A stretch of DNA of 64,000 nucleotides from a bacterium (GTDB taxonomy: Bacteria > Patescibacteriota > Saccharimonadia > CAILAD01 > GCA-016700035). The stretch lies in assembly GCA_016700035.1 (NCBI GenBank), contig CP064998.1, positions 662,699-726,698 of the forward strand, given 5' to 3'. This document shows positions 1 through 64,000 of the stretch, piece after piece. The notes below the pieces were generated by a model that was given only the letters and a program-made list of their open reading frames with translations, made no database searches and was not told the origin of the DNA. How positions within the stretch are numbered: position 1 is the first letter of the stretch; each line of letters starts with the position of its first letter. Both the position numbers and the translations under genes were made by a program.

Positions 1-108
1 CTTAAAATGTTGTCATAAATTGACAAATTTATAAAATCTTAGCATAATATGCTTAATATGTCCATAAGCAATATAGTTATGGGTACTCAGTTACTAATAG
101 ATTAGGCT

Positions 109-534
109 CTACAAATCCATATCTAGGTCATCAAGCCCTTCACGAGCTTTCTTTTTAATGGCCTCAACATCGTCATCAGCAGGCTCGTTTTCAGTAGCTT
201 CTTCACTAATTGATTCTGGTGCGCCAGAAGACTCCTCACTCGCCATAGAATCACCATTATATGCCACTCCTCGTTCCCGCTCCGAGCCTTCTGGATCAAC
301 AATTTTTAGGTTATAACGCGCCTCATCTTTGGCCCCCAAAACCCGCAAAAGAGTGCGAATTGCCTTAGCCGTACCTCCAGCCTTACCAATAATTTTACCC
401 ATATCTTCTGGGTTTACCGAAAGCGTTAGAAGCACACCACGATCATCAATAGTGCGCTCAAGATGCACATCATCTGGATGATCGACAATATTTTTTACTA
501 CGTATTCAATAAAATCTTTATCATGTTCAGCCAT
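109..534 (-). CDS. KH-domain RNA-binding protein (UPF0109/YlqC-like) with acidic C-terminal tail
   Basis: GKIIGKAGGTAKAIR KH motif in the translation; adjacent to rpsP as in the conserved rpsP-KH cluster. Confidence 0.75.
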   Translation of the reverse strand: MAEHDKDFIEYVVKNIVDHPDDVHLERTIDDRGVLLTLSVNPEDMGKIIGKAGGTAKAIRTLLRVLGAKDEARYNLKIVDPEGSERERGVAYNGDSMASEESSGAPESISEEATENEPADDDVEAIKKKAREGLDDLDMDL

Positions 535-654
535 ATCTGCTCCTCACCGCGGGGTATTATTGTTTCCGCTTAAGTTGTATTGTACGAGAAAGTTACTCAT
601 AAAACAAAAATCTCCACATATTTAGTGGAGATTGTGGCAATTACAAGAATTAAA

Positions 655-1086
655 TTAGGACTTAGTGTCTTCTTGAGTAGCCTCCTCGGCAGCATCGGCA
701 GCAGCTTCTTGAGCAGGAGTGTCATTCTGTACCTCCGCTGGAGCATCAACCACAGCCTCAGCCGCAACCTCTGCAGTCGGCTCAGTCTCTTCCTGAACTT
801 CTGGCTCTTTTTTGGGAGCTCGCTGTTTTTTGGCTACTTTAGCCCATTTTGGTAGCTCCATACCCTCGCGGACCATCAGTCGCAATACTGTATTTGATGG
901 CTGAGCACCCTGCCCCACTCGTGTTTCAATGCGCTCCTTATTTAGTACAAGCTCCTTAGTATGTGGATTATAATGGCCCAAAACCTCAACAAACTTACCA
1001 GTTGCAGCGCGACTTTTTTCAGCGGCAACCACTCGATATGATGCAGATTTTTTGCGACCCGTACGAGCCAAACGAATTACTAACAT
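655..1086 (-). CDS. rpsP: 30S ribosomal protein S16 with acidic, low-complexity C-terminal extension
   Basis: N-terminus MLVIRLARTGRKKSASYRVV... is the canonical S16 signature. Confidence 0.9.
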   Translation of the reverse strand: MLVIRLARTGRKKSASYRVVAAEKSRAATGKFVEVLGHYNPHTKELVLNKERIETRVGQGAQPSNTVLRLMVREGMELPKWAKVAKKQRAPKKEPEVQEETEPTAEVAAEAVVDAPAEVQNDTPAQEAAADAAEEATQEDTKS

Positions 1087-1204
1087 ACTTTCCTTACTTA
1101 TTTACCAACATTAAAGTTTTTGGCCGTAGCCAACCACCTACTTTTTACTTTGGTAGGCACGAATGAACCCCATTTTACCGACATTCTTCCAGATTGTCAA
1201 CAGA

Positions 1205-3655
1205 TTAACCCACTGCCTCGGCTTCAGCTAGCTCTACCGCCAAAACCGTAGAAGCAGTGCGCGGACTAGCCGTCACACCAAACAGCTTATCAGACTGCAC
1301 CATAGTTTCATGATTGTGTGTGATGACAAGTATTTGCGATTTTTTAGCCAACTGCTTTAGGGTCTGGCAAAAAAGCTGGGCATTTCGATCATCTAGTGCC
1401 GCATCAACCTCATCCAATACAATGAACGGACTAGGATTAACTGACAAAATTGCTGATAATAGCGCAATTGCTGAGAGAGCTTTTTCTCCACCCGAAAGTG
1501 CCGAGAGGGTAGCTACACGCTTACCGGGTGGCTGAACAGTAATTTCAATGCCATAATCATCATCTAGTTGCAGTAGCGTTAATTCTGCAGTTCCACCAGA
1601 AAATAGTTGTGCAAAATGCTTCGCAAACGATCGATTAATCCGAGCAAAATTCTTCGCAAAAGTCGACTGAATACGGCGTGTTAATTCATCTAAAACTTTC
1701 TCCAAATCTGTAATTGCTCGCTCAATATCTTGAGCCTGATCTTCGAGATAGGCTATTCGTTCCTGAAGCTGGCCATGCGCCACAACCACCGCCTCGTCTA
1801 TTTCGCCAATTAAAGTGAGCTCTGCCTCCAGACGCGTAATAGTATCTCGATTTACTTGCCTGCCAATAGTCTTAACTCGATCACCTATCTCTACTCTCCA
1901 AGTCTTGGCTTGTTGCAATAATTGCTTGAGCTCTTGCTTAAGATCCTCGCACCGGGCATCTATTCGGGATCGGTCTTCTTGCTTCATTTTACCTTGCTGA
2001 ACTACTTCTTCTAGCTGATGGGCTATCTCAACTTGCGCCTGAATAGTATCCTGACGTGATAACTTAGCCAATTTACCACGTAACTTTTCTTGCTCAACTT
2101 CATATCGATCACGCTCTGCGCATAACTTTGTAAGCTTTTCTTCCTGGACTTTAATGCGCTGTAGCAATTCTTCCTCCAATTTACTTGGTAACTCCAGCCG
2201 ACTAGACTCCAACTCTTTTTCAATGGCATGAATATCTAATTCTAACGACCGAATTCGAATTATAATCGTAGTCTGCTTTTCAACAACCTCTTCCTTTTTG
2301 GCCATCTCTCGGGCAGCCTGCTGTTGCAATTTTGCAATTTTATCGGGCGCATCAGCTAGATCTGAATCATGCGCCAATTTAACAGTGCGAATTAGTTTAT
2401 GCAATAGGATTCGTAGCTGACTACTTGATATAGCTTTATCCTCGGTTAGTTGTCGCGCGATCAACCGAGCCAAACCTAGAGCCTGCCCAATGTAGGCAGC
2501 ACGTTGATTATTGCGCAAAGCTTGGCGTAATTTTGCTAATTGCTTGGTTAAATCACGAATTTTATTATCAAATTGTGCAATTTTTTCAGTCAGTACATCC
2601 GATTTCTGAGTTTGGTCTTGTAAATCTTTTTGTAAAGCCTTTAGATTAGACTGTAATTTAGTCTTATTTTTAACCTGCTGGGACTGTGAGTTTTTACTAT
2701 TTAATTCTGCTTTTTTAAGCTCCAGCTCAACTTGAATCTGAGTAATCTGACCACTCAGCTGACTGCGCTTACTATCTAGATCAGCTAAGGCCTGGATTAA
2801 GTCGGTCTGATTCTGAGCACTCTGCTGACTATTATCGGCGAGTTTTTGAGCTTGAGCTCGTAAACCTTTCTCTGCCAAATCAAGTTTTACAATCTCTTTT
2901 TCCAGCTCAGACTTATCCTTATTCAGTTGTTTTTGCACATCTTCAACTCGCATTATCTCTTGTTGTAAAAAATACTGTTGAGCAAGCTTTAGCCCACTGG
3001 CAACTTCCCTACGACGACCAAGTCGATCTACATCTTGGCTAACCCTATCTCGTTCAGGCACTAACTCCAGTGCTTCATTGCGCAATTTCTGGGCTTGCTC
3101 CTGAGCCTGCCTTAATCGCACCAGCACGTCGGTCCGCTCCAGCTCAAAACCACGGATTCCGCTAGCTTCTTCGAACAATAGTTTTCGTTCAGCTGGACTA
3201 GCAATAATCAAATTATCCACCATACCCTGGCCAATCACTGTGTAGCTCGATGTGCCAAAGCCAGCTTGAGCCAAAATTTTTGCCAGATCTCGAGCCAGGC
3301 ATTTACGACCATTTAAGCGATACTCACTCTCGCCAGAACGATACAACTTACGCGAGATTTTAAGCTCTTCATAATCCAGCCCTTCATCCACCCGACCAGA
3401 TAACACTAAGCTGACCTCTGCCAACGAAACTTTGGCGCGGCCTTTTTCAGTGCCAGAAAAAATTAAATCTTCTGTCTTTGTAGTACGCAAGCTTCGCCCT
3501 GCCCGCTCGCCAAGCACCCAGCGAATGGCTTCGGCAATATTACTTTTGCCGGAACCATTGGGCCCCACAATTGCTGAAATACCCGGCTCCAAATCGAGCT
3601 TTACTCGATTACCAAACGATTTAAAGCCAGCAATCTCCAAACGCCTCAGATACAC
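1205..3655 (-). CDS. smc: chromosome segregation protein SMC (short, 816 aa)
   Basis: N-terminal Walker A GPNGSGKSN; long coiled coil; C-terminal LSGGEKALSAIALL signature plus FIVLDEVDAALD Walker B. Confidence 0.85.
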   Translation of the reverse strand: MYLRRLEIAGFKSFGNRVKLDLEPGISAIVGPNGSGKSNIAEAIRWVLGERAGRSLRTTKTEDLIFSGTEKGRAKVSLAEVSLVLSGRVDEGLDYEELKISRKLYRSGESEYRLNGRKCLARDLAKILAQAGFGTSSYTVIGQGMVDNLIIASPAERKLLFEEASGIRGFELERTDVLVRLRQAQEQAQKLRNEALELVPERDRVSQDVDRLGRRREVASGLKLAQQYFLQQEIMRVEDVQKQLNKDKSELEKEIVKLDLAEKGLRAQAQKLADNSQQSAQNQTDLIQALADLDSKRSQLSGQITQIQVELELKKAELNSKNSQSQQVKNKTKLQSNLKALQKDLQDQTQKSDVLTEKIAQFDNKIRDLTKQLAKLRQALRNNQRAAYIGQALGLARLIARQLTEDKAISSSQLRILLHKLIRTVKLAHDSDLADAPDKIAKLQQQAAREMAKKEEVVEKQTTIIIRIRSLELDIHAIEKELESSRLELPSKLEEELLQRIKVQEEKLTKLCAERDRYEVEQEKLRGKLAKLSRQDTIQAQVEIAHQLEEVVQQGKMKQEDRSRIDARCEDLKQELKQLLQQAKTWRVEIGDRVKTIGRQVNRDTITRLEAELTLIGEIDEAVVVAHGQLQERIAYLEDQAQDIERAITDLEKVLDELTRRIQSTFAKNFARINRSFAKHFAQLFSGGTAELTLLQLDDDYGIEITVQPPGKRVATLSALSGGEKALSAIALLSAILSVNPSPFIVLDEVDAALDDRNAQLFCQTLKQLAKKSQILVITHNHETMVQSDKLFGVTASPRTASTVLAVELAEAEAVG

Positions 3656-3753
3656 AAAATCACCCTCATCATCTACTCCTATTGTACTTGGATAGTTACT
3701 CTGGAGCTAGCAAAACTAGCCACTCAGCATAAGACTTTTGCTATACTAAGAGA

Positions 3754-5019
3754 ATGGACAGAGAAGATCCCACCCAACACGGCGATGAAGCCTCAACTCA
3801 GCAGTCAGCCCAAGTAGCCGATGCATTACGAGCCATCCGCTCGACCGCGGAAGAGGCTCCCACAACAGAGACTGATGAGACGACTAAACCCACTCAAACA
3901 GCATGGAGTCAATCACCTTGGGGTTTTCTTGGCGAGCCAACATCTGACACTCAACCAACAAGTAGTCTACCAGAAGTCCCCGCTCCAACTCCTGGTACAT
4001 CAAATGAGAAACTATCAGAGGCCGAGCGGGAAAAGCTAGAAAAAGAAGCGCGTATGCAGGCCTATGTAGAACATAAGGAGGCAATTACTACTTCTGGCTT
4101 GCAGGTCAGACTCGATACTCAAGCAATTGCCAGGCTAGTCGATACAGTTCCAGTCGAAGAAATGGTTGAGCAAAGTTACTTACGTAAAGATGAAGTCGAG
4201 GATCTCATTGCAGATCGGCGGGCAGACATTAGTCGCACTATTGAAGCTATCGCCAGGCTTCCAGAAATACTGGAGTTTAAACCAGGCATAACACTAATTG
4301 TCGGTGAAAATGGACTAGGTAAATCCACCTTAGCTAAATCCCTACGCTATGCCGCCCTCACTCATGATCGAGCTATGCAAGATGGTGATTCGATTGCAGA
4401 AGCTAGAAATTGGGTACTTAGCCCCCGTGCCCATGGTGACGCTCAATTTGAACTCAATGACTCTGGGTTGGCACCTGAAATTTCTGAGTATATCCACGTA
4501 GACTATTATGGCCACATGCCCTATATCACCCCTCACTATTACGATGCTGCCGAAATTATTGGCCGACAAAAGACCCTTAACCGTGAAGCTGGACGCACAG
4601 ATTACCGTTACGATGAACATGGACAAAGTATGCAGTATGCCGGAACGCATAGCCGTACCGGCAGATCCCACCGCCAAACAGTTGACGATCAGCTATTTGG
4701 ATACTTAAAGAGTGAAAAAGAAAGTGAAATTAAAAGAAAAAGTTATCGTTCTGCACGAGAAGATGGCAAGAAGTATCCTACAGATCTTGATACCACAGGC
4801 CCCCAAGTATATTTTATTGATGAACCTGAAACTGGCATGAGCCCCAGACGCCACAAGCAACTAGCTAATGAGATACTAGACGTCACGCACGAGGGCGCAA
4901 CCATCATACTTCCCACAAACTCCACTGTGCTATACGACTCCGACTTACCACGCATTGATTTAGAACATCCAGAGCGAGGTATTTTTCGACCAAGTGAATA
5001 TCCAGAAGATCTAAATTAG
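3754..5019 (+). CDS. P-loop ATPase of ABC/SMC-like fold with about 170-aa disordered acidic/Thr/Pro-rich N-terminus; function unknown
   Basis: Walker A LIVGENGLGKSTL and D-loop-like YFIDEPETGMSP followed by His; no LSGGQ signature seen; divergent from smc with about 100-bp spacer. Confidence 0.5.
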   Translation: MDREDPTQHGDEASTQQSAQVADALRAIRSTAEEAPTTETDETTKPTQTAWSQSPWGFLGEPTSDTQPTSSLPEVPAPTPGTSNEKLSEAEREKLEKEARMQAYVEHKEAITTSGLQVRLDTQAIARLVDTVPVEEMVEQSYLRKDEVEDLIADRRADISRTIEAIARLPEILEFKPGITLIVGENGLGKSTLAKSLRYAALTHDRAMQDGDSIAEARNWVLSPRAHGDAQFELNDSGLAPEISEYIHVDYYGHMPYITPHYYDAAEIIGRQKTLNREAGRTDYRYDEHGQSMQYAGTHSRTGRSHRQTVDDQLFGYLKSEKESEIKRKSYRSAREDGKKYPTDLDTTGPQVYFIDEPETGMSPRRHKQLANEILDVTHEGATIILPTNSTVLYDSDLPRIDLEHPERGIFRPSEYPEDLN

Positions 5020-5026
5020 CTAGCAA

Positions 5027-5578
5027 TTATAATGTGCTGACTTCTGGCATTAACTCATCTACTCTAGCAATTCTCTCGGTTGGCAATCCGCGTGGAGCTT
5101 GCTCTACAACCGTAGCATTCTTAAGTAACCCCAAAATAGTATCCATGTATTCTTTTGTGGCGTCGTAGCGTGCAGAATGACCCATTGGCCGATAATCGTA
5201 CACATACGAGTAATCGGCTTCTTGCACCGGCACAGTATCAGCCCCAGAAGAATACAAAAAATCCTGGAATCGTCGACATACTGGCATTACACCAGCTCCA
5301 GCAGCCTCCATAAACTGATACGGATTAGTTGGAGTTACTGGAGACTCTAGAGAGAGCATTAGCATATCGCCAGGATTTGCCTCATCATAACTCAGAGTTA
5401 AATGAAAAGCCTCGTCTGAATCGGGTCCTGTGTAAGTACGCAAATCAATTGATCGCAGGCCAGCCTGTGGGCTTTCAACTGGATGCCAATATCCGTCACC
5501 AACTGGCCGTACAATATTGCGTCGAAATGGATGTGAATGATCTTTCGCTTTTTCCACTAAGCCAGTTAGCACCGCCAT
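5027..5578 (-). CDS. hypothetical protein
   Basis: 183-aa ORF convergent with the ATPase gene; no recognisable motif. Confidence 0.4.
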   Translation of the reverse strand: MAVLTGLVEKAKDHSHPFRRNIVRPVGDGYWHPVESPQAGLRSIDLRTYTGPDSDEAFHLTLSYDEANPGDMLMLSLESPVTPTNPYQFMEAAGAGVMPVCRRFQDFLYSSGADTVPVQEADYSYVYDYRPMGHSARYDATKEYMDTILGLLKNATVVEQAPRGLPTERIARVDELMPEVSTL

Positions 5579-5593
5579 AGTCTGCGCAATTCG

Positions 5594-5788
5594 CTATGCC
5601 GATTCAGGCGATGCTTCTTGCTCAACACCAGACTCCCGACCACTCTCAACACCATCTGTTGACTGTTCAGCATCGCTCACTTCTGAGGCAGTAGCCTTAA
5701 GCTCATCGACCAAACTACTACTCTCTTTATCTCTGCTTGCATTTATAACATCCGACTTATCTTGCTGGGGTTCTGAACTATCTACCAT
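5594..5788 (-). CDS. small acidic hypothetical protein
   Basis: 64-aa Ser/Glu/Asp-rich ORF between rnc and the previous gene on the same strand; could be spurious. Confidence 0.25.
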   Translation of the reverse strand: MVDSSEPQQDKSDVINASRDKESSSLVDELKATASEVSDAEQSTDGVESGRESGVEQEASPESA

Positions 5789-5849
5789 ATATTCTCCTTT
5801 AGGGAAATTATACCGCCTATGCTAAAAAGAAGCTACCAACCTACCGTCG

Positions 5850-6545
5850 CTACCTATACCCCGTTAACGCCTCGGTGGCAGCGGCCTGCTGAGCATTCTG
5901 TTTGGAGTTCCCCTGCCCCTTACCGCACAAGCGCGAACCAACATACACGCCAATCGTAAAAATCTTCTCATGATCTGGACCTTCTTCAGCCAGCAGTTGA
6001 TAATGTGGCGTAACGCCTTCTTTCTCTTGTGCCAACTCCTGGAACCGACTCTTAGCATCAATATAAGTGCCTTCTTTCAGGATTGTGTCAAGCTGAGAAA
6101 TAATATGCTTGGCAATAAACTCACCAGCCACATCGTAACCATGATCCAAATACAGCGCACCAATAATCGCCTCCATCATATTCGCTAGAAGTGCCTGGCG
6201 CGTCCGACCACCACTCTTAGCCTCACCACGACTCATCATCAAATACTGACCCAGTTCCAGACGTTCAGCCACTTCTGCAAGACTCTCAGTTTTAACTAAA
6301 GCACTGCGCCAAGCCGTCATCTCGCCTTCGGGGTTATCAAAATTACGGAACAAATAGTCGGTCACCACCAGCTCTAAAACAGCATCACCCAAAAATTCCA
6401 TACGTTCGTTATGATTTATCTGATGCTTCTTATGCTCATTTAAATAACTACGATGAGTAAAGGCCTCTCGGTACAACTCATCATTAACAAAGTTAATTTC
6501 CAGAATTTTTTCAATCGCTTCTTTGTCGCGTAAAACAATACTCAT
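5850..6545 (-). CDS. rnc: ribonuclease III
   Basis: ERMEFLGDAVLELVVTDYLF RNase III signature and C-terminal dsRBD-like region. Confidence 0.9.
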   Translation of the reverse strand: MSIVLRDKEAIEKILEINFVNDELYREAFTHRSYLNEHKKHQINHNERMEFLGDAVLELVVTDYLFRNFDNPEGEMTAWRSALVKTESLAEVAERLELGQYLMMSRGEAKSGGRTRQALLANMMEAIIGALYLDHGYDVAGEFIAKHIISQLDTILKEGTYIDAKSRFQELAQEKEGVTPHYQLLAEEGPDHEKIFTIGVYVGSRLCGKGQGNSKQNAQQAAATEALTGYR

Positions 6546-7219
6546 ACTAGTTCTCGTTCTTTTATTATATCAACCGAACGGGCCATTAAGGTTTTTAGAT
6601 CTTTATATTCTAGAATTTGCTGGGCTTTCGTAGCTGGGAACCAACGGGCGCCAACAATTCCTTCACTTTCTTCAACCACAATCGGCTCGTCGGGATCCAA
6701 AGCTTCAATAAGATAAATAAAGGTTGTCATAAAAATTAGCCGCCCCTCAAAACGATAGAAGAAATGGACCTTATCAAGCTTTTCAACAATTTGGGTATTC
6801 TTCAGGCCGGTCTCTTCGCCAATCTCACGCAGGGCAGTTTGTTCTAGTGTTTCACCAGCTTCAACATGACCTTTTGGCACACTCCAGCGCCCCTTTAAGT
6901 CTTCAATCAGCAAAAATTCTACACCTTCTGCGGTAGCTCGAAACACCACACCGCCAGCCGAATATTCCCGAACGGCCCGAGCTGGTTTACGAGTATTTTT
7001 TTGATTACGACTAAAACTACCATGCGAATACGGCTTTTTAGCGCGTGTCTTTTGCGTAGTTGATTTATTCGTTATCGCCGTCGGTTGGTTCGGAGCCGTC
7101 TGGCTTATCGGGTGTTGAGCGTTCTGTTTTTTTGCTCGACGACGACCGTTGTGCAGACGTTTCTTTGCCTTCGCGGGCTTCGCGTTCTCGTTGGATTTTG
7201 TGATCTTCGGTTGGGTCAT
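6542..7219 (-). CDS. NUDIX hydrolase with basic N-terminal tail; start uncertain
   Basis: Nudix box GHVEAGETLEQTALREIGEETGL. No in-frame start exists downstream of the nusB stop, so it must overlap nusB by 155 nt or more. Confidence 0.65.
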   Translation of the reverse strand: MTQPKITKSNENAKPAKAKKRLHNGRRRAKKQNAQHPISQTAPNQPTAITNKSTTQKTRAKKPYSHGSFSRNQKNTRKPARAVREYSAGGVVFRATAEGVEFLLIEDLKGRWSVPKGHVEAGETLEQTALREIGEETGLKNTQIVEKLDKVHFFYRFEGRLIFMTTFIYLIEALDPDEPIVVEESEGIVGARWFPATKAQQILEYKDLKTLMARSVDIIKERELV

Positions 7220-7652
7220 AAAATTCACTCTGTCGATAAATAGTACCAAGCACGCCATTGATGAATCGGCTGGAGTTTTCTCCGCCGAAACTCTTGGCCA
7301 GCTCCACCGCCTCATTAATTACAACTTTTGGTGGAACTTCGCGCTTAATCATCAGCTCGTAAATTGCCAGGCGCAGAATGGTCAGGTCCATTTTTGCAAT
7401 CTGGTCGATTGGCCATTCTGGGGCGGCTGGTGCAATCATTGCATCCGTATCATCACGGTGCTTCATTGCACCCAAGGTAATGTCTCGTGCAAACTCATCA
7501 TCACCTAGCGAATCTTTATACACTGCAATATTGCGGTCTAGAATAGTATTCACATCAGACGTAAGTCCCTCAATACCAGAACGCGTACGAAACTCATACT
7601 CATACAGAGTTTGGAGTGCTACAACACGGGCAAGGTGACGATTAGAAGACAT
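7065..7652 (-). CDS. nusB: transcription antitermination factor NusB with about 50-aa acidic/basic C-terminal tail
   Basis: LARVVALQTLYEYEF and INGVLGTIYR NusB motifs. Confidence 0.8.
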   Translation of the reverse strand: MSSNRHLARVVALQTLYEYEFRTRSGIEGLTSDVNTILDRNIAVYKDSLGDDEFARDITLGAMKHRDDTDAMIAPAAPEWPIDQIAKMDLTILRLAIYELMIKREVPPKVVINEAVELAKSFGGENSSRFINGVLGTIYRQSEFYDPTEDHKIQREREAREGKETSAQRSSSSKKTERSTPDKPDGSEPTDGDNE

Positions 7653-7694
7653 GGTGCGATTAATTTACCTTATAAATAGAGCTTATGTATTAGT

Positions 7695-7865
7695 TTAGCG
7701 TCTTCCGGCCAGTCTGGCGACCCCTTTTTGGGCGGCTCGATAAAATCGGCGCGGAATTACTAGCCCACTAGTCGGCTCTGTCACTAGCTGTCCGGCTTTC
7801 AGGGCATCATGACTACGACGTTGACCTTTGGTGGCCTTAGAAGTACGCTTCTTTGGTACTGCCAT
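7695..7865 (-). CDS. rpmF: 50S ribosomal protein L32
   Basis: MAVPKKRTSKATKGQRRSH is the L32 signature. The ORF track's upstream extension is probably not translated. Confidence 0.85.
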   Translation of the reverse strand: MAVPKKRTSKATKGQRRSHDALKAGQLVTEPTSGLVIPRRFYRAAQKGVARLAGRR

Positions 7866-8080
7866 ATTTCGATCTTTCTCCTGTAATTTTAAAGATATTT
7901 TCACGCGTATGTGGCAAACGAAGACAGTGGCACATGTAGCTTTAGAATCCTATAAAGTACTAACAGTACTTCGAATGCCTTTTAACGCATGTTCGAAGGT
8001 AATTGTAACAGATTAGAGACAATTTGGCAATAAAAGCTCCAGATAAGCTCCTGCGCCTCAATAAATACCCGACAATCCTA

Positions 8081-8109
8081 TTGACAATCTAAAACCATAA
8101 CGCTAAGAT
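8081..8109 (+). promoter_or_regulatory. sigma70-type promoter TTGACA-17-TAAGAT for the secreted small protein gene
   Basis: seen directly: ttgacaatctaaaaccataacgctaagat, about 45 nt upstream of the GTG start at 8180. Confidence 0.55.
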
Positions 8110-8179
8110 TAGGCTCCCAGATAGCATCCAGGCTAACTGGGTCGCCAAAATAATGGCGAATTTACCTTGAGGGGTCAAA

Positions 8180-8503
8180 GTGAACACCAAGACAACAAGC
8201 AAGAGGCGACTCATCGTAACTCTGGCTATCCTGGCCAGCTTGCTCGGTGGATCGTTCATCTCAACTCAGACGGCTTCAGCAGGTGGCAGGCCCATCTCGC
8301 GAACCAACGGTTGGGCACCGAATTACTACGCACCTTTCGCAAATATCCACCACTGGTCGGCACCCAACACCAAGCTGTACATGCTGTGCTGGTTCGATCA
8401 CGGTGGTCGACGCTGGTTCTGGATCCAGATCTTCGACAACGGTGGCTACTACTACATGCCATCGACATACGTCAAATATCAGTCGTGGACTCCGCACTGC
8501 TAA
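8180..8503 (+). CDS. small secreted aromatic-rich protein (signal peptide, about 75-aa mature part with 2 Cys); GTG start; high GC
   Basis: N-terminal hydrophobic signal with ASA cleavage-like site; strong C/G third-position bias; own promoter and terminator. Confidence 0.5.
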   Translation: MNTKTTSKRRLIVTLAILASLLGGSFISTQTASAGGRPISRTNGWAPNYYAPFANIHHWSAPNTKLYMLCWFDHGGRRWFWIQIFDNGGYYYMPSTYVKYQSWTPHC

Positions 8504-8569
8504 TATCCTCACCCTCGGGCAACACAAGTTGTCCGAGGTATTTTTGTATATTGCCAGAATTCAATAAAA

Positions 8570-8595
8570 ACACCCCCACACACTGTGGGGGCTTG
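8570..8595. terminator. bidirectional GC-stem hairpin between convergent genes
   Basis: cccccacacactgtggggg flanked by A/T runs. Confidence 0.5.
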
Positions 8596-8613
8596 GTGTT
8601 CACCGGTCAACTA

Positions 8614-9348
8614 TTAGCTGACCAACAAACGGACTCGTGAGATAAACTCACGATGCTTCTTGACTTCCTCGAAATACGGCGAGGGAACCACAGCGCGATT
8701 GATGTCGCCAAGCATGCCGGCGATCCGCTCATCGCTAAAGTTCAGATATCGCCCGAGCTCGAGTTTGCAATCTATCCTACGGGGAAAGATGCTCTCGGGG
8801 AGGAAGCGCGTGAGGATCAGCGCTCGGACCGGAAGGAACTCCCAATCGCGCTGACTAAGCGACATCCCATCTGGCAAGAACTCCAACTCGTACGCACCCA
8901 ACTGCTCCTCAATGATATCGAGGCTCTTCTTCGCGATACCGACGATGTAGCCGATCTCCCGCCGCGACATCCAGGCCAGCTGATTTAGTGTCGTGAAGCC
9001 AAATCGACCAAGCTTAGCGTAGATTAGTCCGTTGACCGCCGACGAGAGTGGAATTGGATTGTCGTTGATGCGAGGTTTCGATGTGAAGGATTGCGCGGTA
9101 TCTACCGCCACGAAGTCCTTCTCTTGCGACATGAAGCACTCCACTTCCACGCCCGGAACCGAGCGCAAATTCTCTAGCAGAGCTTCCAAATGTGGATCGA
9201 ACTGGTGAACCAGCTCGGAACCTCGGACGTCATCGCCCGAGATACGAATACTGACGAGGAAAGGCATATGCTTCCTTAGCAAGGTTCGGGTACGAGCCTT
9301 TTGCTCATACATGGCTTTGAGATTAGCGCAACTTTGCACTTTTCCCAA
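8614..9348 (-). CDS. hypothetical protein with RpoA-CTD-like helix-hairpin-helix segment
   Basis: TTLNQLAWMSRREIGYIVGIAKKSLDIIEEQL resembles the HhH of RNA polymerase alpha C-terminal domain; moderately GC-rich. Confidence 0.4.
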   Translation of the reverse strand: MGKVQSCANLKAMYEQKARTRTLLRKHMPFLVSIRISGDDVRGSELVHQFDPHLEALLENLRSVPGVEVECFMSQEKDFVAVDTAQSFTSKPRINDNPIPLSSAVNGLIYAKLGRFGFTTLNQLAWMSRREIGYIVGIAKKSLDIIEEQLGAYELEFLPDGMSLSQRDWEFLPVRALILTRFLPESIFPRRIDCKLELGRYLNFSDERIAGMLGDINRAVVPSPYFEEVKKHREFISRVRLLVS

Positions 9349-9509
9349 TCAGAATAAATAAAATTTACTTACTTTGATTGAGATTTGTAAAGAAGTTGCC
9401 CCGTCCAAAAACCAAAGCTTTTGGACGGGAGAGGAGGACAGTGCGCCAGAGTCTTCGCAGAGATTTGCCCTACGGCGAATCTCTGCAGACCCTTTAGTGC
9501 TGTCCGACG

Positions 9510-9880
9510 TGGAGCCGGGGGGAATCGAACCCCCGTCCAGAAGGTAAATTCTTACCCTGCTACGACTATTCCCAAGATTTTGCGTGTAACGCTCACGCTT
9601 GGCTAACTGGGTTGCCAATCGGCAATACTGCCGAACTCGTCGCGTCTATTGCGTGATGTCAATCACTCTTTCGCGATCGTCAGTCGTCTGTTCCGACCGT
9701 CATTCTCCGCTTCTGTTGCCAAGCTGCGGTGAATTGGCTCCGTCCTTCTGCGCACATGGTACGAGTGACAATAATCGGGCGTGTTAGGCGGCGATTATTT
9801 TGGGTGCTCCGTTTTACGAGTCTGAGCAACTCGAGTCGCAATAGTAAGTCTTATTCCCTCTGTCGAAACCGATCGGCCCC
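9510..9880 (-). ncRNA. ssrA: tmRNA (SsrA), one-piece, about 371 nt; CCA not encoded
   Basis: Minus strand starts GGGGCCGAUCGGUUUCGACAGAGGG (tRNA-like 5' half). It ends GGACGGGGGUUCGAUUCCCCCCGGCUCCA (T-arm plus acceptor). Downstream hairpins act as terminator. Confidence 0.8.
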
Positions 9881-9890
9881 AGAAGAGTGG

Positions 9891-10190
9891 CTACACGCAG
9901 TAGCCGTTGTCGACCAAGTCCTGCACACGACAGAACTGGGCCGGAATGGAGTCGGTCGGCAGACCAAGCTCCGCATCGAAGCTACGGATGACGTAGCGCT
10001 CGACCGGATTGGGGTACATGCCCTCAGGCAGACTCCAATCACTGGCATCCAGCGCCACGAACCCCTCAACGGGGATCCTGACGTGGAGCATGAGGAGATC
10101 CGTGTGGACCCCGAGAATGCGGACGAAGCCACGATCCTCTTCCTCGCCACCCACCTCTTCGTGGGTGAGGACGTAGATCTTGTCGGACAT
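9891..10190 (-). CDS. hypothetical acidic protein (99 aa), high GC
   Basis: third codon positions almost all C/G in this frame. Confidence 0.5.
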   Translation of the reverse strand: MSDKIYVLTHEEVGGEEEDRGFVRILGVHTDLLMLHVRIPVEGFVALDASDWSLPEGMYPNPVERYVIRSFDAELGLPTDSIPAQFCRVQDLVDNGYCV

Positions 10191-10343
10191 GATCTGCCTT
10201 TCGGCTCAGGGAATCGACTTACTCGATTCACATCTATTTGAAGGTGCTGGGATTGGTCCCAGCCACAATATTCGAAACTTCATTCAAATACTATGGTTGG
10301 GACCCTCCTAAAGCCCCCAAAGGAACTCTAGGAGGGGTGGGGA

Positions 10344-10700
10344 TCAGTCCGAAGACTTGTCCTCACCACCGAGATCCTCGCAGCGCGCGGGAATCTTGAT
10401 GCTCGAGCCGGGCTCGATCTGGCTCTCCTTGGAGAGTCCGTTGCGAGCCAGGATCAGGCGACCCCACTCGGAACGGTAGTCTCCTTCGCCCATGAAGGCG
10501 GTCAAGGAGCTGGCGTACCAGTCGGGGTAGGTGGCATCGATGACGTCACCCAGCATGGGGTCGTAGTCACCGGTGGTGAACTCGTCGACCTGCGCCGAGT
10601 AGTCACACGGGAAGTCGGCAGTCATGTTGGCTGCGTTGCCGCAGCCCGCGAGAGCCACGAAGATGGTCAGGGACAGGGCGATCACGAGGATCTTGCGCAT
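10344..10700 (-). CDS. lipoprotein with C-terminal LysM-like segment, high GC
   Basis: signal peptide plus lipobox LAGC; C-terminal GRLILARNGLSKESQIEPGSSIKIP resembles the LysM C-terminal half. Confidence 0.55.
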   Translation of the reverse strand: MRKILVIALSLTIFVALAGCGNAANMTADFPCDYSAQVDEFTTGDYDPMLGDVIDATYPDWYASSLTAFMGEGDYRSEWGRLILARNGLSKESQIEPGSSIKIPARCEDLGGEDKSSD

Positions 10701-11819
10701 TTTGTATCACCTCACGACGATCCAGGCTGCGTTGGCCCGCGGGGAGACTCCCCACCAAAACTCACGAATATCATGAACTTTGGTGAGCCCCAGAACCCGA
10801 AGGTTCTGGGGAGTGCAGCACATAGGCTGCGAGATTGCCGGGGCGCTATTACCCCACAGTGCGGTCGCAAGCGGTTAAGGCCGAAGCCTAACAAAACCAC
10901 AAGCGGCACACCCGGCACAGCGACTTCCATCTTTTTTGAGAGAGGAAGGTAATGAAAGTCGCGCGAGCTTGACGTCGTCCTGTCATGGAATTGAGCTCTT
11001 TCACCGAGCTCAACCAAAGGGGAGGACAACGTCACATTATAACCGTTGGGGTCCCCTTTTCTGCCTTTGTTAACTACCCACCTCTCTCGAGGTCACCCTT
11101 TTGGGTGTCGCCGTTACTCGACGCAGGCGCAGTTTTACCAATTTTATCTCCCAGAAGCCCAGATTAGGGTTCAGCCAATCTCACTCGAGGACGCTGGTGC
11201 GTAGCTCTCGCTTCAAAAGGCCCCCGCATTACTATGCGGGTCAACGGTTAGCGAATTTGCTAGGTGGAGACGCCTCCACATAGCAGGACACCTACTCACT
11301 CCCCAAGAAGAGGCAGGTTTTCAATGCCCTTGTAATCTGGAAGCTTTATACTCCCGGCGCGAGGCCATATTTTGGCACCGCGCTGGAAGTATAAACTCCC
11401 AGGTTTTAAAGAACTAAAAACTGATGTGTGTTGGTTTAAAAAGGTCAAAACAATACGCACATACGCTCATGTGGCATAACAGCCAGCGTGGGATTGTCGG
11501 GGTTTTTAAAGCAGTTTCGTCCTTACAGGACTCATCAGCTGGAGTACACACTCCAGGACTGCCCCCACTAAAAGCAGCTGTACTGCCTTTTGATGGGGTG
11601 TGAGCTGCGCCAAGCGCTTACAAAGCCACATCTCACTGGCTCGATTTTTATGACTTTCTTGTCAGAGTTTAGTGACGGCCGGTTCTCTCCAGCCCCAAGG
11701 AGCTTCCCCCTGGAATTACGGGCCTTTTACGAGTGCCATACTCGGGTTATGCTTTTCGGATTCTTTTTCCCTCCAATAAGCTTCTGTTGCCAGGCGCTAC
11801 CACACGCCCCGCAGAACCG

Positions 11820-12020
11820 CTACTCGCGATCCCACAGCTCCCAATCGCCCGGGTGGGTCTGGTCGAGCTCATCGCAGAGCTCGATGTAGGTATGACCTGT
11901 GACGATCAACACCTCCCCGGTCGAGATCACCTCGACCAGCCAGTCACTCCGATCAAGCTCTGCGATCCGGCCAGCAGCCGGAGGACGCGGAGCACAGCGA
12001 CGGGTGTAACCTCCTGCCAT
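11820..12020 (-). CDS. small hypothetical protein (66 aa), high GC
   Basis: perfect Shine-Dalgarno AAGGAGGTG 5 nt before ATG; strong C/G third-position bias; second gene of a 2-gene operon. Confidence 0.45.
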   Translation of the reverse strand: MAGGYTRRCAPRPPAAGRIAELDRSDWLVEVISTGEVLIVTGHTYIELCDELDQTHPGDWELWDRE

Positions 12021-12068
12021 TTCACCTCCTTTCAAGGTGTCGTTGGAATGGAATGGAGTTTGCTCGGG

Positions 12069-12404
12069 CTACAAGTAGCCCGGCACTTCGAACTCCGAGT
12101 TGGTTGACTCCTCGCTTGCCACACACAGGTGGCCATCGAGGTGGCCGGCTTGAAAACCGACCTTGTAGCCGAGAATCAGCATGGCCAAGCCACGGTGGTC
12201 TTCGGGCATGTCGAACTCCTCGAGGTCACTGTAGACCATCGCGGCGACCGACACCAGATGGTGCTTGATGATCGCCTCGAGACTCTCACCATCGAGGTCT
12301 TCAGCCACGAGGATCATGCCGAGCATCTGCTCGACCGCATCATCGCTGAAGAGGTTTTCGAAATCGAGATGGTTGGTGGTGGTGCTCATAGGCCTGAACC
12401 GCAT
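12069..12404 (-). CDS. acidic hypothetical protein (about 106-111 aa), high GC
   Basis: ORF with GC3 bias; candidate promoter TTGACA-17-TAAACT about 70 nt upstream on the minus strand. Confidence 0.5.
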   Translation of the reverse strand: MRFRPMSTTTNHLDFENLFSDDAVEQMLGMILVAEDLDGESLEAIIKHHLVSVAAMVYSDLEEFDMPEDHRGLAMLILGYKVGFQAGHLDGHLCVASEESTNSEFEVPGYL

Positions 12405-12605
12405 GAGAGGAATAAGAGCGATCCAAAACTATGAGCACCAGGTATAAAATAAAGGTTCTGTTAAAAAATCTATGAAGAATTTATAACTAAAGCTGAGTTT
12501 AGCAGAAAATATATTTTTTGTCAATACTATTTGTCATTTTTTATATATTTTATACATTTTTTAGCTTTTTACCCTAAAATTTACTTTATTTTTTTGTAAA
12601 TATAT

Positions 12606-12630
12606 ATAGAAAAAGACCCACATTGGGTCT
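12606..12630 (-). terminator. rho-independent terminator (minus strand) ending the candidate ncRNA
   Basis: minus strand reads agacccaatgtgggtct followed by TTTTTC. Confidence 0.6.
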
Positions 12631-13030
12631 TACTTAAATTTGCTTATGGTAGATGTTTTGGGGCGACCCCACGTACTGCGGGGTCGCCCCTTCGCTCGTT
12701 TTGACTTTTAACTGTTTTGCTCCTCGCCACACTCCGAATCATTACGTCATCGGACTCTGGTTTTTAGAGCAAGCACCCCCGTTTTGCCGAGCAGGCTTTT
12801 GGGATGCAATCATTCGCAACTATAGACGAGACGCAGGTCGGGCACAGGTTGCAAATGATTTTCGGCGTTTAGCCACAGAGGGTGATTTCAGGTAAACTCA
12901 CCCATAGCTTCCCCTTTCGGGTCGTGTTGCGCCCGCTAATAGCAGACAGATGACAGAGTAACATCCTCCACACCTAAGTTCCAGCACCACAGAGAGATAA
13001 TCTCCGCTAGCCTTCACTAGCAACGCTTGC
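12631..13030 (-). ncRNA. candidate novel ncRNA of about 420 nt with no ORF; family unknown
   Basis: Bounded by a perfect consensus promoter (13031-13059) and a canonical terminator (12606-12630). Internal perfect 11-bp GC hairpin at 12660-12690. No minus-strand ORF with an RBS. Confidence 0.5.
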
Positions 13031-13059
13031 ATTATACTTAGATTCTAATTATTTGTCAA
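13031..13059 (-). promoter_or_regulatory. consensus sigma70 promoter TTGACA-17-TATAAT driving the ncRNA candidate
   Basis: minus strand reads TTGACAaataattagaatctaagTATAAT, immediately downstream of the trmB-like stop. Confidence 0.65.
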
Positions 13060-13072
13060 TGTTTATCAACAT

Positions 13073-13831
13073 TTATTTCTGATGCTTATTCCAGGCCAGC
13101 TCAAAAAGCTGTCGCAATACCGACACCAACTCACGACCCTCAATCACAATCCCCACCGGCTGATCTCCGGAATAGGTGACAATACTAGCTCGATCTTCAT
13201 AGAGGTTAAGATCAGCTTTTACATCTTCTGATAAACGAATAGTTTCTCTTAGAGATTCTGGATCACTCTTTAGCTCTCTCGACCCAGAGTAAAAACCTTT
13301 TCCAGTAATCTGCTTCCTTTTTCGCTTCAGTGCGTTTGATTCCGTATGATCAGGAGCGATTTTATCTAGTTCATCTAGATTTGTCATGCCATACACGACT
13401 TCATTAGGCTTAGCTTTGCGCTTAAGATATGAGCTAAGCGCCAGAATTGCCTCTGGCCCCTTAAAGAACCGTACTACCGGGGCATCATCAGCAATTTCCG
13501 ATCGATTTACTTCATTAAGCTCTTTCATCACACCCTTGAGCTGACTTTTACGAGAGTCAATTTCTTTCTCCATCACTCCAAGGTAACGATCAATCGCCTC
13601 GGGTGGTTCAGCTACGAATACGGCCTTTTTACCTTCAGTAGCCTCGGAAACTAGTCCAATATCGGCAAGTTCAGCCAAAATAACATAAGTAGTCGCACGA
13701 TTTACTTCAGCTTGTTCGGCAATACGCTGAACAGCTGCCGGCCCCAAGAAGAGAGCTGCAACATACACTTTAGCCTGCTTTTCAGTTAGGCCAACGGCTT
13801 CAAGTTTTTTGGCAAGATTTGCGATTTGCAT
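13073..13831 (-). CDS. TrmB-family transcriptional regulator
   Basis: N-terminal winged HTH LTEKQAKVYVAALFLGPAAVQRIAEQAEVNRATTYVILAELADIGLV typical of TrmB-like regulators. Confidence 0.65.
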   Translation of the reverse strand: MQIANLAKKLEAVGLTEKQAKVYVAALFLGPAAVQRIAEQAEVNRATTYVILAELADIGLVSEATEGKKAVFVAEPPEAIDRYLGVMEKEIDSRKSQLKGVMKELNEVNRSEIADDAPVVRFFKGPEAILALSSYLKRKAKPNEVVYGMTNLDELDKIAPDHTESNALKRKRKQITGKGFYSGSRELKSDPESLRETIRLSEDVKADLNLYEDRASIVTYSGDQPVGIVIEGRELVSVLRQLFELAWNKHQK

Positions 13832-13837
13832 AAACTT

Positions 13838-13866
13838 ATTATACTTACGTTGTCAATTTTTGTCAA
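13838..13866 (-). promoter_or_regulatory. sigma70 promoter TTGACA-17-TATAAT for the TrmB-like gene
   Basis: minus strand reads TTGACAaaaattgacaacgtaagTATAAT. The core closely resembles the ncRNA promoter. Confidence 0.55.
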
Positions 13867-13898
13867 CATTTTGAAGAAATGCTTAATTAAAAATACCC

Positions 13899-13931
13899 GC
13901 GTGCTCTCTCCTGGGGGAGGAAAGCACGCGG
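13899..13931 (-). terminator. rho-independent terminator of the high-GC membrane protein gene
   Basis: minus strand reads cccgcgtgctttcctcccccaggagagagcacgcggg followed by TATTTTT. Confidence 0.55.
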
Positions 13932-13973
13932 GCGGGTTACCGACCCTGTCAAGGGTCAGCAACAGAAGGTGGC

Positions 13974-14498
13974 TCAGTCGCCGGCGACAGACTGTTGCGC
14001 CTCTTCGGTGAGCTGCCGGATCTCCGTGGAGACTCGGCTGGACTTGATGGCGCCAGGCTCGTCGGCCTTGGCTGGAACGGCGAGGAATTCACCATCAACC
14101 AGGGATGTGCCAGTGGTACCCGTCAGGAGGCGTGACAGACGCACCCATTCAGTCTGGTACCGGGCGAGCTCGAGAGATTTGGCCTCATCCGAGAGACTGT
14201 CCTCTCGTACTCGTGCTTCAATGAGTGTGTTCGGGAACACCGCCAGTGCGGCGCTCTCAAGACTGTCGCCCTCCCGCGCCTGCAGGATGATGGCGTGGTC
14301 GTAGACCTTGCCGATGTCCTCGGCAGTGTTAACCGTCGGGGAATCGGCCTGAATCAGCATAAAGATAGCAAGGATCACAAAGACTCCTGCAACCACACCG
14401 CTGATCCACCAGACTCGGTGGCCCTTGCTACCTTCATCGAGTGGGCGAAGCGTAGTGCTCTGGCGCTCGGTCTTGCGAGACTCTTCGGTTATGGGCAT
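13974..14498 (-). CDS. membrane-anchored hypothetical protein, high GC
   Basis: single TM helix WWISGVVAGVFVILAIFMLI; strong SD AGGAGG; promoter TTGACA-17-TATAAA at 14550-14578. Confidence 0.55.
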   Translation of the reverse strand: MPITEESRKTERQSTTLRPLDEGSKGHRVWWISGVVAGVFVILAIFMLIQADSPTVNTAEDIGKVYDHAIILQAREGDSLESAALAVFPNTLIEARVREDSLSDEAKSLELARYQTEWVRLSRLLTGTTGTSLVDGEFLAVPAKADEPGAIKSSRVSTEIRQLTEEAQQSVAGD

Positions 14499-14598
14499 AG
14501 CTGACCTCCTAATGGGTCGTCAGATACTGCATGGTGCAATAACCCGCTATTTATAGCAAAAAGCTAGTTTTTTGTCAAGGAGATTTAACATCCACCCC

Positions 14599-17028
14599 TT
14601 AATGAGCGGTTACAAAGTTGACTAACCTATCCGGCACCACAATAACTTTGATGACCTGCAAGCCATGCGTCCAGTTATGCTCGGCATCTAGACCACGCGC
14701 CTGATCCTCTATAGCACCAGGTAACTTACCTGCCTCCATCACAAACTCACCGCGCAACTTGCCATTTACCTGCACTGCAATTGTTACTAATTCATCACGA
14801 GTTTTAGCTTCATCAAAAGTAGGCCAAGCTTCCAGATGTACACTTTCCTCTTCACCCAACTCCTGCCATAATTCTTCGGCCAAAAATGGCGCAAAGGGCG
14901 CCAAAAGGCGGACGAATGTTTGCACATGCTCACGCCAAAGCTCAACCGAAACATCGCTCGCTCGCTGAACCTTAGTGAGTAGGGTGATGTACTCCATCAT
15001 CGAGGCAATGGCAGTATTAAATCGAGTACTCTCTAGATCCTCAGTAATTTTTTTGACCAGCTTATGTAGGGACGTATCGAGTGCTGTCTCACTCGTGGCG
15101 TCAATAACATTGGGTTCATATTGAGCCGAAATTGTGCCATAAACTTTCTGCAAAAAGCGGTATGTCCCCTCAAACCGTTGCGGATCCCACGGCCCACCAT
15201 CTTCCCACGGCCCCATAAACATCAGGTACAGACGCACCGCATCAGCGCCGTATTTTTCGACATACTGCATCGGGTCTATCACATTACCTTTAGATTTGCT
15301 CATCTTATTACCATCCGGACCGAGAATCATACCCTGATTAATTAGCTTGGTAAACGGCTCCTGAAAATCTATTAAGCCAGCATCATACAAAAACTTAGCG
15401 ATAAAGCGCGCGTACAGCAAGTGCAGAATAGCATGCTCCACCCCACCCATGTAGCGATCGACTGGCAACCAGGTCTTAACTGCTTCTGGATCGAATGCAC
15501 CATCTTGATACTGTGTATTTGGATAGCGTAAGAAGTACCAGCTTGAATCAACAAAAGTATCCATCGTGTCGGTTTCGCGACGAGCATTGGTATTGCCACA
15601 CTTGGGGCAAGTGGCCTTCACGTAATCTGGATGAGTGTGTAGAGGCGAGCGACCAGACTTATCAAACTCCTGCCCCAACGGCAAGACAACCGGGAGCTGA
15701 TCTTCAGGAACTGGTACCACGCCACATTCTTCGCAGTAAATAATCGGAATCGGAGCGCCCCAATAGCGCTGACGTGAGATTAGCCAGTCACGCAAACGGT
15801 AATTAGTTGTGGCCTTTCCAAAACCCCCCTTATGAAGCCACTCCACAATCTTTTTCTTAGCTTCTGGGCTTTTGAGGCCATCAAACTGGCCCGAATTTTG
15901 CATCACACCATCACCGGCGTAAGGCTCGGATGCCTTATCTTGATTGGTAATTACCTCGATAATCTGCAAATTATACTTCTTAGCAAAAGCATGGTCACGC
16001 TCATCATGAGCCGGGACCGCCATGATAGCCCCAGTGCCATAGCCCATTAAGACATAATCTGCCACCCAAACTGGAATTTTTTCGGCATTAGCCGGATTAA
16101 CCACATAGCCACCGGTAAAGACACCAGTCTTTTCCTTGGCCTCCATACGGTCAACATCGGTGCGAGTACCGGCCCATTGTTGGTATTTTTCAACTTCGGA
16201 GCGCTGTTCTTCAGTTATTAGGTCTGCCACCAATGGATGTTCTGGCGCCACCACCATAAAAGTTGATCCAAAAATTGTATCTGGTCGAGTAGTAAATACC
16301 TCCAGCGTACCATCTGCACCATAGACCTTAAATTCTAGATGCGCACCAGCACTACGACCAATCCAGTTACGTTGCTGTTGGCAGACTCGCTCTGGCCAAT
16401 CTAATTCATCCAAATCTTCTAGAAGTCTATCGGCGTAGTCGGTAATAGTAAGATACCACTGCTTTAAATTCTTACGCTCCACTTTTGTACCGCAACGCTC
16501 ACATTCACCATGTACAACTTGCTCATTAGCAAGCACGGTCTGGCAGCTCGGACACCAATTCACCACCCCATCTCGACGAACAGCCTTGCCGGCGTGATAA
16601 AGCTTCAAGAAAAGCCACTGCGTCCACTTATAATAATCGGGCTTAGAAGTATTAATGATACGATCCAAGTCATACATTCCACCCAAAATCTTGTATTGAT
16701 CATGAAAGCTAGCGGTATTTTTATCGGTCCACTCGTCGGCAGGAATACCGTTTTTAATAGCTGCATTCTCAGCTGGCAAGCCAAAAGCATCGTAACCCAA
16801 GGGTTGCAATACATCTTTACCGCGCATCCGCTCAAACCGGCCCAACGTATCGGCCGGTGCAAAATTATACCAGTGCCCAACATGCAAATTGCCCGACGGG
16901 TATGGAAACATCACCAGATTATAAAATGGTGATTTTGGGTCCTTGGACGTTTTGTATATGCCAGACTTTTCCCACACTGCTCGCCATTTAGCCTCAGTGG
17001 CTCGTGGATCATAGCTTGCCTTACTCAT
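14599..17028 (-). CDS. leuS: leucyl-tRNA synthetase
   Basis: HVGHWYNF HIGH motif, KMSKS present, CP1 editing domain, 809 aa. Confidence 0.95.
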   Translation of the reverse strand: MSKASYDPRATEAKWRAVWEKSGIYKTSKDPKSPFYNLVMFPYPSGNLHVGHWYNFAPADTLGRFERMRGKDVLQPLGYDAFGLPAENAAIKNGIPADEWTDKNTASFHDQYKILGGMYDLDRIINTSKPDYYKWTQWLFLKLYHAGKAVRRDGVVNWCPSCQTVLANEQVVHGECERCGTKVERKNLKQWYLTITDYADRLLEDLDELDWPERVCQQQRNWIGRSAGAHLEFKVYGADGTLEVFTTRPDTIFGSTFMVVAPEHPLVADLITEEQRSEVEKYQQWAGTRTDVDRMEAKEKTGVFTGGYVVNPANAEKIPVWVADYVLMGYGTGAIMAVPAHDERDHAFAKKYNLQIIEVITNQDKASEPYAGDGVMQNSGQFDGLKSPEAKKKIVEWLHKGGFGKATTNYRLRDWLISRQRYWGAPIPIIYCEECGVVPVPEDQLPVVLPLGQEFDKSGRSPLHTHPDYVKATCPKCGNTNARRETDTMDTFVDSSWYFLRYPNTQYQDGAFDPEAVKTWLPVDRYMGGVEHAILHLLYARFIAKFLYDAGLIDFQEPFTKLINQGMILGPDGNKMSKSKGNVIDPMQYVEKYGADAVRLYLMFMGPWEDGGPWDPQRFEGTYRFLQKVYGTISAQYEPNVIDATSETALDTSLHKLVKKITEDLESTRFNTAIASMMEYITLLTKVQRASDVSVELWREHVQTFVRLLAPFAPFLAEELWQELGEEESVHLEAWPTFDEAKTRDELVTIAVQVNGKLRGEFVMEAGKLPGAIEDQARGLDAEHNWTHGLQVIKVIVVPDRLVNFVTAH

Positions 17029-17067
17029 GGGCGCAATTATACCTGATTATCAGGAGTAAATCGAGGC

Positions 17068-17742
17068 TTACACGGTGTTTGGCTTTTGGGCTTCCACATA
17101 GAAAGTATGCCAATGTTTAGCCACGCCATCGTGGGTTTTACCATCCTCCTCTTCTTCACGAACCTGAATACTATCAAAATCAGTCAGTAATTTTTCTATA
17201 TCTTCCCTGCTATGAAAGTTCATCTTCTTATAGGCGCGTGAACCGTCAGCCAAAGTTTTTCGAGCCCAGTCGTCACGATTGCCAATCAAAATAACCGATA
17301 GTTTCCCACCCGGCTTTAGAGATTCTCTAAGTACCACCCATAAACGGGCAAAATCTTCGGGTGGAGTGAATTGCAGGCTCAAATAGGCGACAGCTAGATC
17401 TATCGACTCGTGTTCTAGGTGAGCCGCAAGTTCTTCGTTCGCAACTTTTAGAAACTCCAGGCGCTCAACATCATGCCCAAAATCGTTCACATCCAGCTGT
17501 AAAGATGCTGCTGCGTTTTCCGCACCATCTGTTATGTCGGTTGCAATTACATGTCCAAAACCAGCGTCTAACAGTGCTTTGGTCTCTATCATGTTACCGG
17601 TGCCAATCTCCAACGCAGTTTTGCCCTCAAACGACTCCCCATCCTGTCGCATCGCATCCAAAAGCTGCATCAGTTCTGGTCGCGGAGCCCTTCCTTGGTG
17701 ATGTTCATAGTATTCTCCCCATTGTGTATTGCGCTCTACCAT
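17068..17742 (-). CDS. class I SAM-dependent methyltransferase
   Basis: motif I LEIGTGNMIETKALLDAGFGHVIATDI. Confidence 0.7.
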   Translation of the reverse strand: MVERNTQWGEYYEHHQGRAPRPELMQLLDAMRQDGESFEGKTALEIGTGNMIETKALLDAGFGHVIATDITDGAENAAASLQLDVNDFGHDVERLEFLKVANEELAAHLEHESIDLAVAYLSLQFTPPEDFARLWVVLRESLKPGGKLSVILIGNRDDWARKTLADGSRAYKKMNFHSREDIEKLLTDFDSIQVREEEEDGKTHDGVAKHWHTFYVEAQKPNTV

Positions 17743-17749
17743 AGAACAT

Positions 17750-18370
17750 CTAGGCGTGGTAACTAAAAATTGCCCAAAAATTTGCGTACTCTACCAAATA
17801 ATGATCAGGTACAGTAGTCGGCCCCGATCTTTGCACGGGGTCATGCACAAAAAATACCCTATCTTGCGCGCGATAGCCAGAAATCACCACTTGATGATTT
17901 TCTTTATTATCAGAAAAGCCCGACTTTACACTCACAATTACCGGGTTACCTAACTCTAAGGAATCGTGCAATGACAACAAGAATTTATCCGCCAGCGAAC
18001 GACGGTCCGACTCCATATTAATCTGATAATTGACAGCTGTCATTTGTGCAGAGTCATACCCTTCGTTATCTTCAAAAAATGTCGAGTCTTGTGATGGAGC
18101 AGTCCAATTTCGGCGCCAAGCCACTAGCCCGTAGCTAGTCAGTACCCTTACTTGGCCGGGATGCCACCAGTCATTATGACTATTAATCGCCCCATAACTC
18201 TCAGCTCGCCGAAAAATCTCAGACGCCATCACATGGTGACCAAGCTGGGATTCAATAATCATCTCTAAACAAGCCAACCCACAACGCTGACGAGGTTCCA
18301 TAAGCTGCACGTGTAGAAGTTCAGGATTTTCTTGCCAACTATGATGAATATTTATTTTTGTGTCGTTCAT
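17750..18370 (-). CDS. papain-like cysteine peptidase domain protein (C39-like)
   Basis: QRCGLACLEMII matches the Q..CG.AC catalytic Cys motif of peptidase C39-like domains; His in HQVVISGY. Confidence 0.5.
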   Translation of the reverse strand: MNDTKINIHHSWQENPELLHVQLMEPRQRCGLACLEMIIESQLGHHVMASEIFRRAESYGAINSHNDWWHPGQVRVLTSYGLVAWRRNWTAPSQDSTFFEDNEGYDSAQMTAVNYQINMESDRRSLADKFLLSLHDSLELGNPVIVSVKSGFSDNKENHQVVISGYRAQDRVFFVHDPVQRSGPTTVPDHYLVEYANFWAIFSYHA

Positions 18371-19653
18371 AAACTAAAACTCTTTTTCTTTTTACGCTTC
18401 CAAGCCTTAGACTGTCGTGCCAGCTCTTTAGCGGGCAGTAAGCCAGGCGCCAAAAGAATACGGCTCGTTTCTTCAGTAAAGACACCATTTTGTGAACCTT
18501 TTATAAAGACCAGATCTCCCTTGGTAAGCTGTTTTTTAAGATAGTGTCCAGCCTCGTAAGGAGTGCGGAACTGCTTAATATGAGCTCGATCCATACCGGC
18601 ATCTTCGGCGGCTGGACCAATATATTGCCCGGCAACCTTTCCAACTGTAACGAGCATATCAATATTTTTTGTAGCAACATACTGACCTACTTCACGGTGT
18701 AAATCAGCCGATGCCACACCAAGCTCATTCATACTGCCAAGCACGGCGATGTATCGTTTGGCTGATATATCTTTAAGGGCATCAAGACCTGCCTGTACGG
18801 CTTTGGGGCTTGAATTGTATGAATCATCAATCATAGCGGCACCATTAACCGCACCCAATAAGCGCATCCGCCCCACCGGAGACTCAATCTTACCGAGGGC
18901 TAGGGCTATTTTTGCAAAATCCATACCCAGCTCTCTAGCAACACAGGCCGACCCCAGCAATGCACTCAAGCTATGTTGTGCAATAAGTTGGGTCCGTACA
19001 GTCTGGTGTTCTTTACCAATATGTAATTCAGCCACCAACTTACCGCTACGCAATCGCTCAACATTATCAAATCTGACCGCTCCGTAGGCTACTCCGTAAG
19101 CTACGGCTCCTTTGCGACGCTCCATCACAGCTCGCACTTCAGAAAAATCAGCATTATAAAAAACTTGCTTTGCCTCACTCACCAACGCCACCGCGTCATC
19201 ACGCAGTGTATCGAGCGAACTAAAACGCTCCATATGCGCCGGACTTACCCCTGTTAATACACCAATTTCTGGCTGCATCAACCGCACCCACGGCATCATC
19301 ATTGCTCGTTCATCTTCAGCAATCTCTAGCACCACCAAATCATATGGGTAATTATCAATCATGCCTGAGATCTGCTGAAAAACCACCCGCCAGGCCGCCG
19401 GACTAGATATTCGATCTGGTGCCTTCAAGCCAAATAATGCAAGTGGCACGCCAAACTCGGTATTATAACTATCTTCTGAATAGCAAACTTTATGTCCACC
19501 AGCTTCAAGGGTTTTACCAATCGCCACCTTGGTACTAGTTTTACCAACTGTACCTGTTACTATTACAACCTTTATGCTGTGTACCGATAAAAGGCGTTGC
19601 ACATAGCGTCGCAACTGCCGTACAACAATTTTTCCCGCTACCTTTTTTATCAT
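18367..19653 (-). CDS. murF: UDP-N-acetylmuramoyl-tripeptide--D-alanyl-D-alanine ligase
   Basis: Mur ligase P-loop VIVTGTVGKTSTK; directly downstream of ddl. Confidence 0.8.
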   Translation of the reverse strand: MIKKVAGKIVVRQLRRYVQRLLSVHSIKVVIVTGTVGKTSTKVAIGKTLEAGGHKVCYSEDSYNTEFGVPLALFGLKAPDRISSPAAWRVVFQQISGMIDNYPYDLVVLEIAEDERAMMMPWVRLMQPEIGVLTGVSPAHMERFSSLDTLRDDAVALVSEAKQVFYNADFSEVRAVMERRKGAVAYGVAYGAVRFDNVERLRSGKLVAELHIGKEHQTVRTQLIAQHSLSALLGSACVARELGMDFAKIALALGKIESPVGRMRLLGAVNGAAMIDDSYNSSPKAVQAGLDALKDISAKRYIAVLGSMNELGVASADLHREVGQYVATKNIDMLVTVGKVAGQYIGPAAEDAGMDRAHIKQFRTPYEAGHYLKKQLTKGDLVFIKGSQNGVFTEETSRILLAPGLLPAKELARQSKAWKRKKKKSFSL

Positions 19654-20690
19654 TAAGATAATTCTACCACTTCTGGCCGTGTCAGTGCATGTTGAACCAG
19701 CTCATTTACTAAACTGCTAAAATCTATACCTGCCACAGCGGCAGATTGCGTAAAGAGACTATGGTTAGTTAGCTCGGGTAGCGTATTCGCCTCCAGCACC
19801 CACAGTCGACGTCGAGCCAAAATCATATCGACCCGACTGTACCCTTGTAGCTTTAATATTTTATGCACCCCAAAGGCATACTGCATAATTGCCTTCTGGG
19901 TTGAGCTAGAAAATGGTGCTGGTGTAATCACTTCCGTAACTTTAGCCGTATACTTTGCGCGGTAATCAAAGAAGCTCTTTTTGGCATATCGAATCAATGT
20001 TGGCGGTAGCGCCATAGTCGTGCCATCACGCTCTAAAATACCACAACTAACTTCATGGCCAGCTACATACTGTTGCACAATCACCCGATCATATTTGGCG
20101 CTTGCCAGCTCCAGAGCTTCGGTCAGCTCATTAACCGTGCGAGCTATCGATACGCCAATTGAGCTACCGCTTGCATTGGGCTTAATAATAACCGGCAAGC
20201 CATAAGCTGCTACTGACTGCCTGATAATACGCGCCCGGGCCGCTACCCAGCGAGACCGTTCAATCATTGTATAATCTGGTACCGCTATACCAGATCGGCG
20301 CAAAACTTGACTGGTAGCATGCTTATCAAAAGCCAGTCGGCTAGCCCGTACGCCACTCCCTTGATAGGGCAATCCCGCTTGATCTAAGAGGCGCTGAATA
20401 CCACCATCCTCACCAAATTTACCATGCATGGCTATTATCGCCACGTCTATTAAATGAGGTAGCCGCTCAACAGCGTCCCGTACGCCAAAAGCCTCATCGT
20501 ATTCATTAGCCCGATAAGCTTCGGGGTTGGCATAGACATACCAGCTCTGGTCCGGTGTCACTAATATTGGCCTTATCATATAGCCTAACTGTTCCAGCGC
20601 CAATAAGATATTATCCGCCGTCGCCCGTGACACTTCATATTCGGGAGATGGACCCCCAATCAATACCCCTACTCTCACCCCTGTTTGCAT
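19653..20690 (-). CDS. ddl: D-alanine--D-alanine ligase
   Basis: N-terminal VGVLIGGPSPEYEVS and ATP-grasp fold motifs. Confidence 0.9.
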   Translation of the reverse strand: MQTGVRVGVLIGGPSPEYEVSRATADNILLALEQLGYMIRPILVTPDQSWYVYANPEAYRANEYDEAFGVRDAVERLPHLIDVAIIAMHGKFGEDGGIQRLLDQAGLPYQGSGVRASRLAFDKHATSQVLRRSGIAVPDYTMIERSRWVAARARIIRQSVAAYGLPVIIKPNASGSSIGVSIARTVNELTEALELASAKYDRVIVQQYVAGHEVSCGILERDGTTMALPPTLIRYAKKSFFDYRAKYTAKVTEVITPAPFSSSTQKAIMQYAFGVHKILKLQGYSRVDMILARRRLWVLEANTLPELTNHSLFTQSAAVAGIDFSSLVNELVQHALTRPEVVELS

Positions 20691-20717
20691 GCCCTATAGT
20701 ATAACTTGCTTTATTTG

Positions 20718-21083
20718 CTATCTACCAGCCCGACGCGCCTTTGGCAGACACCAAGCGACTACTCGTAAAATAATAATTGGCGTAAGGCCCACTACTGCCA
20801 TAGCTATTATTAACATCTGCACGTAATTTAGTCGTAAAAATGCCAATACCACAGTAGATGTCATGAGAATAATTAGTAGAACCGACCATCCAACCAATCT
20901 TATCTGCCTATCTACTGGCTTATTGGTGTGTTCGGGCTTAACTAAATTATTAAAATTAGACAGGGATCGTAACTGCTTTAAAAATTTCTTTCTGTCATAG
21001 CTCGCCTCAGAAGCCAAGACACTCACGCCATCCATAAATTGAGGACTATACATTGATAAATAATTACGTAGCCAGGCCTGCAT
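20718..21083 (-). CDS. hypothetical membrane protein
   Basis: 121-aa ORF with two predicted TM helices. Confidence 0.4.
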   Translation of the reverse strand: MQAWLRNYLSMYSPQFMDGVSVLASEASYDRKKFLKQLRSLSNFNNLVKPEHTNKPVDRQIRLVGWSVLLIILMTSTVVLAFLRLNYVQMLIIAMAVVGLTPIIILRVVAWCLPKARRAGR

Positions 21084-21163
21084 AGTAATTATTATAACTT
21101 AGAGAGATATAACTAAAAGGTCATCAAATTTGTAGCCGGGAACTCAAGAACCCCGACCAACAC

Positions 21164-21613
21164 TTGGTTGACCGGGGTTCTAAAGTTGTCTCGGTGGTGG
21201 ACCTACTAGGTCGTCTTTCGCGGTCACAGTTGTATCTGGAAAAGCGAACCATAAACGGATTCAATACGAACGTGAGATGGATCGGGGCGAAGGGATCGCC
21301 TGTCGAGGGTGGTTCTGCGGTACATACCCTCTCTTCATCTCGCCATCGGCACTTGTCGTCAAGCGAGGCAGCAGAGCTCGTGGCCCGATACCGAGCCGGA
21401 GAGAAGATCAAGGATCTCGCGGTCAGCTACAAAATCCACCGCTCCACTGTGATGGCACACTTACGTAGAGGTGGCGAGCTGAAGCACAAGGGCTGGACCG
21501 AGGAGACCACGGCGGAGGCCAGGAAGCTCAGAGCTGCCGGCCTAACGATCGTGGAGATCGCAGCCAGACTTGGACGACCACCGTCGACGGTCCAGAGACG
21601 GCTGAACCAGTAG
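21164..21613 (+). CDS. tandem-HTH protein resembling an IS-transposase N-terminal fragment; high GC
   Basis: two HTH-like segments AELVARYRAGEKIKDLAVSYKIHRSTVMAHLRR and LRAAGLTIVEIAARLGRPPSTVQRRL; no catalytic domain follows. Confidence 0.45.
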   Translation: MVDRGSKVVSVVDLLGRLSRSQLYLEKRTINGFNTNVRWIGAKGSPVEGGSAVHTLSSSRHRHLSSSEAAELVARYRAGEKIKDLAVSYKIHRSTVMAHLRRGGELKHKGWTEETTAEARKLRAAGLTIVEIAARLGRPPSTVQRRLNQ

Positions 21614-21618
21614 CACTA

Positions 21619-21855
21619 TCACCCTTTCTTGATTCTCGCCTTGAGTCTCCGGTTTTCTTCTGCAAGCTCTGCCACTTCTTCGACTTTGCTCCAGTATTCC
21701 TTTGCGTGCCTCGCGTTCTCTTCCTTTTCTCGTGCTCTCCTAAGATTGTGCTCCTTAGCGTTACTCTTGAGGACGCGATCAACAACAAACCCAGTGGCAA
21801 GTATCCCTATTAGAAGCCCCCACCAGAACTCTGCAATGGACAAAACGTCTATCAT
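21619..21855 (-). CDS. small membrane-anchored coiled-coil protein
   Basis: N-terminal TM plus Lys/Glu/Arg-rich helix. Confidence 0.35.
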   Translation of the reverse strand: MIDVLSIAEFWWGLLIGILATGFVVDRVLKSNAKEHNLRRAREKEENARHAKEYWSKVEEVAELAEENRRLKARIKKG

Positions 21856-21966
21856 AATTCAATTCTAAGTCATTATTGCCAAAATGAGTAGATACCTGTC
21901 ACCAATAGGAAGCCCACCCAGCTCGAACTGCTGCCCTCAACTGTATGGAGGAGCGACTCAGCATGC

Positions 21967-22305
21967 CTAGAGGACACTGCGCAGTGATTCCACGCCGTGA
22001 CCAGAAGTCAACTTCGCGAGATTCTCCACCTCTTGAAGTGCTTCATCGTGCCCATATATTGGAGCGCCGTTTCCAGTTGGATATGAATTCCACTCGACGA
22101 ATTCAGCCTCTGCACCATCTCGCATTATCGAAGTTAGATTGTCGAGTATCGAGCTCACAGCAAGATGCTTTGCAGGATGAGATTTCTCCTGCACCCGTGC
22201 AACAATTTCGATTTGCTCACGAAGATCGATCAGATCGTCAAGTACGATGAGCTGCCTCCTTAAGTCATTCAACAAGAACTCCCTATTCGACTCCTTAAGA
22301 TTCAT
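21967..22305 (-). CDS. hypothetical protein
   Basis: 112-aa ORF, no motif recognised. Confidence 0.35.
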   Translation of the reverse strand: MNLKESNREFLLNDLRRQLIVLDDLIDLREQIEIVARVQEKSHPAKHLAVSSILDNLTSIMRDGAEAEFVEWNSYPTGNGAPIYGHDEALQEVENLAKLTSGHGVESLRSVL

Positions 22306-22358
22306 GCGGGACCACCTCCTTATCCTATTTATATGCAGTTGTGCCTAATTATACTCTT

Positions 22359-22940
22359 CTAGGCAGTCTCGGCACGCTTCTGCTGGTTCAGTTGACTCAC
22401 CTTGTATCCAGATATATTTAGGATCTCAGCAGTTTCAGAGAGCGTGAATCCCTCTTCGAGAAGCTCAGCTACAAGTCCTTGTCGCCTTTCATTAACAACA
22501 CTCATCCGCGCATAGAATTCATCACGGCGCCCCCAGCCGCGCTGTTCAGCCCATATGCTTGGTACAAAGTAGGGCTCTTCTCGGCGAGGTCCCGCCAGAT
22601 GCTGGTATCCAAGTAAGGATGCAACGAACTTGAGGAGCAATATCAACACCACCCTCTCATCTACCGTTAGCTTAAGTTGTTTGAGCGTTGACTCAATATA
22701 GCTAAGCTGGACTTCTAGGTAGTCGATGAACTGCTGACTAGCATTCAGAGCAAGAACATCCTTACGGAATTTTCTCAGTAGCTTTCGACACTCTTTTCGG
22801 AAGAGAATTGGATCATTGAATTCAGATGCAGTGCCGTAGTACTTCTTCTCGCCAAAGACTTGGCGAAACAGGTTCTCTGCTAGCATCGGTAGCGAACTGG
22901 CCGCTAAAGGAATCGGCTCTTCTTTCATGTATGTATTCAA
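22359..22940 (-). CDS. hypothetical protein with C-terminal sigma70-region-4/LuxR-like HTH
   Basis: C-terminal FTLSETAEILNISGYKVSQL. Confidence 0.45.
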   Translation of the reverse strand: MNTYMKEEPIPLAASSLPMLAENLFRQVFGEKKYYGTASEFNDPILFRKECRKLLRKFRKDVLALNASQQFIDYLEVQLSYIESTLKQLKLTVDERVVLILLLKFVASLLGYQHLAGPRREEPYFVPSIWAEQRGWGRRDEFYARMSVVNERRQGLVAELLEEGFTLSETAEILNISGYKVSQLNQQKRAETA

Positions 22941-23087
22941 TTATAGCCTATAGCCCCAAAACCTTGACAATGCATGTAAGAACTGCGAAGACGAAAATAG
23001 ACCCTTGCAAAGGGCCTACATACTGAATACTATCTGTCCCACAGCTTCTGAAAGATGCCAGAAGTCGGGTTTCTATTGGTGTCTTAC

Positions 23088-23164
<77 letters not shown>

Positions 23165-23394
23165 AAGATAATCACGCACCCCTATCATAACATCAATGTT
23201 CTAACGTACTGTTTTGGCTAGAGCGCTTGGGCTTTAAGGCACGACTAGCATCGTGACAGCCAACTTGAGCTATAGCCCCAAGATAATCACGCACCCCTAT
23301 CATAACATCAATGTTCTAACGTACTGTTTTGGCTAGAGCGCTTGGGCTTTAAGGCACGACTAGCATCGTGACAGCCAACTTGAGCTATAGCCCC
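23165..23394. repeat. two tandem 115-bp units immediately 5' of tRNA-Ala, each ending with a copy of the tRNA's first 22 nt
   Basis: ccccaagataatcacgcacccc recurs at 23161, 23276 and 23391. Each unit carries a TTGATG-17-GATTAT promoter-like box and an inverted 16-nt D-arm fragment. Confidence 0.85.
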
Positions 23395-23532
23395 AAAGAT
23401 TAAATGATTATGATCCTCCCCAAATAAGGAGCCTGAGGCACCTCCATAGAACTGCTCTATTTTGTCAAACTTAACTATAAATATCAACTAATAAGTGCCC
23501 CGCCCCTCTAAAGAGAGATGAGGCACAAGTTA

Positions 23533-23868
23533 CTACGAGACAGCCGAAAGATGTCCGTGCGTAACGGGCCGCTTCTTGCCCGGTGGTTGACGCTTGCGTG
23601 GTTTGCGCCTATCCGCGTGCTTCTGCTTCGAGACTGGCGCCTCATCGACGGCAGTTGGCAAGCGCAAATTGTCCTTCAATCGGTAACCCATCCAGCAATC
23701 CTTATTACAGAATGCTGGTGGCTTGGTGAGCGGGCTGTTCTCATAGTCGTACAGAGTTCGACCAACCGCACCGCACTCTGCGCAAGCTGTGGCGTCGGGG
23801 CGAATCTCTCGCACCGTCCGATAGGTCTTGGTGACACGGACGGCCAGGAAACCTTTTATAGGTGCCAA
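23533..23868 (-). CDS. small zinc-ribbon-like basic protein, high GC
   Basis: CAECG...CNKDC Cys pairs; Lys/Arg/Pro-rich tail. Confidence 0.4.
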   Translation of the reverse strand: MAPIKGFLAVRVTKTYRTVREIRPDATACAECGAVGRTLYDYENSPLTKPPAFCNKDCWMGYRLKDNLRLPTAVDEAPVSKQKHADRRKPRKRQPPGKKRPVTHGHLSAVS

Positions 23869-23991
23869 TGGTGCTCTTTCCTATGGGGTACAAAAACTAT
23901 CGCATAATATATCTTTACTCACAATAAGTCAATTGCTAAAACTATTAATAAGCACTTTCCCAATTACTATACAATTCCTATACTTGATGAA

Positions 23992-24537
23992 CTATTGCCT
24001 GCTCGCTGACAATACAACATGCTTATTGGTCCGAGCCACCACCTGATAGTTTTTAAAGGCAGACTGCAGGCTTCGTTGCACCCAAGGCTTAAGACGAGCC
24101 TCAACGACAATCATCAAAGTGCCTCCCCGCTCAAGACGTCCATGACTCTCAGAGATCATATTTTCCACCACTTCCCGGCCACGGTGCGTCGGTGGGTTAC
24201 TGACAATTAAATTGGTCTCTTTTGTATCCACATCATCAAAACCATGGCTGGCTACTATCATTAAGTTTTTTAACTTATTCAATGCAATATTCTTTTGTGC
24301 CACCCTAACTGCGCCAATATCACTATCGAGGCCAATTACAGTTGCTTCGGGCCTATTGGCTGCCAACCACAGTGCCATGGCGCCCCAGCCACAGCCCCAG
24401 TCGAGCGCGTTAGTATATTCAATATCTGAAAGTTGCTCCAAAAGCAACCGTGTGCCACGATCTAAACCTTTAGGACTAAACAAATCTGGGCTAGCATGAC
24501 AGGTTATTTTGATATTATTTACTTCAAAATCTACCAC
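23992..24537 (-). CDS. rRNA methyltransferase, RsmC/RlmG-like small-domain methyltransferase
   Basis: LDWGCGWGAMALWLA motif I and VSNPPTHRG motif IV. Confidence 0.7.
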   Translation of the reverse strand: MVDFEVNNIKITCHASPDLFSPKGLDRGTRLLLEQLSDIEYTNALDWGCGWGAMALWLAANRPEATVIGLDSDIGAVRVAQKNIALNKLKNLMIVASHGFDDVDTKETNLIVSNPPTHRGREVVENMISESHGRLERGGTLMIVVEARLKPWVQRSLQSAFKNYQVVARTNKHVVLSASRQ

Positions 24538-25793
24538 GTCAGCTCACTATCTCCAACTACAATTGTAGTTTTACCTTCTGGTGCACCAAGCTGTTTTAGT
24601 CGACGAAATACGCCAGCTCGACTCATGGCTCGGCGCAGACGCTCCACCGCTTGATCTTGGCTGAAATTCGTTCGCCCAATCCAACGATCAGCCACCACAC
24701 CTTTTAATACAAATCGATCATCGGCTTCGGGTTCCAAATACCAATCTACCACCGACTCAACTGGCACATCGATAATCTGCTCTTCAATAACCTCCTCTTC
24801 GGGCTGAGCGGCATTAATGCAATGCGTAACGGCATTAAGCAAATCATCAACCCCTCGATGTTCTTGAGCAGAAATAACGACGACATTTTTCTGCGCCACA
24901 CCAGCTACTTGTGCCAACTGTCTGCGCTTCACCTTAAGCTCATCTTCAGTCAAATAACTTGCCTTTGATAGAGCCACTACAACCGGTTTTTTAGCCAGCT
25001 TATCCGAATAGCCTGCTAGCTCCTTGCGGATCGTTGTGTAACTTTTAGCGATATTCACATCTGTAGCATCCACTAAATGCACCAAAGCTCGAGTTCGCTC
25101 AACATGGCGCAAGAATGCATCACCCAGACCCTTCCCTTCTGAAGCCCCTTCAATCAATCCTGGAATATCAGCGAAAACCAGTTCACGGTCGTGAAATCGC
25201 ACCACACCGAGATTGGGCGTCAACGTAGTAAATGCGTAATCGGCAATTTTGGGGCGGGCTGAACTAACAACTGATAATAGTGTTGATTTTCCAGCATTGG
25301 GTAGCCCCACCAAACCAACATCCGCAATAAGTTTTAGCTCAAACACCAACTCAGCAGTACCTCCCGGCAAACCTAACTCAGCAAATTTTGGCGCCTGGTA
25401 GGTAGAGCTTACAAAATGCGTATTACCTCGACCACCATTGCCACCCCGCGCAACAATGGCCGTCTGGCCGTCTTCGGTAAGATCAGCAACCACATCATCA
25501 CCATGACGAATAATCGTACCTGGAGGCACAATAAGGGTAAAATCTTGTCCATTTTTACCTGAACGTTTATTTGGCCCACCAGCTACACCAGCCTCAGCTT
25601 TCCAGAGTTTTTTAACTCGGTAATCGGACAGTGTTGAGCTATTGTGGCTAGCTTGCACTACCACATCACCACCGCGCCCACCATCACCACCATCTGGGCC
25701 ACCCTTAGGATTATGACGCGTACGATGAAACGAAGCCCGGCCATCACCACCGCGCCCCGCTTGAACATTAACCTGTGCATAATCGAGAAACAT
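24531..25793 (-). CDS. obg: GTPase Obg
   Basis: Gly-rich Obg fold N-terminus GRGGDGRASFHR...GGDGGRGGDV and G1 motif GLPNAGKSTL. Confidence 0.95.
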   Translation of the reverse strand: MFLDYAQVNVQAGRGGDGRASFHRTRHNPKGGPDGGDGGRGGDVVVQASHNSSTLSDYRVKKLWKAEAGVAGGPNKRSGKNGQDFTLIVPPGTIIRHGDDVVADLTEDGQTAIVARGGNGGRGNTHFVSSTYQAPKFAELGLPGGTAELVFELKLIADVGLVGLPNAGKSTLLSVVSSARPKIADYAFTTLTPNLGVVRFHDRELVFADIPGLIEGASEGKGLGDAFLRHVERTRALVHLVDATDVNIAKSYTTIRKELAGYSDKLAKKPVVVALSKASYLTEDELKVKRRQLAQVAGVAQKNVVVISAQEHRGVDDLLNAVTHCINAAQPEEEVIEEQIIDVPVESVVDWYLEPEADDRFVLKGVVADRWIGRTNFSQDQAVERLRRAMSRAGVFRRLKQLGAPEGKTTIVVGDSELTW

Positions 25794-25956
25794 AATAATA
25801 TATTACTAACTTAAAACTTTGACAGTATAACAGATTTATGGTTATATTGCACTAAGCTTGCACCTATTTGCATCGGGGGGACTATGCAGACCAAAAACTA
25901 TTGCTTATTTATTGCCTATCTATCATGCGCTTCTCTTAAGATGAAAAGTCATACCC

Positions 25957-26217
25957 ATGGATCTGCTTAAGGGCATAGTCGCCATTCTAATTGGCTTAGT
26001 GATATTGCGGATTAGCTGGCACAAACAGCTAGTGGTATATGCTCTAATTGTCACTGACACTAAGCGAATCATCGCACAAAACCCCCATGCCGATCTCGAC
26101 TCCGATGCTGACTTCGTCAAGCATCAAGATCGCTACCGAGGGTGGCTACTTATCGTCATCTCATCACTATGCATTATCATGTATGGTGGTGGCCTGGTGC
26201 TAGCCAGTATTCTCTAA
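25957..26217 (+). CDS. small membrane protein
   Basis: two TM helices; followed by the terminator at 26222-26260. Confidence 0.4.
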   Translation: MDLLKGIVAILIGLVILRISWHKQLVVYALIVTDTKRIIAQNPHADLDSDADFVKHQDRYRGWLLIVISSLCIIMYGGGLVLASIL

Positions 26218-26221
26218 ACAA

Positions 26222-26260
26222 AACCGACCCGATGAAAATGTTCTGGGTCGGCTTCTTTTA
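26222..26260 (+). terminator. rho-independent terminator
   Basis: ccgacccgatgaaaatgttctgggtcgg followed by CTTCTTTTA. Confidence 0.6.
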
Positions 26261-26272
26261 TGGTTAGCTTTT

Positions 26273-27415
26273 TTAATAGATGTAGCGGAAAGTACTAGCT
26301 GGTACGGTTCGCGAACTAACTCGGTTCCAACCACCGTTATAGTTCATCTCTGAAACAGTCACCATACCACCGTTAACACTCTCAACGTAGGCCACATGAC
26401 CATATCCGCCCCAGCCGTCAGCTGTTTGAGCAATTGCACCAGCCTGAGGTGCGGCACCAACTGCATAACCTGAAGCGATTGCGTTATAGTACCACTGACT
26501 AGCATTACCCCAGTTACCGGGAATAGACCGTCGGCTTGCTACATAATAAGTGCAGTATCCACGCGTATAGCTATTACCACCAAAAGTCGGCTTAAAGTTG
26601 GCGATGGTTGGCTTAGGCTGAGCGGCAACGCTGGCAAGCCGTGTAACTGGCGCAGGATCTGGACTATTATCTGGCTTAATACCATCTGGGATGATAATCT
26701 TTTGCCCAACCGCTAGTGGTTTGCCCTCTAGCTGGTTAAAGCTATCTATAAGATTAGCACTAGCCTGATAGCGTGAAGCTAGCTCTTCAAGAGTTTCACC
26801 ACCAGTGACAGAATACAGCAGACCATTAACCGGCAATATCGTAAGCTTCGAGCCAGGCTTTAGGACTGCATCGGTCGCTAAGTCATTTGCCCACAGCACT
26901 GTATCACTAGTAACGCCATATTTTTGTGCGATTGCCGAGACGGTTTCACCACCAGCTACTGTATGGATGCTAACCGTTCGATTCGCAACACCACCACTGG
27001 CAATTGGCGCCCTCTTAGAAAGGAATGACTCGCCAGTTGTAGCTAGCTTAGCTTGACCAGCCACAGTTACAGCTCGTTCCTTTACATCGGCCGCAATTAG
27101 CGAATGGCTCTGTTCAGCCAATATCGCCCCAGCCGCCAACATCGTTGATTGATCCTCAGTCGAAGTGGCTCCGCGCCCTCCACCCTTAAGGCCAGTAATA
27201 CTTTCGGCTTGAATTTTACCAGCTGCAACAATAAAAATTGCACCAGCCACAACTAGGGCATGCGAGGCCAGACGCCAGGCGCCACCATGAGAAATTGATT
27301 TTTTTACTTTAGTCCCGTGGCCCATCAAAAATGAATGGGCTGGGCTTTGATTTGTACCCTCTTCAGTCTGAGGGGTGTTTGTGTAAGAAGAAGTCTTCGC
27401 CACTCCATTTAGCAC
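26273..27415 (-). CDS. secreted peptidoglycan hydrolase with two LysM domains and C-terminal CHAP domain
   Basis: LysM consensus (YSVTGGETLEELASRY...GQKIIIP) twice; CHAP Cys in YTRGYCTYYV with downstream His. Confidence 0.8.
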   Translation of the reverse strand: MLNGVAKTSSYTNTPQTEEGTNQSPAHSFLMGHGTKVKKSISHGGAWRLASHALVVAGAIFIVAAGKIQAESITGLKGGGRGATSTEDQSTMLAAGAILAEQSHSLIAADVKERAVTVAGQAKLATTGESFLSKRAPIASGGVANRTVSIHTVAGGETVSAIAQKYGVTSDTVLWANDLATDAVLKPGSKLTILPVNGLLYSVTGGETLEELASRYQASANLIDSFNQLEGKPLAVGQKIIIPDGIKPDNSPDPAPVTRLASVAAQPKPTIANFKPTFGGNSYTRGYCTYYVASRRSIPGNWGNASQWYYNAIASGYAVGAAPQAGAIAQTADGWGGYGHVAYVESVNGGMVTVSEMNYNGGWNRVSSRTVPASTFRYIY

Positions 27416-27852
27416 ACCAGCTGTGTGGTTTGCAGATGAAGCGATGCTTGGGCTTATTCTACAAATAGAGCACTCCGTTGCTTGCGACTGTCGGTTTCAC
27501 TTTTGGTTATTGTTATAAAAGTAACCCGCCGATATTCAAGCTTTATATTAACTGTCTTCGCAGTCGGTCTCCACTGGTAGTGGACAAACGCACAATCGAC
27601 CTAAAGTTATTGTATTCGTGCGTCGTATCAGACTGGATAGACAGGAGTTTTTTGAGAAGCAAACTGTGGGGTAAGCGGAGGGACACCAAGATTAGGCTTA
27701 CAACTCCACCACAGGCTTTCAAAAAGCTACGTTCGCTATACTAACAAAGCCCCGTAGCACTGTCAACAAGCCGATTCATATCTGTAAAATTAGCTACTTT
27801 ACTAAAAATACCCTGATATACGGACCACTCAGTAATCCACAGCTTTTTACAA

Positions 27853-28950
27853 TTACTGTAAGTGTTTTTTAATATTAGCCTGGTGTTCGGCATAGGTTTG
27901 AGCAAAATAAACTTGCCTATCTTTACCGATAAAAAAGTAATAATCATTTGGCTGGGCGTATATTACCGCCTTAATTGAGTCAAGACTTGGGTTGCAAATT
28001 GGCGTTGGTGGCAGACCCTTTGTGCGATAGGTATTGTACGGCGAATTAATCGTCAAATCTTGGGCTGATGGCACAACTTTACCGGTAGCATAATTGATGG
28101 TTGGGTCGCTCTCCAAGCGCATTCCATCATTTAGTCGGTTATAAAAAACGGCTGCAATTTTTGCCCGGTCGTCACTTTTAGCTGCCTCTTTTTCCACCAT
28201 TGAAGCCAAGATTAACCGTTGATATGGTGTGAGACGAGCAACATACGGATGCACCGTTTTACCAGCTTCAGGCGCCGGATTAACTAAATAGCTTAGTGCT
28301 TCAGACTTAAAAGTTGCGAGCATCTTCTGAGCCAATACACTTGCGTCTTGATTTTTAAGAATCTCATAAGTATCAGGGAAATAAACCCCTTCCGGGTTGG
28401 TCTCGCTAGTTGGTGCCTCAAGTTGACGTAATAACTGGTTAGCTTCTGGCTGAGTTCTGGCGAGCGACTCAAATTCCTGACCCGTAAAACCTGTATCTTT
28501 TTCTAAAGCAACACCAATCTGCTTAATAGTCTTACCTTCAGCAATAGTAATTTGCCGAGAAGCAATTTTGCCGGAAGCCAGATAATCAACAATTTGAACC
28601 GTCGACATCCCTGAAGCAAGCATATACGGCCCTGGCTTGAGCTGGCCACGCGCTGGACCAAGCCGAGCATACAAGCTAAAAAGTGTGGTGTTTGAGATAA
28701 TCGCACTACTCTTCAAATCCTGAGCAATAGAGTCGATCGAACTACCTTCTTTAATCGTAATAAGCTTTGGTGCGCCCATGCCAGACGATGTATTAATCGA
28801 ATATAATGCCCAACCAAAAATCAGAACCGTCATTATTATCCCTAGTGAAACTATAATCACTAGCGTTTTAGCTATTTTTCGTGCCCCATCAGGACGTTTT
28901 GCAGTAGCATGGCTCGAGCCTAAATTTTGGCTCCGTGGCTGTTGTGGCAT
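27853..28950 (-). CDS. mltG: endolytic murein transglycosylase MltG/YceG; start taken at MPQQ to abut ruvX
   Basis: N-terminal TM; YceG motifs VEKEA...SPYNTYRTKGLPPTPICNP. Confidence 0.85.
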   Translation of the reverse strand: MPQQPRSQNLGSSHATAKRPDGARKIAKTLVIIVSLGIIMTVLIFGWALYSINTSSGMGAPKLITIKEGSSIDSIAQDLKSSAIISNTTLFSLYARLGPARGQLKPGPYMLASGMSTVQIVDYLASGKIASRQITIAEGKTIKQIGVALEKDTGFTGQEFESLARTQPEANQLLRQLEAPTSETNPEGVYFPDTYEILKNQDASVLAQKMLATFKSEALSYLVNPAPEAGKTVHPYVARLTPYQRLILASMVEKEAAKSDDRAKIAAVFYNRLNDGMRLESDPTINYATGKVVPSAQDLTINSPYNTYRTKGLPPTPICNPSLDSIKAVIYAQPNDYYFFIGKDRQVYFAQTYAEHQANIKKHLQ

Positions 28951-28954
28951 TATT

Positions 28955-29398
28955 TTATTCGACCATGCTTTCCATGTAGTCATCGAGCAAAACTGTCGCC
29001 GCCATAGCATCCAACTGAGCTTTCTCTTCGTCACGGGTGAGCCTACCTAATCGTGCTCGAGCTCGCTCAGAGGTAGAAAACTCATCATGTAAAATTATAT
29101 GCAATCCCGAAACATCCGCTAACTCACCAGCAAAATTACGGGCCTTGCGAGTCTGAGCTGTCTCATTGCCGTTAATATCACGCGGTAAGCCAACTATTAT
29201 AGTTTCTACTTTCTGTTTTCTGGCCTGATCAATAATATGGGTAAAAGTATTTGCGTCCTGCTGCAATACACATACTGGCTCGGCTCGCGTTGCACCCCCG
29301 GGCTTGATGGCAATACCCACTCGCACATCGCCAGTATCTACGCCTAAAAATGACTCCCTGATAGCCTCCTCAATGTGCTCTGCCCCCATATTGCTCAT
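28955..29398 (-). CDS. ruvX: Holliday junction resolvase-like RNase RuvX/YqgF
   Basis: VGIAIK...TIIVGLPRDINGNE motifs. Confidence 0.9.
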   Translation of the reverse strand: MSNMGAEHIEEAIRESFLGVDTGDVRVGIAIKPGGATRAEPVCVLQQDANTFTHIIDQARKQKVETIIVGLPRDINGNETAQTRKARNFAGELADVSGLHIILHDEFSTSERARARLGRLTRDEEKAQLDAMAATVLLDDYMESMVE

Positions 29399-30996
29399 TT
29401 AGTAACCGATATTTTGACCTGAATATTATTAACTGGGATTGGCATATTTGGCACCAATGGCCAGCCATCGACTGTTGCGCCGGTAACATTAGGGTGCTGC
29501 TTGGCGATATCAGCTACTTCTTTCTTAGCTTTTCCAGCAACATCCTGCTTGAGAGCTTCGGTATCAATCGGTTGACCGATATAGGCAACTGCAGATAGCC
29601 CATAACTATAGCCGGTTTTAGTTTGCCCTTTGGGGGAGTATTTAGCCTGATCAAGACCAGCATCCAGAACCTTTGAGCCATCTTTTAGCTCAGGTGCTAG
29701 AGCGGTCTCCACCACCCCTACTAAATCATCTTCACTTGCTACAAGGACTGTATATTTAGCCTTCACATTGACCGTTACATTTGACGCCTCTGTACCAACT
29801 GGCGGATTAGAAGATTGTGTCATAACAGCAGCGGTAAGCGTGTCGTCAAAAACTTTTTCGCTATCACTAGCTTGATCTTTTAAGTCTGATAGAGCTTCGG
29901 CTTTTGACCCCTCAAGCAAGGTCTTTACAGTAGAATCAACATCAGCCTGTGACACCACTTTTACCACCTTCGAAACCCCGCCAGATGTTGTGCCAGCACC
30001 AGAGATCCGTGAAGAAAGACCAACCACAGTGAAGGTAGTATTAGAGAAATTATAAGAATCACCATTTTCCGATGCCGTAACAGCTACAGTGACAGACTTT
30101 GAATTGCAAACTGTACCGCCGCCCGAAAATTCACCTTCCGGAAGGGTAGCCGAAGCATTAGTGACAAATATCTTACCAGCAGTTGTAACCTTCGACCCCG
30201 CTGGTAGTGTGCGCGAATTGGAGTCTTCACAGTTCTTAAGTGCCACCGATCCACTGGCCTTGGAACCAACATCTTTCTCACCAGTAGCTTCAACACTCTG
30301 GGAAAGATCTTTGGTAGACTCCAAAGTCTTGGCGACAATCACATTGCCCGATGCCGTTCCGGTAGTAACTAGAGTAAACTGCGTATTAACATCGCGCCGG
30401 TCGGCCACAGCCTGAACATTAACCGTAACCGTTTGCACAAAAGCCGTCAGCAGCCAGATCACAATAATTGCACCAAGCCCCGACAAACCAATCCAAATCC
30501 ATTTTTGGAACTTATTATAATTCGGCACTTTGCCCCGACCAGAATTCTTAGTTGATTTTGCTTTTTTAGCTTTTTTCTTTTTATCTCCCGGTTCATCAAA
30601 GCGTTGAATAGGTAAATCATCCCTATCATCCTTGCTAGCATCTTGAGTGTCAGCCACCAATGGTGACTCCGTTGCGGTAGACGGCTTCGATAGCTTTGGT
30701 GCTGGATCAACCTCCGGGATACTAGCCTCGGCTTTAACATTTTTAGCAACTGGAATACCAACCTTGCCAGCAAGTGCTGTGGCCGACTTATCTCCCGTGA
30801 CTAAAACTAGTTTCTTCTTTTTTGCGCTGGCTCCCTTTTTTAGAAGTTTAAGATTAACAATACTCTGCAAAAGTGGAGATCGAGGCGGCACAACAATACG
30901 TACAGTGCTAGACTCGGCTTTTTTAAGCTTTGTAATTGCTTCGGTTATCTCAGCGTCATGCTCAAGATAAATAATACTTTCTTCATGTTCTGCCAT
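29395..30996 (-). CDS. hypothetical membrane protein: cytoplasmic about 85-aa N-domain, Lys-rich linker, TM, large Thr/Ser/Val-rich extracellular region
   Basis: ORF architecture only; downstream of the FtsA-like gene on the same strand. Confidence 0.5.
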   Translation of the reverse strand: MAEHEESIIYLEHDAEITEAITKLKKAESSTVRIVVPPRSPLLQSIVNLKLLKKGASAKKKKLVLVTGDKSATALAGKVGIPVAKNVKAEASIPEVDPAPKLSKPSTATESPLVADTQDASKDDRDDLPIQRFDEPGDKKKKAKKAKSTKNSGRGKVPNYNKFQKWIWIGLSGLGAIIVIWLLTAFVQTVTVNVQAVADRRDVNTQFTLVTTGTASGNVIVAKTLESTKDLSQSVEATGEKDVGSKASGSVALKNCEDSNSRTLPAGSKVTTAGKIFVTNASATLPEGEFSGGGTVCNSKSVTVAVTASENGDSYNFSNTTFTVVGLSSRISGAGTTSGGVSKVVKVVSQADVDSTVKTLLEGSKAEALSDLKDQASDSEKVFDDTLTAAVMTQSSNPPVGTEASNVTVNVKAKYTVLVASEDDLVGVVETALAPELKDGSKVLDAGLDQAKYSPKGQTKTGYSYGLSAVAYIGQPIDTEALKQDVAGKAKKEVADIAKQHPNVTGATVDGWPLVPNMPIPVNNIQVKISVTK

Positions 30997-31133
30997 AAGC
31001 TTTTATACACCTCATTATACAAGAAGTCGGCAAATAAAAAAGAAATGTAGCCAACTACAAGATAAATAATGAACCCATCTATACAATTAATCTAGATAAG
31101 GCACTAAGCTATTACCGCTCATTGGCGATAAAT

Positions 31134-32417
31134 CTAGATTGATAGAGTACGACTTAAGCGTTGCAAGAGTTGTTCGCCCTTCGGCTCACTGCCAACAATA
31201 TCTAGTGCTAAGTTTGCCAGCCCCATTGTAGTGATGTCCTGTGGGCTGGTTAGTCGGCCGGTATGATCCAGTACTCGATTTACATCGGCCGGTGCTACAA
31301 AATCAATCTTTGGCTTCCGAGCAAACGGCAAATCTTTATACCATTCCGTTTGCAGGGCTTTTTTAATTTCTGGTAAACCCGATCCGCCGCCACATAGTAG
31401 AATACGATTTGGCAAGTGATCTAGCTCATCAAACTCCGATAGCGAAAGCTCTACACCAGATAGCCAAACCTCCACATCCGTCTCAAGCGCCTCAGCTACA
31501 GCCGATTCTTCCGATTTTATCAGCGTTCCAGCCGAATGCTCTAGCTTCAGCTTCTCAGCTTCTTCATGGCTCACACTGAGGCTTTGAGCAATACGCTTAG
31601 TAAAGCTACGGCCACCAATCGCAAACATTTTTGTACCCACTACACCACCATTATTTACTACTGCAATATCCGATGTACCGCCACCAATATCTATAAAAAT
31701 TGCCGAAAACTCGGTCGAATCATCGGCCCCCACACTTTTAGCAACCGCAAACGGCTCAGCTGCAATATTGATTAGATTTAAATCTAAATCGCGCGCCACC
31801 GACTGCAAAGCTCCCAAGTGAACCATTGGAGCAAAGGCCGTAAAGACCGCAATTGACACATCCTGACCCTGAAAACCGATGGGGTTTGTTACTCGATACC
31901 CATCAATTGTCACATCCACCACGGCGGCATTAACCAACTTAACTTGCATATCACTACTGCCAGTCTCCCAGGACAATTGATCGCGCACCTTATCAAAAGC
32001 TGTCCTCTGAACCCGCTCAATAATGTCTTTTAGCTCCACCATATCGATCTGTACTTCTGGGCGTGCTCGACGATAACTGACCGTCGTACTCATGCCTCGC
32101 ACTAACTCGCCTGCAATCCCAATAACCGTATTACGCGCCACCACGCCAGCCATCTTTTCCGCCATCCGTAGAGCCTTATCGCAATTATCAACCACTCCAG
32201 CAATGTCGGTAACCGCCCCACCAGCCATATCGGTCAAGCGCTGATGCTGTTTAGCCGCACCGATTATTTCAACATGATCTCCCTTCACCTCACCAATTAA
32301 GGCTTTAACAAATTCCGTTCCAATATCCAAAGAAACAATGTACGGATCCTGCTTGGTTGTAGACCCGCGCTGAGATAGCTTCTTGAAGTTTGGTATCTTA
32401 GGTAGCTTAAGCGCCAT
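31134..32417 (-). CDS. actin-like ATPase, FtsA-like (PilM cannot be excluded)
   Basis: actin-fold phosphate motifs VSLDIGTEFVKALIGE and FIDIGGGTSDIAV; 427 aa. Confidence 0.6.
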   Translation of the reverse strand: MALKLPKIPNFKKLSQRGSTTKQDPYIVSLDIGTEFVKALIGEVKGDHVEIIGAAKQHQRLTDMAGGAVTDIAGVVDNCDKALRMAEKMAGVVARNTVIGIAGELVRGMSTTVSYRRARPEVQIDMVELKDIIERVQRTAFDKVRDQLSWETGSSDMQVKLVNAAVVDVTIDGYRVTNPIGFQGQDVSIAVFTAFAPMVHLGALQSVARDLDLNLINIAAEPFAVAKSVGADDSTEFSAIFIDIGGGTSDIAVVNNGGVVGTKMFAIGGRSFTKRIAQSLSVSHEEAEKLKLEHSAGTLIKSEESAVAEALETDVEVWLSGVELSLSEFDELDHLPNRILLCGGGSGLPEIKKALQTEWYKDLPFARKPKIDFVAPADVNRVLDHTGRLTSPQDITTMGLANLALDIVGSEPKGEQLLQRLSRTLSI

Positions 32418-32449
32418 ATGTCAATATTCTACCACGTAGCACCCCACTC

Positions 32450-33355
32450 TTGAAAAAGAGCTTTCTATGCGAGATAATCACGCCTGACTTTGTACCTATC
32501 AAAAGAAAGGGAATCGGTCCAATGCACAGTGTTGGCTATAGCTATCACAAGCATGAAGATCCCCCTGTGGTGCGTGAGGTAAAATGGCTACTCGACCAAT
32601 CTGCCTTTTGGCTCCTTGGCTGGTGGCTGCTCATCATGAAGCACTACTGGCCTGGTTCGGCTCGTGTTGTCAACCAGGTGCCAAATGCTATGTCGGTGTT
32701 TCGTATCATCGTCTCACCCTTCGTGGCCTACCAGCTCGGTATGGCGATCCTTGATGGTAATAGCAACTCGGCCTGGATGTGGCTGGGGATTACTGGTGGA
32801 TTAATCGCCCTGGATGGGCTGGATGGCCCACTAGCCCGACGTCTAGATGCCGTGTCCGATTTTGGTAAAGCCATCGACCCGGCCGCCGATAAGCTACTCA
32901 TACTGGTGCTGGCTGTGACCTACTGCGTGGTGGTTTGGCAGCTACAGGGTTGGGCTACATTCGTACCACTTTGTGGCGCCATTCTGTGGGTAATTTGGGT
33001 TGAGTTCAAGCTCATCCTCATTGCGCGCGATACCAAAGCTACTGTAGATATTCTGGGCGACCAAGAATTGCCCGGTGCGAATGTCTTCGGTAAAATAAAG
33101 TTCACCATCCAGTCGCTATCATTTGTACTGGCCTATGTGCTTCTTATCGTCAATCCCGACACTCCAATCGGTGCGCTGTGGTTGACCTTCATGCTCATTG
33201 TGGCTCGCTTCTTTGCCGATAAGAGCCTGCACCAGCACCGCATCGATTTGTGGCAACTGCAGAATCTCGCTCGTAAACGCAAGCTGGATATCCCAGATAC
33301 CCGTTCTGCCAAAGAGCTGATCCGCTGGTCAACTCGACACCACAAGATAGCCTAA
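32450..33355 (+). CDS. CDP-alcohol phosphatidyltransferase (PgsA-like); start uncertain
   Basis: DGLDGPLARRLDAVSDFGKAIDPAADKL is the D-G-x2-A-R...G-x3-D-x3-D signature. Confidence 0.7.
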   Translation: MKKSFLCEIITPDFVPIKRKGIGPMHSVGYSYHKHEDPPVVREVKWLLDQSAFWLLGWWLLIMKHYWPGSARVVNQVPNAMSVFRIIVSPFVAYQLGMAILDGNSNSAWMWLGITGGLIALDGLDGPLARRLDAVSDFGKAIDPAADKLLILVLAVTYCVVVWQLQGWATFVPLCGAILWVIWVEFKLILIARDTKATVDILGDQELPGANVFGKIKFTIQSLSFVLAYVLLIVNPDTPIGALWLTFMLIVARFFADKSLHQHRIDLWQLQNLARKRKLDIPDTRSAKELIRWSTRHHKIA

Positions 33356-33363
33356 GGGGGATC

Positions 33364-33507
33364 ATGAGAAAAAAGTGGAAGTACATGCTGCTCACCACAG
33401 CCGGTGCACTTGCCCTGATGGGGATTAGCGCAATAGCTGGGGCGATCGGCTCCGGAATGGCTGGTTATGGTATGCCATATCGCCAGCCCGAAAGCAGTCA
33501 GAAGTGA
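33364..33507 (+). CDS. 47-aa single-TM peptide (below ORF-track cutoff)
   Basis: strong SD AAGGGGG 4 nt before ATG; Gly/Ala-rich TM; stop overlaps next start (GTGA). Confidence 0.4.
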   Translation: MRKKWKYMLLTTAGALALMGISAIAGAIGSGMAGYGMPYRQPESSQK

Positions 33508-33794
33508 GTCAGCCAGGAGAATATATCACCTGTAGAGCTTTAGACATCAGGCCAAATGATACAATTCTCTACCGGGGCAGTGTATTTCATGTAGAGAATA
33601 CGAAATACCTCCCAACTACTCGTACCGTTGGGCTCACGCTCACTTCTAGTATCACTGGTATGACACATTTTCTGAAAGTCGATCGTAGCGAGCGGATAAC
33701 GCGCTACTACGACAAAAGCCCTGAAGACATCTTGCATCACAGCAATCGTACCCGTACCACTCGAGCACGCCTCAATAGAGAGGAGGACACATGA
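33504..33794 (+). CDS. hypothetical 96-aa protein, translationally coupled to both neighbours
   Basis: GTG start overlapping the previous stop; its stop overlaps the next ATG (ATGA). Confidence 0.3.
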   Translation: MSQPGEYITCRALDIRPNDTILYRGSVFHVENTKYLPTTRTVGLTLTSSITGMTHFLKVDRSERITRYYDKSPEDILHHSNRTRTTRARLNREEDT

Positions 33795-33889
33795 AGAAAT
33801 GGATTGCCATTGGTATCATCCTAGTAGCAGGCTACGTTGGCCTGCGTTGGATTGCCAACCACTTACTCGATGAAGAGTCTGACATCTAA
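33791..33889 (+). CDS. 32-aa single-TM peptide
   Basis: SD AGGAGGA 4 nt before ATG; MKKWIAIGIILVAGYVGLRWIANHLLDEESDI; followed by a bidirectional terminator. Confidence 0.35.
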   Translation: MKKWIAIGIILVAGYVGLRWIANHLLDEESDI

Positions 33890-33903
33890 GTATTCCAAGT
33901 TAC

Positions 33904-33937
33904 CCGCACAATTAATTCCAGTGCGGGTTTTTTATTC
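33904..33937. terminator. bidirectional rho-independent terminator (small-ORF operon and alaS)
   Basis: cccgcacaattaattccagtgcggg followed by TTTTTTATT. Confidence 0.6.
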
Positions 33938-35842
33938 TAGAACGGCTTTAATTCGACGTACCCCAGCCGAAGAACTTTCTTCTTTGGTAATACGAAACTT
34001 ACCAAGCTCTCCAGTGCGAGGCACGTGTGGTCCACCGCAGATCTCGCGGCTATACCAATCACCATCCGCATCGCCAACAGTATAGACCTTCACAATATCT
34101 GGATATTTTTCACCAAAAGCACCCAGCGCACCAGCCTCAAAAGCTTCATCCTTACTCATCTCGGCAAAACTGACTGGCAAATTACGCTCAATCACACCAT
34201 TCACTATCTTTTCGACTTCGGCAATTTGTTCTAGTGTCATCTTTTCAGTATGAGAAAAATCAAACCGCAATCGCTCTGGAGTAATATTGCTCCCGCGCTG
34301 CACCACATGATCACCCAAAACATTGCGTAGTGCCCGATACATCAAATGAGTGGCGGTATGGTACTGTACAGTTTTAGCCGAATGGTCAGCCAACCCACCC
34401 TTAAACTGGCCAACCGTAGCGGTGCGTGAGCGCTCTTTTTGCTCTCCTAAAAGCCGCTCAAACTCCTCCCGCCAATCGCTTGCTACTACTACCGCCTCTT
34501 TTTCTGCTTCTTCCAAACTTAGCTCCACCGGAAAACCATAAGTATCAGACAATTGAAAAATGAGTTTGCCAGTTAGCTTGGTGCGTTTTCCAGTTGGCAC
34601 AGGTGGACGCTGCGAGAAATCAAGCTCCGAGGTACGCTTTTCAAACTCCCTCAAACCACGCTCTAAGGTTTTACGGAAAGCTTCTTCTTCGGCCTGCAAC
34701 ACATTCAGCACATCTTTGGCCCGTTCTACCACCTCAACATAATCATCCTTATAAATATCAATTACTACTGGCACAATGGATGCTATCAAACCCGACTGCA
34801 CACCCAGCTCTAAACCACCACGAATTGCACGCCGAATTAAGCGTCGCATCACATAGCCCTGCGCCGTATTACTTGGCCTTACTCCATCCACCGCCATAAA
34901 AGTCGCACCACGTACATGGTCAGCAATAATCCGCATGGCCGACTCCTTACCTTCATAAGCCGTATCGGTCAACTCCATAAGCTTTTCCATAATTGGCCAC
35001 AGTAAGCTGGTACGATAAACATCTGGCGAGTCAATTGTGGCGGCAGCCAGGCGCTCTAACCCGCCACCAAAATCAATATTCTTATGTCGAAGCTCATCAA
35101 AGCCCGACTCAGTCTTGATGTATTGCATAAAAACTGAGTTACCAATTTCCATAAATCGAGGGCTATCACTAGCTGGGTGGGGCTGACCAAAGCTTGAGTC
35201 ATGGTAAGCTTCACCAAAATCATAAAAAACCTCGCTATCTGGGCCACCCGGCTCACCAACTGGCATACTCTCTGGTGTTCCAGCCCTACTCCACCAATTT
35301 TCCTTAGCATCATAGTAGAAAATCCGTCCACCCTGCATGCCATCGCGATCACCATTTTCTGCCGACCCAATATCAATAATCTTAGCCTCCACCCCAGATG
35401 CTTCAAACAGACCCTGCCAAACATTAGCCGCCTCTTCATCACGTGGGATGCCGAGCTTTTCATCGCCAGCAAAGCAACTCACATAGATTTTATGCGGATC
35501 AAGCTTTAATTCGGTTATTAAAAACTCCCAAAACCAGCGGATTTGCTGTTCTTTAAAATAGTCACCCAAAGACCAATTGCCCAACATCTCAAAAAATGTC
35601 GTGTGACTAGTATCACCCACTTCATCAATATCTTGAGCACGAATACAGGTTTGTGAGTCAGTGAGACGCCTACCCTCTGGATGTGGTTCACCCAATAAAT
35701 AAGGCACCATCGGTTGCATACCAGACCCAGTAAAAAGGGTTGTGGGATCACCATCTGGTACAATATTTGCCCGTGGCACAACTACATGGTCTTGGCGAGC
35801 CATAAATTCTAAATATTTCTTACGGACCTCTTGAGCGTTCAT
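33932..35842 (-). CDS. alaS: alanyl-tRNA synthetase, 636 aa, lacking the C-terminal C-Ala domain
   Basis: class II catalytic core, editing-domain HTATHLMYRALRNVLGDHVVQ and CGGPHV zinc motif. Confidence 0.95.
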   Translation of the reverse strand: MNAQEVRKKYLEFMARQDHVVVPRANIVPDGDPTTLFTGSGMQPMVPYLLGEPHPEGRRLTDSQTCIRAQDIDEVGDTSHTTFFEMLGNWSLGDYFKEQQIRWFWEFLITELKLDPHKIYVSCFAGDEKLGIPRDEEAANVWQGLFEASGVEAKIIDIGSAENGDRDGMQGGRIFYYDAKENWWSRAGTPESMPVGEPGGPDSEVFYDFGEAYHDSSFGQPHPASDSPRFMEIGNSVFMQYIKTESGFDELRHKNIDFGGGLERLAAATIDSPDVYRTSLLWPIMEKLMELTDTAYEGKESAMRIIADHVRGATFMAVDGVRPSNTAQGYVMRRLIRRAIRGGLELGVQSGLIASIVPVVIDIYKDDYVEVVERAKDVLNVLQAEEEAFRKTLERGLREFEKRTSELDFSQRPPVPTGKRTKLTGKLIFQLSDTYGFPVELSLEEAEKEAVVVASDWREEFERLLGEQKERSRTATVGQFKGGLADHSAKTVQYHTATHLMYRALRNVLGDHVVQRGSNITPERLRFDFSHTEKMTLEQIAEVEKIVNGVIERNLPVSFAEMSKDEAFEAGALGAFGEKYPDIVKVYTVGDADGDWYSREICGGPHVPRTGELGKFRITKEESSSAGVRRIKAVLE

Positions 35843-36138
35843 TGTGCCTCCTCGCTATTTAGCAAAAAGAACGGCGCACAAGCTAACTGAGCTTTTTCTT
35901 GTACCAAACCATAACCTAAGCTATGTTGCAAAGCAAAAAAAGAATAGGTAGCCGTGGATTTTCTTTGTAGTTCAGTCCGGGGGACACGATGAATATACTG
36001 ATTCATATCTGTTGATTATACCCGACTAATGTTATTTTGTGGAGTTTTAATATTGACTTTTTTATGATTTTATGTTACTCTTATACGGTTCTGGCAAGTC
36101 CGCTAGACCCCCGACCCCAGCAAAGGGAGCACCAAAAA

Positions 36139-36426
36139 ATGACCAAGAAGCGAGCCATCGTGGCGCTGTTGAGTGCCATCGCCGTGATCATCGGCGTCAT
36201 CATCTTCGGCGGTAGCGCCGGCGCCACGTCGTACTACGACGACAGCTACGGGTGCTACGAAACCCCGGAGACCACAACCACAACCGAGGTCGCCACGACC
36301 ACGGTGCTCGAGACGACCACGACGACCTCCATGCCGTCAACAACGACGACCGCGCCTGAGACAACCACGACCGCGCCGGATCTTGCCCACACCAGAGCTG
36401 ATCCCACCAGTCGTCATCGTGCGTGA
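36139..36426 (+). CDS. membrane-anchored or secreted Thr-rich low-complexity protein, high GC; possibly frameshifted
   Basis: SD AAAGGGAG; N-terminal TM; TTTTTEVATTTVLETTTTTSMPSTTTTAPETTTTAP repeats; terminator at 36518-36555. Confidence 0.45.
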   Translation: MTKKRAIVALLSAIAVIIGVIIFGGSAGATSYYDDSYGCYETPETTTTTEVATTTVLETTTTTSMPSTTTTAPETTTTAPDLAHTRADPTSRHRA

Positions 36427-36576
36427 AACTCCCCCGACAGCACCTACTCCGGCCTCGCCGGCCACAGACTTGCCCGGTAAGGCACTCAAGTTCACCGGCT
36501 AAGCATTGCTTCTACCCCAAAGGGGCGCCCATCTCAGGGCGCCCCTTCAACTTTATCTAACACTAAACGGCTCTAT

Positions 36577-37200
36577 TCAAGAGTTACTTGGAAACCCAGA
36601 TGGAATACTATACTTCGTTCTATCGCTAGCTGGAATCGGCCCCAGTCCCTGATACACCAAATACCATTGGTCATTAACCTTCTTGAGGTAATAACTAGGT
36701 GACTCATTATCACCCTTACAAATATAGGTAAGCTGAGCAAAATCTCCCTCAACTAGAGTCAGGGTAAATTTTTCTAAAGTTTTACCAGTAAGAGCACATT
36801 GATCAGACGCCCACTGCTTGAGCAATTCTTCATCGGTCTTCTTGGGTGCTTCAGTAGCTTCTTTGCTAGATTTTTCCAGCTCACTAACCTTAGTCTCAGC
36901 TTCGGCTAGCTTCTTTTCGGTAGCTGCCTTATCGGTTTGAGCTTGCGACACCTGCGCTTGAGCTGACCGTGCTTGCCACCACAAATAACCAAAGGCCGCC
37001 GTACTCGCCATCAGAATAAGAATCAGCAAGACCACCAACACCGCCTTACCCTTACTTGGCTTGCCCACATTTGATGCTGGCATACCCATCGGAGTCGAGC
37101 TAGCTGTGGCGCTCGGAGCGCTCGATACTGGTGGAACATTTGATCCAGATATGTTTGGCTCCACCGGCCTGGAAAGTGGTTCTGGTATTTTATCGTGCAT
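36577..37200 (-). CDS. membrane-anchored protein (TM with GYLWW motif, coiled coil, C-terminal domain); paralog of next gene
   Basis: shared architecture and motif GYLWWQ/GYLWWT with 37202-38161. Confidence 0.5.
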   Translation of the reverse strand: MHDKIPEPLSRPVEPNISGSNVPPVSSAPSATASSTPMGMPASNVGKPSKGKAVLVVLLILILMASTAAFGYLWWQARSAQAQVSQAQTDKAATEKKLAEAETKVSELEKSSKEATEAPKKTDEELLKQWASDQCALTGKTLEKFTLTLVEGDFAQLTYICKGDNESPSYYLKKVNDQWYLVYQGLGPIPASDRTKYSIPSGFPSNS

Positions 37201-37201
37201 A

Positions 37202-38161
37202 CTAATTCTGCTCCTTTAATGATTTCACAAACCCTTGTACGGCAGGCTTTTCTGCAGTCACTACCGACTGCACAGTAGAATCAGCCGAGCAAGCCGATTG
37301 ACTAGGCTCATACACATAAAAAGTATCGCCCAGTTTTAGTACCGACTCGCCATCAACTTCCACGTCATCAATCTTCCCATCCTTATAGATATCCCCAGCC
37401 TTATAGCTTGTCAGAGCGCCAAGTGGACTAAATTCTGCCGTACATTTGGGTGCCGCATTACTGACCTTGCGCTCTGCCTCCACTACTTTTGTTGATGAAA
37501 AAGTAATAACCTGGTGCACCTGCTTATTTACATCGTTTGTTTCACGGAAGCGATAGGTAACAGTTTTGACATTATCACCAAAAGCATAGGTCAACCCCAG
37601 CTCGGGCACCAGCCGAGTATCGCTAGCTGTAGATGTCGCCGTTGATGTAGATTCACCAGACAAACCTTTATTAGCTTCGGTGAGCTTATTAACCTCAGTC
37701 TGCAGGGTGGAAACTTGTTGCTTTTGAGTCCACCACAGATAACCAAAAATACCAGTTGCAATCAGCGCCACTACCAAAAGAAAGATTAGAAAACCCTTAC
37801 CTCCACCTTTTCCACCCTCTGATCGTTCGGCTTCTAGAGCTGGTGGGATATTTCCATCATCAATCACCTCTGGCGTGATAATTTCTGGCTCTGGCTTAGT
37901 ACTTGCTTTGGGTGCTACTTTTCTTTGCCCATTCTTAACCCCCACTTTCACCGTATCAGCTTGAGGCGTGTTGGTAATTTTATCTGCACCAAGCTCTTCT
38001 GCTATGTCGGCCATAGTTTTTGATTCTTCCTTTTTATTATGATCAAGCCGAATCTCATCTTCGCCCTCTGGCTTATCATCATCTGGTTTTGGCATATACG
38101 CCATCGAACCATCAGCTATGCTGGGTCCGTTTGCTTTTGATTTATCCCCAAGAATTCCCAT
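37202..38161 (-). CDS. membrane-anchored protein, paralog of previous gene
   Basis: same TM-coiled-coil-globular layout; adjacent on the same strand with 1-nt spacer. Confidence 0.5.
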   Translation of the reverse strand: MGILGDKSKANGPSIADGSMAYMPKPDDDKPEGEDEIRLDHNKKEESKTMADIAEELGADKITNTPQADTVKVGVKNGQRKVAPKASTKPEPEIITPEVIDDGNIPPALEAERSEGGKGGGKGFLIFLLVVALIATGIFGYLWWTQKQQVSTLQTEVNKLTEANKGLSGESTSTATSTASDTRLVPELGLTYAFGDNVKTVTYRFRETNDVNKQVHQVITFSSTKVVEAERKVSNAAPKCTAEFSPLGALTSYKAGDIYKDGKIDDVEVDGESVLKLGDTFYVYEPSQSACSADSTVQSVVTAEKPAVQGFVKSLKEQN

Positions 38162-38281
38162 AGAAAAATATTCCTTATTTCACTATGCAGTGTAGCATAA
38201 GGGGTTTCGGAGAGTACAGTACTTGATTTTTAATGTAAATAGTTGCAAAATATGAGCATTCGCGACGTAATAAGGAGTGCG

Positions 38282-38527
38282 ATGAGTACCTTCGACCCCG
38301 AGCTCTATGAAGATCTCTACGATCATTTCGGTCACGACGACAGCGACGATACCTATGGCCTAACAACTTGGTTTGAATCTCATGAGGCAGAGGAGATCGT
38401 TCAATTCTGTATGATGCACAACATCTGCCCAGTAGAGCTCGCATACCGGGGTATCAACGCAATCATGCACGCCACCATATCATCCGACGCACTAGCTGTC
38501 GTCTTGCGTATTCCCCCGTGTAACTAA
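38282..38527 (+). CDS. small acidic hypothetical protein, high GC
   Basis: SD AAGGAG before ATG at 38282; terminator hairpin cgccacacatcgatgtggcg plus T-run at 38534-38563. Confidence 0.4.
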   Translation: MSTFDPELYEDLYDHFGHDDSDDTYGLTTWFESHEAEEIVQFCMMHNICPVELAYRGINAIMHATISSDALAVVLRIPPCN

Positions 38528-38563
38528 AGTAGCTTACGCCACACATCGATGTGGCGTTTTTAC

Positions 38564-39605
38564 TTAAATAACTCCACCACCAAGAACGGCCTCGCCATCA
38601 TAAATGACAGCATGCTGGCCCGATGCCACACCACGATGAGCACCGGCCAATAAGTTAATTCGCCAAACTCCATCAGCTTGTTCGTGTAACGTGCAGGTCA
38701 ATAGTTCCCCCAAATGACGAATCCGGACTAAGTACTGTTTAGCTGACTCTGGCTCCTGCCACCAAACAGTGTCGCTAATATCATAATAACTGCGCCTCAA
38801 CTGCGATGGATCTGCCGTAACTACAATACTATTGGTCGCAAGGTCTTTTGATAACACATAGTATGGGGTTCCGCCGCCCACACCCAAGCCATGGCGCTGG
38901 CCGATTGTATACAACACCGCACCATGATGTATACCTAACTCTTTTCCGGACTCATCAAGGATGGGGCCTTTGAAGATCCATAAATTCACCTAAAAAATCT
39001 TTTAACGGCACCTTACCCACAAAACACAGGCCCATACTTTCACGTCGATTAGCCGTTGGTAGTCCATATTTTTTAGCCAGCCCCCTCACTTCAGTTTTTT
39101 CATACTCTCCCAGCGGAAAAAGTACTTGTCGCGCAGACTGAGTCGGCATTCGATACAAGAAATATGTTTGATCCTTTTTCTTATCGATAGCCTGCATAAG
39201 TCGACCCTCCAACATGCGAGCATAATGACCAGTGGCCACAAAATCAGCTCCATCGGCTCGACACAAATTATAAAACAGAGAAAATTTTATATCTTCATTG
39301 CATAGTATATCAGGATTTGGAGTCAGACCTCGCGCATATGCCTGCACCATCACATCAACCACCCGCTGACGATACTCCTCTTGCAAATCAAAAACTTTGA
39401 GCTCAATGCCAAGATGTGCAGCCACACTTTTTGCCGAACGCAAGTCATCTTCCCACGGACACTGATTGCCAGCAATATCTTGAGTCCAATTTTTCATATA
39501 TGCGCCCACCACATGATGACCCTGTTCTAAAAGTAGAGCGGCCGTAACGCTCGAATCAACTCCGCCGGAAAGCCCAACATAGACAGTTTTTTGTGGATGT
39601 CTCAT
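38564..39605 (-). pseudogene. mnmA: tRNA 2-thiouridylase MnmA split by a 1-nt frameshift near 38955-38990
   Basis: Upstream ORF carries the PP-loop SGGVDSS and ends ...LKDFLGEFMDLQRPHP*. Downstream ORF continues IFKGPILDESGKELGIHHG...GQRHGLGVGG. The junction lies in an A4/T6 homopolymer context. Confidence 0.7.
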
Positions 39606-39635
39606 AGTTGACTATCTTATCTAAATATTTTACTA

Positions 39636-40037
39636 TTGACAAGCTATTTGTACCCTACCCAACGGAGTAATGTCCGCATGTCAACCCATACCCCTTGGCT
39701 CCAACACCCCAACGCCGTCGATCGCAGGTACTTCGTTGCCAGCAGTCACGATGGAGCCTACCACTGCAAGACCAATCGTGGCCAGATCGAAATCTGGCAC
39801 CGTAGCGCAAGTTACGCCGTCCTGCCCGGGGGCAAGAGACGCGTTAATAGCTATGACACCCAAGATCCAGCCAATGCCCAACTGGTTGAAAACACCAGAA
39901 AAGATCCTCGTCATGCCATCGCAGCCCACCTGGGTTGCAAGATTGACGACGTCTATGCCGAGGATGAGCCCGATATCCTGCGCAATATCAGTCCTTTCCC
40001 CAAGGCTGGGATCGGATCGGTCGGTCAAAACTCCTAA
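39636..40037 (+). CDS. hypothetical protein, high GC
   Basis: Of three overlapping frames here, only this one has strong C-ending third positions. A terminator hairpin plus T-run follows at 40050-40083. Confidence 0.5.
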   Translation: MTSYLYPTQRSNVRMSTHTPWLQHPNAVDRRYFVASSHDGAYHCKTNRGQIEIWHRSASYAVLPGGKRRVNSYDTQDPANAQLVENTRKDPRHAIAAHLGCKIDDVYAEDEPDILRNISPFPKAGIGSVGQNS

Positions 40038-40106
40038 TCCTCAAGGAGATACCCATCACTTCACGGTGGTGGGCTTTTTAATTACAATTTTCATTAAATC
40101 AAAAAA

Positions 40107-40763
40107 CTATTGATAATTACCGGTCGCATAGATATAGCCAATCTTGACTAGCTCCGATACTGTTATCCAAACCCCAAACGGCGTTGCCCACCAAGTTGAC
40201 TTACTCCAGGCATTATCAAAACTTGAACTATTTTCAATCGTATAGCCAGCACCCAATACTTGGCTGAAAGTTATGAGCGTCCGGCGCTGATGATAGGGTG
40301 AAGTTACTAGGATGATCGACTTAATATTATGCTCTTCAAAGATTTTTTTGGAATTAACGGCATTTTCATAGGTTGTTTTAGCATCTTCATCAATAATAAT
40401 TGCCTCGCTTGGCACACCCGATCGACGAGCCAGGTCGGCCATTTCACGAGCATTTGATGGGCCATCATCAAGAGCGGCACCAGAAAAAATAATTACTGGT
40501 GCAAGATTTTTCTTATACAGTTCTATTCCGTGCTTAGCCCGTGTCTGAGTTTGCCCACCGGAAACAACCACAATAGCGTCAACTGGACTAGTCGAATCTT
40601 GTGGCGAAAGATAAATAGATGCACCAAAAATAACCCCAACCAACACTCCGAAGAAGACAAACAGACCAACTAAAAAGCCAATAAACTTTCTAGTCCGACT
40701 ACGTCGCTTACGCTCTTTCTTACTATGAAAAAACATAGCTTTATTGTACGACGATTTTGGCAA
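40107..40763 (-). CDS. DUF218 (YdcF/SanA/ElyC-like) membrane-anchored protein
   Basis: N-terminal TM then VVSGG...IIFSGAA...TSPYHQRR motifs typical of DUF218. Confidence 0.65.
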   Translation of the reverse strand: MPKSSYNKAMFFHSKKERKRRSRTRKFIGFLVGLFVFFGVLVGVIFGASIYLSPQDSTSPVDAIVVVSGGQTQTRAKHGIELYKKNLAPVIIFSGAALDDGPSNAREMADLARRSGVPSEAIIIDEDAKTTYENAVNSKKIFEEHNIKSIILVTSPYHQRRTLITFSQVLGAGYTIENSSSFDNAWSKSTWWATPFGVWITVSELVKIGYIYATGNYQ

Positions 40764-41898
40764 TTGTGCTGGCTAGCTTAGCTACATCAGATTGCGTCGT
40801 CTCGCGCCCCAATGAAATCCGCAAACTCCCTTGAGCTTGAGTGCGAGTTAACCCCAAAGCCATCAGAACATGGCTTGGTTCGTTAGACGATTCGGTACAG
40901 GCCGCCCCAGTTGCTACTGCAAATCCAGCCGCATCGAGTGCTAGCACTAAATCTTCACCATCAAAACCTGGGAAAGCAACATTCAAAATACCAGCTAGAT
41001 GGCGCTTCTTGTAGCCATTAAAGATAATATTTGGGATTTTTTGTAACTCACGCCACAATTCATCGCGCAACAATTTTAGTCTTGCAACTTCTTTTTTTCG
41101 TAATTTTTCAGCTATAGTAGCGGCCACGGCAAAGCCAACTGCTAGCTCCGTGGCTGGTGTACCAGAGCGCAGACTAAACTCCTGCTGGCCACCAACAATT
41201 AATGGAGTAAGCGGAGTACCACGACGGACATAGAGAGCTCCAATACCGGCCGGACCATAGGCTTTGGTGCTTGATAGCGTCATCAAATCGACCCCCAAGC
41301 GGTCGGTCGATAATGGTAAAAATCCCAATGCAGCCGATGCATCGGTATGAAAAATGATTGGCGTAGCTATACCGCGCGCTTGTCGATCAACTCGAATCTT
41401 ACGCACTAGCTGACCAATCTCGGCAATAGGCTGAATTGTGCCAATTTCACTGGTAGCCATCGCAATCGAAATAAGCACCGTATCATCATTTATATACTGA
41501 GTAGCCAACTCAAGATCCACCATCCCAGTTTCCGATACTTCAATTTCTTGCACTTTGTAGCCACTAGCCTGTGCTACCTGCATACAAGATCGTACTGCCG
41601 CATGCTCTGTAGGTGCGGTGATAATATGTGCCCGATTCTGACCAGATGCTGTTAATGACCCAAAAATCGCTAAATTATCCGACTCAGTAGCTCCACTGGT
41701 AAAAATAATCTCTCGGGCCTGAGCACCAAGCACGCTGGCAATCTGCTTGCGAGCATCATCTAGCGCCTCGCGAGCCGCTCGTCCTTCAGCATGTAGACTG
41801 GCCGGATTGGCAAACTGCGCGCGCGCCGACTGCATAGCCTGCGCCACTTTATCATCAAGCGGTGTGGCGGCGGCATAATCAAAATAGTAGCGCTTCAT
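40741..41898 (-). CDS. cysteine desulfurase (class V aminotransferase, IscS/NifS-like)
   Basis: PLP-Lys region SSTKAYGPAGIGALYV and C-terminal catalytic Cys loop ATGAACTESS. Confidence 0.85.
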   Translation of the reverse strand: MKRYYFDYAAATPLDDKVAQAMQSARAQFANPASLHAEGRAAREALDDARKQIASVLGAQAREIIFTSGATESDNLAIFGSLTASGQNRAHIITAPTEHAAVRSCMQVAQASGYKVQEIEVSETGMVDLELATQYINDDTVLISIAMATSEIGTIQPIAEIGQLVRKIRVDRQARGIATPIIFHTDASAALGFLPLSTDRLGVDLMTLSSTKAYGPAGIGALYVRRGTPLTPLIVGGQQEFSLRSGTPATELAVGFAVAATIAEKLRKKEVARLKLLRDELWRELQKIPNIIFNGYKKRHLAGILNVAFPGFDGEDLVLALDAAGFAVATGAACTESSNEPSHVLMALGLTRTQAQGSLRISLGRETTQSDVAKLASTIAKIVVQ

Positions 41899-42677
41899 AA
41901 ATTAATCCCAAATAACTGCTCGGCATTATGGTCTGTTTGATGCGCTAATTTATCCACATCTACCCCACGCAACGTCGCCAAAAACTCCACAATCGCCGGA
42001 ATATAGGCCGGCTCATTACGTTTGCCTCGGTATGGCACCGGTGCTAGATATGGACAATCTGTTTCAACCAACAGACGCTCGGCTGGAATCAGCTTAGCAG
42101 CCACTAGTTGTGCTTCATCTTTAGTGAACGTCATGATGCCATTTAAGCCAAAAAACAACTCTCCAGGATGCTCGAGCGCCGTCTCAACCTCTGCTTGAGT
42201 ACCAGTAAAGCTATGAATTACGCCACCCGCCTCTGGATAATCGCGCAAAACCGCAAAAAAGTCCGACCAAGCATCTCGAACATGAAAAATTAACGGTAAA
42301 TGATGCTCCAGCGCAATTTCAATCTGGGCTCGCAATGCCCGATCTTGTTCGGACTTAGTGGCAAGATTACGATAATAATCTAGTCCACACTCGCCAATTG
42401 CCACAACTTCCTCAGCCAAGTCAGCAATTGCATCGAGGGCAGTATCACCAGCGCCAGCCTCATGCGGATGTAAGCCAGCCGTAGCATAGAGCCGAACACC
42501 AGTAGCACGCACACTATATTCGGGCTTCTGCGCAAAAGCTAGAGCTCGACGACTATCATCTGGCGTGACGCCAACATTAATAATTGTATCCACGCCAGCT
42601 TCGTGGGCCCTATTGAGGGTCGACAGGGCATCGGTAAAGGCATCGGTAAAATGTAAGTGGGCGTGAGTGTCAATCAT
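41895..42677 (-). CDS. tatD: TatD-family metal-dependent hydrolase
   Basis: MIDTHAHLHF start and GECGLDY motif. Confidence 0.85.
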   Translation of the reverse strand: MIDTHAHLHFTDAFTDALSTLNRAHEAGVDTIINVGVTPDDSRRALAFAQKPEYSVRATGVRLYATAGLHPHEAGAGDTALDAIADLAEEVVAIGECGLDYYRNLATKSEQDRALRAQIEIALEHHLPLIFHVRDAWSDFFAVLRDYPEAGGVIHSFTGTQAEVETALEHPGELFFGLNGIMTFTKDEAQLVAAKLIPAERLLVETDCPYLAPVPYRGKRNEPAYIPAIVEFLATLRGVDVDKLAHQTDHNAEQLFGINL

Positions 42678-43092
42678 GCTTTAAGCTCTGCACTTCGTGT
42701 ATAGCTTCGCCATTACGAAAATCTGTAAAACGAGCCCAGTCTATTTTTACGCGTACATATTGCTGGGTGGGCAAGCTGGCATATTTGCTCGAACCCGGAT
42801 TCCGCTTAATGTGAGTCCGCATGACTCGCTCCCTATCATCACCATCAAGAATGTCGGCCTTCCCCTCTAGCTGAGCCGTCCAACTACCCCAACCAATCAC
42901 TAAAGCCACCCGAGGATTATTTAAAATATTCTGAATTTTACGCGTGGTGGATTCCGATGCAAAATAAATTTCACGCAAATCCTCATTATAAGAAAAAGAT
43001 ACTACGGCCGCTTCTGGCGACGGCTTGCCGTGTGTTGCTACCACCATATGGCTAGCCGTCTCCAGCTCAGTAAATAATTGATTAGGCGTCAT
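42670..43092 (-). CDS. pyridoxamine 5'-phosphate oxidase-like FMN-binding split-barrel protein; start taken at MTPNQ
   Basis: general-stress-protein-26-like pattern; the ORF-track extension overlaps metG. Confidence 0.5.
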   Translation of the reverse strand: MTPNQLFTELETASHMVVATHGKPSPEAAVVSFSYNEDLREIYFASESTTRKIQNILNNPRVALVIGWGSWTAQLEGKADILDGDDRERVMRTHIKRNPGSSKYASLPTQQYVRVKIDWARFTDFRNGEAIHEVQSLKHD

Positions 43093-44548
43093 GCCCTGAC
43101 TCTTTTTCAAGGCGTGGAAACAAAACCCCAACTCGCATATCAACCTGACCATCAGCAAATATTTTATGCATTTTTTCTGATGTAGCTGGAAGAAACGGCT
43201 TGAGCGAGACGGCAATCTGCAAAATATTATGAATCCAGTCATCCAATAGGTTTTGCACCGCGTCTAAATTAGTCTTGGCTAGCTGCCAAGGTTCATTTTT
43301 ATCAATCGATTCATTTAATGCATCGAGCTGACTCCAAATATCCTGTAATATATCGTCAAATCTAGCATCTTCGAGTCTTTCAAGCTGGGGAGTACGCAAT
43401 TCACTTAAATGGGTAAAATGACCATCGCAATACTTGGTTGACATACTAGCCACGCGCTGCACCAGATTACCAAGATTATTTACTAGATCGGCCGTATAAA
43501 CTGCATAAAAACGATCCATACTAAATTCACCATCAGCATCGTGTGGAATGTAGCGCAAAAGATAATAACGTAGCGCTTCAGCGCCATATTGATCGATAAT
43601 CTCTCCCGGCTCCACCGAATTGCCAAGACTCTTGCTCATCTTTACACCACCTGGAGCATTAATAAAGCCATGTACATAAAGGGCTTTTGGCGTAGTCAAA
43701 CCAGCACTCATCAGCATAATTGGCCAATATACCGAATGAAACCGATTGATATCCTTACCAACAATATGCAAATTGGCCGGCCACCATTTTGCAAAATCCT
43801 TATCATTCGGATAGCCAACACCGGTGATGTAATTGGCTAAGGCATCAAACCAAACATACATTACATGTGTACTGTCGTCTGGCACCTCCACACCCCACTC
43901 CAACTGACTTTTAGGCCGCGAAATAGAGAGATCTGCAAGCTTATTATTTTTTAAAAAGCTCAGAATCTCGTTTTTGCGTAAGGTTGGAAAAATTCTGTAT
44001 TCATCCGACTCTAAAAGTGCAATTAATCGCTCTTGATAGGGTGCTAGGCGTAAGAAATAACTCTCAATTGCCAACTCTTCAAGCTCACGATTGGGATGTA
44101 GTGGGCATTTATCTTCTACTGCGTCCTTAGCAGTATAAAAAAGCTCACAAGCCACGCAATACAGCCCGGTATACGTACCCTTATAAATATCTTTTTGACA
44201 GGCCCGCCACAAGGCTTGAGCGCCTTGCTTGTGATGGGTATCGGTTGTACGTACAAAGGCATCGTAATCAATATGTAAGTCACGTGCTAACTGCACAAAA
44301 CTCTCGCTCATCTCATTAACAAAGTTTAATGGCTCTACACCGGCTTCGTGGGCGGCTTCATATAACTTCTGACCATGTTCATCAGTGCCAACTTGCAGAT
44401 ACACATGAAGGCCTTTTTGTCGGTGCCAACGAGCTAAGGTATCAGCCTGGATAAATTCCATAGCATGCCCCAGGTGTGGCCGAGCATTGGCATAAGGAAT
44501 GGAGGTAGTTATATAGTAGTTATTTCGGGTTGGATTGGTCATGATCAA
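43082..44548 (-). CDS. metG: methionyl-tRNA synthetase (short form)
   Basis: HLGHAMEF HIGH motif and KMSKS. Confidence 0.9.
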   Translation of the reverse strand: MIMTNPTRNNYYITTSIPYANARPHLGHAMEFIQADTLARWHRQKGLHVYLQVGTDEHGQKLYEAAHEAGVEPLNFVNEMSESFVQLARDLHIDYDAFVRTTDTHHKQGAQALWRACQKDIYKGTYTGLYCVACELFYTAKDAVEDKCPLHPNRELEELAIESYFLRLAPYQERLIALLESDEYRIFPTLRKNEILSFLKNNKLADLSISRPKSQLEWGVEVPDDSTHVMYVWFDALANYITGVGYPNDKDFAKWWPANLHIVGKDINRFHSVYWPIMLMSAGLTTPKALYVHGFINAPGGVKMSKSLGNSVEPGEIIDQYGAEALRYYLLRYIPHDADGEFSMDRFYAVYTADLVNNLGNLVQRVASMSTKYCDGHFTHLSELRTPQLERLEDARFDDILQDIWSQLDALNESIDKNEPWQLAKTNLDAVQNLLDDWIHNILQIAVSLKPFLPATSEKMHKIFADGQVDMRVGVLFPRLEKESGHDA

Positions 44549-46514
44549 CTGGGTTTTCTACTGTAGTCTGTGGAGGCATATAGTCTTGCGATTTACTCTC
44601 GGCAATAATTTTTGCCATATACTCACGCTTATCCGCCAGATCATCTACAGGGCGCTTTCTAAAGCGTAATTTTATCAGAATTAGCCCAATTATTCCAGAT
44701 ATAACAATGCAAATTACAATAAATGGCCACCACTGAGCTGGGCCAGTTGACACCGCCAGCACCGTATCGCCACCATTGGATTTCTGCACAAACAATAACT
44801 CCGCAGTCTTAGCGTACTCTCCACCCCAAACCGCAATATTCTGGTTAAACTGCTGGCGTGGAGCAAGTGAGCCGAGATTAACATTATTAGTATCTCCACC
44901 GTGCTTTATTTGTGCTACATAATTATCACCAGCCACATTCTGAGGAGCCATCACCGCATAATGCGACACCGACAAGCCCGGAAAAATAACGTATGAGCTC
45001 ACCTCTGCGGTGCCCGTCCGATCAGCATCTGGAAAACTTTCGGCATAGCTAATGGTGGTGTTTTCGTACTGATAGTTCATATCTTGCCGGCCCACCATAA
45101 CTGCTGATGGCGTATCATCCCGTTCTCCCCACAATGCAAATGTAAAGTGATCTAAATCACTCTTGCCGAAGTTATCAAACTTTTCACCCCAGGTTGGGTC
45201 CAAATTCATCCAGCCAATACCAGGCACATAAACCTCCACCCAACTATGCAGTGAGTCGGCCACCGCCTTCGATTGTTTTAAATTACCAGCATAAGCGTAA
45301 CCAACTGGCATGCGAGCCGGAATATTCTGACTGCGCAAGAGAGCAACCAACAAATCTGAATATTCTAGGCAAACGGCATTATCTGGGTTAGCTAAGGCCT
45401 TATCGCTACCCTGTCGGATATTGTAGCGAATCTTTTCATTATTGTAGCTCAAGGTATCCACCGTTAGCTTATAGAGGTTGCGCACCTTATCAATCACCTT
45501 ATCCGTACCAGCCACCGCCTGAGCTGCCTTTACCTGCAGCTGTGGGCTGGTGCTCTGCCAATACTGAGTCTGTTTGGTGTATTTTTGAGCTATTTCTGTC
45601 GGAATATCAGCCATACTCCCACTGGCCGATAAATTATATTCCAAGTAATTAATTTGGGCTGCAATATCAGTATTTACCACCACTTTAGTTTGGGCCGGCA
45701 CATCGTAATCAGCTAGCACATTGCCATCACCATCTAATCGAGTGGCAACTGGTTCTGGCGATAGACTCTTAATGAATATCTTTTGTGAGCTCGTATCGGG
45801 TGGGAGAGCAACTGTGTAACGCTTAGTTTGCGAAGTATTATTATTGAGCGGAAAAGCAAAATTAGCCTCATAAATGGTCGATTCGCCAAATAATAACGAA
45901 ACCGAACGTTTTAAATCGGCCGTCTTGGGAAAAGTGTAGCGCACCAGATCACCATCTACACCATTAAGCTCGGGTGCTACACCAGTTGAAAATACCTTTC
46001 CAAAATCCTGAGGCACCGAAACACTAACGGTATAGTTCTCGTCAGCTCCAATTTGTGCCAACGACGGTACATATAGTGTGCGCGAAGAACCCTTTACATC
46101 CATCAGCTCCGCCGTGTCATAGCTGACCACAAACTCCAGCGCCGTAGTTGTTGCGTCCCGCGTATTAAAGTCTACTGTAATTTCCTTATAATCGTAGTTA
46201 TAGCCTAGACTATTGCTGGATTTCTGCTCGGCTTTGGTAGCTATCTTCTCGCCCGAAGGGTAGGTGGCCTGGAGATTTTGCACATCATTAGTTGGGGCTG
46301 AAATACGAATCAGATCCAGTATTTTATCTGGCCGATTATAAGTAACTTTATATTTTGCTACCACCGTGGTGGTGCCAGAATCTTGCAGCTTATAGTTGAG
46401 GTCAATATCATAAGTAAAATCAGCCGCCGCCTGAGAATGGCGAGCAACTAACAAGATACCAATTATCAGAAAAAATATTACCGCAAGAGGTAACCAGCGA
46501 AAGCGCTTAGACAT
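44520..46514 (-). CDS. secreted/membrane-anchored transglutaminase-like cysteine protease domain protein
   Basis: signal peptide; transglutaminase core NAVCLEYSDLLVALLRSQNIPAR with downstream His/Asp; C-terminal TM. Confidence 0.65.
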   Translation of the reverse strand: MSKRFRWLPLAVIFFLIIGILLVARHSQAAADFTYDIDLNYKLQDSGTTTVVAKYKVTYNRPDKILDLIRISAPTNDVQNLQATYPSGEKIATKAEQKSSNSLGYNYDYKEITVDFNTRDATTTALEFVVSYDTAELMDVKGSSRTLYVPSLAQIGADENYTVSVSVPQDFGKVFSTGVAPELNGVDGDLVRYTFPKTADLKRSVSLLFGESTIYEANFAFPLNNNTSQTKRYTVALPPDTSSQKIFIKSLSPEPVATRLDGDGNVLADYDVPAQTKVVVNTDIAAQINYLEYNLSASGSMADIPTEIAQKYTKQTQYWQSTSPQLQVKAAQAVAGTDKVIDKVRNLYKLTVDTLSYNNEKIRYNIRQGSDKALANPDNAVCLEYSDLLVALLRSQNIPARMPVGYAYAGNLKQSKAVADSLHSWVEVYVPGIGWMNLDPTWGEKFDNFGKSDLDHFTFALWGERDDTPSAVMVGRQDMNYQYENTTISYAESFPDADRTGTAEVSSYVIFPGLSVSHYAVMAPQNVAGDNYVAQIKHGGDTNNVNLGSLAPRQQFNQNIAVWGGEYAKTAELLFVQKSNGGDTVLAVSTGPAQWWPFIVICIVISGIIGLILIKLRFRKRPVDDLADKREYMAKIIAESKSQDYMPPQTTVENPVDHDQSNPK

Positions 46515-46630
46515 ACACTTATAATAGCATAGCCATTATCTGTTGAGTCTCTAAAAATATGCTTCCAAGTTGTTTTTTTTTTGCAAATAGGTGAGAATTA
46601 GACGGAAACCACCTAATAAGGAGACTTTTC

Positions 46631-47356
46631 ATGAGTGAGCACACCTCAGACCCAAATGCCGACTATCTAAACCGTCATCCCGATGCCGAGCCCGATCCAG
46701 ATCGCGCCAATACCGCGGCCTATGCCCGTAAAAATATTGAGGACTTAATCGAGATCGCGAAAGCCAATGGACAGAATGACGTAGAAGGCTATCTTAAGAA
46801 AGCTGCCGACGAAAAAGAATCAACTGAAGTTAGTGTATATGACTATATCCAAGAAAAAATAAAAGATACTACACGACAGACAACCGAGAACCTTGTAAAG
46901 GTGGCCGACGGCCAGCGCGTCGATGCAGTAAAGATTGAGAGCATGGATACAACTGTCGATCCGGAGAGGAAATTCCGCAACCAAGAAAATGCTGAGGAAA
47001 TTCTAAAAGGAGTTCTCGAAAAATTTAGCGCATCCATTAGACCTGATCTTTCAGGATACACTTCTAAATATATGAAAGCTGGTTTTTGTGCTGAAGATTT
47101 ATTAGAATTTATCAAAACTCGCATGTATCGCGGAATGGGTCTTCAAGAAGTTCAAGAAGATTTCTTGCAAGAAAACTATCTTTCTGTAGATAAAGAAAAA
47201 GACACAAGAGATCGCCTGCAAGTCTATAACACACCCTATGGTGTTTTGCTCGCAGTCATTGACAATTATGCCGGAAATACGTCTCAATTGCCAGATTGGC
47301 ATAGCACAGAAATACATGTGGTGCGACCCGCCATACGCAAACCCCTCACAGAATGA
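46631..47356 (+). CDS. hypothetical protein
   Basis: 241-aa ORF, no motif recognised. Confidence 0.45.
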   Translation: MSEHTSDPNADYLNRHPDAEPDPDRANTAAYARKNIEDLIEIAKANGQNDVEGYLKKAADEKESTEVSVYDYIQEKIKDTTRQTTENLVKVADGQRVDAVKIESMDTTVDPERKFRNQENAEEILKGVLEKFSASIRPDLSGYTSKYMKAGFCAEDLLEFIKTRMYRGMGLQEVQEDFLQENYLSVDKEKDTRDRLQVYNTPYGVLLAVIDNYAGNTSQLPDWHSTEIHVVRPAIRKPLTE

Positions 47357-47376
47357 CTATTTAGAATAAAAGCTTG

Positions 47377-48195
47377 CTACGAATTTGCGAATACGTCGTA
47401 AAGTCGCTTCCACTCCTCCATCGACAGCTCCTGAGCTCGCACCGTAGCAGACAAGCCAAGCTTGAGTAACCTTTTTTCAATTTCCGCTGGCTCAACGCGT
47501 AACCCCGCCGCCAGCGTATTCTTAAGCTGTTTACGCTTTTGCGAGAAGCCAAATTTTACGAGCCGCATAAAATCTCGCTCGTTCACATCTAGTGTTAAGT
47601 CATCTGAAAGATCAACATGCACCACTGCCGAATCCACTTTTGGGGCTGGCCAAAAACTCTCTGGTGGCACCAATCGTACAATCTGAGCCCGACCATGCAA
47701 CTGCACCGCCACTGAGAGAGCACTCATCTGTCCCGGTTTGGCACACATTCGCTCGGCCACTTCCTTCTGCATCAAAAGTGTCATGGAAATTGGGCCGGAT
47801 GGGGAAGTAATGAGGCGGCGAATCAACGCACCGGTAATGGAGTAGGGGATATTCGCCACAACCTTATAGGGGAGAGCAGTCCCCCGCGGGGGGAGTGGTA
47901 ATTCCAGCGCATCGCCGCGTACTACGGTAAGGTTTTCTGCCCCTTGCGACTCGATAATATCCGCCAGTTTTTCATCTAGCTCAAAAACTACCACCTGCCC
48001 TGCCCTTTGCACCAGCGCACTGGTTAGCACCCCAAGGCCTGGCCCTACTTCCAAAACTGTATCCGCGCCTCGAATATCGGCCACCTCCAACATATCGTGG
48101 ATAACCGACTCATCATGCAGAAAATGCTGGCCTAAACCTTTGTTGGGGCGAATGTCATACTTTGTCAGTAATATTTTTAACTGAGACCTATCCAT
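47377..48195 (-). CDS. rsmA: 16S rRNA (adenine1518/1519-N6)-dimethyltransferase
   Basis: GQHFL and LEVGPGLGVLT motifs; start taken at the second Met to abut the upstream gene. Confidence 0.85.
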   Translation of the reverse strand: MDRSQLKILLTKYDIRPNKGLGQHFLHDESVIHDMLEVADIRGADTVLEVGPGLGVLTSALVQRAGQVVVFELDEKLADIIESQGAENLTVVRGDALELPLPPRGTALPYKVVANIPYSITGALIRRLITSPSGPISMTLLMQKEVAERMCAKPGQMSALSVAVQLHGRAQIVRLVPPESFWPAPKVDSAVVHVDLSDDLTLDVNERDFMRLVKFGFSQKRKQLKNTLAAGLRVEPAEIEKRLLKLGLSATVRAQELSMEEWKRLYDVFANS

Positions 48196-48197
48196 AT

Positions 48198-49334
48198 CTA
48201 GCGCAAATAGCGTCCACAGACTGGCCAAGGCTGAGCGCCACGTCGTGCATAAAGAGCTTGAGCGGCTGCATCTTGAACCTCTGGCGGAGCATCAGCCGGA
48301 TCGTAATAACCACCATAATTATTCCAAGTACTGTAATTAAACTGATAGGCACCACGATATAATGGATTGCGCTTATTAGCGTAATTTCCGCCAGCCTCGC
48401 AAAAACGTAACTGAGCCCACTGTTCGGGTGACGGCTGACCACTTCGAACCGGAATCTTTGTACCGCGCACTACAATAGTATCAATGGATGCAACCAAGAT
48501 TTTCTCATCTAGGACACTACGCTTATCGGGCTGGCCAGGAGTCTTTTCCACCAAATATGTCACCTGCTTACGACCAGCCACTCCCGATCGACGCGTTTCA
48601 CTCTTACCAGCCTCCATATTGGCATCATAAATAGTCTGAGTAGCCGGCGCTATATCCTCAAGCACCACCTGTGTTTCCTGAACTATCTTCGATAGGACCA
48701 CCCGAGCACCAGGCGTAAGTGGGGTTTCGGCAGTCATACCCTGTAAATCTTCGGGGCTATATTCAACTTTCTTCTCACTTAATAATTCACCTACCGTACT
48801 AGACTGAGTTCGAATATTATATAGCTCACCAGAAACCACTAATTGTACCGGCACAGCACGATCTACCACCACCTTATACCCTAGAGTTCGACTAGGCTGA
48901 AAATCATGTACCTGCTCGAGCTCAGCCTTATCTTCTGGGTACAGAGTAACACCGGCGGCGGCGGCTATCTTGCGGGCCGAGCGATAACCAGTCACAACCT
49001 GAGTAAACTTGCCACTATCCACTACCACTGCAGGGGCAGCTCGATAAACATTGATGTTATAGTTTGGCTGATCAACCACCGTATCTAGCTCAGGCTCCAC
49101 CACATCACCACGCCCTACTTCAACACCATTTTCAATTAGTATATCCTTCACTGTCGAGCCACTCGAAACCACATTACGCTGTGCGCCATCCACGTAAATT
49201 TGCACCACCCGTTTTTCATCAGCAAATACCCGAAAACTATGCTTAGTTTGAGCGGTTAAAGCTAGACTGACAGCCAGCACTGTAACAACGGTAGCAACAA
49301 TTGCGGCTGAGCGCTGGATCCCTGCACGCTCCAA
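48198..49334 (-). CDS. Rpf/YabE-like cell-wall protein: TM, DUF348-like and G5-like regions, C-terminal lysozyme-like Rpf domain
   Basis: C-terminal WAQLRFCEAGGNYANKRNPLYRGAYQFNYSTWNNYGG matches the resuscitation-promoting-factor catalytic domain pattern. Confidence 0.7.
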   Translation of the reverse strand: MERAGIQRSAAIVATVVTVLAVSLALTAQTKHSFRVFADEKRVVQIYVDGAQRNVVSSGSTVKDILIENGVEVGRGDVVEPELDTVVDQPNYNINVYRAAPAVVVDSGKFTQVVTGYRSARKIAAAAGVTLYPEDKAELEQVHDFQPSRTLGYKVVVDRAVPVQLVVSGELYNIRTQSSTVGELLSEKKVEYSPEDLQGMTAETPLTPGARVVLSKIVQETQVVLEDIAPATQTIYDANMEAGKSETRRSGVAGRKQVTYLVEKTPGQPDKRSVLDEKILVASIDTIVVRGTKIPVRSGQPSPEQWAQLRFCEAGGNYANKRNPLYRGAYQFNYSTWNNYGGYYDPADAPPEVQDAAAQALYARRGAQPWPVCGRYLR

Positions 49335-49624
49335 GTGATACAGGCTAAGGTCTAATTTAATTCGAGTATTTATAGTATGCGGATGATTTGCGAGTTGACG
49401 AAAATAGCGAGCTACGAACCGTTCGCGCTTCGCTATTAATTCCCTACCTACAGATTGGATTTTTAGACGCCACCCGGAAGTTACGTCGTTTTCATGAGTA
49501 CGGATACTCTTATTACCTCATCTCACTATTTTTTTAACAAAACAGTTTGTTTTACTAGAAACAAATTATACGGTTTTCAGGTATAAACGTCAATCTTAAG
49601 CGGTTTGGAATATATGTACTTACT

Positions 49625-49660
49625 TTTAAAAAGTCAGCTCGTTTTCACGAACTGACCTAG
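49625..49660 (-). terminator. rho-independent terminator of the zinc-ribbon gene (minus strand)
   Basis: minus strand reads gtcagttcgtgaaaacgagctgac followed by TTTTT. Confidence 0.5.
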
Positions 49661-49998
49661 ATATTGTGCTGAGCAGCGGAAGCGATCTCACAATCCAATA
49701 TACTTGCCAGAGCCTGATGAAAATCCAGCACATCATCATGCGTGATGGCTGGCGCTATATCCGAACGCTTGGGGTCCAGTAGCTCATCTGGCATCTTCCA
49801 AATCCTCTTTGGGCAACCAGCCGCCAGGAGGATATCTACCACATTTGGTGGAGTATGGCGAACTGCCAGCAAGCCACAAAATGAGCAGAAAAAGCTATAA
49901 ACAGATTCGTTGGTAGCTTCACAGCTGGAGATGACAACCTGGTCTGAGCTAAGCTCAACATCTCCGCAACTAAAACAAGTCACCTTGATTAGAGCCAT
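49657..49998 (-). CDS. Cys-rich zinc-ribbon protein; start taken at MALIKVTCFSCGD
   Basis: CxxC...CxxC pairs. Confidence 0.4.
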   Translation of the reverse strand: MALIKVTCFSCGDVELSSDQVVISSCEATNESVYSFFCSFCGLLAVRHTPPNVVDILLAAGCPKRIWKMPDELLDPKRSDIAPAITHDDVLDFHQALASILDCEIASAAQHNI

Positions 49999-50178
49999 AT
50001 CAATCCCCTCTCTTAGGTGCACTATATAAGTGCAATTGTACACGCCATATAACCGGATTCATATATAAAATGCTAGTGTTAGACATTTTTATAAGCCTGT
50101 GGCATAATATTTACCCAGAACAAGTGGCCCTTGGGGGCTATTTTTTATGATTTATTAAAGTATTAAACTTGGAAAATT

Positions 50179-52002
50179 ATGTACGACGCTCAACACATTC
50201 GCAACATTGCCATAGTCGCCCACGTAGACCATGGTAAAACCACCCTGGTGGATGGCCTATTAAAACAATCTAAAACCTTCGCCGACCACCAAGCCGAGAT
50301 GCAGCAAACTACTATTTTAGACTCTGGCGATCTAGAGCGTGAGCGTGGCATCACTATTACTGCTAAAACTACCGCTGTGGAGTATCAAGGCACCAAAATT
50401 AACATTATTGACACTCCTGGACACGCTGATTTTTCCGGTGAAGTTGAGCGGACTCTTTCCATGGCCGATGGAGTTATCTTAGTTGTTGACGCTCAAGAAG
50501 GGCCAATGCCCCAAACCAAATTCGTTCTCACTCGCGCCCTCAAGCTCGGACTTACACCCATTGTAGTAATTAATAAAATTGATAAGCGCGACCAGCGCGT
50601 TAAAGAGGTGGAAGATGAAATTGGTCATCTATTTTTAGACTTAGCTACTTCCGACGATCAGCTTGATTATCCAACTTATTATGCTATTGGGCGAGAAGGG
50701 AAAGCCTGGACCTCCATGCCCAACAACCCATCAGCTAATGCTGACCTCACGCCTGTTTTTGAAGCCATCATCGAGTACATTCCAGCTCCAAAAGTGGAGG
50801 CTGGCAAGCCGTTTCAAATGCTGGTGACTTCTTTAGCTTGGGATTCGTACCAGGGCAAATATGCAATTGGCCGAATTCAACGGGGCCAGATAAAGGCTGG
50901 TGATGTCATAGTTCGTATTGCCACCGACGGAACCGAGCACAAGACTAAGGTTGATAAAATCTTTGTTTCTCGTGGGCTTGAACGCGTGGAAGTAACCTCC
51001 GCCAATGCCGGAGAAATCGCCCAGCTAACCGGCATTGCCGACGCTCACATTGGTGAAACATTGGCCGATATAAATGAGCCAACTGCCCTTCCAGTGATGG
51101 AAATTGAAGCCCCTACCCTGCAGATTGCCCTCTCGCCGAACACTTCACCATTTGCCGGCAAGGAAGGTAAATTTACCACCTCGCGCCAGATTGCCGGGCG
51201 CCTGCAGAAAGAACTCGAAACCAACGTCAGCTTACGAGTTGAAGAACAGGGTACCACTTTCCTCGTTTCAGGACGTGGTGAACTCCATCTCTCGGTACTA
51301 ATTGAAACACTCCGGCGTGAGGGCTACGAGTTTGAGGTTGGTCGTCCAACCGTGGTGTACAAAGAAGAAAATGGCAAAAAACTCGAACCCATCGAAGAGC
51401 TGATGGTGGAAGTACCGGAAGAATTTACCGGCACGGTGAATGCCGAACTCGGTCGTCGTCGGGCTGAATTAAAAGACATGCAACCCACCACCAAGGGCGT
51501 GACACAACTCGTCTTCCACCTGCCGACTCGCGCGCTTTTGGGCTTGCGCAACTTACTCCTCACTGCCACCAAGGGTACGGTAATTATGAACAGCCTACTT
51601 ATTGGCTATGAGCCTGTTGGCGCCCCGCTGGCTAAGCTCCGTAATGGTGTTTTGGTATCGGCCGAAAACGGCAATGCAGTGACCTACTCCTTAAAAACCG
51701 TCGAGGAACGTGGCACAGCTTTTATCGGTCCGGGCACTAAAGTGTACGAAGGCATGATAATTGGCCTCAACCGCCGTTCTGATGATATGGAAATTAATGT
51801 TTGCAAAGAAAAGAAGCTAACCAACGTGCGTGCCAGCTCGACCGACATGACCACGCAACTCACACCTTTCACAGAGCTTTCGCTCGAAGAGGCGCTAGAT
51901 TTTATTGAAAATGATGAACTCCTCGAAGTCACTCCAGAGTCTATTCGTATGCGCAAGCGTTTTCTCAAAGCTGGCGAACGCAAGAAGGCCGCAAAGAGCT
52001 AA
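50179..52002 (+). CDS. typA: translational GTPase TypA/BipA
   Basis: [18 protein letters not shown]1 motif and BipA-type domain order, 607 aa. Confidence 0.9.
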
Positions 52003-52013
52003 GTGCTCAGCGG

Positions 52014-55000
52014 CTAAAGTTTTTTCAACGGTGCAAAATTTAAATTCAAACGCTTAATCCCCACTCGCTCAAACGAGACCTGCACATCATGATCTTCAAT
52101 GTCTAACACCTTCCCCACCCCAAACATGGCGTGCTCCACTGTGTCACCAATTTCCAGCTCCACTACATGCTCCAGCTCATCTGGAAACGGGTCACTTCGG
52201 TAGCCAGCATCACGATTCTTATCTGAACCAAATCTTGGCAAACCAACCCCCAGTCTATGACCCCCAATAATTAAGCCGGCCTCTGAGTAATCTGGTGGAA
52301 TCTCCATAATAAAGCGCGAGATAGTATTGCGCTGAGTGGAGCCATACAATAAACGCATCGTGGCATGTGTGAGGTATAAACGCTCACGAGCCCTGGTCAT
52401 TCCCACATAGCAAAGTCGTCGCTCTTCCTCTAGCTCGGCCGGTTCAAATAAAGTGCGGGAATGCGGAAGAATTCCCTCCTCCATACCAATCATAAACACC
52501 ACTCGAAACTCCAGCCCTTTGGCGGCATGCAACGTCATAAGAGTAACCGCATCAGTACTCGTCTCCCATCCGTCCAAGTCGGTTACGAGTGAAATTTCCG
52601 ACAAAAACTCCTCCAGTGCCGTAGTGCCAAAGCCACGTGCCACGCCCAGAAATTCCTGCACGTTTTCAATTCGATCACCAGCCGTTAAAGATCCGTCATT
52701 AAGCGCATCTAAATAGCCAGTTTTTTTCAAAATTAACTCAGCTAGCTCAGCTACCGGCAAACGCTCCGAAGACTCCCGAAAATCATGGATGAGAGTAGCA
52801 AACCCCTCGAAAGCTGCTTTGGCTTTTGGTGTTAGGCCTGGAATTTCTCCAGCACTGGCACAAGCCGTGAGGATATCTAGATCGTGCAAAGACGCATAAT
52901 CACTCATTACCGCCAGAGACTTATCCCCCAGCCCCCGAGCTGGCACATTTACAATCCGGCGCCAACTCACGGTGTCCTGTGGGTTAGCCACAAATCGCAT
53001 ATAAGCCAAGGTGTCTTTAATCTCTTTACGCTCATAGAAACGCAGACCACCAACGATTTGATACGGCATATTGTAGCGTAAAAATGATTCTTCCAAACTG
53101 CGTGACTGAGCGTTTGTGCGATACAATACTGCACAATCAGAATACTTATAACCCTGCTCGGCCACCAACTTATCGATCGCCTGAATAACAAACTGCCCTT
53201 CAGCCTGCTCATCCGCAACCTGCTGAATAATAATTTTTTCACCCTGGCCCAGTTGAGTAAAGAGTTGCTTATCGGTACGTACTGTATTTTTAGTAATAAC
53301 CGAATGGGCAGCATCTAATATGTGCTGGGTAGAACGGTAATTCTGTTCCAGCTTGATGACTTTAGCGTTCGGATAGTCTGACTCAAAATTTAATATATTC
53401 TCATAATTTGCGCCCCGCCACGAGTAAATTGAATTATGCACAGCCACCCCATCTACTATATAATTATGCACTTTGCTAATATCCAAGTCGTAAACAAATC
53501 CTTGGTATGATTCACGCTCCACCTTGACAATACGATCGTCAATGAGCTGGCCACGAGCGTTGAGAGTTGGCAAAACCATGTCCTTATATACCTGACCAGC
53601 CAACATAAAGGAAAATTTTTGGGCTGTCAGAAAACCATATTTTGTTACCCGCATAGCTGGGTTCGCAAAACTAAGTAGGGTGGCCTCGAGAGAGCCATAG
53701 TCCAGACTATGTATTTCTGCTCGATGTGTGCCGGCTCTGCCAGACCTTACCCGTAAACCAGCCTGAGTAAGAATCTCTAGAGCAATTTTGCTTGTGGTAT
53801 TCACCGATAGCCGGCTGGCCGACCATGGGCTTATCCGACTAACTCGCTTATCCCCAAAAAGCACCAAATTAACATTTACGCGGCTCTGCTCGCCTCGAGT
53901 TGTAGCCTGTGGTGAAAAATGCGGATAATCATAATCCAATCTAAAATCTGCCATAAGTGACTTAGCCCTCTCGGTTGTGTCAATCTCTTGATACAACGTA
54001 TTGATCTGCTGTTGCGATAGGCTCATCGAGCGATTTGGCAAGGCATGAAAGACCATCATTGGTATGCCGTATTTATAGGCCAGCAAAGACTCTTGCAGTA
54101 TCGCATCAGATCGGTTTTGCGTAACGGCTAAAACCCACATACTATCCGCTCGTTCTTGATTGGCTCGCACCCTCAGGCCGGTATCGTACTTCTTGCCGTC
54201 AAACCGTGTTCCTCGAGCTATACCAATACGAAACCCAAACTGCTGTGCATACATTAAGTACACAAAATACGATTCGGTCATACCCCAGCGAGCAAACAAA
54301 ATATGGTTCGGCGTTATCCGTAGCAGTTTACCCGACTCAGTCATAATCTTGATGAGTTCTCCAGAATATTTAAACCGCTTTCTTTTCTGTACCGAAAAGA
54401 ACTGAGTATTCCCATGCCCACTTGCCGATCGCACCTCGTCCCCTTGCGCCACTTGCTCAATCGCCTTCCAGCCAGTCTTGGTCTCAATCTGACTGCCGGT
54501 CGGAATACATTGCCAGTCATCGCCAACTACGCAAATATTGTTGTGAGCCACTGCTAACATTTGGATAAGACGATATTGGGCATGGTTTGTATCTTGATAC
54601 TCGTCTACTAAAATATAGGCAAACTGCTTCTGGTAGCGCTCCAAAACTTCAGTATTTTCCTCAAACAGTCGCACTGTTTGCATAATAATATCGTCAAAAT
54701 CCATCGCGCCATTCTCACGCAAACGGCGTCGATACTCTGGATAGACTCGCGCAGCTGTCTCCTGCATTCTGCCTTGAGCAAGCTTAGCGTATTCGCCAGG
54801 TAAAATCAGCTCATTCTTAGCCGATGAAATGGCTGAGCGAATGGCCTGCGGAGAAAAGACTTTTTCTTCAATGCCCAGATCTTTACAAACCAGCTTCACC
54901 ACCGCCTGTGCATCGGCCTCATCATAAATAACAAAGCTCTGCGGATAGCCAATCTGCATAGCCTCCCGACGCAATATTCGAACAGCAATCGAGTGGAAAG

Positions 55001-55271
55001 TCCCCAAAAAAGGCAGATAACTCCGGTCATCACTGTCTCGACCCAATAGGCTATTAATCCGTTGACGCATCTCCGTTGCCGCCTTATTGGTAAAAGTAAC
55101 CGCCAAAATATTGGATGGATGTATTTTCTTTTCTTCCACCAAATAAGCTATGCGATGAGTCAGCGTCTTAGTTTTACCAGAACCTGCCCCGGCTAGCATT
55201 AATACCGGGCCATCAACCGTTAAAACCCCTTCGCGCTGGGCCTCATTCAAATCCTGCAAGAGTGCGTGCAT
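52014..55271 (-). CDS. pcrA: ATP-dependent DNA helicase PcrA/UvrD interrupted by an in-frame intein
   Basis: AGAGSGKT Walker A, DEYQDTN motif II, motif III split as VVGDDWQ | intein | SIYSWRGA; start taken at MHALLQDL. Confidence 0.85.
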   Translation of the reverse strand: MHALLQDLNEAQREGVLTVDGPVLMLAGAGSGKTKTLTHRIAYLVEEKKIHPSNILAVTFTNKAATEMRQRINSLLGRDSDDRSYLPFLGTFHSIAVRILRREAMQIGYPQSFVIYDEADAQAVVKLVCKDLGIEEKVFSPQAIRSAISSAKNELILPGEYAKLAQGRMQETAARVYPEYRRRLRENGAMDFDDIIMQTVRLFEENTEVLERYQKQFAYILVDEYQDTNHAQYRLIQMLAVAHNNICVVGDDWQCIPTGSQIETKTGWKAIEQVAQGDEVRSASGHGNTQFFSVQKRKRFKYSGELIKIMTESGKLLRITPNHILFARWGMTESYFVYLMYAQQFGFRIGIARGTRFDGKKYDTGLRVRANQERADSMWVLAVTQNRSDAILQESLLAYKYGIPMMVFHALPNRSMSLSQQQINTLYQEIDTTERAKSLMADFRLDYDYPHFSPQATTRGEQSRVNVNLVLFGDKRVSRISPWSASRLSVNTTSKIALEILTQAGLRVRSGRAGTHRAEIHSLDYGSLEATLLSFANPAMRVTKYGFLTAQKFSFMLAGQVYKDMVLPTLNARGQLIDDRIVKVERESYQGFVYDLDISKVHNYIVDGVAVHNSIYSWRGANYENILNFESDYPNAKVIKLEQNYRSTQHILDAAHSVITKNTVRTDKQLFTQLGQGEKIIIQQVADEQAEGQFVIQAIDKLVAEQGYKYSDCAVLYRTNAQSRSLEESFLRYNMPYQIVGGLRFYERKEIKDTLAYMRFVANPQDTVSWRRIVNVPARGLGDKSLAVMSDYASLHDLDILTACASAGEIPGLTPKAKAAFEGFATLIHDFRESSERLPVAELAELILKKTGYLDALNDGSLTAGDRIENVQEFLGVARGFGTTALEEFLSEISLVTDLDGWETSTDAVTLMTLHAAKGLEFRVVFMIGMEEGILPHSRTLFEPAELEEERRLCYVGMTRARERLYLTHATMRLLYGSTQRNTISRFIMEIPPDYSEAGLIIGGHRLGVGLPRFGSDKNRDAGYRSDPFPDELEHVVELEIGDTVEHAMFGVGKVLDIEDHDVQVSFERVGIKRLNLNFAPLKKL
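53433..54509 (-). mobile_element. intein (about 359 aa) in helicase motif III of PcrA/UvrD; coordinates from residue arithmetic
   Basis: Starts with Cys after VVGDDWQ (block A CIPTGSQIET) and has block B ITPNHILF. Block F is FVYDLDISKVHNYIV and block G is VAVHN followed by +1 Ser. Removing it restores VVGDDWQSIYSWRGA. Confidence 0.8.
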
Positions 55272-55373
55272 AATTACCATTCTACCTGAACAAAGCATAA
55301 GCCGAAAGTCTTACGAAAACCTTTATGCTTAAGGTGTTTTTAGTGCGCAAAAAATGTATACTAAAAAATAAGT

Positions 55374-56363
55374 ATGGACCCGAATACACCAACAGATAGC
55401 ATGCCAACCCCAACTGGTGAAAAAGAATTTGCCAAGCTCGGTAACCACCCAGAGCTGCCACCAGCCGAACGGCAAAAGCGTAAAATCATAAAACTATCCA
55501 TCATTGCTGGGGCAGTAGTTTTAGTATTTGTCCTGGTACCAGTACTAATTCTAACAATTGCTAAGAATACCAAGCCAAAAGCTACCGATAATAATCTTGT
55601 AATAACTACTAAACCATCCGTTGATCCCAGTACGGTATCAAGCTTGGGGCCAGAACGAGTTTTTATACGTAATGCCGCCAGTTTTAATGTTCCGTACAAT
55701 CTTGCCATCACTGTCCCAACCGCCTGGGATGCTGCTTTTACAGATGCCCCAAGTAGGTCTTATCCGTGGGAAAATAGCACTCTCATCCAAGCACTTACCT
55801 CTAAGTTCTCACCGCTCTCAAACTCTAATACTAGTATTGTTTCCGGCAACTACATAGCAATTATTGATGTGACCGACTGGCTTAAGACGGACAAAAATGT
55901 TGTACCAATGACAATTCAGCAAAAACAGCAATGGTTTAATAATCTAGTTGGCATTAATCCGCAAAATTATGTCAATATCTCTAACCAAACAACCAATCCT
56001 CGGCTTAGTTCAGAAGCAGGTGGTCGCCAACATCTCACTCCCGTGGCTGTAGCTGAAAACCGCCTGCGCGGCATCAGCTACATCACTAATCGCTCAATGA
56101 ATGCCTACACGCCAGAGATTATTACTATGTTAGCAGGCACGTACGAGGGTAAAAATATTATTATTTACAGCCAGCACAATGTGCGCGATACCGCCTGGGC
56201 TAACATAAATGAACTACGTGAGCGAAGCGACCAGGAAACAAACGCCCAAACCAACAACACAACAGCCGACTTCCAGCGTGGCCTTTTGGGAGCCGACACC
56301 ATAGCCATTCATGATGAATATCTCAAAGCGATCAATACCGTATCACTAAAGCTAGCCGAATAA
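55374..56363 (+). CDS. membrane-anchored hypothetical protein with large extracellular domain
   Basis: N-terminal TM after about 40 residues; Asn/Thr-rich body. Confidence 0.45.
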   Translation: MDPNTPTDSMPTPTGEKEFAKLGNHPELPPAERQKRKIIKLSIIAGAVVLVFVLVPVLILTIAKNTKPKATDNNLVITTKPSVDPSTVSSLGPERVFIRNAASFNVPYNLAITVPTAWDAAFTDAPSRSYPWENSTLIQALTSKFSPLSNSNTSIVSGNYIAIIDVTDWLKTDKNVVPMTIQQKQQWFNNLVGINPQNYVNISNQTTNPRLSSEAGGRQHLTPVAVAENRLRGISYITNRSMNAYTPEIITMLAGTYEGKNIIIYSQHNVRDTAWANINELRERSDQETNAQTNNTTADFQRGLLGADTIAIHDEYLKAINTVSLKLAE

Positions 56364-56364
56364 T

Positions 56365-56886
56365 CTAGCTGGTACGAGTTTTTACAATGTGCTCACGTGC
56401 TCCAGCAGCATCGGTCCAGCCATCAAAATGAACATCTACACCAGTCCAGTCATTTTTCCAGTCTTTGTAGTGAGTGTAAAAATGCTCAATGTATTTTTTA
56501 AACGTATCACCTAACTGATCAACTTCGGTTAGATAATCTTTGGTGCTGTCTTTAACCGGTACACAAATTAGCTTCTCATCACCCTCACCGTCATCCACCA
56601 TTCGTACCATTCCAATGGCTCGACATGGCACAACCACTCCTGGAAATAGAGGCTCATCAATTATCACTAAGGCATCTAGCGGATCGCCATCATCACACAG
56701 CGTATCTGGCACATAGCCATAATCGTATGGATAACCAAAGGCCACATTATTAACACGGTCTAGAAATACCGCCCCCGTATCCTTATCAACTTCATATTTA
56801 TTCTTTAGCTGACCGCGCGGAATTTCAATAACCACATTGACCACTTCCGGCGCTTTTTTACCAATCCCAACATTTTTTAAAGACAT
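56365..56886 (-). CDS. ppa: inorganic pyrophosphatase
   Basis: YEVDKDTG...DGDPLDALVI family I PPase motifs. Confidence 0.9.
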   Translation of the reverse strand: MSLKNVGIGKKAPEVVNVVIEIPRGQLKNKYEVDKDTGAVFLDRVNNVAFGYPYDYGYVPDTLCDDGDPLDALVIIDEPLFPGVVVPCRAIGMVRMVDDGEGDEKLICVPVKDSTKDYLTEVDQLGDTFKKYIEHFYTHYKDWKNDWTGVDVHFDGWTDAAGAREHIVKTRTS

Positions 56887-56942
56887 ATTTTTCTCCAGAT
56901 ATTTACTTCTATAGGTTAGATAATTCTCGAGATTATTTCAAG

Positions 56943-57220
56943 CTATAGGGCTAGCGCGAGCCATGCAAGACATGCCGCCCCCACAAGTAACCAGCGCCAC
57001 ACAAGCGGCTGTCTCCATATCAACACCATAACTATCACATAAGCCACGACCAACCAAACCATGTAATTAAATCTTTCAAGCAACTGCGGATCAAGCCGTC
57101 CTCCGGCAAAGTCGCCAACACTAAAGAATCTATAAAGAGCCGACAATAACACCAGTCCAATAGCTAAAATTACCGAACAAACCGATGTAAGCACTGATAA
57201 TATTCTACTGTATTTGGACC
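56943..57220 (-). CDS. possible small membrane protein; start unresolved; ORF-track version overlaps the tpiA 3' end
   Basis: hydrophobic helices only. Confidence 0.25.
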
Positions 57221-57223
57221 AAA

Positions 57224-57991
57224 CTATGATGTAGCTGCCTTTTCGACAATCGCCGCAAAACTCTTGTAGTTGGTACTCGCACCACCCACCAGCAGACCCT
57301 GGCAATCGTGAAGTTTTAGATAACTTAAGGCATTACTGGCATTAACACTACCACCATACAAGAGCGGAATGGCATTGGTGAGGGCTGAGCCATGTATTGT
57401 CGATAGGCACTTTCGGATATACTCAAACATCTCACGCGCATCAGTTGGCCGAGCATTTTCACCGCTACCAATAGCCCAAACTGGCTCGTAGGCAATAATT
57501 ACATCGGCTAGTTCTTCGGGGGTTAAAAGTGAGAGCCCCGTTTCAAGCTGATCGGCCACCACTTGTTTGGCATGACCAGACTCCCGTTCGTGCCGAGTTT
57601 CGCCAATGCATAGAATTGGCGTTAAGTCATGCCGACGCGTGGCGGCAACTTTTTGCGCCACCAAGCCATCTCGCTCCTTAAATGTATGGCGACGCTCAGA
57701 GTGACCACACAAAACATAACTCACTAAATCCGCCACCATAGCAATGCTAATTTCACCAGTAAAAGCTCCTTCATCCATTGGATAAGCGTTCTGCACTCCA
57801 AGAGCAAACTTATCATGCTCGGATAATTCATTGCGTACCGTCGTAATATCGACTGATGGTGGGCATAACACCACTTGTACATCGGCTGGCACACGACCAA
57901 CTTCTTTTTTTAACCGGTTCACTAGCAAGCTAGCTTCTGCCGGTGAGCAGTACATTTTCCAGTTACCAACAATGTAAGTCTTTTTTGCCAT
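57224..57991 (-). CDS. tpiA: triosephosphate isomerase
   Basis: GNWKMY start region and AYEPVWAIGSG, GGSV motifs. Confidence 0.9.
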   Translation of the reverse strand: MAKKTYIVGNWKMYCSPAEASLLVNRLKKEVGRVPADVQVVLCPPSVDITTVRNELSEHDKFALGVQNAYPMDEGAFTGEISIAMVADLVSYVLCGHSERRHTFKERDGLVAQKVAATRRHDLTPILCIGETRHERESGHAKQVVADQLETGLSLLTPEELADVIIAYEPVWAIGSGENARPTDAREMFEYIRKCLSTIHGSALTNAIPLLYGGSVNASNALSYLKLHDCQGLLVGGASTNYKSFAAIVEKAATS

Positions 57992-58025
57992 AATGCTTAT
58001 GTTCTATTGTAGCATTTTATCAATT

Positions 58026-58466
58026 CTAAAAAAGTGCAATTGCCAACAGACGTGACACCATAAATTGCCCAAATAAAATAATCCCCGTATAGATTACCAG
58101 AAATCGCCAGCGCACTCCCTGCCGATAAGCTAGGCGCATTGCAAACAGCCCCAAGGCCAATAAGCTGAATACCAGAGCTAGCTGTAATGCCACATAGATC
58201 TTGCCATTTGGCTCGCACCATAGTGGTAATGTATAAGCCTGTTCATAGCCACAGTTTGCCAATAACGCCAGCACAAAAGACCAAGCCAACCAAAACTCAA
58301 TTAGTAAGAAGGGTGTAAAAAATATTGCCTGCCACCAGCGGGTATATTTTGGCAGCCTTTTTGGTGGAAGTGGCACATTTGCCACATATTTACCACTCCC
58401 CGATCCTTTGCGAACCTGTCGTGATTTATGGCCTGACCGCAACTTAGATACTTTTTTAGCCACCAT
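58026..58466 (-). CDS. hypothetical membrane protein with basic N-terminus
   Basis: 3-4 predicted TM helices. Confidence 0.45.
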   Translation of the reverse strand: MVAKKVSKLRSGHKSRQVRKGSGSGKYVANVPLPPKRLPKYTRWWQAIFFTPFLLIEFWLAWSFVLALLANCGYEQAYTLPLWCEPNGKIYVALQLALVFSLLALGLFAMRLAYRQGVRWRFLVIYTGIILFGQFMVSRLLAIALF

Positions 58467-58467
58467 A

Positions 58468-59883
58468 TTACGCCACCAAGAGCCTTACTGTATCGGTTTT
58501 TCCAGACACCCCAACATGCGTTCCAAAGGCCGACACCACCATGTCACCTTTATTTAATGCGCCACGACGCCGGAAATCGGCAATAACCTCGACATGGATC
58601 AAGCGATTCTTAGGCACCAGAAAAGCTTTACCGCCCCACACTATCGATAGCTGATTGCAGATTCGCTCATCTGGACTAGCCATAATAATCGCTGCATTCG
58701 GTCGCATTGAAGAAATTGACAATGCTGTTGAACCAGTCAGAGTTTCAGCCACTATCAGCTTAGCACCAACATGATTAGCTAGCGTAATAGAGGCTAGATT
58801 AACGGCATCCTGCGCACTATGGGCAGCAGTCAAGAGGCTTGAAGTACCAAGCTGCCGACTCTCCACCAAATAAGCTTCCGAGGATAAGATAATCCGCTTC
58901 ATCATCTGCACAGTCTCAACCGGAAATGCCCCTGTAGCAGTCTCACCCGAGAGCATCACCGCATCCACCCCTAGAGATACTGCCGTAGCCACATCATTCA
59001 CCTCGGCTCGAGTTGGCTGTAAGCTATTAGTCATCGTCTCCAGCATCTGAGTGGCCATAATAACTGGTCGCTTTTTCTCGCGACAAATCCTAATAATCTT
59101 CCGCCCTACAATTGGCACCAGCTCCGGGCTAGTCTCGGTGGCTAAATCACCGCGCGCTATCATCACTACATCTGACGCTTCGATAATTTCATATAAGTTA
59201 TCAACCGCTGGTGCTGTTTCAATTTTTGCAATAATCCGTACATTTTGCTTGGATTTTTTAATAATCGCTCGCAGTCGCTCTATATCTTCTGCAGTATGGA
59301 TAAAAGATAAGGCTATGTAATCAATGTCTTGGGTTAGGCCAAACTTCACATCAGCCAAGTCTTTCTCGGTCAGTTTCGACCCCTCCATGAGTGTATCGGG
59401 TAAATTAATGCCGTGTTGCGAACCAAATTTACCACCACTCAAGACACGCGCTTTAACTACACCAGATCGAGCCGAAACTATCTCTGTTGTCACCTGCCCA
59501 TCACGTAATAATAGACGTTCACCTTTTTTTACTTCACCAGTAAAATCGTACTGAATTGGGATTTGACCGACCTTGGTTGTACCTTCCAGCGCAAACTCCA
59601 ACGTATCCCCAGCTGACACCGAAAGCATCTGCTCCACCGTGCCAATACGGATTTTTGGCCCCTGTAAATCTTGAATAATTGCCACCGAGCGCTTAAGTTT
59701 ATGGGCTGCCACACGAACTTTTTTGATTACCTCAGCATGCCAGCTATGACGGTTATGAGAAAAATTTAATCGTACTCCGTTCACACCAGATTTTAACAAG
59801 GCTTCAATCTTTTCTTCGCTAGCCGGACCAATCGTGGCGATAATTTTAGTCTTTTTATATTGACTGGCATCGATCTTGCTCAT
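58468..59883 (-). CDS. pyk: pyruvate kinase (471 aa; start at MSKIDASQYKKTKIIATIGP, ATG confirmed at 59881-59883)
   Basis: KIIATIGPAS and RLNFSHN motifs. The ORF-track N-terminal extension is non-homologous. Confidence 0.9.
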   Translation of the reverse strand: MSKIDASQYKKTKIIATIGPASEEKIEALLKSGVNGVRLNFSHNRHSWHAEVIKKVRVAAHKLKRSVAIIQDLQGPKIRIGTVEQMLSVSAGDTLEFALEGTTKVGQIPIQYDFTGEVKKGERLLLRDGQVTTEIVSARSGVVKARVLSGGKFGSQHGINLPDTLMEGSKLTEKDLADVKFGLTQDIDYIALSFIHTAEDIERLRAIIKKSKQNVRIIAKIETAPAVDNLYEIIEASDVVMIARGDLATETSPELVPIVGRKIIRICREKKRPVIMATQMLETMTNSLQPTRAEVNDVATAVSLGVDAVMLSGETATGAFPVETVQMMKRIILSSEAYLVESRQLGTSSLLTAAHSAQDAVNLASITLANHVGAKLIVAETLTGSTALSISSMRPNAAIIMASPDERICNQLSIVWGGKAFLVPKNRLIHVEVIADFRRRGALNKGDMVVSAFGTHVGVSGKTDTVRLLVA

Positions 59884-59992
59884 GCCTATATTGTACAGCA
59901 ACATGGACAATCTGCGCTTGTATTGACAAAACATAACTTTTTTGCTATAATAGTTTAGTTCATCGTACCCAAAAACACCCCTAGGAGTTGGC

Positions 59993-60403
59993 ATGCCGCC
60001 ACGTTCCCCCATCCCTCGCCGTGTCGACACCGGCGAACGCGACTTCGTTCGCGAAAGCAAAGTGCAGTTGCGTCGTGAGCGGCGCATCGAGCGCTGGCTC
60101 ATCATCAGCTGCATCGTAGCCATGGCTATCGGTGCGCTCTTGCTACTAGCAGCTAGCAACGCCGTGAGCTGCACCGGCCAGCAGACCGTGAAGGTCTACA
60201 CCGGCGACACTCTCAACACCCTCATTCTGGGCAATGTTGAGGGTGCCATGGACGACTCGGTATCGTTCGAGCAGGTTCGCTACCTCATCACTGAGGAGCA
60301 GCCAAAGCTCAACGGCACCATCTACCATGGTGATGCGGTGCAACTTCCGACAAGCTGTCGGAGCGCTGGTTTCACCTCTGGCTGGGAAAAGAGCAGATCG
60401 TAA
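59993..60403 (+). CDS. membrane-anchored LysM-like domain protein, high GC
   Basis: TM IISCIVAMAIGALLLLAA; VKVYTGDTLNTLILGNV...YHGDAVQLP LysM-like; strong GC-stem terminator at 60412-60458. Confidence 0.5.
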   Translation: MPPRSPIPRRVDTGERDFVRESKVQLRRERRIERWLIISCIVAMAIGALLLLAASNAVSCTGQQTVKVYTGDTLNTLILGNVEGAMDDSVSFEQVRYLITEEQPKLNGTIYHGDAVQLPTSCRSAGFTSGWEKSRS

Positions 60404-60411
60404 AAAGCTCT

Positions 60412-60458
60412 AGCCCCACCCGCCCTTCCTCTTAAAAAGAAGGGCGGGGTTTTTAATT
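60412..60458. terminator. bidirectional rho-independent terminator
   Basis: ccccacccgcccttcctcttaaaaagaagggcggggt followed by TTTTAATT. Confidence 0.6.
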
Positions 60459-61476
60459 AAGCTTTCGGGATTTTTACCAAAAATGTTGTCCCCACACCTA
60501 GCTCACTATGCGCCTCGATAAACCCACCATGGGCTTCCACTATCTGTTTTGCAATCGATAAACCGATACCAAACCCCTCCACCTTCTGTTTAGTCCGACT
60601 GGTGTCAGCACGATAAAATCGTTCAAAAATGTGCTCCAGCTGACTGGCTTTTATCCCTTCCCCCTCATCTGCCACCATCATTACCGCATGCTTCCCTTCG
60701 GTATAAGTTTTTAGCCAAATTGTCTTACCAACTTGACTATATTTTACGGCATTATCCAACAAAATTACTGCTAACTCAGCTAGATTCTCCTGATCGCCTC
60801 GGCAAAAAACTCTTGCTAGCTCTGGCTCAATTTTGATCTTACGCGCTCGAGCTGGCTTATCCATTCGATCCATAGCTAGCTCGACCACATTGGCCAGATT
60901 AAGCTTTTTTACAGTCTCTAACTCACCCGCACTACGGGCTAGTCGCAATAAACCTTCAGCCAAACTGCGCACTCGTACCACCTCTTCTAGGTTACTCTTA
61001 AGCACCTCTTTAGCCTCAGCAGTAGTTAATTTACTATCACGCAGAGCCACCTCAGTTTCGGTCTGCATCACCGCCAGTGGGGTGCGTAATTCATGCGAGG
61101 CATCAGCACTAAACCGGGTTTGAGCTTCCAGTGCTTCTTCAATTGGGCGAATTGTCCGACGGGCAAAAAAGTAGCTCACACCACCACCGGCTACCAAAAT
61201 TATGATATTAAACAGCAAGAGATTAGCGCGGATATTTACTTCACCCTGACGCAGACGATCTTGGCGAAACGCATTGTAGCTATTCTCGTTGCCAAAATAT
61301 AGCGATGACCCCATCGAAGACGGTCGGCGCAAACCACGCTCTAGCTCAGATAAAGACACACGATACACAAAGATACTAAATGTTAAGCTAAGTAGCATAA
61401 TAAAGCCCAAGTACCAAGCCGTCAGCTTAAGCGCAGGCGTCCAAGTAAATGAAGGCTTTTCAACGACTTTTGTCAC
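60457..61476 (-). CDS. sensor histidine kinase
   Basis: two N-terminal TMs, H-box SHELRTPL, G-box GFGIGLSIAKQIVEAHGG. Confidence 0.85.
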   Translation of the reverse strand: MTKVVEKPSFTWTPALKLTAWYLGFIMLLSLTFSIFVYRVSLSELERGLRRPSSMGSSLYFGNENSYNAFRQDRLRQGEVNIRANLLLFNIIILVAGGGVSYFFARRTIRPIEEALEAQTRFSADASHELRTPLAVMQTETEVALRDSKLTTAEAKEVLKSNLEEVVRVRSLAEGLLRLARSAGELETVKKLNLANVVELAMDRMDKPARARKIKIEPELARVFCRGDQENLAELAVILLDNAVKYSQVGKTIWLKTYTEGKHAVMMVADEGEGIKASQLEHIFERFYRADTSRTKQKVEGFGIGLSIAKQIVEAHGGFIEAHSELGVGTTFLVKIPKA

Positions 61477-62153
61477 GCGCCCTCAACACCAATAGAGTAG
61501 CCAAAGCCACGCGCCGTATGAATAAGCTTTGGTTCCGAAAAAGGCTGATCAATTTTACGCCTGAGATAGCCAATAAAGACCTCCACATTATTTGGCAATA
61601 TATCAGCATCATATTCCCATACGTGGTCGATAATTTTTTCTTTTGAAAGCACTTGCCCTTCATTGCGCATTAAGTATTCTAAAAGCGCAAATTCTTTTGC
61701 CGAAAGCTTAATTTTTTGACCCGAGCGATGAGCCGTAAAAGCAGTTGGATTTAGCTCTAAATCGGCAATTTTTAGAATTGTATCTGTAGCCTGACTGGGA
61801 CGGCGCAAAAGGGCGTGCAGACGAGCCAAAAGCTCCTCAAACGCAAAAGGCTTAACTAAATAATCATCTGCTCCAGCATTGAGGCCGGCCACTCGATCAC
61901 GAACCTGATCTTTAGCAGTTAGCATTAAAATGGGTGTTTTATCACCGGCCTCGCGCAAGCGCCGACAAACCTCCATGCCATCCAGCTCCGGCAACATGCG
62001 GTCCAATATAATCACATCATATTCGTCAGCTTCGGCAGCCGATAAGCCAGCTTCTCCATCTAGGGCCGTCTCAACCGAAAAACGCTCCTGCTCCAAGCCT
62101 CGCTGCAGAGCTCGAGCAATCTTCTCCTCATCTTCGATAACTAAAATTTTCAT
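61473..62153 (-). CDS. OmpR-family response regulator
   Basis: receiver MKILVIEDE...D54-like ILDRMLP; winged-helix C-terminal domain. Confidence 0.9.
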   Translation of the reverse strand: MKILVIEDEEKIARALQRGLEQERFSVETALDGEAGLSAAEADEYDVIILDRMLPELDGMEVCRRLREAGDKTPILMLTAKDQVRDRVAGLNAGADDYLVKPFAFEELLARLHALLRRPSQATDTILKIADLELNPTAFTAHRSGQKIKLSAKEFALLEYLMRNEGQVLSKEKIIDHVWEYDADILPNNVEVFIGYLRRKIDQPFSEPKLIHTARGFGYSIGVEGA

Positions 62154-62247
62154 ACACCTATATTCTACTCTAAATCTGAGAAATAACTTAAATTAGCAAG
62201 CCGACCCATAATATGGGTCGGCCTATATGGTAAGACGAATTTGTTAT

Positions 62248-62760
62248 TTACTCATTCTGGTTGGGAGCATCTGACGATGGACCATCACCATGCCTCCCAC
62301 TTGGGCCATCGAGCCTGTGGCCGCGCCCACCAAACATCATGTATTCGGTTGGAATATCATTTTCTTCAGCCCACTTTTGCAACTCTTCACGTTCGGCCTT
62401 CATCACCGACCTCCGCTCTTCCTCGGTTTTATTCTTCATTTCTTCACGCTTAACTTCACGATTCAACTCGAACTCTTTCATCTTAGCAACAATCTTGTCT
62501 TTCTGCCCTAACGTTAACTCACCGGTATCTACTGCCTCCTGCAGTCGCTCCTCGGCTTTTTTTTGCCTCTCTATATGACGTGCCTCATGATTTTCATCAA
62601 TCACTTTCTGCACATCATCCTTATTTAAATTAAATTTGGTGGCAATCTGTTCGGCTAAGTTAGTACTATTTTCGCTCTGTGCAACCACCGTACCTACGCC
62701 TACTACTGAAGCTATCCCCAGAGAAGCCACTACAGTAGCTATTGCTTTCTTCTTATTCAT
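62248..62760 (-). CDS. secreted coiled-coil protein with LTXXQ motif (CpxP/Spy-like); start taken at MNKKK
   Basis: signal peptide; ELTLGQKDKIV contains LTxxQ; sits upstream of RR-HK on the same strand. Confidence 0.5.
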   Translation of the reverse strand: MNKKKAIATVVASLGIASVVGVGTVVAQSENSTNLAEQIATKFNLNKDDVQKVIDENHEARHIERQKKAEERLQEAVDTGELTLGQKDKIVAKMKEFELNREVKREEMKNKTEEERRSVMKAEREELQKWAEENDIPTEYMMFGGRGHRLDGPSGRHGDGPSSDAPNQNE

Positions 62761-62865
62761 ATATTTTCTCCGTTCAACAGTTCTAAAAATACAATGCGAA
62801 CCTGAAAAACCACTTAAGGCGCAGTAGACAAAACTCACAAAACCAACATTGTCGCCCGATCCAGG

Positions 62866-64000
62866 CTACTCATCCCTAAGCGCATCAATCGGATTGATGC
62901 GCCCTGCTCTTCGCGCAGGGAAATATGATACAACCACGCCCACCAACATCATAAATAAAGTAACCGCAAAAGGTAGCCACAATGGCACATGGAATATCGA
63001 GAATTTTTCATCAAATCCCCTGGTATGAGCGATGTTATTCATAAACACATCCAGTACGCCCCCGGCAAACATTGCAAGCACCACCCCTACAATCGAGCCA
63101 ATAAGTGACAACAAAAGACTCTCCACAATAAGCATACGACGGATGTCCCTATTGCGAAGACCAACTGCAATCATAAGCCCGATTTCGCGAGTTCGTTCTA
63201 ATAATGATATTGTCAACGTATTAAACATACCCAATATAGCAACGATCATCCCTATGGAACCAATACCAACAAGTATAGTATTTAGATATTTAAACAGCTC
63301 CTGAATTTGCGCAATTGTATCCAGTGGGCTAGAGGTTTCAAGACCGACACTTTCTATTCTCTTCCGCAAATCTGGTACCGCATCCACATTCGTGGCAAGT
63401 AATTTTACCTGCTTATATTGATCAGCATTATTGCCGGTAAATACACTGTCAGAAAAATATATTTCACTACCTGTGCCCGACTCAATAACGCCAATAACTA
63501 TACTGTCGTGGGTCTTACTTTTTGATGGATCACTATCAATTGCGTCTTCGAGCGTAATCTTCAGTTGTTTATCGATTGCCGTCTTATATTCAGTAACCCC
63601 CATGGCCTTCAAGGCTGCCGTATTCACAACGACTTCCTGTGGTTTCGACCGGTCTATGAGCCGACCGACCTCAATATCTACCTGTGACACGCCATAATAC
63701 CCGGCATCGACACCGAAGACCACACTGTCAACTTCACTTCCATCCAGGCTGATCTTTCCCGAACCGGCGTAGAGCCCACCAATTTTATCAACATTAGGTA
63801 AGTGCCTTATTTTTTGAAGACTATCCGAGTTTAATTTTACGATGTCACTATTAGCACTCGTGACATCAACCGTCTTTACCGACTGATTGCCAATCACCTG
63901 ATGTGTGACTAAATTCTGCAAACCCAATCCTAATGATAGCAAGAAGAAAATTGAACCAAGCCCAATAACCACACCCCCGACGGTCAATAGAGTACGCAAT
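62866..64000 (-). CDS. ABC transporter permease, MacB/FtsX-like; N-terminus runs off the window
   Basis: TM1, large periplasmic domain, then 3 C-terminal TMs ending PIDALRDE. The apparent start at 63999 is a TTG artefact of the window edge. Confidence 0.65.
   Translation of the reverse strand, partial: LRTLLTVGGVVIGLGSIFFLLSLGLGLQNLVTHQVIGNQSVKTVDVTSANSDIVKLNSDSLQKIRHLPNVDKIGGLYAGSGKISLDGSEVDSVVFGVDAGYYGVSQVDIEVGRLIDRSKPQEVVVNTAALKAMGVTEYKTAIDKQLKITLEDAIDSDPSKSKTHDSIVIGVIESGTGSEIYFSDSVFTGNNADQYKQVKLLATNVDAVPDLRKRIESVGLETSSPLDTIAQIQELFKYLNTILVGIGSIGMIVAILGMFNTLTISLLERTREIGLMIAVGLRNRDIRRMLIVESLLLSLIGSIVGVVLAMFAGGVLDVFMNNIAHTRGFDEKFSIFHVPLWLPFAVTLFMMLVGVVVSYFPARRAGRINPIDALRDE

Follow-up and report, generated by a model that had tools for sequence, protein, structure and literature searches.

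A probably long-lived, recombining small-gene locus with a predicted hammerhead ribozyme around the tmRNA gene of a Saccharibacteria clade

The window analysed here, a stretch of 64,000 nucleotides, was compared with five relatives (L004, L008, L009, L016 and L023; six genomes in all) and contains a standard one-piece tmRNA gene (ssrA) on the minus strand at 9507..9880, detected by ARAGORN and Rfam (108 bits), with (A)GAPKIIAA as its likely tag. As a sequence-only reading of this DNA had stated, the gene lies inside a G+C-rich segment at 8150-12420. The tmRNA is 88-92% identical in four relatives, and in every genome having it at this locus its start lies ~10 nt beyond the preceding gene's stop codon, a spacing that stays while the kind of preceding gene varies and is unrelated between genomes. 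Just after the tmRNA, a hairpin with a 14-bp stem and a T run (9399..9430, minus strand) resembles a strong intrinsic terminator. Beyond it, behind a promoter-like site (9362..9391, minus strand), lies the largest GC-rich gene of the segment (8617..9267, minus strand; GC3 0.68), encoding a 217-aa protein with a central (HhH)2 domain like that of the RNA polymerase alpha-CTD: residues 86-130 match NCBIfam RpoA (E=0.019), the best Foldseek matches are alpha-CTD and the RAD51 N-terminal domain (target TM 0.7-0.8), and PF03118 was found in an L023 paralogue. This gene stands directly 3' of the tmRNA in five genomes, its orthologues keeping their position with GC3 of 0.59-0.71 and dN/dS of 0.08-0.36. 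Convergent terminator-like hairpins (8513..8592; 8513-8538 on the plus strand, 8572-8592 on both) separate it from a plus-strand gene (8180..8503, GC3 0.69) for a 107-aa secreted basic protein with a signal peptide and a pI of 9.9, preceded by a promoter-like site found by consensus scan (TTGACA-17-TAAGAT, 8081..8109, plus strand). The secreted-protein gene, its flanks and this promoter-like site fall within a block (8035-8566) that is missing from L008 as a clean indel; the L009 orthologue is 75% identical (dN/dS 0.18), and L004 carries a different gene at the position. Similarity to an internal part of the tmRNA is seen over 30 nt at 8131-8161 (score 32 vs a shuffle maximum of 26).

On the 5' side of the tmRNA, all features lie on the minus strand. 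The first gene encodes a 99-aa acidic protein (position C; 9891..10190, GC3 0.79), whose sole relative found is a 94-aa gene of L023 (43% identity, dN/dS 0.24); L009, L016 and L008 have at this position an unrelated phage-type protein of 115-125 aa (phrog_30542, E=1e-22). A hairpin-rich intergenic block (10191..10343), conserved in the alignment of all genomes irrespective of the flanking ORFs and containing an extra 88-aa ORF in L008, leads to the gene for a 118-aa lipoprotein (10344..10700, GC3 0.85). Signal models and the lipobox LAGC bear out its earlier description as a lipoprotein. It has conserved Cys32/Cys107, and its identity to the L023 orthologue is 73%, against 27-31% for those of L016 and L008. 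The LysM domain also ascribed to it is no more than a weak lead, as the C-terminal 26 residues match a 4xLysM protein at E=4.7e-4 with no Pfam match and no significant result in the fold search. Farther 5', position B (11820..12020, GC3 0.70) encodes a 66-aa protein with an L023 orthologue (71% identical, dN/dS 0.31), which in L009, L004 and L008 is replaced by an unrelated Cys-rich (CxxC...CxxC) zinc-ribbon-like protein of 66-70 aa; its gene call, like that of the 217-aa gene, comes from L001, a contig identical to the window. Position A (12069..12389, GC3 0.78) encodes a very acidic 106-aa protein (pI 4.2), 75% identical to its L009 orthologue (dN/dS 0.27) and 32-36% to those of L023 and L016. 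Judging from dN/dS values of 0.17-0.50 against orthologues, the small ORFs of the segment are all real genes, and the position genes are under purifying selection; over all the genes compared, dN/dS spans 0.08-0.50. Next follows an AT-rich region (12405..12640, 24% G+C), conserved with L009 and L008 and holding two overlapping promoter-like sites (12496-12537), which is the putative operon promoter and right-hand compositional border.

Between the lipoprotein and the 66-aa gene lies an ORF-free stretch of ~1.1 kb (10701-11819) of conserved structured RNA, in which, judged from sequence, a conserved and predicted self-cleaving type III hammerhead ribozyme sits (11509..11564, minus strand; Rfam RF00008, 40.9 bits, E=1.9e-6), an element absent from the sequence-only reading. 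The window copy scores below the Rfam gathering score of 48.5, whereas orthologues reach 53.4 and 50.4 bits and another 46.1 bits. The ribozyme occurs in all six genomes with an invariant core (CUGAUGA...GAAA plus the GUC triplet); 97% of alignment cells are paired and double compensatory changes affect 7 of 17 pairs across all three helices, a covariation matched by none of 500 shuffles. Cleavage is predicted after C11557, between 11557 and 11556 of the minus strand. 3' of the ribozyme, alignments and blastn conservation delineate a structured non-coding RNA (10701..11508, minus strand) comprising D1 (~11290-11508, with a hairpin of roughly 90 nt at 11334-11405), D2 (~10980-11180) and D3, the lipoprotein gene leader (~10701-10970), for which no Rfam family was found at E<=10 and no good ORF. 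Another conserved structured block, U (11565..11795, minus strand), lies 5' of the ribozyme and is deleted in part in L016 and L023. Folding of the 516-nt unit from U through the hammerhead to D1 gave z=-5.06 against dinucleotide shuffles. Since L004 has the hammerhead without a tmRNA at the locus, the ribozyme is not tied to the tmRNA.

The compositional contrast noted in that reading is borne out by calculation, with a G+C of 0.544 for the segment and 0.463 for the remainder of the window (z=7.1; other 4271-nt windows of the 64 kb, 0.466 ± 0.011, maximum 0.491). Likewise, the codon-usage comparison with core genes that it had suggested showed no uniformity: background GC3 is 0.417 ± 0.050 (39 genes, maximum 0.585), from which the segment deviates strongly, the five ORFs named earlier by z = 5.5-8.7. 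Bias toward C and G at third positions is real, although "near-exclusive" overstates GC3 values of 0.66-0.85 across the segment ORFs; for C it is seen in ATC (0.79 vs 0.19 in the background), TTC (0.80 vs 0.16), TAC (0.88 vs 0.31) and GTC (0.48 vs 0.10). The 217-aa gene and the ORF-free stretch were omitted, and the anomaly is not confined to the proposed range. Past the AT-rich promoter region, non-coding DNA and a gene resembling trmB, native in composition (GC3 0.36), lies the gene for a 174-aa membrane-anchored acidic protein (13974..14498, minus strand; G+C 0.60, GC3 0.69), whose orthologues keep their position in five genomes (GC3 0.68-0.88, dN/dS 0.18-0.49). Composition deviates gene by gene and not regionally, since trmB, in mid-locus, has a native GC3 of 0.36-0.42 and G+C is low in the promoter region. 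GC3-rich ORFs also occur elsewhere in the window, among them a resolvase/transposase-type HTH fragment (21164-21613) that would fit a GC-rich mobile pool.

The same layout recurs in the relatives. The order LeuRS, 174-aa gene, TrmB, small ORFs, hammerhead, small ORFs, tmRNA, 217-aa gene, L32 and NusB is found in parts that jointly cover five related Saccharibacteria genomes, with two exceptions: L004, which in addition to lacking the tmRNA carries a 247-aa gene that runs on the other strand, and L023, in which three alpha-CTD-like paralogues on the opposite strand replace the 217-aa gene. Locus genes are GC3-rich in all five relatives and reach 0.88-0.91 in L016 and L023. These orthologues with their shared GC3 excess, an outcome that the sequence-only reading had itself named as refuting its proposal, contradict a recently inserted island. 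Furthermore, the locus is mosaic, because the alleles at its positions are divergent or unrelated while the hairpin-rich blocks that separate them are conserved: in blastn, similarity is kept by the intergenic blocks but not by the ORFs lying between, all-against-all blastp resolves alternative families for each protein position, and the window agrees with L009 at certain positions and with L023 at others. The extra ORF within an intergenic block of L008, the clean 8035-8566 indel and a TrmB tree that disagrees with LeuRS point the same way. Synonymous sites of housekeeping genes are mostly at or near saturation between the window and its relatives. Against L004, the 217-aa and 174-aa genes are close to it as well (pS 0.73 and 0.66, saturation expectations 0.78 and 0.70), and despite this both keep a GC3 of 0.59-0.77 in window and L004. 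Against L023, the lipoprotein and 66-aa genes fall under saturation (z about -2.6), while NusB and RNase III have raw pS values of 0.73 and 0.83, which, taken without simulation control, amount to saturation or come near it; the genomes may thus be older than the accessory alleles that they carry.

Searches for outside sources returned little. Among 5.8 billion proteins, the 217-aa family is represented by 8 homologues, of which the four on contigs long enough for context are all in Saccharibacteria-type synteny, and among GTDB species representatives it is present only in "uncultured Candidatus Saccharibacteria bacterium", which supports placing the organism in the Saccharibacteria; the lipoprotein has 7 matches in 1.84 billion representatives. 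Judging by these large searches, which covered the two families, both are tiny and clade-restricted wherever context is readable. Seven proteins, concatenated, gave no tblastn match in 50,697 phage records, and neither PHROGs nor PADLOC matched any of the window's seven; two queries tried in IMG/VR found nothing. In 72,556 plasmids only the secreted protein matched, exclusively in Streptomyces (44% identity over 61 aa), with a pairwise E=1e-17 to a 110-aa Streptomyces protein whose 90% cluster spans several named Streptomyces species and includes one member labelled "SH3 domain-containing". This gene is the only piece of the locus that looks like an inter-phylum transfer involving Actinobacteria.

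On these observations, the segment is no fresh insertion but belongs to a long-lived, recombining small-gene locus that a Saccharibacteria clade shares. We consider it somewhat more probable than otherwise that it represents the variable portion of a locus that is old, has been retained vertically but reshuffled laterally, and surrounds the clade's single tmRNA gene. The earlier interpretation is partly supported, whereas its central element, an island built around and anchored in the tmRNA gene, mostly is not. ssrA is a well-documented integration hotspot, and its islands lie 3' of the gene, delimited by a repeated copy of the 3' end of ssrA (PMC3146451); here, GC-rich genes are found on either side of ssrA and farther out, mostly 5' of it or past trmB and hence on the wrong side, and no such repeat exists anywhere in the 64 kb when as many as 3 mismatches are allowed. 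All six genomes also lack an integrase or recombinase at this locus, in agreement with the initial failure to see an integrase or att repeat. A classical ssrA-targeting island or prophage, inserted in the common ancestor of these species, that has since lost both, leaving its GC-rich cargo next to ssrA, would account for the atypical composition, for the differing number and orientation of genes 3' of the tmRNA in L023 and L004, and for the phage-type gene at position C in three relatives; however, GC3 is undecayed although the most divergent comparisons have saturated synonymous sites, and the tmRNA-like stretch at 8131-8161, which might pass for a trace of insertion, matches the tmRNA interior instead of its 3' end and is missing from L009. 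We regard this scenario as improbable.

Direct uptake of the cargo from a high-GC actinobacterial host of an epibiont, as originally proposed, holds for the secreted protein in so far as its Streptomyces relatives are concerned, and the use of CTC/CTG, GTC, ATC, TTC, TAC, AAG and GAG, together with the extreme GC3 in L016 and L023, resembles that of high-GC bacteria. It does not extend to the rest of the cargo: apart from the secreted protein, none of the seven GC-rich proteins has an actinobacterial match (large collections being searched with the 217-aa protein and the lipoprotein), the similarity of the secreted protein itself is limited to 44% over 61 residues, the phage-type position C family of the relatives has its matches in phages of Firmicutes and in viruses of archaea and none in actinophages, and the lineage has no known host. 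This origin is very doubtful. Less remote, although still unlikely, is that the genes are native and acquired their GC3 locally, by GC-biased gene conversion at a recombination hotspot or by mRNA-specific selection. The stability of the excess across saturated divergence, the recombination seen in mosaic alleles and in a TrmB tree discordant with LeuRS, the clade restriction of the two families searched in the large databases, with no outside donor found, and the balanced polarised synonymous changes of the 217-aa gene (12 GC-to-AT vs 10 AT-to-GC; those of the 174-aa gene are GC-to-AT-biased) would all suit it. Yet the effect is gene-specific, as trmB lies within the recombining region, has a discordant tree and still keeps its native GC3, and the promoter region is AT-rich; one member, the secreted protein, also has relatives in Streptomyces. 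Translational selection of the ordinary kind is an improbable cause because ribosomal-protein and other core genes show no preference for C-ending codons.

In the reshuffled-locus model that we prefer, the minus-strand genes probably form one operon, with promoter-like sites only at 12496-12537 and the sole strong terminator at 9399-9430. It would run from the AT-rich promoter region through the acidic 106-aa and the 66-aa genes, the structured RNA with its hammerhead, the lipoprotein, the 99-aa protein and the tmRNA to the terminator, followed 3' by the gene for the alpha-CTD-like DNA-binding protein and the convergent secreted-protein gene. Position genes and tmRNA would be co-transcribed and the ribozyme would cut the transcript after C11557, separating the mRNA of the two upstream genes from a downstream precursor with the lipoprotein gene, the 99-aa gene and the tmRNA. 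The position genes may belong to a separate, laterally exchanged pool of mobile-element or phage-like character, with homologous recombination exchanging its alleles by way of the intergenic blocks that are conserved. Composition and mosaicism are what point to such a pool, as no donor emerged and the two families put through the large searches are tiny and, wherever context is readable, occur in Saccharibacteria-type surroundings. If this proposal is true, GC-rich composition at the locus marks membership in the pool rather than recent acquisition. In prokaryotes, hammerheads are often found next to small, non-conserved ORFs and have been linked to phages and prophages (PMC6155905), and a phage-like pool would fit this known association.

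The stretch at 8150-12420 is a true compositional peak, with 54.4% G+C against 46.3% in the remainder of the window (46.9% overall; z=7.1) and a maximum of 49.1% among other windows of the same 4271 nt. With regard to third codon positions, 39 long window genes served as background (GC3 0.417 ± 0.050, maximum 0.585), and the five ORFs that the sequence-only reading had singled out as C- and G-biased indeed reach 0.69 (secreted protein, 8180-8503, +), 0.79 (99 aa, 9891-10190, -), 0.85 (lipoprotein, 10344-10700, -), 0.70 (66 aa, 11820-12020, -), and 0.78 (106 aa, 12069-12389, -). These five lie 5.5-8.7 SD above background and the segment ORFs as a whole 5.2-8.7 SD, and C-ending codons prevail in the locus (ATC 0.79 vs 0.19, TTC 0.80 vs 0.16, TAC 0.88 vs 0.31 in background genes), a preference that the core genes of the window do not share. 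The tmRNA gene, ssrA, was placed at 9507-9880 (-) and hence lies inside the segment, as had been proposed. Gene list and boundaries nevertheless had to be extended: the biggest GC-rich gene of the segment, encoding a 217-aa protein (8617-9267, -; GC3 0.68), had been left off, and a 174-aa gene of the same composition (13974-14498, -; G+C 0.60, GC3 0.69) sits outside the flagged range, separated from it by a promoter-like region of only 24% G+C and a trmB-like gene of native composition. Furthermore, ~1.1 kb within the segment (10701-11819) carries no credible ORF and includes a hammerhead that had been overlooked. The signal of foreign origin is real, yet its simple reading fails: judged from sequence, we are dealing with a small-gene locus linked to tmRNA that is mosaic and nevertheless conserved, and that includes a genuine hammerhead together with ~1 kb of conserved structured RNA. 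Elsewhere in the window, 21164-21868 (+) holds a GC3-rich (0.64) 149-aa ORF with HTH_23, HTH_7, and HTH_38 matches (resolvase/transposase-type) and, after it, a 79-aa ORF. Oriented against nearly every surrounding gene, this stretch is probably an insertion-sequence fragment.

Relatives of this locus are few. One Logan contig is 100% identical to window 7749-17255, and a search of 5.8 billion proteins returned only 8 homologues of the 217-aa protein (54-93% identity); among GTDB species representatives, its family occurs at one locus only, in an uncultured Candidatus Saccharibacteria MAG. By exact-protein look-ups we obtained the loci of five related Saccharibacteria (L009, L016, L008, L004, and L023/L024), which, when pooled, display a common gene order: LeuRS, a 172-189-aa gene, TrmB, small ORFs, the hammerhead, small ORFs, tmRNA, a 215-217-aa gene, L32, NusB, NUDIX, RNase III, and SMC. 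This order is not spanned by every contig, as L016 stops at the 215-aa gene; tmRNA is missing from the locus in L004 only, and in L023 opposite-strand paralogues stand where the 217-aa gene would be. A few irregularities were seen in passing. LeuRS of L016 (1751-4612) was called as 953 aa with NUDIX among its Pfam hits, which points to a fusion or an insertion that the window's LeuRS (809 aa) does not have. The longest NUDIX ORF of the window (257 aa, 6542-7315, -) overlaps nusB (7065-7652, -) by ~250 nt; since the relatives' NUDIX genes encode 135-179 aa, its true start is probably internal.

In each genome the locus genes (GC3 0.57-0.91) are set off from flanking housekeeping genes (0.39-0.60), and this holds across large evolutionary distances. 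For most housekeeping genes, synonymous sites have reached or passed saturation between genomes, with dS of 1.4 to undefined for LeuRS, mostly undefined for RNase III, and lower (0.7-1.2) for NusB. When codon-bias-limited saturation was controlled for, orthologues of the window and L004 gave a pS of 0.73 for the 217-aa gene (expected at saturation, 0.78) and of 0.66 for the 174-aa gene (expected, 0.70); despite these saturated synonymous sites, both genes are GC3-rich in both genomes. In the most divergent comparisons, the GC3 excess has not been ameliorated despite saturation. Polarised synonymous counts, which should separate equilibrium from amelioration, disagreed between two genes, the numbers being small and parsimony being biased by GC-rich outgroups. 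Orthologues at the same positions and with the same composition in relatives are the very outcome that had been named beforehand as refuting a recent island.

While the layout is conserved, its occupants are not. All-against-all comparisons resolved the minus-strand genes into five positions. At position A (12069-12389), the acidic 106-aa protein of the window has orthologues in L009 (75%) and in L023 and L016 (32-36%). The 66-aa protein at position B (11820-12020) is 71% identical to that of L023, and unrelated Cys-rich, zinc-ribbon-like proteins of 66-70 aa are found in L009, L004, and L008, with a third type in L016. The 118-aa lipoprotein falls into two subtypes, being 73% identical in L023 and 27-31% in L016 and L008. 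The 99-aa protein at position C (9891-10190) is related to a 94-aa one of L023; in three other genomes the position is taken by an unrelated 115-125-aa 'NLTPHP' protein directly upstream of tmRNA (L009 8970-9320, L016 9051-9398, L008 9014-9391). The latter matches phrog_30542 (E=1e-22), a PADLOC model described as 'unknown small protein, sometimes fused to CARF', Firmicutes phages (of Paenibacillus and Bacillus), and archaeal viruses, and it is the only gene at the locus with matches to phage families. At the fifth position, following tmRNA, the window carries its alpha-CTD-like 217-aa gene, L004 an extra paralogue of 247 aa, and L023 (2806-4985) three tandem opposite-strand paralogues of 218, 219, and 206 aa with GC3 of 0.75-0.89, one with PF03118. 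In addition, the secreted-protein gene and its flanks (8035-8566) form a clean indel with respect to L008, and L004 has a different gene there. As a side observation, the L004 locus (8112-10000 on the 645-kb JGI contig Ga0496010_0000005) lacks the lipoprotein gene, a position C gene, and tmRNA; its blastn homology to the window ends at the ribozyme 3' end, beyond which only ~60 nt of block D1, described below, still align.

Since the window has alleles in common with L009 at some positions and with L023 at others, and since its TrmB (13073-13831, -; 88% amino-acid identity to L008, 67% to L009) groups differently from its LeuRS (82% and 86%, respectively, thus grouping with L009), the locus is mosaic. 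The discordance of the two proteins, the trmB-like regulator being of native composition all the same, indicates recombination across the locus. Unlike the ORFs, the sequences between them are conserved. For instance, a hairpin-rich block at 10191-10343 (-) is kept whatever genes flank it, and in L008 (8517-9021) an additional ORF of 88 aa, equipped with a ribosome-binding site of its own, is inserted exactly between two of the block's hairpins. All position genes show dN/dS of 0.08-0.50, that is, purifying selection. Some locus alleles have lower dS (z about -2.6 after correction for codon-bias-limited saturation), which is only suggestive of recent exchange.

With regard to function, the basic 107-aa protein has a signal peptide, and was the sole reason why a concatenated tblastn search with all seven GC-rich proteins against 72,556 plasmids returned anything, namely two Streptomyces plasmids (pairwise E=1e-17; 61 aa aligned at 44% identity). 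Named members of the matched protein's 90% cluster come from several Streptomyces species, and one of them is labelled 'SH3 domain-containing'. A 701-kb JGI contig encodes a nearly identical version of the 107-aa protein. The lipoprotein earned its name through a lipobox in MRKILVIALSLTIFVALAGC, which follows the L-[AS]-[GA]-C pattern and includes Cys20, invariant in the family like two more cysteines, and through weak matches to lipoprotein signal models. As to LysM, 26 residues near its C-terminus (83-108) match a 4xLysM protein (E=4.7e-4), there is no Pfam match to LysM at E<=0.1, and the AF2 model (pLDDT 71.5) gave no significant PDB match (best E=0.89), several of the weak ones being LysM-containing proteins. 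The central ~65 residues of the 217-aa protein, which carries a G-x-KSL-x-x-I motif, model as an (HhH)2 fold and superpose on alpha-CTD structures; top Foldseek matches were alpha-CTD and the RAD51 N-terminal domain (TM 0.7-0.8 on target, E=0.06-0.8), and sequence profiles gave NCBIfam RpoA at E=0.019 and no Pfam match. The acidic 99-, 66-, and 106-aa proteins had no relatives outside the clade in profile, phage, and defence-model searches, and the 174-aa protein, likewise acidic, has a single transmembrane helix.

The ORF-free part of the segment contains a type III hammerhead at 11509-11564 (-), detected in a relaxed Rfam scan (RF00008, 40.9 bits, E=1.9e-6; gathering score 48.5). Orthologous copies score above that threshold in L009 (7053-7107, 53.4 bits) and L008 (7376-7430, 50.4), reach 46.1 bits in L004 (9682-9736), and lie at ~7427-7481 in L016 and ~1050-1105 in L023. 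All six copies agree fully in the core (CUGAUGA and GAAA) and in the cleavage triplet (GUC), 97% of the pair cells are standard pairs, and 7 of the 17 pairs, spread over helices I, II, and III, show double compensatory changes, a level of covariation reached by none of 500 shuffles; registers slid along the alignment were paired to 31-55% only. The ribozyme has three helices with stem III open and is predicted from this consensus to cleave after C11557. It is embedded in four conserved ORF-free blocks on the same strand. Block U (~11565-11795) lies upstream and is partly deleted in L016 and L023; downstream follow D1 (~11290-11508), with a ~90-nt hairpin at 11334-11405 whose apex carries lineage-specific insertions, D2 (~10980-11180), and D3 (~10701-10970), the leader of the lipoprotein gene, with tetraloop hairpins. 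U, hammerhead, and D1 together (516 nt) fold 5 SD better than dinucleotide shuffles. On the 1.2-kb ORF-free stretch, Rfam yielded no family other than the hammerhead at E<=10; RNase P RNA or a permuted form of it, hinted at by GACAGGAAAGUC and GAGCCAGUGAG, was rejected on this ground. Descent of block U from a tmRNA copy was rejected too, its best local match (16 nt) failing to outscore the top one of 200 shuffles.

Pattern scans of IMG/VR and JGI metagenomes for this hammerhead returned only unrelated ones without flanking similarity; four unrelated type III hammerheads with the same stem III sequence occur on other metagenomic contigs of 40-44% G+C (L018, L019 at 7-58, L020, and L021 at 2608-2659), and those of L019 and L021 lie ~40 nt upstream of an ORF start. 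In the literature searched, we found no report linking hammerheads with Saccharibacteria or CPR bacteria. A 13-mer, UGGCAACAGAAGC, occurs in the same sense inside tmRNA (9709-9724) and at the start of block U (11780-11795); the block U copy was found in 5/6 genomes, two with one mismatch, L008 being the one in which the scan gave no match. A shared protein-binding site may be one possibility for this motif.

Minus-strand promoter-like sites cluster at 12496-12537, in the AT-rich region, and the sole strong terminator (9399-9430) is located just past tmRNA. Moreover, tmRNA starts ~10 nt past the stop codon of the position C gene, whichever unrelated gene that is, a finding hard to square with a conserved internal promoter and one that favours co-transcription followed by RNase P-type 5' processing. 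From this we infer that position genes and tmRNA form one operon, in which ribozyme cleavage would split an A-B mRNA from a downstream lipoprotein/C/tmRNA precursor. The ribozyme is, however, not strictly tied to tmRNA, as in L004 it is situated ~270 nt upstream of the 215-aa gene at a locus devoid of tmRNA. The tag peptide called by ARAGORN in the window (ATSSAVLPIGNPVSQA, positions 238-288 of tmRNA) looks wrong; the conserved frame at the canonical position 71-97 reads GAPKIIAA-stop, in agreement with the ARAGORN call for L023, GAPTIIAA. Non-coding DNA from trmB to the AT-rich promoter region (12641-13072) contains a perfect 11-bp hairpin (~12653-12683), and ~12700-13017 has no counterpart in any relative.

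How did such a locus arise? Islands specific to ssrA lie downstream of the gene, are delimited by a repeated copy of its 3' end, and encode an integrase module (PMC3146451). The deviant composition and codon usage by which such islands are recognised is found here (z=7.1 for segment G+C), and an ancient, decayed ssrA island might account for it. However, probes of 20 and 30 nt from the ssrA 3' end (<=3 mismatches) matched nothing in the 64 kb except ssrA itself, no recombinase or integrase was detected by Pfam or NCBIfam among the ORFs of 8150-14500, the precomputed Pfam annotation of the five relatives' loci shows none either, and GC-rich genes occur on both sides of ssrA, most of them, like most of the segment, being 5' of it. 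In addition, the whole layout is syntenic in relatives, and only sub-pieces such as 8035-8566 are indels. The sequence-only reading had itself noted no integrase or clear att repeat, which these searches bear out; its interpretation as an island anchored at tmRNA is only partly supported, and we regard a decayed island as quite improbable. The only trace of ssrA recovered by the repeat search was an internal 18-nt similarity (8131-8148), part of ~30 nt in the 5' region of the secreted-protein gene (8131-8161, +) that resemble internal tmRNA (9601-9635; local score 32, shuffle maximum 26). Its core is 17/18 identical and, on the mRNA strand, complementary to tmRNA; the stretch does not derive from the ssrA 3' end and is present in the window only, being missing from the orthologous region of L009. 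Nor is the arrangement integron-like, as the intergenic blocks do not resemble one another, and a cassette array was rejected because neither an IntI integrase nor an attC-like repeat family was found. Direct acquisition of the whole set from an actinobacterial host seems very unlikely: the Streptomyces relatives make such an origin more likely for the secreted protein alone, but no donor for the rest appeared in large protein collections (217-aa and lipoprotein queries) or among phages and plasmids. None of the seven window proteins matched PHROGs or 50,697 phage records, no window protein matched anti-phage defence models, and IMG/VR locus searches with the 217-aa family and the lipoprotein yielded nothing. 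GC-biased gene conversion or gene-specific selection could maintain high GC3 in place, and the bias is gene-specific rather than regional, given that GC richness does not extend to trmB or to the promoter region within the locus; we consider this explanation rather unlikely.

We lean instead, with modest confidence, towards the GC3-rich genes being drawn from a pool of their own, exchanged laterally and distinguished by a particular codon dialect. Alleles would be replaced repeatedly through the conserved junctions, so that the dialect persists. In keeping with this reading are the mosaic nature of the locus, a synonymous divergence somewhat short of saturation in some alleles where NusB and RNase III of the genomes compared seem saturated or nearly so, and the known association of prokaryotic hammerheads with small non-conserved ORFs and phage-like DNA (PMC6155905). 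A more speculative view, which we think doubtful, is that the hammerhead-bearing RNA may be a functional part of an undescribed Saccharibacteria tmRNA operon whose intergenic blocks double as recombination junctions. The ribozyme would then process a polycistronic transcript ending in tmRNA, and the structured blocks would let small GC-rich genes swap into and out of fixed positions; if true, the locus would be a site of gene exchange marked by a ribozyme and would keep a codon dialect of its own over time. Composition-based island calling would mislabel the segment as a recent transfer at a tmRNA hotspot, and a set of genes that stays GC3-rich while divergence saturates, in a genome that is reduced and lower in GC, is a useful counter-example for amelioration-based reasoning. 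The hammerhead and its ~1 kb of structured RNA occupy a defined syntenic context beside tmRNA in an episymbiotic CPR lineage, and a single-copy syntenic hammerhead with natural allele swaps provides a tractable case for the role of bacterial hammerheads. Further, the secreted SH3-like protein, which has relatives in Streptomyces, is a concrete candidate for a gene that Saccharibacteria and Actinobacteria have exchanged.

Parts of this architecture are reminiscent of known systems. Like the ssrA-specific islands of Dehalococcoides (PMC3146451), the locus neighbours a single-copy tmRNA gene in a streamlined genome, is atypical in composition and codon bias, and combines strain-variable small genes with localised plasticity, but it differs in having no repeat or integrase, in its GC-rich genes on both sides of ssrA, and in a layout common to related species. 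It shares with prokaryotic hammerheads (PMC6155905; RF00008) the canonical type III core and helices, an intergenic location among small, poorly conserved ORFs, and a phage-type gene at the same locus in relatives; unlike the reviewed examples, it is a single copy in ~0.5 kb of conserved structured RNA, chromosomal, syntenic across species, upstream of and co-oriented with tmRNA, and hosted by a Saccharibacterium. Mosaicism of phages and hypervariable loci likewise places unrelated genes at one position between conserved junctions in varying allele combinations, whereas here phage structural, replication, and integration genes are absent and the junctions are long, structured, and RNA-like instead of short. 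Small, promoterless-looking ORFs of the same orientation, hairpin spacers, and a single upstream promoter region recall integron cassette arrays, but IntI is lacking and the hairpin blocks are not mutual repeats, hence no attC family. The 217-aa protein resembles the alpha-CTD (PF03118) in its (HhH)2 model, its G-x-KSL-x-x-I motif, and its L023 paralogue with PF03118; in contrast to RNA polymerase alpha, it stands alone without the alpha N-terminal domain, and its sequence and fold E-values are weak. Hammerheads among small unknown ORFs and variable loci beside ssrA are already known, and what is new is their combination, without an integrase, with cross-species synteny, allele replacement at fixed positions, a persistent GC3 bias, and co-orientation with tmRNA in a Saccharibacteria host.

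What the first reader, a model, noticed from the sequence alone, without database searches (positions are those of the whole stretch)
10701..11819. About 1.1 kb of ORF-free, hairpin-dense GC-rich DNA inside the island
Between the LysM lipoprotein start and the 66-aa gene there is no ORF with an RBS or codon bias; the track ORFs there look spurious. The sequence is full of stable stem-loops. Examples: gagccccagaacccgaaggttctggggag, cccccgcattactatgcggg, gtggagacgcctccac, and a long imperfect inverted repeat at 11345-11398 (tttatactcccggcgcg...cgcgctggaagtataaa). It could be one or more structured RNAs, a leader/riboswitch for the downstream lipoprotein (minus strand, 10701-10960), or a badly decayed gene. 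I tested and could not match RNase P P4, SRP domain IV or group II intron domain V by eye.
Basis: seen in the sequence. Interest (0 to 1): 0.6.

Follow-up and report, generated by a model that had tools for sequence, protein, structure and literature searches.

The report
Hammerhead ribozyme inside conserved structured RNA

Summary
Window 10701-11819 has no credible ORF and folds far better than shuffled sequence (z = -8.6 on the minus strand). A canonical type III hammerhead ribozyme lies on the minus strand at 11564..11509, with predicted cleavage between C11557 and C11556.

The same hammerhead sits downstream of the same 66-aa gene in 11 distinct related lineages. Three of these score above Rfam's gathering cut-off. 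Helix I shows compensatory changes at 4 of its 7 pairs.

The rest of the region is also conserved as RNA. It shows no codon periodicity, its indels are not multiples of three, and it is conserved as well as or better than the flanking genes. There are 21 of 76 (module A) and 24 of 84 (module B) predicted pairs with compensatory changes, and the minus strand is favoured.

No Rfam family other than the hammerhead matches. There is no protein homology and no phage or plasmid relative.

Best reading: a structured intergenic RNA of an operon that runs 111-aa gene, 66-aa gene, RNA, lipoprotein gene, 99-aa gene, tmRNA. The hammerhead cuts this transcript in two.

The ribozyme is a new member of a known class. 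The roughly 1-kb RNA around it may be a new RNA class of narrow distribution.

The parts
10701..11819 (-). Whole ORF-free structured intergenic RNA, running from the stop codon of the 66-aa gene to the start codon of the lipoprotein gene.
   Evidence: no ORF. (z = -8.6). (no codon periodicity; 93% identity to L014 against 89% for the adjacent gene). (minus strand favoured).
11509..11564 (-). Type III hammerhead ribozyme. Helix III is GCAG 11562-11559 paired with CUGC 11514-11511. U16.1 is 11558 and C17 is 11557, with cleavage predicted between 11557 and 11556. Helix I is 11556-11550 paired with 11545-11539, and loop 1 is 11549-11546. The core CUGAUGA is 11538-11532. Helix II is 11531-11528 paired with 11522-11519. 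The core GAAA is 11518-11515.
   Evidence: Rfam RF00008 scores 40.9 bits, with E = 6.7e-7 for the region and 1.9e-5 for the whole window. Orthologues score 40-51 bits, three of them at or above the gathering cut-off of 48.5. The minimum-energy fold is the three-helix junction.
11563..11598 (-). Stable hairpin that ends 6 nt before the cleavage site. It would form the 3' end of the upstream cleavage product.
   Evidence: Present at the same place in all lineages with quite different sequences. In A7 helix 8, 4 of 7 pairs change on both sides.
11778..11810 (-). Conserved block directly after the stop codon of the 66-aa gene (GGGGCGUGUGGUAGCGCCUGGCAACAGAAGCUU).
   Evidence: Nearly invariant in 11 lineages.
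11672..11746 (-). Lineage-specific insert of about 75 nt made of hairpins. It is present in the window, L014 and L022 and absent from the other lineages.
   Evidence: Alignments A3 and A7.
11607..11664 (-). Three small conserved hairpins: 11664-11651, 11641-11624 and 11617-11607.
   Evidence: A7 helices 4-6 have changes on both sides at 2 of 4, 2 of 6 and 2 of 3 pairs.
11421..11508 (-). Conserved domain after the hammerhead. It contains the 23-mer AAUCCCACGCUGGCUGUUAUGCC (11495-11473), which is identical in the eight closest lineages and largely conserved in L022, L028 and L033. It also contains the helix ACGCU/AGCGU.
   Evidence: The A-U pair becomes G-C in L028 and G-U in L033 (A7 columns 362/394). 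The enclosing stem is rebuilt from different sequence in L022 and L033.
11337..11402 (-). Long, nearly perfect hairpin of about 29 bp. It is a possible RNase III substrate (inference).
   Evidence: (spurious miRNA-precursor hit). A7 helix 14 has 17 pairs, 4 of them with changes on both sides.
10971..11336 (-). Module B1, a run of hairpins that includes 11283-11260, 11240-11223 and 11091-11082. It is present in the window, L008, L013, L014 and L028, diverged in L012, L011 and L009, and absent in L005/6, L007 and L015.
10826..10970 (-). Module B2. It has a hairpin (10962-10920) and a three-way junction (10916-10837) carrying a GGCUUCGGCC tip and a conserved GUAAUAGC strand.
   Evidence: helices 7-11 are 93-100% paired, with changes on both sides in helices 7, 8, 9 and 11.
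10701..10811 (-). Module C, the immediate 5' leader of the lipoprotein gene. It has hairpins at 10811-10788 and 10787-10749 and the Shine-Dalgarno sequence GAGGUGAU at 10713-10706.
   Evidence: helices 12 and 13.
12496..12537 (-). Promoter-like sites upstream of the 111-aa gene; probable start of the operon transcript.
   Evidence: Equivalent sites with a TG extension occur upstream of the homologous gene in L022 and L028. These are consensus matches only.
11820..12020 (-). 66-aa gene, always found directly upstream of the hammerhead module.
10344..10700 (-). 118-aa lipoprotein gene, located downstream of the RNA.
9509..9880 (-). tmRNA gene at the end of the cluster, starting 10 nt after the stop of the 99-aa gene. 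A terminator-like hairpin lies at 9430-9399.

Best explanation
The region is the transcribed, non-coding middle part of a minus-strand operon. The order is promoter near 12500, 111-aa gene, 66-aa gene, this RNA, lipoprotein gene, 99-aa gene, tmRNA, terminator near 9400.

About 265 nt after the stop of the 66-aa gene the RNA folds into a canonical type III hammerhead ribozyme. This ribozyme cuts its own chain after C11557.

The cut splits the long transcript in two. The upstream piece is a two-gene mRNA that ends in a 2',3'-cyclic phosphate six nucleotides after a stable hairpin (11598-11563). The downstream piece has a 5'-hydroxyl end. It begins with the ribozyme body and a very conserved domain, continues through lineage-variable folded modules, and carries the downstream genes.

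The two halves can then have different lifetimes and translation rates.

Shown here: the hammerhead motif, its conservation and covariation, the conserved RNA structure of the other modules, the strand, and the synteny.

Inferred: co-transcription (from consensus promoter and terminator scans only), actual self-cleavage, and the consequence for RNA stability.
For: Hammerhead motif. Rfam Hammerhead_3 matches at 11564..11509 on the minus strand with all core nucleotides (CUGAUGA, GAAA, A15.1-U16.1, GUC cleavage triplet). E is 6.7e-7, and 1.9e-5 against the whole 64-kb window and 4227 families.

Conservation. The orthologous site in every related lineage fetched also matches. L013 scores 51.3, L014 49.1 and L028 48.7 bits, all at or above the gathering score of 48.5; the others score 40-46 bits.

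Covariation. Across 8 sequences, 93% of cells are paired and helix I has changes on both sides at 4 of 7 pairs. None of 500 shuffles reaches the observed values, and slid controls pair only 32-54%.

Folding. The isolated 64-nt segment folds into the three-helix junction as its minimum-energy structure in 5 of 6 lineages.

Position. The hammerhead always lies about 165-265 nt downstream of the same 66-aa gene, while the downstream genes differ between lineages.

Surrounding RNA. In module A, 21 of 76 pairs change on both sides and 96% of cells are paired. In module B the figures are 24 of 84 and 96%. None of 500 shuffles reaches these values. The minus strand is favoured: alifold energies are -73 against -65 and -76 against -51, and G-U cells far outnumber A-C cells.

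Transcription signals. All flanking genes are on the minus strand. No promoter-like or strong terminator-like site lies on that strand inside the region or in the equivalent stretch of L022 and L028.

Precedent. Bacterial hammerheads flanking genes in polycistronic transcripts are known and cleave in vitro and in vivo (Perreault et al. 2011, PMC3088659).
Against: There is no transcript data, so co-transcription, cleavage and its effect are not shown.

The window's own hammerhead scores 40.9 bits, below Rfam's gathering score of 48.5.

Helix III is short: 4-5 Watson-Crick pairs plus two G-U pairs in the window and 4 pairs in the L005-type lineages. In the L005 type an alternative fold competes with the ribozyme fold.

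A simple 'cutting site' does not explain several features. The sequence just after the ribozyme is identical in the eight closest lineages and largely conserved in the other three. In addition, about 0.5-1.4 kb of further conserved structure follows the ribozyme.

Promoters of this lineage may not resemble the sigma-70 consensus, so internal promoters cannot be excluded.
Confidence: 0.6

Rival explanations
1. The region is a stand-alone large non-coding RNA of a new class, about 0.4 to 1.4 kb depending on lineage, with its own function in trans or as an RNP. The hammerhead only makes its exact 5' end, and the long hairpin at 11402-11337 or other sites provide further processing points.
For: The conserved, covarying multi-domain structure goes far beyond the ribozyme. 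The 23-mer after the ribozyme is more conserved than the neighbouring proteins. In the L022 and L028 lineages 1.0-1.4 kb of ORF-free conserved RNA follows the hammerhead. No known family matches.
Against: No terminator or promoter delimits the region. Modules are gained and lost between close relatives: module B is missing in L005/6, L007, L015 and L033. This fits a spacer or leader better than a machine-like RNA. The distribution is very narrow, with 8 protein clusters for the lipoprotein and 7 for the 66-aa protein among 5.8 billion.
Confidence: 0.2
2. The 3' third of the region (about 10970-10701) is a cis-regulatory leader, either a riboswitch or a protein-binding leader, that controls translation of the lipoprotein gene. 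The hammerhead is a separate element.
For: A conserved three-way junction (10916-10837) and two hairpins lie directly upstream of the Shine-Dalgarno sequence. The 5' arm of hairpin 10787-10749 (CUCACC) is complementary to part of the Shine-Dalgarno sequence GAGGUGAU. This is read directly from the sequence and the implied switch is inference.
Against: L005/6, L007 and L015 have the same lipoprotein gene without this element. In L028 the homologous element precedes the 99-aa gene, with no lipoprotein gene. It matches no riboswitch family even at E up to 10. No terminator-type expression platform is present.
Confidence: 0.12
3. The region is a decayed protein-coding gene, that is, a pseudogene.
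For: Only its length and its position between genes support this. The window's gap (1119 nt) is about 600 nt longer than in some relatives.
Against: Stop codons of all kinds occur in all frames. No frame has a Pfam match. Mismatches against three relatives are spread evenly over codon phases (17/13/15, 57/48/66, 21/28/22), whereas the flanking genes show a third-position excess. Indels are of 1, 2, 5 and 7 nt. The region is conserved as well as or better than the flanking genes, with compensatory stem changes.
Confidence: 0.02
4. The hammerhead match is a chance hit or a dead relic of a mobile or viroid-like element, and the hairpins are DNA-level features.
For: The window copy scores below Rfam's gathering score. 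The cluster is GC-rich relative to the rest of the genome.
Against: The site is orthologous in 11 lineages, with an intact core and compensatory changes. There are no repeats, integrase gene or phage or plasmid relatives. All viral-contig pattern hits were chance matches. The G-U over A-C asymmetry indicates RNA on one strand, not DNA hairpins.
Confidence: 0.04

Closest known systems
Hammerhead ribozyme, type III (Rfam RF00008)
   Same: It has the full catalytic core and three helices with helix III open. The cleavage triplet is GUC. Helix II is GUCC/GGAC with a short loop. Orthologues score above the family's gathering cut-off. From memory, helix II and the UGUGU-type loop 1 resemble the satellite tobacco ringspot virus (+) hammerhead; this is a lead only and was not tested.
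   Different: It lies in the chromosome of a probable Patescibacteria bacterium, as a single copy in an operon. It is not in a circular satellite or viroid RNA or in a repeat. No paper in the searched library links hammerheads with this phylum.
Bacterial and prophage hammerheads that flank genes in polycistronic transcripts (Perreault et al. 2011, PMC3088659)
   Same: It is an intergenic hammerhead in the sense orientation between small genes of unknown function. The presumed role is to cut a long transcript into gene-length pieces.
   Different: Those cases are usually in prophages near integrase genes and often occur in pairs or triplets. Here there is one ribozyme, no phage genes, and conserved synteny in a core-genome neighbourhood (LeuRS, TrmB-like regulator, tmRNA, L32, NusB). 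The ribozyme is also embedded in about 1 kb of additional conserved structure.
glmS ribozyme (cis-cleaving ribozyme in an mRNA that changes the fate of the downstream fragment through its 5'-OH end). Cited from general knowledge.
   Same: Self-cleavage occurs inside an mRNA upstream of a coding region. The 5'-OH product is expected to be handled differently by the decay machinery.
   Different: It belongs to a different ribozyme class. There is no evidence of a ligand. There was no Rfam glmS match.
Large structured bacterial ncRNAs (OLE, GOLLD, ROOL, HEARO, raiA)
   Same: Its size is 0.4 to more than 1 kb. It has many covarying helices, is GC-rich relative to its genome, and is found by being a long ORF-free conserved gap.
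   Different: None of these covariance models matches, even at E up to 10. The module content varies between close relatives. It contains a self-cleaving ribozyme.

Membership tests
Hammerhead ribozyme type III (RF00008) | Conserved catalytic core: C3 U4 G5 A6 N7 G8 A9, G12 A13 A14, the A15.1-U16.1 pair, and H17 at the cleavage site. | tested here: met
   CUGAUGA is at 11538-11532 and GAAA at 11518-11515. A11515 pairs with U11558, and C11557 is position 17. These nucleotides are identical in all 11 lineages.
Hammerhead ribozyme type III (RF00008) | Three helices radiating from the core, supported by base-pair covariation. | tested here: met
   Helix I is 100% paired, with 4 of 7 pairs changed on both sides. 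Helix II is 4 of 4 invariant. Helix III has one clean compensatory pair among its four core pairs. None of 500 shuffles reaches the observed values. The minimum-energy fold is the three-way junction.
Hammerhead ribozyme type III (RF00008) | Type III topology: helices I and II are closed by loops and the chain enters and leaves through helix III. | tested here: met
   Loop 1 is GUGU (11549-11546) and loop 2 is UGUAA (11527-23). The 5' and 3' ends lie in helix III.
Hammerhead ribozyme type III (RF00008) | Score at or above Rfam's curated gathering cut-off of 48.5 bits. | tested here: inconclusive
   The window copy scores 40.9 bits, below the cut-off. The orthologous copies in L013, L014 and L028 score 51.3, 49.1 and 48.7, above it. 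Seven others score 40-46. The cut-off is a curation threshold and not a structural feature of the family.
Hammerhead ribozyme type III (RF00008) | Site-specific self-cleavage that yields 2',3'-cyclic phosphate and 5'-OH ends. | not testable with these tools
   This needs an in vitro transcription and cleavage assay, or end-specific RNA-seq.
Hammerhead ribozyme type III (RF00008) | Tertiary contact between loop 1 and loop 2, needed for fast cleavage at physiological Mg2+. | not testable with these tools
   Loop 1 (UGUGUA, or UAGUUA in L013) and loop 2 (GAAA, AAAA, UGUAA or UGAUA) are short. No covariation pattern could be assessed.
Known riboswitch classes | Match to a described aptamer model. 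| tested here: not met
   No riboswitch family was reported at E up to 10 in 10200-12500 or at E up to 0.1 in 13 related loci.
Known large ncRNAs (RNase P, 6S, SRP, GOLLD, ROOL, HEARO, OLE, raiA, group I/II introns) | Match to the family's covariance model. | tested here: not met
   The only significant hits in the window are tmRNA, a tRNA and the hammerhead. A petD group II domain-5 hit at 10396-10429 on the plus strand (17.9 bits against a gathering score of 65.5, E = 2.1) lies inside the lipoprotein gene and is noise.
Pseudogene | Residual protein homology, or codon-phase-biased substitution. | tested here: not met
   (no Pfam match in any of six frames). (flat distribution over codon phases and indels that are not multiples of three).

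The most novel reading that the evidence does not exclude
Modules A and B together form a previously undescribed class of large structured RNA (about 0.4-1.4 kb) in a Patescibacteria lineage. It uses a built-in hammerhead to free itself from the upstream mRNA. It is physically, and perhaps functionally, tied to tmRNA. In most lineages it lies on the same apparent transcription unit as the tmRNA gene. In the L022 lineage it runs into the tmRNA gene with no ORF in between. Under this reading the ribozyme and the folded RNA are part of how the tmRNA precursor, or a partner RNA, is made.
Probability: 0.25. Interest if true: 0.7.

Novelty: new variant of a known kind. Interest (0 to 1): 0.55.

Why it matters
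Hammerhead ribozymes are common, but their function in bacteria is still largely unknown.

This one sits in a stable chromosomal operon of a reduced-genome CPR bacterium. It is not in a prophage. It is conserved with its flanking RNA structure across species. That gives a clean case for testing what a bacterial hammerhead does to an operon transcript.

The surrounding roughly 1 kb of covarying structure matches no Rfam family. It would add a large RNA to a phylum whose non-coding RNA content is barely charted.

If the tmRNA gene really depends on the same promoter, the locus would link a self-cleaving ribozyme to maturation of a universal RNA.

Tried and rejected
1. Alternative genetic code. 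Stop codons of all three kinds occur in every frame. Rejected.

2. Pseudogene. No frame has a Pfam match and there is no codon periodicity. Rejected.

3. Phage or plasmid origin. Sensitive blastn (distant mode) of 9881-12450 against the phage and plasmid collections found nothing. PHROGs, PADLOC, Pfam and NCBIfam gave nothing for the four small flanking proteins.

4. Pattern scans of viral contigs. Four patterns were tried: CCACGCTGGCTGTTATG, GCCGGGAGTGCCGCTTGTG, GGTAGCGCCTGGCAACA, and GGACGAAAC followed by 10-40 nt and then TCCCRCGCTGG. They returned either nothing or hits with no extended similarity. One of these hits lies inside a tail-fibre-like gene.

5. A second ribozyme. There is only one hammerhead-like core with proper helices in the window. 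No twister, pistol, hatchet or other self-cleaver was found.

6. A switch in which CAUCAG (11426-11421) pairs with the CUGAUG core. RNAalifold predicted this pairing. It is invariant rather than covarying, and the partner sequence is absent in L022 and L028 (helix 10). It is therefore not a general feature.

7. Pairing of loop 1 (UGUGU) with ACACA downstream. L013 changes the loop without changing the partner. Rejected.

8. Similarity of conserved block 1 to tmRNA. There is a 13-nt identity, but its E-value is 0.88 and it does not track the G/U difference in L005. Probably chance.

9. Structure of the 66-aa protein. The AlphaFold2 model has pLDDT 72 and a Foldseek search of the PDB gave no hit with E below 1. 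It gives no functional clue.

10. A long-range helix joining 11128-11125 to 10828-10825. It is predicted with changes on both sides (helix 1). However, it rests on a shaky alignment and the window itself has a mismatch. It is treated as tentative.

Full report
THE OBSERVATION

Window 10701-11819 lies between two minus-strand genes. One encodes a 118-aa lipoprotein (10700..10344). The other encodes a 66-aa protein (12020..11820; the mechanical ORF listing extends it to 71 aa).

All six frames of the region contain 9-21 stop codons of all three kinds.

The region folds far better than chance. The MFE is -459 kcal/mol on the minus strand, against -383 +/- 9 for dinucleotide shuffles. That gives z = -8.6 on the minus strand and -7.4 on the plus strand. 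Four coding stretches of the same length gave z between +2.95 and -2.97.

A permissive Rfam scan of 10200-12500 found a type III hammerhead ribozyme (RF00008) on the minus strand at 11564..11509. It scores 40.9 bits with E = 6.7e-7. It remains the third-best hit of the whole 64-kb window, after tmRNA and a tRNA, with E = 1.9e-5.

Reading the sequence gives the following anatomy.
- Helix III is GCAG (11562-11559) paired with CUGC (11514-11511), plus two G-U pairs.
- U16.1 is 11558 and C17 is 11557. Cleavage is predicted between 11557 and 11556.
- Helix I is CUGGAGU paired with ACUCCAG, with loop GUGU.
- The core CUGAUGA is 11538-11532.
- Helix II is GUCC paired with GGAC.
- The core GAAA is 11518-11515.

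Every core position is canonical. The 64-nt segment folds into the three-helix junction as its minimum-energy structure.

RELATED LOCI

Homologues of the lipoprotein (8 clusters) and of the 66-aa protein (7 clusters) were traced to their contigs. A conserved 23-mer was also scanned in genome and metagenome collections. Together these gave 11 distinct lineages.

One lineage (L013) comes from a MAG titled 'Patescibacteria group bacterium'. The window's own protein is annotated only as '[bacterium]', from a 916-kb contig.

The gene order is syntenic across lineages: LeuRS, a TrmB-like regulator, a 90-115-aa gene, the 66-aa gene, the non-coding gap, variable genes, tmRNA, then L32 and NusB. The 'island' is therefore a conserved, GC-rich cluster and not a recent insertion.

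Every lineage has the hammerhead about 165-265 nt after the stop codon of the 66-aa gene. L013, L014 and L028 score 51.3, 49.1 and 48.7 bits, above the gathering score of 48.5. The others score 40-46 bits.

In an alignment of eight hammerheads, helix I keeps 100% pairing while 4 of its 7 pairs change on both sides (CUGGAGU/ACUCCAG against CGAGGAU/AUCCUCG). One helix III pair changes from A-U to G-C. None of 500 shuffles reaches the observed pairing or covariation, and slid controls pair only 32-54% of cells. This is a genuine, selected hammerhead.

THE REST OF THE REGION

It is not coding. Mismatches against L014, L013 and L008 are spread evenly over the three codon phases (17/13/15, 57/48/66, 21/28/22), while the flanking genes show the usual third-position excess. 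Indels are of 1, 2, 5 and 7 nt. The non-coding DNA is 93% identical to L014, against 89% for the adjacent gene. No frame has a Pfam match.

It is modular.
- Module A (11819 to about 11337) is present in all 11 lineages. It contains a conserved block just after the stop codon, three small hairpins, a stable hairpin that ends 6 nt before the cleavage site, and the hammerhead. After the hammerhead comes a domain holding a 23-mer (AAUCCCACGCUGGCUGUUAUGCC, 11495-11473) that is identical in the eight closest lineages and largely conserved in the other three. Module A ends with a hairpin of about 29 bp (11402-11337).
- Module B (about 11336-10826) is present in the window, L008, L013, L014 and L028, and in diverged form in L012, L011 and L009. 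L028 aligns at 62% identity over 532 nt. L005/6, L007, L015 and L033 lack module B.
- Module C (10811-10701) is the immediate leader of the lipoprotein gene.

Predicted consensus structures are well supported.
- In module A, 76 pairs are 96% paired and 21 change on both sides.
- In module B, 84 pairs are 96% paired and 24 change on both sides.
- None of 500 shuffles reaches these values, and slid controls pair about 40% of cells.

The structure belongs to the minus strand. Alifold energies are -73.0 against -64.5 for module A and -76.3 against -50.8 for module B. G-U cells outnumber A-C cells by 94 to 10 and by 78 to 7.

Apart from the hammerhead, no Rfam family matches the region or its homologues.

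HOW IT PROBABLY WORKS

On the minus strand, consensus scans find promoter-like sites only upstream of the 111-aa gene (12537-12496). They find no promoter-like site and only one weak terminator-like site between there and the tmRNA gene. A terminator-like hairpin follows the tmRNA gene at 9430-9399.

The same picture holds in L022 and L028. There is a TG-extended promoter before the first small gene, and nothing on the sense strand between the 66-aa gene and tmRNA.

I therefore infer one long transcript. The hammerhead would cut it after C11557. The upstream two-gene mRNA would end in a 2',3'-cyclic phosphate just after a covarying hairpin (11598-11563), which would act as a 3' protective structure. 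The downstream RNA would start with a 5'-OH, the ribozyme body and the conserved domain.

This is the role proposed for hammerheads that flank genes in bacterial and prophage polycistronic RNAs (Perreault et al. 2011, PMC3088659).

The steps that are shown are the motif, its conservation, the covariation, the strand and the synteny. The steps that are inferred are co-transcription, cleavage and the effect on RNA stability.

The long, near-perfect hairpin is a plausible RNase III site. Together with the hammerhead it could release a fragment of about 150-200 nt that carries the conserved domain. This is speculation.

RIVAL EXPLANATIONS

A stand-alone large ncRNA matured by the hammerhead is the main rival, at about 0.2. 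The extent and conservation of the structure favour it. So does the 1.0-1.4 kb of ORF-free RNA after the hammerhead in L022 and L028. Against it are the lack of delimiting signals and the gain and loss of modules between close relatives.

A riboswitch-like leader for the lipoprotein gene is possible for 10970-10701. However, that element is dispensable in three lineages and matches no known class.

A decayed gene, a chance hammerhead or a mobile-element relic is very unlikely.

COMPARISON WITH KNOWN SYSTEMS

The ribozyme meets the sequence and structure criteria of the type III hammerhead family. Only catalysis and the loop-loop contact could not be tested.

The context differs from the described bacterial cases. 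There is a single copy, no phage genes, and a core-genome neighbourhood next to tmRNA. The ribozyme is embedded in about 1 kb of further conserved structure.

The searched paper library holds no report of hammerheads in Patescibacteria or the CPR.

I rate the finding as a new variant of a known kind. The ribozyme itself is a new member of a known class. The surrounding RNA may be a new class but has a very narrow distribution.

Noticed in passing
window 12613-13059 (minus strand): A unit of about 420 nt lies right after the TrmB-like gene. It has a perfect 12/12 sigma-70-like promoter (13059 to 13031) and a clean intrinsic terminator (12631 to 12613). Its MFE z-score is -5.9. It has no conserved ORF and no Rfam match. 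The same perfect promoter occurs in L028 at 4893-4921. It is a candidate unknown small or medium ncRNA gene.
   Followed up: partly
window 9509-9890 and 9881-12496 (minus strand): The tmRNA gene starts 10 nt after the stop codon of the 99-aa gene. No promoter-like site was found on that strand for 2.6 kb upstream. The same holds between the 66-aa gene and tmRNA in L022 and L028. The tmRNA may therefore be the 3' end of the operon transcript that carries the hammerhead.
   Followed up: partly
L022 6202-7867 (also L023-L027): In this lineage 1.67 kb without any real ORF separates the 66-aa gene from tmRNA. A 123-aa gene call there overlaps the tmRNA and is spurious. The lipoprotein homologue sits after the tmRNA instead.
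   Followed up: partly
L009 about 453-1000 and L010 about 62-610: An insertion of about 500 nt carries an uncalled 78-aa ORF. It lies inside the hairpin that precedes the lipoprotein gene and is flanked by two diverged copies of that hairpin.
   Followed up: no
window 10191-10343 (minus strand): The short spacer between the lipoprotein gene and the 99-aa gene is also strongly structured (z = -7.7 for 10200-10359). L008 has about 500 nt at this position.
   Followed up: no
window 11780-11792 and 9709-9721: The conserved block after the 66-aa gene shares a 13-nt identity (UGGCAACAGAAGC) with the tmRNA. The E-value is 0.88 in the window self-search. L005 has 12 of 13 matches, so the identity is probably chance.
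   Followed up: yes
window 10344-10700: The 118-aa protein has a lipoprotein signal peptide (LAGC lipobox).
   Followed up: partly
window 9881-12404: The whole small-gene cluster, genes as well as RNA, has 53-58% GC against about 45% for the rest of the window. Yet it is syntenic in all relatives examined. The cause of this compositional difference was not examined.
   Followed up: no

Follow-up and report, generated by a model that had tools for sequence, protein, structure and literature searches.

On the minus strand of the window (the whole 64 kb stretch of DNA that was analysed), the interval 12606–13024 is, on comparative evidence, a real, conserved and apparently undescribed RNA gene of ∼420 nt, found in a group of ultra-small Patescibacteria. 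A first-pass annotation had marked this locus as an orphan transcription unit lacking an ORF, and hence as a candidate novel ncRNA. The unit is indeed autonomous, strongly promoted and terminated, and belongs to no Rfam family. The statement that it has no ORF was only half right, as a Shine–Dalgarno (SD)-led ORF of five codons is present. The explanation that we favour, and to which we give an even chance of being correct, is that the unit produces a strongly transcribed, stable, structured dual-function RNA, also a miniature mRNA, arranged around a hairpin-gated mini-ORF.

The sigma-70-type promoter, TTGACA-17 nt-TATAAT, lies at 13031–13059 on the minus strand and matches the consensus at all 12 of 12 positions. 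As previously described, it sits just past the stop codon of the TrmB-like gene (13075–13073), with the −35 box beginning 13 nt beyond it. Only three 12/12 promoters occur in the 64 kb window, where by our own estimate ∼0.008 would be expected by chance. We considered an inverted repeat across the −35 box (ATGTT-GATA-AACAT) as an operator; it is not conserved in locus L084 and thus gives no evidence for one. At the other end of the unit, the reported terminator, AAGACCCAATGTGGGTCTT and a T run, is present at 12631–12608. This intrinsic terminator (AAGACCCAAUGUGGGUCUU plus a U run; 12608–12631, minus strand) shows compensatory changes and is kept in relatives. Both elements being conserved, the sequences point to a predicted small-RNA unit with a promoter and terminator of its own. 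The ends of the predicted transcript (12606–13024, minus strand) were deduced from the positions of these elements, and run from ∼6–7 nt past the −10 box to the terminator T run. The fold of a 425-nt stretch has an energy of −162.5 kcal/mol (z = −6.3), which none of 100 shuffles equalled. Gene callers and Rfam are both blank at the locus. The longest minus-strand frame has 44 aa, which bears out the earlier claim that there is none of 60 aa or more, and the longer frames (25–44 aa) were rejected because they have neither an SD nor conservation.

The same arrangement was found in 29 distinct related loci, each with a near-perfect TTGACA-17-TATAAT promoter 3–23 nt past the stop codon of one TrmB-family gene, followed by 325–600 nt without a long ORF and then by a terminator. 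These loci are those with a TrmB at least 46% identical, and their promoters score 10–12 of 12. Beside TrmB homologues of 38% identity or less, the promoter and RNA unit are absent. The comparative check that had been proposed for the locus shows the RNA gene to be conserved and structured. In the 29 loci the TrmB-family gene and the RNA occur together, although what lies upstream is not always the same (LeuRS, or rpsT/holA). Several of the contigs stem from the sequencing runs SRR14932614, SRR14932647 and SRR14932650 and from samples of activated sludge. A LeuRS search of the contigs returned mostly Chloroflexota and Firmicutes at 45–53% identity and only one relative at 63%, and was therefore useless for synteny. 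The RNA is chromosomal and occurs as a single copy in the window, as judged with a covariance model (R1) that was built from the closest group, matched the second group weakly (E = 5e-4 to 0.4) and is not family-wide. Viral contigs were searched for the RNA motif and for the TrmB subfamily, and contained neither.

The linked gene (13073–13831, minus strand) encodes a TrmB-family winged-helix protein of 252 aa with a TrmBL2-like architecture, as indicated by Pfam, AF2 and Foldseek. The Pfam match is to TrmB (PF01978, E = 2e-12). The AF2 model (mean pLDDT 89.9) has TrmBL2 as its top Foldseek match (5bpd, E = 4e-12), with a full-length alignment, and a further alignment matches its C-terminal part to the sugar-binding domain of TrmB (2f5t). 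The modelled protein thus has the N-terminal winged helix, coiled coil and C-terminal effector-type domain that define the TrmB family. Searching PDB sequences with the TrmB profile found nothing, and only the fold search was informative. The gene has its own perfect promoter (13866–13838), which ends 6 nt before the ATG; its mRNA is therefore probably leaderless. The RNA family also provides a marker for a conserved locus, in which the TrmBL2-like gene is followed by the RNA, small proteins, a hammerhead ribozyme and tmRNA. The ribozyme, a conserved type III hammerhead, lies downstream of the RNA at 11509–11564.

The 5′ domain of the RNA (12926–13024, minus strand) is predicted to form a perfect four-way junction, both from independent folds and from covariation. 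The closing helix P1 pairs 13024–13020 with 12930–12926 (GUUGC/GCAAC), and the three arms are P2 (13018–12977), P3 (12975–12948) and P4 (12947–12931). The junction strands are 0–2 nt long and the helix sequences vary freely. When each homologue was folded alone, the minimum free energy structure had one closing helix and exactly three branches in 22 of 22 cases; under strict junction criteria the count was 20 of 22, compared with 111 of 2200 dinucleotide shuffles (5%). Covariation, proposed earlier as a check, backs the junction. P1, P3 and P4 covary; in a formal count of pairs on A7, 86.5% of cells pair, against 52% or less with the partners slid, and 18 pairs have changed on both sides, values that none of 500 shuffles reached. 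Applied to plain MAFFT alignments, RNAalifold predicted long-range pairs that were in part spurious (GACCCG with the terminator), and on the second group it failed; single-sequence folds, the shuffle control and a hand-mapped structure were used in its place. Pairing of the P3 loop (GGAUGUU) with the 3′ tail (AACAUCU) into a pseudoknot was also considered, and set aside because on inspection neither L087 nor L093 retains it. The junction strands of 0–2 nt, the freely varying helices and the absence of any Rfam riboswitch match do not fit a metabolite riboswitch, which would have conserved unpaired nucleotides forming a ligand pocket in its junction or core.

Downstream of the mini-ORF, a variable middle domain of several hairpins (12691–12879, minus strand) is poorly conserved in sequence between groups; within it, the helix GCUUGCUC..CGAGC encloses a variable insert (alignment columns 296–300 with 386–390). 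It is followed by a long, perfect GC-rich hairpin, or ‘clamp’ (12660–12690, minus strand), which was first reported as the stem GGGGCGACCCC..GGGGTCGCCCC at 12690–12660; the stem is present, and has 13 bp when extended. In ∼20 of 22 homologues the corresponding place near the 3′ end has a perfect hairpin of 10–16 bp whose sequence is unrelated, and the clamp shows compensatory changes (alignment columns 399–429). Between clamp and terminator is a G-poor single-stranded tail, AAAACAUCUACCAUAAGC (12642–12659, minus strand), in which AAAC(A/C)U is weakly conserved. The conserved junction and clamp, which lie outside the ORF, suggest a role at the level of the RNA.

A small hairpin at 12911–12921 (minus strand; CCC-GAAA-GGG, 12921–12912) is placed 6 nt behind the junction, and its 3′ arm and loop carry the SD AAGGGG (12916–12911). 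The hairpin is invariant in the closest group, and in distant homologues its arms, read off the sequences, are UUCC/GGAA, CUCC/GGAG or UUUCCC/GGGAAA. The SD could form six pairs with the usual anti-SD, one of them G–U, and is spaced 5 nt from the ATG at 12905 that opens the mini-ORF ATG GGT GAG TTT ACC TGA (12888–12905, minus strand; MGEFT and stop). As this SD-led frame is conserved in relatives, the earlier statement that the small ATG-initiated frames lack a ribosome-binding site is wrong. Because most genes in the window look leaderless, a conserved SD cannot be put down to background. Scanned in full, the window gave no other intergenic mini-ORF of this kind; a candidate at 36532–36512 was discarded, its ATG lying in the loop of an ordinary terminator hairpin. 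Read-through of the mini-ORF stop codon was also rejected, as visual comparison showed no relationship between the extended frame in the window and that in L087.

The most conserved block of the RNA, GACCCGAAAGGGG..ATGGGYGA, reads as this SD-led ORF of five codons. An SD, an ATG or GTG, 4–7 codons and a stop are found at the same place in all 22 homologues, compared with 9.2% of dinucleotide shuffles under lenient criteria, and in 19 of 22 compared with 2.0% of shuffles under strict criteria; five codons give little statistical power for a coding signal, and homologue counts are not independent because the sequences are phylogenetically related. Ribosome footprints on a conserved small ORF had been named beforehand as grounds against a novel ncRNA, and of these the conserved small ORF has now been found in silico. 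The encoded peptides have 4–7 residues and differ by lineage (e.g. MGEFT, MGTTI, MESL and MGGGY), with the consensus M-G-x-G-hydrophobic. Synonymous variants include GGT/GGC, TTT/TTC, ACC/ACG and, for leucine, TTG/CTT. In the second group there is an additional ORF inside arm P2, always of exactly 4 codons (14 sequences), which reads M-[G/D/E]-G-hydrophobic in 12 of the 14, the exceptions being MNTG and MGAV. Distant lineages have longer SD-led ORFs (8–52 codons) with similar endings before the stop (IGEGS, IGGGS, GGLY and GEGIGG).

The start region is predicted to be paired as well. The GGGUGA/UCACCC hairpin of the first-pass annotation is present at ∼12902–12880; its 3′ arm, UCACCC (12880–12885, minus strand), is the pairing partner of GGGUGA in the start region, and the two enclose the mini-ORF in a hairpin. 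In 7 of 7 close homologues, the start-codon region is predicted to pair with a segment 0–12 nt past the stop, with differing partners (GAUGG/CCAUC, AUGGGA/UCCCAU), and such pairing is predicted in ∼13 of 22 homologues overall.

In the dual-function RNA that we favour, the consensus promoter would start transcription at the foot of the junction, and the SD hairpin would be followed by the MGEFT ORF, its start codon paired with bases just past the stop, with the variable domain, long GC clamp and intrinsic terminator completing the molecule. The 5′ junction, 3′ clamp and terminator might together yield a long-lived, end-protected RNA, and ribosomes opening the two small gating hairpins would translate the mini-ORF. 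The selected output would be a translation event, whose product is most probably a tiny glycine-containing peptide made in quantity. We infer that the RNA is transcribed, stable and translated, and that the effector is the peptide and not the passage of ribosomes. The in silico observations themselves are that unit, junction, clamp, SD, start and stop are conserved, that the ORF stays short and that the unit remains linked to the TrmBL2-like gene. Several points count against this reading. Constitutive translation at a high level is hard to reconcile with an SD and an AUG that are both predicted to be paired. The peptides, at 4–7 aa, are very short and differ from lineage to lineage, the genes identified near the RNA include none for maturation, export or a receptor, and a simple mRNA would not need so elaborate a four-way junction.

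The gating of both SD and start codon by conserved hairpins is typical of conditional translation, and is what would be expected of a ribosome-sensing riboregulator, in which the mini-ORF would serve as a sensor in cis and not as the source of a peptide product. A ribosome that occupies the frame of 4–7 codons, arrests on it or loses its peptidyl-tRNA there by drop-off would refold the RNA and alter its activity or stability; whether ribosomes occupy the frame might hinge on an antibiotic or other small molecule in the exit tunnel, or on the supply of glycyl-tRNA. A variable N-terminal extension with a conserved C-terminal end, conserved at the amino-acid level, is the pattern of a nascent-peptide sensor, and glycine occurs in 35 of 36 peptides. 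Drop-off occurs readily on very short frames (PMC10192219, PMC2490762), a minigene can have a regulatory role (PMC8708949), and msrD is controlled by a macrolide-responsive leader (10.1101/2021.11.29.470318). However, no regulated ORF follows within the RNA unit, where the terminator is ∼250 nt from the mini-ORF, the downstream genes have their own consensus promoter past an AT-rich spacer, and no alternative terminator/antiterminator pairing was identified. We regard a riboregulator as possible, though on the unlikely side.

The RNA could instead be purely structural, acting as a scaffold or sponge for a protein (the adjacent TrmBL2-like protein or a GGA-binding protein) or as a trans-acting base-pairing sRNA, with the SD/AUG/stop pattern a by-product of conserved hairpins. 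The strong covariation of junction and clamp and the tight co-inheritance of the RNA with a nucleic-acid-binding protein are both in keeping with this, and the ‘SD’ also forms the 3′ strand of a small stem capped by an A-rich loop, with the AUG inside a hairpin too. As the G-rich codons and ‘SD’ are arms of conserved hairpins, selection on the RNA could mimic part of the coding signal. It would be less able to explain how the geometry of the ORF hairpin shifts between close relatives while the peptide stays the same: MGEFT is kept through GGT>GGC, TTT>TTC and ACC>ACG as the surrounding hairpin switches partner. Similarly, the leucine of MGGL is TTG in one lineage and CTT in another, the stop codons interchange (TGA in 16, TAA in 4 and TAG in 2) with never a sense codon at that position, and the frame is held at 4–7 codons despite indels. 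A purely structural role is thus unlikely.

A more speculative reading, slightly harder still to credit, is that of a dedicated natural ‘minigene RNA’, a new class of ribosome-directed RNA in Patescibacteria whose sole job would be to be translated into a peptide of 4–7 residues that acts or reports on the ribosome making it. It might, for example, clear or sense an antibiotic from neighbour or host bacteria that binds the tunnel or PTC, or set the availability of tRNA and ribosomes via controlled peptidyl-tRNA drop-off; the four-way junction and gating hairpins would decide ribosome access.

The TrmB-like gene runs into the RNA without an intervening terminator, and the same families of small-protein genes follow the RNA in many relatives (in the window, 111 aa at 12404–12069 and ∼66–71 aa at 12035–11820). 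A leader/attenuator or 3′-UTR element controlling read-through from the one into the others might therefore be envisaged, the short ORF upstream of a terminator resembling classical attenuation. Such an element is improbable, as the RNA owns a 12/12 promoter, and past its terminator there is an AT-rich spacer of 100–250 nt and a separate TATTGACAAAAAAT-type promoter (12524–12496 in the window, and also in relatives). The mini-ORF, ∼250 nt from the terminator, is too far away for ribosome-coupled attenuation, and the separate promotion of the downstream genes likewise does not fit a leader-peptide transcription attenuator.

A gathering-threshold scan of the whole window with Rfam 15 (4227 models) found only the tmRNA and one tRNA, and a permissive scan of 12400–13200 (E ≤ 10) only snoRNA/sRNA noise of 26 bits or less; the search proposed in the first-pass annotation thus matches the unit to no family. 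That annotation was also correct in stating that the unit is neither tmRNA nor RNase P: the canonical tmRNA sits at 9507–9880, and no RNase P model matches at E ≤ 10. RNase P RNA is marked by its P4 helix and the conserved sequences CR-I/CR-V. A tmRNA has a tRNA-like domain and a tag reading frame without SD or start codon, whereas the frame here has both SD and AUG. A housekeeping RNA in disguise (divergent RNase P, 6S, SRP or a second tmRNA) would suit the ∼420 nt size, strong promoter and high degree of structure, but is very improbable given these searches, the standard tmRNA already present and an architecture, a four-way junction followed by an SD-led ORF, that fits none of the four.

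The genomes of Patescibacteria (CPR) are tiny and leave very little room for non-coding DNA; to our knowledge, almost none of their regulatory RNAs have been characterised. In genomes so compact, a gene of 420 nt with a perfect promoter, a covarying junction and a conserved frame of five codons is notable, and the locus exposes a blind spot of annotation. If translated, the mini-ORF would be among the shortest conserved bacterial genes and a rare natural case of a large RNA scaffold around a minigene, and would open questions about minigenes to direct test, among them drop-off, drug responses mediated by peptides, and whether the peptide product or the sensing of ribosomes is what counts.

Among known systems, dual-function (coding) small RNAs such as RNAIII/hld, SgrS/SgrT and SR1/SR1P are, like the RNA predicted here, stand-alone structured promoter-to-terminator transcripts with a short SD-led ORF. 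Their ORFs have 26–43 or more codons, compared with 4–7 here; the four-way junction and GC clamp are not known from those RNAs, and there is no sequence or Rfam relationship. The mccA gene of microcin C operons has 7 codons and is carried on an abundant, short, terminated RNA, with the peptide as product. It resembles the present RNA in its extremely short SD-led ORF, terminator-ended transcript and high expression and stability (here predicted). The peptides described here lack the C-terminal Asn, ending instead in T, F, Y, I, L, V, C, M or G, and their M-G-x-G-hydrophobic consensus is unrelated. Among the called genes of the flanks examined there is no MccB-type adenylyltransferase, and no exporter was seen in them.

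Leaderless communication peptides (SIP/LCP, with RopB-type receptors) are encoded by tiny, directly translated, unannotated genes beside a transcription-factor gene (PMC10518010). The mini-ORF is similarly an unannotated, putative tiny peptide gene that has a transcription-factor neighbour and varies between lineages. Its peptides are shorter and Gly-rich, it is embedded in a large conserved RNA structure, and it occurs in Patescibacteria rather than Firmicutes. The adjacent protein is a TrmBL2-like winged helix without the TPR domain of RRNPP/LCP receptors, and no transporter was seen in the flanks examined.

The msrD leader is a hexapeptide. Leader-peptide attenuators and drug-sensing leader ORFs, for which the leader of msrD (10.1101/2021.11.29.470318) can stand as an example, share with the RNA a short ORF with a gated SD, followed by structure and a terminator, and conserved C-terminal residues; they differ in that the unit here contains no regulated gene, its terminator is ∼250 nt away and the genes downstream are separately promoted.

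Finally, erythromycin-resistance peptides follow the pattern M-x-(L/I)-x-V, which is not the consensus seen here. Lambda bar minigenes and the 23S-rRNA-encoded E-peptide are SD-led frames of 2–6 codons that act on the translating ribosome or on tRNA pools. Minigene effects (PMC2490762) and a regulatory minigene (PMC8708949) have been described. Minigenes and resistance pentapeptides are cryptic, phage-borne or engineered, whereas the mini-ORF here belongs to a conserved chromosomal gene with a dedicated scaffold.

The minus strand of the window carries a predicted transcription unit of about 420 nt (12606..13024). Its TTGACA-17-TATAAT promoter (13059..13031) matches the consensus at 12 of 12 positions and lies 13 nt past the stop codon of a 252-aa TrmB-family gene (13831-13073, minus strand). 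The 64 kb window has just two further perfect promoters: that of the TrmB-like gene itself, and one at 59923-59951 on the plus strand. As no terminator stands between the TrmB-like gene and the RNA, the two may be co-transcribed. From the promoter to the intrinsic terminator (12631..12608, minus strand), the longest minus-strand ORF is 44 aa. The first-pass annotation had described this promoter and terminator, a GC stem (12690-12660), a GGGUGA/UCACCC hairpin, the lack of any minus-strand ORF of at least 60 aa and a distinction from tmRNA, all of which we recovered (tmRNA at 9507-9880). The 425-nt unit has a folding energy of -162.5 kcal/mol compared with -128 +/- 5.4 in dinucleotide shuffles (z = -6.3). 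A covariance model of the RNA found a single copy in the window. The unit is chromosomal, and neither the RNA motif nor the TrmB-like protein was found in the viral contigs searched.

Homologous loci were gathered by exact-protein look-ups and one metagenome scan; the closest named relatives of the TrmB-like protein belong to Patescibacteria and Saccharimonadales. In all 29 distinct loci whose TrmB is at least ∼46% identical to that of the window, a promoter with 10-12 of the 12 consensus positions lies 3-23 nt past the TrmB stop, followed by 325-600 nt lacking a long ORF and with a G+C content above that of the spacer beyond. Wherever the sequence reaches far enough, this stretch closes with a long GC hairpin, a terminator or both. 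Loci with a TrmB homologue of 38% identity or less showed no such promoter, ORF-poor stretch or terminator pattern. The gene and the RNA stay paired also in loci with other genes upstream, rpsT/holA in place of LeuRS and a hypothetical gene. The in silico comparison shows strict linkage of the RNA unit to one TrmB subfamily. The RNA evolves faster than the protein, with 90% nucleotide identity at 96% TrmB amino-acid identity and only patches alignable at 90%. As a separate observation, the LeuRS of loci L087-L089 (2366-5227), L092 (2373-5234) and L179 is 953 aa long with a NUDIX (PF00293) match inside the synthetase, and that of the window is 809 aa without such a match.

To describe the RNA structure, 22 homologous 5′ domains, whose 3′ boundary was set by a sequence motif, were folded singly. 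All 22 gave a closing helix (P1) starting a few nucleotides from the predicted 5′ end and enclosing exactly three hairpins: a long P2, a GC-rich perfect stem P3 and a short P4. As the junction strands are only 0-2 nt, the domain is predicted to form a perfect four-way junction. Strict junction criteria retained 20 of the 22 homologues compared with 111 of 2200 dinucleotide shuffles. P1 (mostly GUUG/CAAC), P3 and P4 vary in sequence with pairing kept. When the seven closest sequences were aligned, the structure mapped by hand had 86.5% of cells paired and 18 both-sided pair changes, compared with at most 52% and 2-10 with slid partners; none of 500 shuffles matched the observed pairing values. 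The unpaired junction nucleotides are few and non-conserved, which disfavours a metabolite aptamer. Near the 3′ end, ∼20 of the 22 homologues have a perfect 10-16 bp hairpin of unrelated sequence, followed by a G-poor tail and then the terminator. We also noted a CGTTG(Y) motif ∼5-10 nt past the -10 box of several strong promoters lying 3′ of the RNA in six relatives (L090, L093, L095, L096, L101 and L106), the position where P1 starts in the RNA itself (GCGTTGC; window 13024); the motif may be a binding site or serve as an initial-transcribed-sequence signal.

The best-conserved block of the RNA is GACCCGAAAGGGG-N4-7-ATGGGYGA. In it, the loop (GAAA) and 3′ arm of a 3-bp hairpin contain the Shine-Dalgarno (SD) sequence; 5-7 nt later comes an ATG, with four sense codons before the stop. 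The first-pass annotation had held that the small ATG frames lack ribosome-binding sites; this is incorrect, as the ATG at 12905 has an SD-like AAGGGG 5 nt upstream. With at least 4-6 bases matched in the SD, 3-11 nt of spacing, 4-7 codons and a stop, a mini-ORF is present 16-31 nt 3′ of P1 in all 22 homologues (ATG start in 20, GTG in two), compared with 9.2% of cases after dinucleotide shuffling of the 72-nt segments concerned. With stricter settings the figures were 19 of 22 and 2.0%. The earlier label of a novel ncRNA is therefore only half right: the RNA gene appears real and conserved, and at its core is a conserved mini-ORF. Applied to the whole window, the mini-ORF criteria picked out no other intergenic frame of this kind; the one additional match, an ATG in a terminator loop, was rejected.

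The encoded peptides are MGEFT (four sequences), MGGL (two) and, once each, MGEGF, MGEGY, MGTTI, MESL, MGNGI, MSGY, MGEGI, MGSGI, MNGY, MDGLYAC, MSGI, MGSI, MGATG, MGGGY, MGGGV and MGGGC. MGEFT is unchanged through GGT>GGC, TTT>TTC and ACC>ACG, even as the hairpin around it takes different partners; the Leu codon of MGGL differs between two lineages (TTG versus CTT); every third base occurs among the Gly codons; and the stops interchange (TGA 16, TAA 4, TAG 2), with a sense codon never at that position. We regard these patterns as signs of selection on translation. The second group of relatives (n=14) has an extra ORF within P2, of exactly four codons in every case and with a strong AGGAGG ahead, encoding M-[G/D/E]-G-[V/Y/M/L/I] in 12 and MNTG or MGAV in the other two (stops TAG 7, TAA 4, TGA 3). 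More distant lineages have longer SD-led frames here, of 8-52 codons, ending in ...IGEGS*, ...IGGGS*, ...GGLY*, ...GEGIGG* or MGGFIFSQ*; these similar endings suggest that the conserved core is a C-terminal G-x-G-hydrophobic end.

The SD is predicted to be paired in a small hairpin with covarying arms (CCC/GGG, UUCC/GGAA, CUCC/GGAG), and the start codon with bases just past the stop in seven of seven close homologues and ∼13 of 22 overall. Ribosome access to the mini-ORF therefore looks gated. Initiation led by an SD is evidently not the rule in this genome, since many window genes lack an SD and have a -10-like box that ends 6-8 nt ahead of the ATG, as in the TrmB-like gene (TATAAT-AAGTTT-ATG; 13838-13831) and LeuRS (TATAAT-TGCGCCC-ATG), in the 17028 region, at 20690, 32417, 46514 and 3754 and elsewhere. 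These genes therefore look leaderless, which suggests that leaderless mRNAs are widespread in this organism.

Shown in silico, then, are a conserved promoter-to-terminator unit with a covarying four-way junction right at its 5′ end, a clamp and terminator conserved at the 3′ end, and a conserved, SD-led and hairpin-gated ORF of 4-7 codons. We favour, at about even chances for the reading as a whole, a dual-function RNA and mini-mRNA with a tiny peptide as product. The structures at both ends would shield the RNA from exonucleases, so that abundance and long life would be expected; when the gates open, ribosomes would translate the mini-ORF, and this translation would be the selected output. 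The same gating would suit a mini-ORF acting as a ribosome-dependent sensor that remodels the RNA, a distinctly less probable second reading. A purely structural RNA would account for the covarying helices and make the coding appearance incidental; given the interchanging stops, we consider it improbable.

Downstream, the order TrmB, RNA, small ORFs, hammerhead and tmRNA seems conserved, since both groups of relatives have tmRNA on the strand of the TrmB-RNA pair and a few kb beyond it (window 9507-9880; L084 10378-10748; L092 10031-10400), even in L096 (6649-7005) with its different upstream neighbourhood. A predicted type III hammerhead ribozyme (RF00008; 11509-11564, minus strand) has the full catalytic core, with GUC as its cleavage site. 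It scored 40.9 bits (E = 3.6e-7), under the gathering score of 48.5, which four relatives exceed (49-53 bits). Hammerheads were located in L084 (8280-8334), L087 (10379-10434), L092 (8049-8103), L180 (5273-5327), L093 (8330-8384), L096 (5810-5864 and 6429-6483) and L106 (2908-2960), in every case sharing the strand of the TrmB-RNA pair and lying downstream of it. The window hammerhead lies in ∼1.1 kb (∼10760-11820, minus strand) without a minus-strand ORF of at least 60 aa, flanked by a ∼71-aa ORF and a lipoprotein-like ORF of 118 aa; the small genome is otherwise dense. This stretch is 77-88% identical in L084/85, L181, L087, L180 and L092 and may contain other structured RNAs. The start of the 118-aa ORF is immediately preceded by a ∼75-nt element, CCCCAGAACCTTCGGGTTCTGGGG...GGTGGGGAGTCTCCCC (10741-10815, minus strand). 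Its recurrence two or three times per locus in L096 (∼7003, 7604, 7963), L106 (∼3740, 4079), L180 and L181 suggests that it may be a repeated 5′-UTR or cis-regulatory RNA. Segments 9880-12400 and 13900-14500 have 55-64% G+C in a region of ∼45%. Such segments encode small conserved proteins without a Pfam match, of 111 aa (motif GFQAGHLDGHLC), ∼66-71 aa (WLVEV...WELxDRE) and 174 aa; in relatives, the gene for each stands behind its own TATTGACAAAAAAT-type promoter. A further motif, CCTGGCAACAGAAG, lies just 3′ of small ORFs in the window (∼11781-11794, minus strand) and in the distant relatives L096 and L097. The RNA could be an attenuator or 3′-UTR element for the downstream small-protein genes, a reading that we hold to be quite unlikely.

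The AlphaFold2 model of the TrmB-like protein (mean pLDDT 89.9) aligned along its whole length with TrmBL2, an archaeal chromatin protein (5bpd, E = 4e-12), and in its C-terminal part with the TrmB sugar-binding domain (2f5t); a PDB sequence search gave no match. The protein is therefore a DNA-binding TrmB-family member with a winged helix, not a peptide receptor of the RRNPP type. The promoter spacer showed no conserved operator. Leaderless communication peptides (PMC10518010) resemble the RNA unit in adjoining a regulator gene but differ from it in the type of receptor. With minigenes and drop-off biology (PMC2490762, PMC8708949, PMC10192219), and with drug-sensing leader ORFs (10.1101/2021.11.29.470318), the analogy is one of mechanism only.

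Rfam matches in the whole window comprised the tmRNA and one tRNA, and the scan proposed by the first-pass annotation gave no family for the unit, nor any credible match in the RNA region at E<=10; a disguised housekeeping RNA is the least probable reading. No description of this RNA was found in Rfam 15 or the full-text literature searched, and on the sequence evidence it is a real and conserved RNA gene, previously unannotated within those libraries. In kind we place it with dual-function or peptide-coding small RNAs, with a modest chance of something more unusual. The unit would work most like a dual-function small RNA or the mccA-type tiny-gene transcript, while having neither their sequence nor their defining partners.
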